Source: Salpingoeca rosetta
Lineage: Eukaryota; Protista; Choanoflagellata
Reading direction: 5' to 3'
Assembly (NCBI GenBank): GCA_033442325.1
Contig: JAWQFM010000029.1
Coordinates: 557,332-582,587 of the forward strand
DNA: 25,256 nt
Made by a program: the position numbers and the translations under genes
Notes under the pieces: model-generated
Databases searched by the model: none
Told to the model about the DNA's origin: nothing
What the model saw: only the letters and a program-made list of their open reading frames with translations
Shown here: in pieces, positions 1-25,256 of the stretch
Numbering within the stretch: position 1 is the stretch's first letter
Layout of the letters: the number at the start of each line of letters is the position of its first letter

Positions 1-255
1 TTTGCACTCGGGGAGTTGCTTGCAGGCAGGTGTGCGAGGTAAGAGCAATTTTGAAATTGCGCGGGGGGAGTGCTGGTGTTGCGACAGCATTTAGTGTGGG
101 CGGTGGGTGGGTGACGAATATTGGTTTTACATTCGTGGCGTCGTATGTGCGAAAGCAACATTGCTGCAACATTCGGGGTGTCGTTTGGATGTGGCTTGTT
201 TTGCTTGCAGGCAAGATGAAAGATAATTGACCACAGGCTCTTGTGCGTAGCTTAC

Positions 256-395
256 ACTTGGTGGATACAACTCGTCGGCGATGTCGTGAGTTGACCTGTT
301 GCTTGTCACGCTTTGTCCCACAAACACGGGTTCCTCTTGTTTGTGTGGGAAAGTGCTCGTGCCGTTGGCAAAAATGACAGGGTGATGACGTGACC
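256..395 (-). CDS. Possible internal exon of an unidentified divergently transcribed gene running off the left edge
   Basis: On the - strand, a ctgcag acceptor (398-396) and a gtaag donor (255-251) bracket 140 nt open in one frame (SRHHPVIFANGTSTFPHKQEEPVFVGQSVTSNRSTHDIADELYPPS). No recognisable homology. Confidence 0.25.
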
Positions 396-722
396 CTGCA
401 GAGTTGTCCGCCTTTGTTTATGTTGTGGATATGAGCATTGCTGAGATGAGTTTGCCTTGTTGTTTTGTGTGCTTTCTGACGTGAAAAGTGCTAACACGTT
501 GTTTGCAGCAACCAGTGTGCCGTGTTGCAACTTCATTAGCATCCCCCGTTCCAGTCGGTGCCGTCACCAAACATGCACCGTTTTCAAGCACAGCCGGTAT
601 GGCTGGCTAAGACTTGAGGTGTGGCCTTCGCACTTTCCCGCACCACCCGCGTCGACGATATCTCAGCATCAGCAGTACATTCAGCGACGACAGTACCAAA
701 CCAACGCAGCAAGGCCACAACC

Positions 723-800
723 ATGAGGTTTGTTGTGGTTGCAGTGTTTGTCGCTGCCACTTGTTGTTGTTGTTGTTGTTTTCCCCCCTCTGCCACAGCG
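723..800 (+). other. Signal peptide of gene 1
   Basis: MRFVVVAVFVAATCCCCCCFPPSATA/ADV: basic n-region, hydrophobic h-region and an A-x-A cleavage motif. Confidence 0.75.
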
Positions 801-2604
801 GCAGACGTCCCTGTCGACACAACAACAACCAACGCCGACACCGACACCACCAACACCGACACCGACAAGCCCGTGCCGCTCAGCTTTGGGGACTTCTTCA
901 CTGGCGACCGGGATGTGTTCTTTGACTCCGTGTATCAGCATGAGACGCTGATTGACCACCGGCCCACGCCGGACGCCTTCACGCCGCGGCTGCGCCAGAT
1001 CACAACGCCACTGAACCAAGTGCAGTCATTGTGCCACGCCTTTGAGCAGCAAGACAAGCAGAGCGGCGGCTTCCACGTACGTGTTTGTGTTAGTGTTTTT
1101 GTTGTGTTGATGTGTGTGTTTGTGTGTGTGTGTTAGTGTTTGTGTTTGTGTTAGTGTTTGTGTGTGTGTCTGTGCTGGTCTTGCCTCCTCCCCTTGCCCT
1201 TGGCCTTGTGCGTTGCCTTTGTGTGTTTGTAATACACGTCATGCTTTCAGCGCTCTTGCCTCCTCCCCTTGCCCTTGGCCTTGTGCGTTGCCTTCCTCAA
1301 TCACGACTTTGACCTCGACCTTCATTCCCTCACACATGCACACGTACACACACGTACACACATGTACACACACACACACACAACGTACACATGATCCACA
1401 GATCAAGGAGCAAGGCGAGACGCGGCAGGTGTCGTCATGCAAGCAGATGGAGGACGAGCTGGCTGCCGGCGCTGGTTTGCTCATCCGCTACGAGGACCTC
1501 GTGGACTCCCCCGCCCAGGACCACGTCAAGCAGCTGCAGGACGGCGTGCGCGACGTGTTTGGCACAGAGTCCACCGTCCACCTGTACCACGCCACGCAGA
1601 ACGAGTCGCGCGCCCTCATGCCGCACACAGACCCCTACGACGTCCTTGTCATCCAGCTCCACGGCTCAAAGCGCTGGACAACCTGCATCCCAGACGCATA
1701 CGTCTCCGACACCGACACCAACAACGACGGCAGTGGCACCAACGCAGAGGACGACGACAACGCCAACACCGGCACTGGCGACCACGGTGCTTCTGCTTCT
1801 GCTTCTGCGTCGTCTTCCTTCCCAAGCCGCCATGGCACACGCGCACGCCCAAGTGAGGCAGAGACCATCAAGCACTTCAACCCTGCGCAGCTGGGCCAGC
1901 TGCAGGAGATCCGGCGCCAGAGGCAGCAGGGGTGCACGGCGTACCAGGACGCAGACCTGCGTGGCATGCGCTGCAACGAGTTCACGCTGCGTGCCGGTGA
2001 CACCATGTACATGCCCAAGGGGATCATCCACTTTGCGCTGTCGGGCGAGGAGGGCTCGTCACATCTCACCATCTCGCTGGAGCGCAAGGGCCTGGCGTGG
2101 GCCGATGCGCTCATGCACGCGGCGCTCTCTGGCGCGGACATTGTGGACAACCCGGCGTTCCTTGGCCACTGGAAGAACACGGTGCAGTCGCTCATCAGCG
2201 ACTACCGCGGCGTGCAGCTGCTGGAGGCCATGCCATCCTGGCACCTCAACACGGGTGCGCTGTGTGCAGCGCGTGGACAGGAACAACAGCAGCAGCTGCA
2301 GCAGCACGGTGATGGCAGTGCAGCTGGCGGCGAGCGGGATGAGGCGAAGGCGTTTTTGGCGTCGTTCCAGTCGCTGTGTCGCGAGGTTGGACCCGATGTG
2401 CTTGAGACGTACACCAAGGCAAACGACCTGGACGCGTTCCTGAATGCAGACGGCATTGGCGCGCTTGTTGAGCGCGTGTGCAGCGAGGAGTCGGCCGCCG
2501 CTGTTGTGGAGCAGCTGTGCGCACGCGGCAAAATGCCCGTGGACGTGACGTCGCCCCGCTTCCGCAAGATGCACGTGCCGCAGATGGTGCGCAACGTGTG
2601 CATT

Positions 2605-2642
<38 letters not shown>

Positions 2643-5547
2643 ATGTGCGATGTGTTTGCCTGCTATGTTCATTACTTCATGATAGCTCTGACGTTGTTGG
2701 CATGGCCCTGCGCTGATGTGTGCGACCTTGTCCCGGTGACAACAGTGACCCACCGCACGCGCCTTCGCACTCATTAACCCTCATGAACACACACGCACAC
2801 ACACGCACACATTCATACACACGTACTCTCACGCACACACACACACACACACACACTCGCATTGTCCATCACAGGAGCGTGTGCGTCGTGCAACTGTGAC
2901 GGCCGCATACACCTGCAACACTGGCTGCGATGAAAGCTGTGACACGTAAGGAACCACTTGTGCTGCATATGCCTGGCACTTGCGCTCATGACTCGGAATG
3001 CACAGCCCAACTTTATCATACACACATACACACACTCTCACCACTTGCTCGCGTCTTGTCACTTATTACCAGATCAAGCTGCAACCTTGGATGCGACGGT
3101 GGCTGCGCAAGTGGATGTGACTCCGGCTGCACCAGCTGCGACACTGGCTGCGACATCTGTTATTCAAATTGCAACACGGGCTGCGACGTGACCACGTGAG
3201 CGTAATGCCATGCGGGAGCAATTGAAGTGATGTGCTTGATGTCCTTGACTCCTTGCATCGGTTGCATATTCTGTGGTGCATATGTGTACGCCCTCACTCA
3301 TTCCCTTACGTCCGCTTTCACTGCACTGTCATCTCAGGTGTACTGGAAGCTGTGACACCGGCTGTGACATTTGCACCACCGGCTGTGACAGCCTGTGCGA
3401 TGACAGTTGCAACACGGGCTGTGATACTGGCTGTACCCTCAGCTGCGACACGGGTTGCGACACCGGCTGTAACACTGGTTGCGACTGGAGTTGTGACAGG
3501 TGCGGGGCAACTCAAGTTTTCTTTGTTGTTTGTGGTGTGCTTTGAGAATTCAATGCATCCTTATGGCCTCGCATGCGGTGACCACCCGTCTGAAGACTCT
3601 CATCTTAATGCATGTTTGCAGTTCTTGTGATACAGGGTGTAATGGCAGTTGCGACAGCTATTGCGGGAGCTGTGACAGGTTTGTTCTGTTGATCTCCCTG
3701 CTTTCGTCCTTTGTGCTTGTGGTCAATACGTCACATCAAGTCTGTTTCTACTCACCTGACGATGGCTCTGATGTACTCAACAGCTCGTGCGACAGCAGCT
3801 GCGACTTCGCGGGCTTTAGCTGCGACTCCAGTTGTGACAGTTCTTGTGATGACACACGTACGAACTTCAAACTAAGCTAGCATGCCTTGACGCTTGAGAC
3901 TCCACGTGGCGCAGTGATGTTATCCTCACATTCCTTTCTTGCTTACTTCTTTCTCGTCTTGCGACACTTTGTGATGACATAGCTTGCAGCTGTGATACTT
4001 GCTACACTGGTTGCGACAGCAGCTGTGATGGGTGCGACGCAAGCTGCACGACTGGGTGTGATGATAGTTGTGATACATGCACCACGGGATGTGATGACAG
4101 CTGCACCTCAGGCTGCGATGGAAGCTGTGACGGAGGTACGTGAACCATTGCAGTCATGATGATGTGTGACAACAACGAAGACGCGCCTGCAAAGTCAAAA
4201 TGTGGGTGTTCATGCGACAAATCACGCCTGACGTTCACGATTGCTCACCTGAACCACCATGCCCTACTGTGCTGTGCTGTGTGCTGTGCTGTGCTGTGCT
4301 GTGCTGTGCTTTAGGGTGCAACCTGGGCTGCGATGACAGCTGCGACAGCTCGTGCACACAGTCAAGCTGCGATACGGGATGTACAACCGACTGCAACGGT
4401 GGCTGCGACACGGGCTGCGACGGTCCATGCAACACGTAAGTTGGCGAAACAGGTGGTGCTCGCGTTGTTTCCATGGTGGATTGTCTGTGAGCGACACAGA
4501 CCACTGGTGGCTGCTTGTGGCAGCTCAGCCCTTGTGAAATCGTTTTTGCGCCCTTTCGTTGGTATTCATCACTGTTGCAATCCTGTGCTGTATGCATTGT
4601 GCTCGTTGAACAGGGGATGTGATGACAACTGCAACACGAGCTGTGATGAGTGCACGTACAGCAGCTGCGACAGTTCATGTGACGGATCGTGCTCGTGCAA
4701 CCCGGGCTACTACGGCAGTGGCACGTCGTGCACTGCATGTGGCCCCAACACGTACAGCGCCAGCAGCGGCCAGAGCTCGTGCACACCGTGCGGCTCCTGC
4801 GGCTCAAACCAGTACCGCGTCAACTGCGGCGGTAGCAATGATGGTTCGTGCACGTCGTGTGGGTCGTGCCCTGCAGGCTCTGAGCGCACGGGCTGCAGCG
4901 GCACCAGCGCAGGCACGTGCTCGCCGTGTGACTCGGGGTGAGTGCACGACATGGCACGTGCAATGTCGCGCGTGCAACTGAATGCAGAGGCATGTGCGTG
5001 TATGGGCGTGTATGCACTTGTGTGTGCATGTGTGTGTGCGTGCAAGTGCAAGTGTATTCTATTCATGTGTCTCAATATGTGCGTTCGCTTGTGTTATCGG
5101 GTGCGTGACCTCACACAAGGACACACCGTCTTGCTTGCATGCATGTAACGTTGTGTTGCTGCTTTCTTGTCGTTGCAGGACATACAAGACGTCACAGAAC
5201 AACCAGCCGTGCAGCCCGTGCGGGTCGTGTGCGGCCGGGTACTACCTCGCCGGGTGCGGCGGTTCCAGCGCTGGCGAGTGCGTCGGCGTGCAGTGCAACA
5301 CGCCACCGAGCGTGAGCCATGGCAGCGTGTCCTCGCTAAGCAACAACGGGCGGTATCCCAGCACAGCGACATACACGTGCGCGCCAGGGTACATGCTGGC
5401 CAGCTCCAGCGACAACAAGCTGCAGTGCCAGACAGACAAGACGTGGGCCGGGACGATGCCGCGGTGCATTGGCGTGCCGTGCCCGGGGATCAGCATTGCC
5501 CACGGCAGCGTGTCACCGTCAGGCACCATCCGTCATCCATCCACAGC

Positions 5548-5629
<82 letters not shown>

Positions 5630-7455
5630 TTGTGTGTGGGTATGGTGGTGCTGCCCGTGACATGTTGTGTGCATGTGAGACGGGCGTACAGTTGGATTGT
5701 GTCTCCTTGTCTCATACACTCATCATCATCATCACGTGTCCCTCCGTCCCCCCTTGTGCGTGCGTGCGTTTTCTTTTTTTGTGTGCAGGGTTTTCGTGCA
5801 ACACTGGGTACGTGCTGATGGGAGCGACATCTGCGCAGTGCCAGGCGGACGGCACGTGGTCGTCGCCCGCACCGACATGTGTTGGGCGGCTGTGCACCCT
5901 GCTGGACACCCCGAACCACGGCAGCGTCTCGTACACAAACAGCCGGCAGTACCCGTCCACAGCTACATACACGTGCCAGGCTGGGTATGAGCTGAGCGAC
6001 ACGGGGGATGCGCAGCGCAGCTGCATTGCCAGCACGGGCGGATTTGGCGGCACGGCGCCGTCGTGTGTGGGGGTGCTATGCAAACCACTGAGCGACCCGC
6101 AGAACGGGCACCTGCGCCTGAGCTCGACGCCAGCGCGGTACCCGGCGACGGCGGAGTTCTCGTGCGTGCCCGGATACGAGCTTGTTGGGCAGGAGCAGCT
6201 GTCGTGCAAGACGGACAAGACGTGGTCTGCGCCTGCGCCGACGTGCCGTGGAGTGCTGTGCACGGCGCCGAGCATTGACCACGCGCAGGTGTCGGCGACA
6301 TCTGGGCGGTACCCTGCTGATGCGAGCGTGACGTGTGCACCTGGGTATGGGCTGGTTGGCGCGTCGACGCTGTCGTGCCGCACGGACGGGACGTGGGGCG
6401 AGCTGCCCTCGTGCCAGCTGTGCCCGGCCAACTCGTATGCGCCGTCGCCGACACAGCCGTGTGCTTCGTGCCCTTCTGGCACGTCGACCAACGGGCAGAC
6501 GGGTGCGACCAAGTGCGAGTGCATTGCTGGACACGAGCCCAGCGGCGACGGAAGCACCTGCGTTCCCTGCCAAGGTGAGATGATGACGCAAGTGCGGGTG
6601 TGCATGTTGGAGAAGGATCTGTGTTGCTGTGAGGTAATGGCCCATGTTGCAGCGACACAGCGACGTCCTTGTGCTTGCATGCACTCGCACCTGATGTTGT
6701 CTCACATGTTCCCTGTATGCCTCACGCCCAATGCGCCCAATTGCGTGCTTGTGCGAACATCATCATCACCACCATCATCATCACCGCTGCGTGCCAGCCA
6801 ACCACTTCAAACCGGACTTTGGCTCCGTGTCGTGCCAGCCATGCCAATCTGGGTTCCAGACTGAGAACGGCGACTTTACCCGCTGCGTCGGTGTCCCTTG
6901 CGACCCCGTGCGAGACGTGAGTCTTCTCCATGCATGTGTGTGTGTGTGTGTGCATGCACGTTAGGCTGTGGGGTGCATGGAGAAGTCCAGGTGCATGTTT
7001 CGGTTGCATGCAGGCAAGCACGTTGCCTGCAGGCAAGCGAGACATGCAAGGGTGTGTGGTTATTCATTGTGCTACACTTGACCGTCCTCACATTTTGTGT
7101 GCGTGTGCCCTTGTGTACTGCACGTCCCTCCCAACCCCATGCAGATTGAGAACGGCGACCCAGAGAACACCATGATGCACCGGTACCCGGCCACTGTGTC
7201 GTATGAGTGCGACACGGGGTTCCAGCTTGTTGGCGATGTCAGTTCCATCACCTGCCAGACAGATGGCACGTGGTCTGCGCTTCCCTCCTGCACCTACATC
7301 TGCGGCGATGGTACGGCAATGTTGTCCTTGCTTGCGTACCCATGTTTGGTGTGTGTGCTTGTGTGTGCGTATATATTGTCCACAGGCAAGTGACAAGCTT
7401 ATCTCGACACACACCCATCACATCCATCATGTCCACCCCACATCTCCCACCAGTT

Positions 7456-7494
<39 letters not shown>

Positions 7495-10400
7495 GCACAC
7501 ACACACGCACGCACAAGCGCACAAGCACGTCTATATTCTGCTTGCTGTTTCACCGTTGCTCGCAATTCAACTCCGTCTGCCCCTCACATGTGTTGCTCGC
7601 TTGCGTTCGTCCAACACTGCTGGCACGTGTGCATGTGCATGCAACTAGGCCTCGTTGTTGACGGGGAGGAGTGCGACGACGGCAACACAGACGATGGCGA
7701 TGGCTGCTCGTCCACGTGCCAGCTGGAGGATACACACGCGTGCGTGGACCCTGGCGAGGCGTGCGTGTACTGCAACTTCACGTCGCGGCCGGAGCGGCTG
7801 GTGCTTGCGTGCGACGACCCCATGCTGGACACAAAGGTGCAGACGTGGGCAGACGCAACCGGCAACGCAGAGGTGCTGGACCACGAGCACTGCGGCGACC
7901 CCTCGCTGTCGTACGTTGCGGGGAAGCCGCGCGGCACGGTGCCGGGGTGCTACCGCAGCGTGTACGAGTTCATGGTTGCGTTCAACGGCGGCAAGGTGAT
8001 GGAGACGGCGACGGGCGTGGTGCGCGTGTACGACGACACCAAGCCGACGTTCCAAGGCCTGCCGTCATCCACAACAGCAGACTGCCACAGCGTCCCCTCG
8101 TTTGCGGATGTGTCGGCATCGGACACGTGCATGGCGTCGTCGCCCGCAGTGAGCAAGCAGGAGGTGCGGACAGACGGGGCGTGCCCGTACGCATACACGC
8201 TGACGCGGACGTGGAACACGCAGGACGCGTGCGGCAACGAGAACGCGGCGACGCAGGTTGTGACGGTGCAGGACGTGACCAAGCCGACGTTCACCACGCG
8301 GCCCACAGACCGGGTGCTGGAGTGCTCTGCGGACGTGGACGCGGACATTGAGGCGCTGCGCATGAAGCACGTGGACGCGGCAGCATCGGACCTGTGCTCC
8401 GACACGCTGTTGTTTGAGACGGTTGAGACAGCGCGGGACCTGAGCGGGTGCGGCGGCACGGGCCAGGTGTCGCTGAAGGTGACGGTGACCGACGAGTGCG
8501 GCAACCCGCAGGAGGAGACGGTGACCGTCGACGTGGTGGACAAGACAGCCCCAGTGCCCGTGAACGTGCCTGCGGATGTGACGGTGGAGTGCTCTGCGAT
8601 CCCGCCCATTGCAGATGACGTGCATGCGAGGGACGCGTGCGGGCTGCGGCGCGTGAATGCGACGGCGAGCGAGGAGCGGCAGGACGGGCCGTGCCCGCAC
8701 AGCTACGACCTGCTTCGCACATTCACGTTTGTGGACGCGTGCGACAACCCGGTGAGCAGGACGCAGCGGGTGACGGTGCAGGACACGACGGGCCCCGTCA
8801 TCACGCGGGACGCCGACGACCTGGAGCTGGAGTGCAGCGCAGAGCGCAACGACGACACGATTGCGGCGTGGCTGGCGGTGAACGGCGGCGCGCAGGCCAT
8901 GGACGCGTGCAGCGGCGTGCACACGCTGACGTGGACGCACGACTACGACCCGCAGTACTACGAGGTGTTCCCTGGCGGCTGCAGCGTGGGCACGGGCCAG
9001 GTGCTGGTGACGTTCACGGTTGCGGACGAGTGCGGGCGCACCAGCACGGTGAACGGCAGCATCAAGATTGTGGATACGCGGGAGCCCGCGTTTGTTGCGC
9101 CGCTGCCGCCGCTGACGGGGGCGTGCGACGCGGTGCCGCAGGCGACGGTGCCGCAGGCGTACGACAACTGCACGGGGGAGGTGACACCGACGCAGACGAC
9201 GACGCGGATGGACGGCGACTGCCCACACCAGTACCACCTGATCCACTCGTGGGTTGCGGAGGACGAGTGCGGCTGGACAACGACGACGCAGCAGACGGTG
9301 ACGGTGACGGACGCTGCGGCGCCCACCATCACCAAGCAGAGCGCAGACAGGACGGTGGAGTGCTCGGTGGCGGACAACGAGGCGCGGCTGGATGCATTCC
9401 TGGCGGAGCACGGCGGCGCGCAGGCGACGGAGGTGTGCGGCGGCGTGACGTGGCTGTACTCTGACGTGGACACGGTGCTGGATGTGGCGCAGGGCGCGTC
9501 TGGGGACGTTGTGGCGCAGGACGGGTGCGGGACGACGTTCACGGCGACGGCGCACTTCTATGCTGTTGACGAGTGCAGCAACGCGGCGAAGACGACGGCG
9601 ACGTTCACTGTGCAGGACACGCTGGCGCCCGTGCTTGACACGCCGCCGGCGGCGTCGATTGACGCGTCGTGCGATGCGGTGCCCGCGCTGAGCAACATCA
9701 GCGCAACGGACATGTGCGCGGGCGCGCTGGTGGCTGTTGCCAGCGAGGAGCGGCTGGACGGGCGGTGCACGCACACGTACACGCTGTCGCGGACGTGGAT
9801 GGTGCAGGACCCGTGCGGGCACATGACAACCAAGTCGCAGCTGGTGCACGTGGACGACAGCGCGGAGCCCGTGATCACCAAGGAGGCGGAGGACCTGGTT
9901 GTGGAGTGCAACGCGGAGACGGACAGCGTGATTGCGGCGTGGCTGGAGGCGCACGGCAACGCGGCGGCGGCAGACGCGTGCGACCGGGAGCTGACGTGGC
10001 AGCACGACTTTGAGAGCGTCAAGTACCTGCTGCAGTACGGGTGCGGGTCGAACGCGGTGAACGTGACGTTCACGGTGATGGACGACTGCGGCAACGCGGC
10101 TGAGACGCAGGCGCGTGTGGTTGTGCAGGACACGACGGCGCCGTTCTTCACGCAGCTGCCGAGCGACGACCGCGCGGAGTGCGACCCGACGACAAACCAG
10201 AACACGCTGGATGCGTTCCTGGCGACGTACGGCGGCGCGCGGGCGTCTGACGTGTGCGGCAGCGTGGTTGGGCAGGACGTGGCGTGGTCGTACGTGGTGG
10301 ACCTGCAGACGGTGTGCGGCAACGCGTACGACAGCGTGGTGACGTTTACGGCGACGGACCACTGCGGCAACAACGTGAGCGCGACGGCGACAATGGCGTT

Positions 10401-12545
10401 TGAGGACACGCAGAAGCCCGTAATCAAGCTGCGTGGCGCGGATCCGCAGCTGGCGCAGGTTGGGTTCCCCTGGCTAGACCCCTCTGTGGACCTTGCTACG
10501 GACCGGTGCCACCAGGAGCTGACGCCGTTTGTTGAGGTGGTGAACCCGCCCAACACGACGCAGGTCGGCAACGTGACGGTGTTCTACCGGGTTGAGGACG
10601 CGTGCGGGTATGTTGGGCTGGCGAACCGCACGGTGCATGTGCGGGACACGCTGCCGCCGGAGGTTGAGGTGCTTGGGCCCGGGGAGATGTTTGTGCGGGC
10701 CGGCTCGACGTTCTACGACCCGGGCGTGCGTGCGCGGGACAACGTGTGGCCGACGGTGAGCGTGGAGACGGTTGTTGTTGCGGACGGCGCAGAGTCGCGG
10801 GCGGTGCACGAGGCGCCGCAGGCGCAGGGGCGCGAGGTGTTCCATGTTGTGTACACGGTGCGGGATGGCAGCGACAACCAGGTGACGCAGGTTGGGCGGA
10901 CGGTGCACGTGCTTGCGGCGCCGGAGCGGTCGCCTGCGTCGTCGTCAGCAACACTGTCGTTTGACTTTGGGGTGACGCTTGCTGTTGCGGATGTGCCTGG
11001 CGGCGGTGCTGGCGGTGCTGGCGGGCGGCGCGAGGTGTACTCTGTTGCGCGGGCGGTGACGAGCGTGTCGGTGGACCCGGCTGCGCACACGCTTGAGGCG
11101 GACGGGCTGGACGTTGTGCTTGGCGGGGACGTGGAGGACTTTGTGGTTGAGGGCGGAGACGGCAGCAGCGCGTCGCCGGGGGCGGCGTATGTTGAGCTGC
11201 ACGTTGTTGTTGGGGGCGCAACGGCGGACGTGGTTGAGGCTGCGCGGGCGTCGCCCAAGGTTGAGGCGATGACTGAGCTGACACGCGCGGTGTCGTTCTT
11301 TGGCTCGATGCGCAACGCGGACGGCGACTGCGCGGGGCTGGACACGATTCCGGATGCGCTTGCGCGGCACGGACGCACGTATGTGAGCGCGGAGTGCGAG
11401 GGCTGCCTGTGCGTGTACGAGGCGCTTGAGCCGTCGTCGGAGGGCGAGTTTGATGCGCCGCAGCTTGAGGAGACGGTGCAGTACCACGTGACGCTGCGGC
11501 CGTCGGACAACCGGGCCTTCAACCTGGCGCAGCTGCGCCTCAAGCTTTACGAGCTGGGCGTTGTGCCGGTGCTGCTGCGCTTCGAGCCCACGCCGGCGCC
11601 CACGACAACGACCACCACCTCCACCACATCCGCCGCCACCACCACTGACACCACGACAAGCGCTGCACCGACGTCTGCTGCTGCAGGTGGCGCTGGCACA
11701 GCTGCGGCAAACGCGACCGCTGTCAGTGGCAACGCAACAGCAACAGTGACTGCAACGGGTGGTGCTGGTACATCGTCCAGCACAACGACGACGAGCACGA
11801 CGACGACGACGAGCACGACGACGACCACGACGCAGGCTGTTGAAGCAGTGACGTTTGTGACGCGAACGCCGTTGCCAAAGGGAAGCGATGCACTGCTGCC
11901 TGCGCGGGCTGTTGTTGAGAATGTGCGTGCGGTTGTTGCGACGCGGGTGGAGATGGCTGTGACGCCTGACCTGACGCGGGTGACGCTGCTGAACCAGTTC
12001 TACCACCTCGGCATCGTTCCCAAGACGTGGTCCATGGGTAAGCCTACAAGTTTGTGTGTGTGTGTGTGTGTTTTTGTTCTTGTGGAGTGGAGAGGGAATG
12101 TTGCTGGGGTGTGGTTGTAGTATGTTGCCCCACGTGGACGGGCTTGCTCTTGTGTGTTTGTTGTCGTTACGTTACGTTACGTTTGTGTGTGTATGTGTGT
12201 GTGTGTGTGTGTGTGTCGACATGCTATCCCATGTGCGGTGGTATGGAAGGTGCTGGGGATGCTTGCATCCGTGATGTGCACTACTGTCCTGTGCGTTTGC
12301 TCACACGCGCGTTTGCGTGGTGTCTTGGGTTGTGCTGAAATGCAGAGGCACGCGAGTCTGAGACGGTGCTTGTTGTTGTGACGTACAACGACGTGACGGC
12401 GGCAGCGGTGGCTACGCTGGAGAACGAGGTGACGTGGGTGCTGGGTGCCGGTGTCTGTGACGTACCTGTCGACGGAGCCGCTTACGCCGCCCGCGTGGTC
12501 GTGCAACTACACGGTGGACACGGCCCGGTGTTGGGGCGAACATGA
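723..12545 (+). CDS. Giant secreted/cell-surface multidomain protein (JmjC oxygenase + Cys-Asp repeat + sushi + HYR-like repeats), about 2884 aa as the sequence reads
   Basis: Phase-consistent GT-AG exons: 723-1076, 1402-2586, 2875-2945, 3073-3195, 3338-3499, 3622-3678, 3784-3857, 3983-4135, 4315-4435, 4614-4937, 5179-5549, 5789-6574, 6798-6916, 7145-7310, 7649-12037, 12346-12545 (TGA reached after an apparent frameshift near 12444). Total 8655 nt = 2885 codons including the stop. The ancestral gene evidently continued to 14672. Confidence 0.85.
870..2100 (+). other. JmjC/cupin 2-oxoglutarate Fe(II) oxygenase domain, ribosomal-oxygenase (NO66/MINA53/ycfD, Cupin_4) type
   Basis: VFGTESTVHLYHATQNESRALMPHTDPYDVLVIQLHGSKRW...FTLRAGDTMYMPKGIIHFA...SSHLTISL matches the NO66-type pattern PHxD..xFVLQLxGxKxW...LxPGDxLYxPRGxIHxA...SLHLT. 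His is at 1624, Asp at 1630 and the distal His at 2029; the 2OG-binding Lys in GSKRW is present. Confidence 0.9.
1179..1294 (+). repeat. 41-bp direct repeat in intron 1 of gene 1
   Basis: tcttgcctcctccccttgcccttggccttgtgcgttgcctt occurs at 1179-1219 and 1254-1294. Confidence 0.9.
2878..2889 (+). other. Proprotein convertase (furin/kexin-type) site RVRR
   Basis: The spliced junction reads ...MHVPQM-ERVRR/ATVTAAYTCNTG. This fits the R-x-R-R consensus and sits exactly between the oxygenase region and the Cys repeat. Confidence 0.7.
2914..4690 (+). repeat. Coding Cys-x-x-x repeat array (C[D/N]x[G/S]) spread over 8 exons
   Basis: Example: CDTGCDICTTGCDSLCDDSCNTGCDTGCTLSCDTGCDTGCNTGCDWSCDS. Hand count gives about 67 Cys units in about 265 aa, about 52 with Asp/Asn directly after Cys, and no Lys/Arg/His. 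Confidence 0.9.
4268..4310. repeat. (GCTGT)n pentanucleotide microsatellite abutting a 3' splice site
   Basis: tgtgctgtgctgt...gtgct directly before the ttag acceptor at 4314. Confidence 0.9.
4690..5285 (+). other. TNFR/GCC2-GCC3 (ephrin-receptor-like) Cys-rich modules
   Basis: CNPGYYGSGTSCTACGPNTYSASSGQSSCTPCGSC...CPAGSERTGCSGTSAGTCSPCDSGTYK...CSPCGSCAAGYYLAGC. A second such stretch lies at about 6420-6890 (CPANSYAPSPTQPCASCPSGTST). Confidence 0.65.
5294..7291 (+). other. Six sushi/CCP domains (five tandem at 5294-6414, sixth at about 6897-7291)
   Basis: Repeated C..P....[HN]G......YP..A.[YF].C..GY.L.G.....C..DGTW....P.C pattern. Confidence 0.9.
5550..5628. repeat. (TG)n microsatellite beginning at a 5' splice site
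   Basis: The donor GT is the first unit of the repeat; the same is seen at 19200-19250. Confidence 0.95.
7301..7730 (+). other. Myxococcus-type cysteine-rich repeat (DUF4215-like), split by an intron
   Basis: Spliced sequence CGDGLVVDGEECDDGNTDDGDGCSSTCQLE. Confidence 0.85.
7780..10914 (+). repeat. About 9-10 HYR-like Ig-fold repeats followed by two DUF5011-like domains
   Basis: Units are delimited by V.D.T.P (DDTKP, DVTKP, DKTAP, DTTGP, DTREP, DAAAP, DTLAP, DSAEP, DTTAP) and carry D.CG[N] motifs. They are followed by DTQKPVIKLRGADP and DTLPPEVEVLG...FYDPGVRARD...VYTVRDGSDN...RTVHV. Confidence 0.8.
11587..11832 (+). repeat. Thr/Ala-rich mucin-like low-complexity segment
   Basis: PTPAPTTTTTTSTTSAATTTDTTTSAAP...STTTTSTTTTTSTTTTTTQ encoded by ACG/ACC repeats. 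Confidence 0.85.
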
Positions 12546-14672
12546 CTGGCGCTGCAGCGGCGGTGAACGAGACGCTGCACATGCAGGGGCTGACGCAGGG
12601 GGTCGACTACCGACTGCACGGGTGCGACGGCGACGTGAATGCGAGCGCAGCGTGTGTGATTGAGACGCGTGCTGCGCTTGGCGGCGGTGTACTGCTTGCG
12701 CTTGAGGCGTGGCCGGCGGTGGTTGCTGTTCGGGATGACGGATGCGTGACGCTGGACGACCTCCTGCTCGCCTCCATCAAGGCCAAGCTTGGTAGGGTGT
12801 GATGTTTGGGGTGTTTGTGCATGAGATTTGTGTGTGTGTGTGTGTGTATTCGAGTGTGTGGGCTGTGTATGGGCTGTGTATGGGCTGTGTGTGTTGTCTG
12901 CACTCGTCGTTGTGTGTGTGTATTGTGCTGCTGTGCCGTTGCCTGCAAGCAATGATACTCACGTGGAACACTGTGCCATGTTGGTGCTGCTGCGTGTGTG
13001 CTGGTTGACAGGTGGTCTGCTGCCGTACCCGGTGGACCGGGTGACGTTTAGCGTGGATGATCCGAGCCTGCGTCGTTCATCACAGGTCGGCATGTTGGAA
13101 GAAGGGTGTGTGTGACTGGCACAGATCAATGTGCGCGTGGGTGTGTTTGGGTATGGGTGTTGATGTTTGATTTGGGATGTGCACTGTCAGCTCGTGTTGT
13201 TGTGGTGCATGTCTACTGGCAGCAACGCATATGCATGTGCGCTGGTGCACGTGCTGACTCGCTTTCATCCACAGCTCATGCACAACAAACATACACCACA
13301 TACCTACCTCATCATCACCAACACCCGAACCACCCACATGCACACGCAGGTGTCTGTGACGGTTGGGTTTGGTGGGGTGAGCGACCCTGCTGTGATTGCT
13401 GGGAGCCCTGGCGCGGACTTTGATGTGCCGGATGACCGGTACGAGCTTCGGTTCCAGGTTGTCAACGCGACGGATGCCGAGGCGCTGGCGCTTTCGGCGC
13501 TGGATGCTGCACGTGTGCCGACGATTGAGGTTGAGGTGAACGGAGACCAGGTCCGTGCCGTTGTTGTGACGCGGCTGAGCGGCGACCATGTTGCAGTCTT
13601 GGATGCGCAGCCAGATGTTGTCAACGGCACCATTGTTGGTCCAGGTTGGTATATTCGTGTGCATGTGAATGTTTGCGCGCACGTGCGTGTGCATTTGTGT
13701 GTTGTGCACTTCGCTTGTATTTGTGTGTGCGTGTGCGTGTACTGCTTGCACTTGCATGCAGGCATGTGTATGGTCGGTCACACGTGTGTGTGTGTGAGTG
13801 ATGTGATTGCGCGGAGAAGCACTTGCTTTGCTTGGGACAATGACGGATGCGCTTGCAACGACGTTGCCTGTCTTGCACTGACGCTGAGGCTGACTCTGTG
13901 TGTGTGTGACTCTTGACAACTGTTGTGCTGGGCCGTACCTCACCGCGTTTGGTTTGCATGGCTGCTGTTTTGCTGCTGTAGTGTCGCTGAATGCGCAGCT
14001 GGCGCTTGAGGATGCAATTGAGGCGCTGCTGCGGCTTGTGCGGCGCGGGGAGGTGGAGGCGATTGTTCTGGGCCGCCGCGTGCCTGCGGTGACCATTGAG
14101 CGGCGCACAAGGCAGCCAAGGAGCGACAGACGGTGGCGTTCACGAACCCGGCATACGACACGCCAGGCGACATCACGGCGTGGGGCGCTGACGACACTGG
14201 CGAGTACCAGGACTTTGATGCTGTGCAGGGCGATGGCAACGACCTGTACGATGAGCCTGCACTGGCGCATGGCAAGGGCCGCGTTGTGCACAACCCGCTG
14301 TACGACGGCGTTGATGAGGATGCGGCGATGCTTGGTATGTACGCAGATGCAAGCATGCTGCGGTCCAGCGGCGGCGGCGGCGGCGGTGAGGATGACGCTG
14401 GCGAGACATACATGGCCATTGGCGAAGAGGGTGCTGTGCTGTTTGGTGACGAGGAGGAGGGTGTGGACGAGGCAGACTATGCCGACTTGGAGGAGATAGG
14501 GTACCTTGACGTTGGGCCCGAAGCTGAGGGTGATGGCGCTGATGGCGATGATGCTGACGTGGAGGCGATGTACGAGGACATGGCAGACACGTCTGACGAG
14601 GAGCACGGGTTTGGGTCAGACTATGACGAGGTGGACGGAGCCCAGGCTGCCGCAGAGGATTCCGATGAGTGA
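12346..14672 (+). pseudogene. Disrupted 3' portion of gene 1 (two frameshifts, TM deleted, Tyr-rich tail out of frame)
   Basis: Exon 12346-12791 needs three frames (shifts near 12444 and 12523). Exons 13012-13085, 13350-13644 and 13982-14100 match the - strand paralog. At 14100/14101 the sequence jumps to the cytoplasmic tail, which is open in a different frame to TGA 14672. Confidence 0.7.
12885..14160 (+). repeat. Inverted segmental repeat, left copy
   Basis: 12885-14100 is the reverse complement of 24042-25256 (roughly 15 differences by eye, introns included). 14101-14160 is identical to the reverse complement of 23348-23407. Confidence 0.95.
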
Positions 14673-15513
14673 TGCGGCGATGCGGTGATGCGGGGCTTTG
14701 AGCACGCATGTTGTGTTTGTGATTTGTTCATTTTGTCGTTTACTTGCCGTTGTGGTTTGTGTTCGTTGCTTTGATTTGCTGCTGCCTCTCTGAGCTGAAC
14801 GGCTTTGGTGAGGGAGGGATGTTTGCTCAAGCCTTCTTGGTCCGCCAGTTCTGTGCTTCCTTTTTATGTTTTAAACGCTTAGCTGCGAGCGATCAAGTGT
14901 GTTTTGGATTTGTGTGTGAGGCATGATTGGGTGGTTTTGATGTTTTGTTGCAGGCACTCACTCACTTGCTGCAGTGTTTCATTTGTCCTTTCATCTGCTG
15001 TTGGTGCTTCTTTCTTCGCCTTGGCTACTCCCTTTTCCGCTACTTGTTGGTTTTGCAAGTGCATGTTCGTTCCTGCTGCACCTTACTCAGTTACTCTCCT
15101 GTTATCCTACGCTTGCTGTTGCGCAGTTGAACAAGTACACGAAGCGAGGCGAGATATCAAAGGGAGGAAGAAGATAAGTTCTTTCAAGGGCAAAGGTCCA
15201 TATACAAGAGATACAGAGAGATACGTGTCCCCAAGGACCCCGCAACTCCTCGCAGTCAGTCGTCAAGGTAAAGAAGGTCACAACATCAAGACAGCAAGAC
15301 GATCCTTGAAGCCTTGGGCCTTTGGGCAACTTTGCTTCCTTGCTTGCAAGCACAAGCACAACGCGTTGGACATTTTGCAAATTGCACCTGCCCCCTGCAA
15401 TTGGCACAGTGTTAGCAAATGGAAACAACTAAGAGAAGCAAGCGACCTGCAACACCACCACCAGCACTGTCATCGCCATCCATCAATCTCATCCATCGCG
15501 TTCAGAGGGGGGA

Positions 15514-16030
15514 ATGTGGCAGGTCGGAAGGCTGCAGGCTCAGCCATCAGCCCAGGCTCTGAGCAGGCACCTGCGGCGCTTCCATGCTGCGAGAAGCGTG
15601 TCTTCGCCCAAGCCCACCAATGCAGCCCACCAAGCAGCCGTTGTTTCTTATTATGACGTGCTTGGCGTTGACCGCTCCGCCTCTGCACAGGACATCAAGA
15701 AGGCTTATTATCAACAGTCCAAGGTGCGTTGCGGCAAACAATTTGCCTGAGCGTGCAGTGGAAAGTGGTGATAGGGGATGGTTGGGGGATGGGTGGCGTG
15801 TACCTTCACCTTTTTCTTCCCATGGTCGCATGAACTCCCCACACTTTTGTGCCTTCACGTCTCATTGCTTTGTTTGTTGTGTTTGTTCAGATCTGGCATC
15901 CAGACAAGAACCCCGGAGACGCAGATGCCGCGGACCGCTTTGCTTTGTTGACTGAGGCATACAACATCCTTTCACAGGTGTGTGAGACGCCGTTTAAGCG
16001 CTGGGGGGGGGGGCTGCGTGCATGTGCGTA

Positions 16031-16067
<37 letters not shown>

Positions 16068-16555
16068 CGCGTCATAGAAACGCCAGTGCTGTTGTCGAAC
16101 TGTGTATTGATGTGAGTCCTTGTGACTGGGCCCTTTCTGCCAGACCGAATCCAGAGCGCAGTATGACCGCGGAGCCGCTGTGTCGACACAGGTGCGTGCG
16201 TAGGTGCGTATGTGCGAGCTTGGGAGAGTGAGTGGGAGAGTGAGTGAGCATGTCAACGGTCATGTATGCATTCGGATTCATTTCAACATGCGTTCGATGT
16301 GGTCCTCAGCATGCTTGTTCGCGTGCTATAGACTGCTTTGTTGCTGTGTGCATCATCATTCCCGTCCAGTGTTTGTCAGCACGGGTTTGGCAACATGCTC
16401 ATGACGTTGGTGGTGTCATACAGCCTGGTGCGTCGCCCGGGCCGGTGTTTCGAAACCAAAGGCGTCAGGGACCACTGAACTACAACACACAGTTTGACTT
16501 TCAGGTGTGCGTGCGTGCGTGCGTGGATGCGTGCGTGCGTGTGTGTGTGCGTGTG

Positions 16556-16589
<34 letters not shown>

Positions 16590-17104
16590 CGTGCGTGCGT
16601 GTGTCTTTGTGTGTGCGCGTATGTGTGTGTGTGTGTGGGGGGGGGGCTCATCTGTCTTCGCACAAGATGATTCACATGCCATCTCATCGCACCCTTCATG
16701 CCCTGCTTGTTTTCGTCCATTCCCCTTTGTTCCACCACACTTTCCGTCCTTTTCTTTTCCGCTCGCTTTGTTTGCACAGGAATATTACAAGAAACACTAT
16801 GGAGACGCCATCCGACGAAAGAAGGAACGCGAGCAGCGCTTCGAGCGATACAAGCATGTCCTGGACCAAGACACAGGTAGGCGTGTACATGCGTGTGTGA
16901 ACATGTGCGTGCGTGCGTGCGTGCGTGCGTGTGTATGTATGTATTTCGCTGTCCTTTGTGGGCTGCATTCGGACAGTGTGGTGTCTTCTTCCGCGTCGTT
17001 CTCTTCTCCTCACACACACGCACATGTGCGCGTGTGTGTTTGCAGGGAACTTTGTTACCCTGTTGACGTTTTGCCTCATGTGCGCGTATGTGCTCACAAA
17101 GTAA
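15514..17104 (+). CDS. DnaJ/Hsp40 type III protein, DNAJC30-like, probably mitochondrial, 193 aa
   Basis: Exons 15514-15723, 15891-15977, 16144-16191, 16424-16504, 16780-16876, 17046-17104 (582 nt). Arg/Ser/Ala-rich presequence; J domain [33 protein letters not shown]...EAYNILS...RAQYD; [12 protein letters not shown] motif resembling DNAJC30; hydrophobic C-terminus. Confidence 0.88.
16030..16066. repeat. (ATG)n microsatellite in a DnaJ intron
   Basis: atgatgatg... run; it produces the spurious poly-Met/poly-His ORFs. Confidence 0.95.
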
Positions 17105-17205
17105 AACCCCCAGAGACTGCTCGGCAAGGCGGTGCTGTTGGTGAAGAAGGAGGGGGAAGACATTAACTGCAGCAGTGGATGTAGCAGTGGTTGTAACAGC
17201 AAGCG

Positions 17206-17323
<118 letters not shown>

Positions 17324-17401
17324 GTGCGCTCTGCGCATCGAGTTCAAATTTTTCTCTCCTCATCCCCATCTTTTGCGCATTCACACTTGAACCGCACATA
17401 G

Positions 17402-17825
17402 CCTGGCCAAGAAGACTGGATCTGTTATCTTCGACCGCGCCTACGTCCAACAAGGTTTGGCATTTGAGCCACCCACATCACAGACGTACATCGTAGACAC
17501 ACATCGTAGACACACATCGCAGCAGCCACCGCTTCAACGCACGCTGCTTGCACACGTGATGCCACGTTCTCACGCATATTTGCACGTGCTTGTGTACTTC
17601 CAGCCATTTGCTGCCCAAGCCGATCGTCCTTCCTGACAGGCCGACGCCCGGATACTACCAAAGTCTGGGACCTCGACACGTACTGGCGGCAGGCTGGCGG
17701 AAACTTCACCACCTTGCCAGAGGTGTTCAAGGAGAGCGGTTACTGGACCGTGGGCATGGGCAAAGGTCGGCAGCAAGCATACCCCTCAATGAAACCGCAT
17801 GTTCCGCTCCATGCACCCAAACCTG

Positions 17826-17920
<95 letters not shown>

Positions 17921-18994
17921 ACACGCACGCACAGACACATACACACACACGCACACACACATACACAGACACACACGCACAGACACACACACATACACGC
18001 GCAGACACACACACACATACAAACCGCACTGCCTGTGTCTTCATTCCCTCCCCCCCCGGCCTGCGCTACTTGGCTGCAGTGTTTCATCCGGGCTTCAAGG
18101 ACGATGCACCGTATTCATGGTCGGAGCCATATTACCACCCAGATGACGGTGGCATTGGCGAGAACATGACAGACTGCTACACGGAAGTGAAGGAGCCGGT
18201 ACGTTTGATAATCAAGACCATTGATTCGCTGGCACTGCCTGTCTTGCCTGCAGTAGACGAAGAAGTGTAACTTCTTTTTTTTTTTGTCTTGCATACGCTC
18301 CCGTGTTTGCACGTGTGGAAGGACTTCAAACGTTGCACTTCTGCGCACGCTTGAACACAATTATCAAGCCGTGTGGGGCTCACACATGCGCTCGTGCGCA
18401 TCTGCTGTCTTGTGGTTGTTGCTTCCACCCAGATTACGGACGATGACATCAGTGACGGCATGGTGGCGCGCTATGCAGGTGTGTTGACCATGTACCCCGC
18501 CGCGTTTGCTGTCGTGCCGTGTCGGCAGTTGGCAGTTTGGTTCTGCGAGCGGGCGTGTCTGTGTATGTGTATGTGTATGCATGTGTATGTGCATGTGTAT
18601 GTGTATGTGTGCGTGCTTTGCAACTTCTTGCTTGGTTGTCTCAAACGGTCGTGAATGGGCACAGCGATGCACTAACCGTTGTCAAGGGTGCGCTCGAAAT
18701 ACTTATTCACCACTTCACATTGCAATCTTACGGTCTACCTCCGTGTGTTTGTGTGGCGTCAGAGCGAATGCTTCAGGAGGCGGCAAAGAAGAAGAATCCT
18801 TTCTTCGTCGCCGTTGGGTGCGTCTCACTTGTGCATCACACACCACCTCATGTACAGCCTTGATTGGTGCCTGATATGCGCGTGTTAAGGTGCGCACGTG
18901 CACACAGTGCATATGACACGGTGCAATGTGCACGCAATACCGGTCGTTGGGACATTTAGCGACAGCTATTGTCGAGTTCACTCCCACCTTCGCT

Positions 18995-19063
<69 letters not shown>

Positions 19064-19197
19064 ACAAAATGTCCACAGGTTCCGCCGTCCTCACATGCCG
19101 TGGAATGTGCCGGCCAAGTACTACGACATGTACCCGCCGTCCAACATCACGCTCGCCGACCACAACCAGCCGCCAAAGAACTACGGCGACGCACAGA

Positions 19198-19253
<56 letters not shown>

Positions 19254-20082
19254 AGCTGTGTTTTATGTTATGTACTGCGTCGCGTGCGAACAGCGAGGAA
19301 TGGCGTCCTCGTGCGGTGGGTTGTCATGTCTTCTCATCGCCACCATCATCACTGCAACTACCATTCCACACGACGACGACGACGACCACCACCACCACCA
19401 CCAGTGGAGCTGGGATCCGCAGAGCGGGCCGCGGCACTGCGGATATATGAAGAAGATGTCGCAGGGCACCCCGCCCCCATATGGCGAATACGCGCTCGTT
19501 CCAGACTGGCTCTCGTTGCTCTTCCGCAGAGGTGGTGACCCGGCGGTGCTCTGGGGGAGGGGGCCGTTGTTGTTGTTGTTTAAGTTGCTGTTGTTGTTGT
19601 TTATGTTTAAGTTGTTGTTTGCTGGGGCGTGATGTGCTTTGCTGCACTTGTGCCGCCGCCCTGTGGCCGCATTGTCATGTGAAGTGAAGGGTGATGTTGT
19701 GGCTGGGCTGTGGTTGTGGTATTTGTGCTGCTTCACGGCTTGTGCTGCATCATTGGTGTTGGTGCTCTCGCCCCTTGTGTTCTCCGCAACCACCGTGCGT
19801 GCGCACGTTTTCGCTTCACACTCACCTCAACACACCCAATTCCACCATTTCCACTCAATCCCACCGCTCCCTTCGTCCATCTCCTTGCATGGTGGCTGTG
19901 CAGGGTACTTTGCGTCTGTGACTGCGACTGACCGCAACGTCGGGGTTGTGCTTGACGCGCTGCACAAGACGGGAAAGGCGAACAACACCATTATCATCTT
20001 CTTCGGCGATCATGGCTGGCACCTCGGTTCGTTCTCTCAACAACACCCCTGATTGGTTTCGTGCTGAGTCACCTGTGCAAAG

Positions 20083-20119
<37 letters not shown>

Positions 20120-21626
20120 TCGGCAGCATGTCTTGAGTCACATTCACGATGTCGTATCCCAGGAGACAACACACTTCCCTCCTCTCTTCACTCCTTCACT
20201 CGCACACACGTCCACAACAATGACAAGTTAGTGTTGATGCCAACACCAAACTCACCTTCTCCTCGTCCCATTTGCCGCCCTCATCCGACCACACTCCACC
20301 CTCATGTGTACCATTCTACCGCCAGGCGACCAGGGCGAGTTTGGAAAGAAGACCAACTTTGAGCGCGGGACGCGCACGCCACTCATTGTCCACATCCCAC
20401 CCTCGCTGCAGCACGGTGCGTGTATGTATGTATGTATGTGTATGTGTGCGTGCTTTTGTGTGCATGCATCTGTTGTGAGTGCATGCTGACACCTCACGAT
20501 TCACCCCATCCCCCCCTTTGTCGTGCAACAATTCACTCGCGCGTCCCCACCAACCCACTCACCAACACCAGAGTTCCCCGAATTGTACAAGAAGCAAGGA
20601 GGTGCGGATTGTTCTCGACGGTTTTCGCCATGACGCGTGCTGACGTGACAATGCCCCTACATTGCAAGCACATGCACACTGTTTCTCTCGCTCCGTTTTC
20701 ACACGCTACTCGCACATAAGCACACACGCACACGAACACGCACACTAATCCCACAATCCCACAAACACACACACACACCACACGTCCATGCACAAACCCA
20801 CACCAACGTTGTCGCGCAGGCCAGCGAACCAACGCACTTGTTGAGTTTGTGGACATCATGCCAACCATCATGGATCTTGCCGGTCTCTCCGCCCCCGCCA
20901 TTTGCCCCAACGTGTCCAAGGACGTGAAGCTCTGTGCCGAGGGCGTCTCTCTCAGGTGTGAACATGCGGCTGCTTTCGTTGCTCGCTCCCTGGCTTGCTG
21001 TTGATTTCGTTGGTTGTGTCTCCTTCGTTCTTCGATGATGGCAGTACGAAGCGGGGCCTGTGTTAGTGTTCTGCTGCGTTGTACTTGCGATTCGATTGCC
21101 CCGGTGCATGTGACGTGGGCCGTACTTGCACCCCATTCCCCCCGCCTCCACCTCCTCGTCTGGTTGCTCTTTGTGCTGCGAGTGCTTGCTTTCATCCACA
21201 CCCCATGTGCTCGTGCCATTAGCCACACTTATCATCGCCATTGGGCTTGTGCCAATATCACCGTGGATATGGGTACTTCTCACCAACTGTCCCCGCCCCG
21301 AAATACGACACGCACATATGTACAAACACGCACGTATACGCACACGCACACACGCACAGGCCCGTGCTGGCAAAGCCCTGGGCCTCCTCGGATTTCAAGG
21401 ACGTGAGTGGTGCAACATGTGCCAATTTGTTGCGTGGCTGCGCCATGAAGCCTGTGCTGAGAGCGAGCGTTTCTCTGCCCAGCCGTGTTTGTGGGCAATG
21501 CGCTGGCGTTCATTACATCGTACAGCCCAAAATCTTGTGCATGCAATTGTGGGTTTGCGTCCACTCTTTGCCCACACCCCGCTGCACTTGTCCACGTGGA
21601 TATGGTGCTTGCCACCCAAACTCTCA

Positions 21627-21671
<45 letters not shown>

Positions 21672-21960
21672 CAGGCCGTCTTTATGCAATACGCCCACTG
21701 CATGCATGACGATTTCATCTGGCACGACGGCTGCAAAGACCCCGCGGAGCCGAAGGTGATGGGTACGCCGTTCGCACACGCAGGTGGCGGTACATTGAGT
21801 GGGTGCGCATCGACAAGACAACCTTCCCGCCCACCATTCACTGGGACCAGGTGAGCTAATGGCCGCGCCTTTGGTTGTTGCGTGTGCAACCGCCACCGCA
21901 ATTAGGGCAGCTTGAGCAACCTGCAAGACACGCACGCACGCACGCACGCACGCAAGCACG

Positions 21961-22018
<58 letters not shown>

Positions 22019-22215
22019 CACACACACACACACAACACGACACGGCACGCCATTGTCAACAGGTGCTTGGTGTGGAGCTGTACGACCACACAGAGGACGA
22101 CACTGTGGAGAATGTCGCCGAAAGCGTCAACCTGGCCGGCACCATGCCTGACGTTGAGCAGCATCTTAGCCGCATCCTACACAACGGCTGGCGACACTCG
22201 CTGCCGTCAAAGTAG
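17402..22215 (+). CDS. IDS: Iduronate-2-sulfatase-like sulfatase (5'-incomplete, one frameshift at about 21762)
   Basis: Exons 17402-17454, 17604-17765, 18080-18198, 18433-18478, 18763-18817, 19079-19199, 19405-19531, 19904-20026, 20326-20415, 20820-20955, 21360-21402, 21675-21850, 22063-22215. Motifs: formylglycine signature AICCPSRSSFLTGRRPDTT, GNFTTLPEVFKESGY, GKVFHPG, PFFVAVGFRRPH, GDHGWHLG, LVEFVDIMPT, ELYD. Confidence 0.88.
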
Positions 22216-22889
22216 CTGTGGTTGCTGTCGGTGTTGTTGCTGCTGTAGTTGTCCCAACACATCTGTGTTTGTGGCTTGCACGTACTGCGGATGATGGTTG
22301 TTTGCTTATGCCGCTGTCTGGGTGTGTGTGCAGGCGTGCACCTATTATCCCGCTTCTTGTTAAGTGAAGTTTCTTTGCGGGTCATCGTTGATCATTCTCA
22401 AATACACATGCATGGGCAACGGTCGATCAACAACATGTCCCCATCAACACGCAAGGTTAGGAAAGAGAGCGAGGGGGGATTCTGTCGTGTGGTGAAGCAT
22501 GGCGATACAGCGCACGCCCACATGCACACAGCCCCAAAACATAACACAGAAAGAAGCAAAGACGAAAGCAAAGAAAGCAATTGAACCAAAGATGTCGCAG
22601 TCACGTGCTGAAGAGGTAAGGAGGGACACTCGAAGTCAGCCTGTCACGTGCCATTTCACGCGGAGGCAAGCAACCAAATGACGCAAAACGAAAGCATGAC
22701 ACACACATACACACACATACACACACATACACACTCATACACACATTGCGCGAGCACACGCGGACAGTTGACATTCGTAAACAACTAGAATGGTGTGAAA
22801 CACTCAAGGACATCAGGAGCATGCAAGGCGAAATCAAAATACATCTCCATACCACGGGCACAACGTGCTTGAGTACATAAACACCACAA

Positions 22890-23579
22890 TCACTGGCTGA
22901 GCGTGGCCATGAAGTCGTCTTCATTAAATCCAAGCTCGCCAATGTCGGCATACTCGTCCTCCTCTTCGCCAAACATAAACGCGCCATCCTCTCCAATTTC
23001 CATGTACGTCTCGCTCGTGTTCCCATCCGCAACTTCCATGTACGCCTCGTCGCGAGCTTCGTTGGGGTCACACGTCATGTACTCTTCTTGGACGGGGCCG
23101 TTGGCATCGCCGAATTCGAAGTTGGGGTTGAAGCCGGGAAGCGTCGATCGCAAAGCGCTGGCATCAGCGTACATGGCATTAGCCTCGGGTGCACGCTCAG
23201 CCTCCTCGCCGAGGTACAGCGGGTTGTGCACAACGCAGCCCTTTGAGCGAAAGACTGAAGGTTCATCGTACAGGTCATTGTCATCATAGTCTGCATCAGT
23301 CGTATCTTGGTAGAACGCCGTGTTGACAGAAGCAATGTCGCGAGGCCTGTCGTATGCCGGGTTCGTGAACGCCACCGTCTGTCGCTCCTTGGCTGCCTTG
23401 TGCGCCGCTGGGGGCGACACCCCGCGCCGCCGCCGCCCAATCACCGCAAGCACAACAGCAGCAATCAGCACCACGCCGCCCACAATCGCAACAGCAATCT
23501 GCCACGCAGCGGTCCCACTGTTCACACACACAAACACACACACACACATAATTTAACAACACAGTTTGCAAGAATGGAC

Positions 23580-23641
<62 letters not shown>

Positions 23642-25132
23642 ACACACCACCATACCAGCAGCAGTACATCGTGTGAGTGGAGCGTGTGTCAGCAGCAGCA
23701 ACAAACAGCAATTGACCAAAGCAGGTCAGACGCAAGCTAGCATACTGCATGGCACGGCAGTCGGAGCAGCGCTGCACCGGTGTGCGCGCACAATATACGG
23801 AGGCAACACAACCAAGCAACCAACCAACCACCCAAGCAAGCAGGCAACAAGCCATATCAACAAGCAATGGCGAGTGCTAGAACAACTTCAGCCAGTCAGT
23901 CATGGGTACACAAACTCACGCTGCCGACGACTTGGACGTCTGCTTGTTGCCAGGCCCGATGGTCGTGACCGTCGCGTTGGTGCCGGTGGTGGTTGTGGTG
24001 GTTGTGGTTGTTGTTGTGGTGGTGGTGCTGGTGTATGGCGTCTCAATGGTCACCGCAGGCACGCGGCGGCCCAGAACAATCGCCTCCACCTCCCCGCGCC
24101 GCACAAGCCGCAGCAGCGCCTCAATTGCATCCTCAAGCGCCAGCTGCGCATTCAGCGACACTGCAGCAGCAAAACAGCAGCCATGCAAACCAAACGCGGT
24201 GAGGTACGGCCCAGCACAACAGTTGTCAAGAGTCACACACACAGAGTCAGCCTCAGCGTCAGTGCAAGACAGGCAACGTCGTTGCAAGCGCATCCGTCAT
24301 TGTCCCAAGCAAAGCAAGTGCTTCTCCGCGCAATCACATCACACACACACACACGTGTGACCGACCATACACATGCCTGCATGCAAGTGCAAGCAGTACA
24401 CGCACACGCACACACAAATACAAGCGAAGTGCACAACACACAAATGCACACGCACGTGCGCGCAAACATTCACATGCACACGAATATACCAACCTGGACC
24501 AACAATGGTGCCGTTGACAACATCTGGCTGCGCATCCAAGACTGCAACATGGTCGCCGCTCAGCCGCGTCACAACAACGGCACGGACCTGGTCTCCGTTC
24601 ACCTCAACCTCAATCGTCGGCACACGTGCAGCATCCAGCGCCGAAAGCGCCAGCGCCTCGGCATCCGTCGCGTTGACAACCTGGAACCGAAGCTCGTACC
24701 GGTCATCCGGCACATCAAAGTCCGCGCCAGGGCTCCCAGCAATCACAGCAGGGTCGCTCACCCCATCAAACCCAACCGTCACAGACACCTGCGTGTGCAT
24801 GTGGGTGGTTCGGGTGTTGGTGATGATGAGGTAGGTATGTGGTGTATGTTTGTTGTGCATGAGCTGTGGATGAAAGCGAGTCAGCACGTGCATCAGCGCA
24901 CATGCATGTGTGTTGCTGCCAGTAGACATGCACCACAACAACACGAGCTGACAGTGCACATCCCACATCAAACATCAACACCCATACCCAAACACACCCA
25001 CGCGCACATTGCTCTGTGCCAGTCACACACCCTCCCCTTCCTCTTCCAGCATGCCGACCTGTGATGAACGACGCAGGCTCGGGTCATCCACGCTAAACGT
25101 CACCCGGTCCACCGGGTACGGCAGCAGACCAC
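22890..25132 (-). CDS. 3' end of a single-pass receptor-like paralog of gene 1 (Thr stalk, TM helix, Tyr-motif cytoplasmic tail); 5' part lies outside the window
   Basis: Phase-consistent exons 25132-25059, 24788-24494, 24160-23920, 23517-22890. TM segment AAWQIAVAIVGGVVLIAAVVLAVIG followed by an RRRR stop-transfer; acidic tail with NPAY, NPLY and YDEP. Confidence 0.9.
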
Positions 25133-25256
25133 CTGTCAACCAGCACACACGCAGCAGCACCAACATGGCACAGTGTTCCACGTGAGTATCATTGCTGCAG
25201 GCAACGGCACAGCAGTACAATACACACACAACGACGAGTGCAGACAACACACACAG
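23348..25256 (-). repeat. Inverted segmental repeat, right copy (extends beyond the window; contains 634 bp, 23408-24041, absent from the left copy)
   Basis: Direct reverse-complement comparison with 12885-14160. Confidence 0.95.

What the first reader, a model, noticed from the sequence alone, without database searches (positions are those of the whole stretch)
723..4690. Secreted JmjC hydroxylase fused to a candidate own substrate: a possible self-modifying surface protein
Seen: one phase-consistent spliced frame joins a signal peptide, a catalytically complete NO66/ycfD-type JmjC domain (H1624-x-D1630...H2029, GSKRW Lys), an RVRR site and about 50 C-[D/N] motifs, then a receptor ectodomain. 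Established: NO66/MINA53/ycfD are cytosolic or nuclear beta-carbon hydroxylases of ribosomal proteins; 2OG oxygenases do work in the ER lumen (prolyl and lysyl hydroxylases, AspH on EGF Asp/Asn); enzyme-substrate fusions are known in borosin and BURP-domain peptide pathways. Inference: the oxygenase is a cis-acting pro-domain that beta-hydroxylates Asp/Asn (or otherwise oxidises the repeat) in the secretory pathway and is then cut off. That would leave a heavily modified, possibly metal-chelating, N-terminal array. I know of no description of this architecture but cannot search for one.
Basis: partly seen in the sequence, partly recalled or inferred. Interest (0 to 1): 0.9.

Follow-up and report, generated by a model that had tools for sequence, protein, structure and literature searches.

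The report
Secreted JmjC oxygenase fused to receptor
This is a real choanoflagellate gene that puts a working-looking iron/2-oxoglutarate oxygenase behind a signal peptide and in front of a furin-type cut site, an unclassified Cys-Asp repeat domain and a large receptor-like ectodomain; the architecture was predicted for Monosiga in 2010, but nobody has tested what the enzyme does.

Summary
Eleven GT-AG, phase-consistent exons (723-5549) join a signal peptide, a MINA53/NO66-clade JmjC domain, RVRR, a 279-residue C-[D/N/T]-x-[G/S] array (67 Cys, 52 C-[DN]) and TNFR/ephrin-like and Sushi modules. The JmjC domain has an intact HxD...H triad and the 2OG lysine.

Complete transcriptome ORFs from four other choanoflagellates and two annotated Salpingoeca rosetta paralogues carry the same order on one polypeptide. 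The genome, near-identical to S. rosetta, has 12 such paralogues. All keep the catalytic residues. Eleven keep [RK]-x-[RK]-R plus an "SYTC" mini-exon. Ten carry long arrays.

The architecture is not undescribed. Iyer et al. 2010 (PMC2938197) reported receptor-like proteins with extracellular MINA/No66 JmjC domains in Monosiga.

Three points go beyond that paper:
- the conserved dibasic site;
- a roughly 200-residue array domain that matches no Pfam family;
- multi-hit clusters of the array pattern lying mostly at the JmjC loci in this genome.

The "self-substrate" idea remains untested. JmjC relatives without arrays argue against a strict pairing.

The scan flagged the same kind of gene on another piece of this genome (s1-435311).

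The parts
723..1076 (+). Exon 1. It encodes the signal peptide (about 723-803), a Thr/Asp-rich linker, and the N-terminal strands of the JmjC fold (LSFGDFF..FFDSVYQHETLIDHR).
   Evidence: translation, GT donor at 1077. Homologous exon 1 lies upstream of the JmjC exon in 9 paralogue loci. N-terminal signal peptides are present in P0018, P0019, P0167, P0037 and P0045.
1077..1401 (+). Intron 1 (GT..AG, microsatellite-rich).
1402..2586 (+). Exon 2. It encodes the JmjC double-stranded beta-helix and an all-helical C-terminal extension. HxD is at 1624-1632, the 2OG lysine at 1669-1671, and the distal His at 2029-2031. A low-complexity acidic insert lies between the two halves of the fold.
   Evidence: Pfam JmjC_2 scores 57.3 bits. 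The residues align to MINA53 and NO66. The AF2 model of orthologue P0167 has pLDDT 93.5, and its top PDB matches are NO66, YxbC, MINA53 and YcfD.
2587..2874 (+). Intron 2 (GT..AG). If it were retained, the frame would stop at 2641-2643, giving a stand-alone secreted JmjC.
   Evidence: The same exon end, without a stop codon, is seen in 11 paralogues and in metagenomic relatives.
2875..2945 (+). Exon 3 (mini-exon): E-RVRR-ATVTAAYTC-NTGCDESCD. It carries the furin-type dibasic site (2878-2889), the conserved 'SYTC' motif and the start of the array.
   Evidence: Equivalent sites are RQKR, RSRR, RSRR, RQRR and RTRR in P0018, P0019, P0022, P0167 and P0168, and RSRR and RTRR in L001 and L003.
3073..4435 (+). 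Exons 4-9 (3073-3195, 3338-3499, 3622-3678, 3784-3857, 3983-4135, 4315-4435): the C-[D/N/T]-x-[G/S] tetrapeptide array.
   Evidence: GT-AG, phases, translation. (array only on the + strand at 2914-4692). (position-specific composition). The region matches no Pfam or Atlas family.
4614..4937 (+). Exon 10: the end of the array (to about 4692), then a TNFR/ephrin-receptor-like (GCC2/3-type) cysteine-rich module.
   Evidence: This exon is 61-69% identical to P0022 and P0014.
5179..5549 (+). Exon 11: a cysteine-rich module and the first Sushi domains.
5789..14669 (+). The rest of the gene: Sushi repeats, HYR-like and Ig-like modules, a Thr-rich stalk, and an acidic tail ORF with NPxY motifs (14100-14669). 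No transmembrane segment is found in this copy, and the frame breaks near 14098.
   Evidence: Collinear tblastn matches to P0018, P0022 and P0168. Pfam on the orthologues. Hydrophobicity scan.

Best explanation
The region is the 5' third of one large gene. It belongs to a choanoflagellate family in which a MINA53/NO66-clade JmjC Fe(II)/2-oxoglutarate oxygenase has moved into the secretory pathway and sits at the N-terminus of a receptor-like ectodomain.

Shown:
- the gene structure;
- the signal peptide;
- the intact catalytic residues in all 12 paralogues;
- the ROX-type fold;
- a conserved exposed R-x-[KR]-R site directly after the enzyme module;
- a conserved array domain of about 200-280 residues that follows it.

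Inferred:
1. The enzyme works in the ER/Golgi lumen, where Fe(II), 2OG, O2 and ascorbate support other protein hydroxylases.
2. It hydroxylates side chains of secretory cargo. The attached ectodomain, or that of a co-trafficking paralogue, is the most available client.
3. A furin/kexin-type convertase then cuts at RVRR in the late Golgi, so that enzyme and ectodomain become separate chains.

Which residue is hydroxylated is not known. Whether the array is the client is also not known.
For: One gene:
- 11 GT-AG phase-consistent exons.
- Collinear with complete transcriptome ORFs of Hartaetosiga balthica (3090 aa), Salpingoeca infusionum (3044 aa), Microstomoeca roanoka (N-terminally truncated) and P0167 (3262 aa), and with S. 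rosetta PTSG_11500 and PTSG_10194.
- Nine runs from 3 studies hold 0.50-0.54 of the sampled 31-mers of 1402-4700. The exon-only fraction is 0.539, and the JmjC exon alone would give 0.353.

Enzyme:
- JmjC_2 scores 57 bits.
- HxD, Lys and His align to MINA53 and NO66.
- In 54 relatives, D147 is invariant and H145, K160 and H248 are at least 90% conserved.
- AF2 pLDDT is 93.5, and the top PDB matches are NO66, YxbC, MINA53 and YcfD.
- All 12 genomic paralogues keep HTDPYDV..GSKRW and PKGIIH[FY]A.

Secretory:
- Signal peptides are conserved.
- Three cysteines are at least 90% conserved in this clade; MINA53 has Tyr and Val at two of these positions in the alignment.

Cleavage:
- The dibasic site is present in 11 of 12 paralogues and in all close orthologues.
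- 25 of 51 broader relatives have a site 215-345 residues after HxD, against 9.6% expected from the background rate.
- The site lies in a low-confidence linker straight after the last helix.
- P_proprotein domains occur at 3-4 loci in the genome.

Prior prediction of cell-surface hydroxylase function: PMC2938197.
Against: - There are no reads from this locus across the junctions.
- There is no biochemical evidence for activity, cleavage or any substrate.
- The Monosiga members in the set lack a detectable dibasic site.
- Furin cleavage often leaves the two chains associated, so 'cut off' does not follow from the site alone.
- The tools return no PAE or contacts for the cis AF2 model, and the array in it was below pLDDT 50.
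- This copy lacks a transmembrane segment and has a frame break before its tail. It may be an anchorless or decaying paralogue.
Confidence: 0.5

Rival explanations
1. The JmjC module is a cis-acting pro-domain whose substrate is the C-[D/N]-x-[G/S] array itself. It beta-hydroxylates Asp/Asn there, giving a heavily modified and possibly metal-binding N-terminus after furin cleavage.
For: - In this genome, multi-hit clusters of the array pattern lie directly downstream of 10 of the 12 JmjC paralogues. These account for 56 of the 92 pattern hits. Most other hits look like singleton or microsatellite-type matches, by eye.
- The array is a conserved domain with conserved landmarks in five species (194-204 residues, 45-49 Cys) and always starts a few residues after the dibasic site.
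- Repeat position 2 is D (31), N (10) or T (7) of 51 units. The D/N interchange is like that at AspH sites.
Against: - JmjC plus the dibasic site occur with little or no array at the C34 and C4 loci, in C. flexa P0045, and in many relatives.
- Two loci (C30, C31) show array-like hits with no detected JmjC. I could not fetch them.
- The array has no AspH consensus.
- Known ROX enzymes hydroxylate His or Arg.
- D/N/T followed by x-G/S is also the signature of Asx/ST turns in a disulfide-rich fold.
Confidence: 0.2
2. Sensor model (Iyer et al. 2010). The JmjC domain stays on the mature receptor as its outermost domain. It reports O2, redox state, Fe or 2OG-like ligands through the cytoplasmic tail. 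RxRR cleavage only converts the receptor to a two-chain form.
For: - Proposed in PMC2938197.
- Relatives carry tyrosine-kinase or SH2 tails.
- Orthologues have a transmembrane helix and NPxY motifs.
- The module is always the N-terminal, membrane-distal domain.
Against: - Extracellular Fe(II) and 2OG are scarce in sea water (my knowledge).
- Strict retention of every catalytic residue in 12 paralogues suggests turnover rather than binding alone.
- This copy has no transmembrane segment.
Confidence: 0.2
3. Trans-acting secreted enzyme. The fusion is a delivery device, and after cleavage the free JmjC modifies other matrix or prey-derived proteins.
For: - The dibasic site is conserved even where the downstream domains differ.
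- Intron-2 retention would also give a free secreted JmjC.
Against: - No candidate trans substrates are known.
- Cofactors outside the cell are limiting.
- The enzyme has expanded in step with the receptors rather than as stand-alone genes.
Confidence: 0.08
4. Artefact. Two neighbouring genes (a secreted JmjC and a Cys-repeat receptor) were joined only by the reader's splicing.
For: - There are no reads from this locus.
- An in-frame stop lies 19 codons into intron 2.
Against: - The fused ORF is present in complete transcriptome assemblies of four species and in two annotated S. rosetta paralogues.
- The JmjC exon never ends in a stop codon, and the next exon never starts with Met, in the paralogue loci examined.
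Confidence: 0.02

Closest known systems
Receptor-like proteins with extracellular MINA/No66-clade JOR/JmjC domains of Monosiga brevicollis (Iyer, Abhiman, de Souza, Aravind 2010, NAR 38:5261; PMC2938197), e.g. A9V2P6, A9V8E8, A9V0X5, A9V427
   Same: - An N-terminal extracellular JmjC of the MINA/No66 clade with a C-terminal helical extension.
- Fusion to GCC2/3-type cysteine-rich repeats and Sushi domains.
- A lineage-specific expansion in choanoflagellates.
- The Monosiga proteins hit the window's JmjC at about E 1e-24 to 1e-25.
   Different: - The paper does not mention a cleavage site (no occurrence of 'furin' or 'cleav').
- The paper's main text does not name the tetrapeptide array.
- The Monosiga members in my set lack a detectable dibasic site and have only short arrays.
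- Here the family is a Sushi/HYR giant ectodomain with an NPxY tail, not a kinase or SH2 tail.
Ribosomal oxygenases NO66 (RIOX1), MINA53 (RIOX2), YcfD/RoxA and YxbC
   Same: - Pfam JmjC_2.
- The HxD...H triad and the 2OG lysine at +15.
- Best structural matches.
   Different: - Those enzymes are nuclear or cytosolic and hydroxylate His or Arg of ribosomal proteins.
- This one has a signal peptide, clade-specific conserved cysteines and an all-helical C-terminal part with no evident winged-helix strands.
- It is fused to an ectodomain.
- Canonical NO66-like and MINA-like genes exist separately in the same genome (C29:524749, C32:571766).
JMJD8, an ER-lumenal JmjC protein of animals (PMC5684140)
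   Same: A JmjC-domain protein with an N-terminal signal peptide that resides in the secretory pathway.
   Different: - By my knowledge, JMJD8 belongs to the FIH/JMJD5-like group rather than the MINA/No66 clade. This was not tested here.
- It is a small JmjC-only protein.
- It is not fused to an ectodomain and has no dibasic junction.
AspH (aspartyl/asparaginyl beta-hydroxylase) acting on EGF domains; prolyl and lysyl hydroxylases
   Same: 2OG oxygenases that act in the ER lumen on Cys-rich or repetitive secretory substrates. This is the functional analogy for the proposed mechanism.
   Different: - They come from different oxygenase families (not JmjC_2).
- They are separate polypeptides from their substrates.
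- The AspH consensus C-x-[DN]-x4-[FY]-x-C is absent from the array.
Enzyme-substrate fusions in RiPP pathways (borosins, BURP-domain cyclases)
   Same: Enzyme and candidate substrate repeats lie on one polypeptide, with later proteolysis.
   Different: - Those are cytosolic or vacuolar small-peptide pathways with shown autocatalysis.
- Here the 'substrate' is a conserved folded-domain-sized region of a protein of roughly 3000 residues, and no modification has been shown.

Membership tests
MINA53/NO66/YcfD (ROX) clade of JmjC oxygenases (Pfam JmjC_2, PF08007) | Profile match above the curated threshold | tested here: met
   57.3 bits against a cut-off of 22 on exon 2. The same family is found on P0014, P0018 and P0019.
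MINA53/NO66/YcfD (ROX) clade of JmjC oxygenases (Pfam JmjC_2, PF08007) | Fe(II) triad HxD...H and the 2OG-binding Lys on the strand after HxD | tested here: met
   H1624, D1630, K1669 and H2029 align to the MINA53/NO66 motifs PHyD..GeKhW and GtIHqA. They are conserved in at least 90% of 54 relatives and in all 12 paralogues.
MINA53/NO66/YcfD (ROX) clade of JmjC oxygenases (Pfam JmjC_2, PF08007) | ROX-type fold (DSBH plus helical dimerisation domain plus C-terminal winged helix) | tested here: inconclusive
   The AF2 model has pLDDT 93.5. The top Foldseek hits are NO66, YxbC, MINA53 and YcfD, with E 1e-14 to 1e-8 and TM 0.35-0.51. The C-terminal 140 residues are all helical, and no wing strands are seen.
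MINA53/NO66/YcfD (ROX) clade of JmjC oxygenases (Pfam JmjC_2, PF08007) | Cytosolic or nuclear enzyme acting on ribosomal proteins | tested here: not met
   A conserved signal peptide and fusion to an ectodomain. It is structurally a ROX relative, but it should not be named a ribosomal oxygenase, which is the automatic UniRef name.
Choanoflagellate receptor-like extracellular MINA/No66 proteins (Iyer et al. 2010) | N-terminal extracellular JmjC joined to GCC2/3, Sushi or Ig-type ectodomain modules | tested here: met
   Described.
Choanoflagellate receptor-like extracellular MINA/No66 proteins (Iyer et al. 2010) | Transmembrane helix and cytoplasmic signalling tail | tested here: not met
   Orthologues and the minus-strand twin have a transmembrane helix. 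This copy has none, and the frame breaks before its NPxY tail ORF.
Furin/kexin-processed pro-proteins | Accessible R-x-[KR]-R at a domain boundary | tested here: met
   RVRR at 2878-2889. It is conserved in paralogues and orthologues and lies in a low-pLDDT linker after the last helix.
Furin/kexin-processed pro-proteins | A convertase is present in the organism | tested here: met
   P_proprotein (PF01483) matches above the cut-off at 3-4 loci of the genome.
Furin/kexin-processed pro-proteins | Actual cleavage | not testable with these tools
   Needs a western blot or N-terminal sequencing of tagged protein.
AspH-type Asp/Asn beta-hydroxylation substrates | Consensus C-x-[DN]-x4-[FY]-x-C in an EGF fold | tested here: not met
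   No match in the array or in the first 998 residues.
Self-modifying enzyme-substrate fusion | The enzyme modifies repeats on its own polypeptide | not testable with these tools
   Only co-occurrence could be tested. 10 of 12 paralogues have arrays and 2 have almost none.

The most novel reading that the evidence does not exclude
The secreted JmjC is a dedicated, cis-acting maturation enzyme for the Cys-Asp array. It hydroxylates the repeated Asp/Asn (or another repeated residue) in the ER and is then removed by a furin-type convertase. The receptor would be born as an enzyme-substrate pro-protein. That would be a new class of post-translational modification system, on a domain with no known relatives, in the closest living relatives of animals.
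Probability: 0.2. Interest if true: 0.8.

Novelty: new member of a known kind. Interest (0 to 1): 0.55.

Why it matters
Protein hydroxylation in the secretory pathway (collagen, EGF domains) is tied to animal extracellular matrix. A JmjC-type hydroxylase recruited to the same compartment in choanoflagellates would be an independent, lineage-specific solution.

The family has been known only from a 2010 in-silico note. It is large (12 genes here), conserved across craspedid choanoflagellates, and fully intact catalytically.

It now comes with three concrete handles:
- a conserved cleavage site;
- a conserved unclassified array domain;
- a genetically tractable host.

That turns "what do extracellular JmjC domains do?" into a bench-testable question. 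It also shows that the automatic database name "Ribosomal oxygenase 2" for these proteins is misleading.

Tried and rejected
- **Read laying on 600-5540.** There is therefore no read-level evidence. The window file was used only inside sandbox scripts, as a BLAST subject and for regex scans.
- **Complex prediction.** I tested the P0167 JmjC module plus Fe with the first 67 array residues. The result was no verdict (score 0.00, partner poorly folded). It is not evidence either way.
- **AF2 of JmjC plus array in cis.** The array was below pLDDT 50 with no secondary structure, so its fold is unknown.
- **Pfam and ESM Atlas on the array.** There were no meaningful hits.
- **Protein search of the genome with one array exon.** It found only itself and its twin. 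I replaced it with DNA pattern searches. The first pattern was too long. The second was swamped by (TGTGAT)n microsatellites and its listing was truncated. The third was usable.
- **A weak tblastn hit to the array at 22056-21883 on the minus strand.** No array is there.
- **Searches for the window's own annotated protein.** Records of this genome appear to be withheld. Only paralogues were returned.
- **Literature searches.** I found no work on extracellular or secreted JmjC in choanoflagellates after 2010.

Full report
**1. What is in the sequence**

The window is eukaryotic. It is GC-rich, has short GT-AG introns full of (GT)n/(CA)n, and holds large exons.

From the ATG at 723 I could chain eleven exons:
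- 723-1076
- 1402-2586
- 2875-2945
- 3073-3195
- 3338-3499
- 3622-3678
- 3784-3857
- 3983-4135
- 4315-4435
- 4614-4937
- 5179-5549

Every junction is GT-AG and in phase. I corrected the last donor by eye.

The product, in order:
- It starts MRFVVVAVFVAATCCCCCCFPPSATA|ADV. This has a short charged n-region, a hydrophobic core and Ala at -3 and -1.
- A Thr/Asp linker follows.
- Next come the N-terminal strands of a JmjC fold (..FFDSVYQHETLIDHR).
- Exon 2 (395 aa) follows.

Exon 2 scores 57.3 bits on Pfam JmjC_2 (PF08007, cut-off 22). In phmmer alignments to MINA53 and NO66, the window's PHTDPYDVLVIQLHGSKRW pairs with PHYDDVEVFILQLEGEKHW, and GIIHFA pairs with GTIHQA.

Exon 3 opens E-RVRR-ATVTAAYTC. 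From there to 4692 runs a 279-residue tract with 67 Cys and 52 C-[DN], and 51 of 66 Cys spacings equal four. The unit is C-[D31/N10/T7]-[T/S/G/D]-[G25/S20].

TNFR/ephrin-receptor-like modules and Sushi modules follow.

**2. One gene or two**

Evidence for the fusion therefore comes from relatives.

An exhaustive HMMER search with exon 2 found long proteins with the JmjC at their N-terminus. Their origins are complete TransDecoder ORFs from choanoflagellate transcriptomes:
- Hartaetosiga balthica, 3090 aa
- Salpingoeca infusionum, 3044 aa
- Microstomoeca roanoka, 2799 aa, N-terminally truncated
- Choanoeca flexa, 2360 aa

The search also returned Monosiga brevicollis proteins and S. rosetta PTSG_11500. 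A further search added P0167 (3262 aa, complete) and S. rosetta PTSG_10194 (3100 aa).

The sequences of P0018, P0019 and P0167 read: signal peptide, JmjC, '..LPVDVTS..F', [RK]-x-[RK]-R, 'SYTC', array, TNFR-like, Sushi x5-6, HYR-like, Ig-like, transmembrane helix, tail with NPxY. The window is collinear with them from 1399 to about 14300.

Metagenomic genomic contigs of a relative with 48% JmjC identity show the same exon order. Their JmjC exon has no stop codon and is followed by 'RSRRDTVTTSYTCTSGCDESCN'.

There is also indirect support from this organism. Nine runs from three studies hold 0.50-0.54 of the sampled 31-mers of 1402-4700. The fraction lying wholly in my exons is 0.539, and the JmjC exon alone would give 0.353. 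This fits intron-free RNA contigs that contain both the JmjC exon and the array exons. It does not prove they are linked, and the 98%-identical twin may contribute words.

**3. The family in this genome**

The genome is 55.4 Mb in 68 contigs. It matches PTSG_11500 and PTSG_10194 at 94-99% over exons, so it is S. rosetta or a near-identical strain.

Exon 2 finds 12 loci. Three lie on the window's own contig:
- this one;
- a 98%-identical inverted twin whose JmjC lies about 11 kb beyond the window end;
- an 87%-identical copy about 16 kb upstream.

Features of the 12 loci:
- All 12 keep HTDPYDV..GSKRW and PKGIIH[FY]A.
- Eleven show a mini-exon beginning [RK]-x-[RK]-R followed by ..[ST]Y.C...
- Ten carry 75-198 residues of array by a strict pattern.
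- The two most divergent (C34, C4) have almost none.

Canonical NO66-like and MINA-like genes exist separately.

A DNA pattern for C[DN]xG-C[DN]xx-C gives 92 hits against 3 for the reversed control. Of these, 56 fall directly downstream of ten JmjC loci. Most of the others look like singleton or microsatellite-type matches, judged by eye. Two loci (C30, C31) have two hits each and no detected JmjC.

**4. The enzyme module**

An AF2 model of the P0167 module (54-sequence alignment) has mean pLDDT 93.5 and pTM 0.91. It shows a double-stranded beta-helix followed by about 140 helical residues.

Foldseek ranks NO66, YxbC, MINA53 and YcfD first (E 1e-14 to 1e-8). FIH, JMJD5 and TYW5 rank lower.

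In the alignment, D147 is invariant and H145, K160 and H248 are at least 90% conserved. So are three cysteines (C165, C216, C229). In the MINA53 alignment, two of these positions are Tyr and Val. I read them as clade-specific disulfides, which fits an oxidising compartment. That is an inference.

**5. The junction**

The dibasic site is the most conserved feature after the catalytic core:
- RVRR in the window and its twin
- RQKR in PTSG_11500 and H. balthica
- RTRR in PTSG_10194
- RSRR in S. infusionum and M. roanoka
- RQRR in P0167
- RARRR in C. flexa
- RSRR and RTRR in the metagenomic contigs

Among 51 broader relatives, 25 have such a site 215-345 residues after HxD, against 9.6% expected from the background rate in the same proteins. 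These sequences are related to each other, so this is not a probability. The Monosiga members lack the site.

In the cis AF2 model the site lies in the low-confidence linker straight after the last helix. The genome has furin/kexin P-domains at 3-4 loci. Cleavage is therefore plausible but not shown.

**6. The array**

In five species the tract between the dibasic site and 'C.C..G[FY].G' is 194-204 residues with 45-49 Cys. It has shared landmarks (..SCDSSCDF..FSCDSSCD....CTPTSCD..C.GPC..). It is a conserved domain rather than a free-running repeat. The window's copy is expanded to about 274 residues.

The array matches no Pfam family and gave no usable Atlas hit. AF2 did not model it (pLDDT 28-49). 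It has no AspH consensus.

D/N/T at position 2 followed by G/S two residues later is what a hydroxylation site could look like. It is also what Asx/ST turns in a disulfide-rich scaffold, or a Ca2+ site, would look like.

**7. Prior knowledge**

[quoted passage not shown] These are joined to GCC2/3, Ig, disintegrin or Sushi domains and to SH2 or tyrosine-kinase tails. The authors proposed hydroxylation of cell-surface proteins or redox sensing. They mention no cleavage site.

JMJD8 is an ER JmjC protein of animals (PMC5684140).

I found no later work on these choanoflagellate proteins.

**8. Reading**

I take as settled:
- It is one gene.
- It is a member of the known extracellular MINA/No66 family.
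- It has an intact active site.

My best mechanistic reading is that the module is a lumenal protein hydroxylase made in cis with its likely client ectodomain and separated from it at RVRR by a convertase. I give this about 0.5.

That the array itself is the substrate is possible. Co-occurrence is strong in this genome. But JmjC plus the dibasic site occur without arrays, and nothing shows modification. I give it about 0.2.

The sensor model of Iyer et al. remains open, also at about 0.2.

A complex prediction gave no verdict and counts for nothing.

**9. Caveat on 'surface protein'**

This copy shows no transmembrane segment. After '..GRRVPAVTIE' the acidic NPxY tail ORF (14100-14669) is in another frame. 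The inverted twin keeps 'AWQIAVAIVGGVVLIAAVVLAVIGRRRR' near 23510 on the minus strand. This copy may be anchorless or decaying.

Noticed in passing
window 13980-14669 (+) and 23510-23440 (-): The plus-strand gene has no stalk or transmembrane segment. '..VPAVTIE' ends near 14098, and the acidic NPxY tail ORF (14100-14669) is in a different frame. The inverted twin on the minus strand keeps a clear transmembrane helix (AWQIAVAIVGGVVLIAAVVLAVIGRRRR). This bears on the scan note about a convertible anchored/anchorless pair.
   Followed up: partly
G000:C29:541170 (+), C29:558733 (+, this gene), C29:592758 (-), C29:524749 (+): Three secreted-JmjC receptor paralogues lie within about 55 kb on one contig (87%, 100% and 98% identity in the JmjC exon). 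The canonical NO66-like gene (82 bits, HHDDIEAFVLQVEGSKHW) lies about 34 kb upstream of the window.
   Followed up: partly
L042:1274-1330 (G000:C27, PTSG_10194 locus): The public model of PTSG_10194 starts at an internal Met (MAATRLSNEQ..). The genomic frame continues upstream through a signal-peptide-like FMLLACLVWTVTLPTAMAA, so the annotated protein probably lacks its true N-terminus.
   Followed up: partly
window 762-845; L044:1123-1521: The signal peptide's CCCCCC run comes from a (TGT)n microsatellite. The Thr-rich linker after it varies in length between paralogues, and the twin has a run of more than 35 Thr.
   Followed up: no
G000:C30:4077-5092 (-) and G000:C31:514379-515495 (+): Each locus has two array-type pattern hits about 1 kb apart. 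They are near-identical to hits in the C12 paralogue, but no JmjC was detected on these contigs. These are possible array-bearing genes without the enzyme.
   Followed up: no
P0037, P0044, P0047, P0159, P0169 (UniRef names): UniRef auto-names these 1900-4300-residue secreted receptor-like proteins 'Ribosomal oxygenase 2', which is misleading.
   Followed up: no
alignment A1, positions C165, C216, C229 of P0167:38-449: Three cysteines are at least 90% conserved in the secreted JmjC clade (WTtC.P, GCT.Y, M.C..FTL). In the alignment to MINA53, two of these positions are Tyr and Val. They are candidate disulfides.
   Followed up: partly
P0118 (MMETSP 'Sexangularia sp. CB-2014'): A 1353-residue JmjC + array + transmembrane + tyrosine-kinase protein is labelled as coming from an amoebozoan transcriptome. 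This is either a wider distribution of the family or choanoflagellate contamination of that sample.
   Followed up: no
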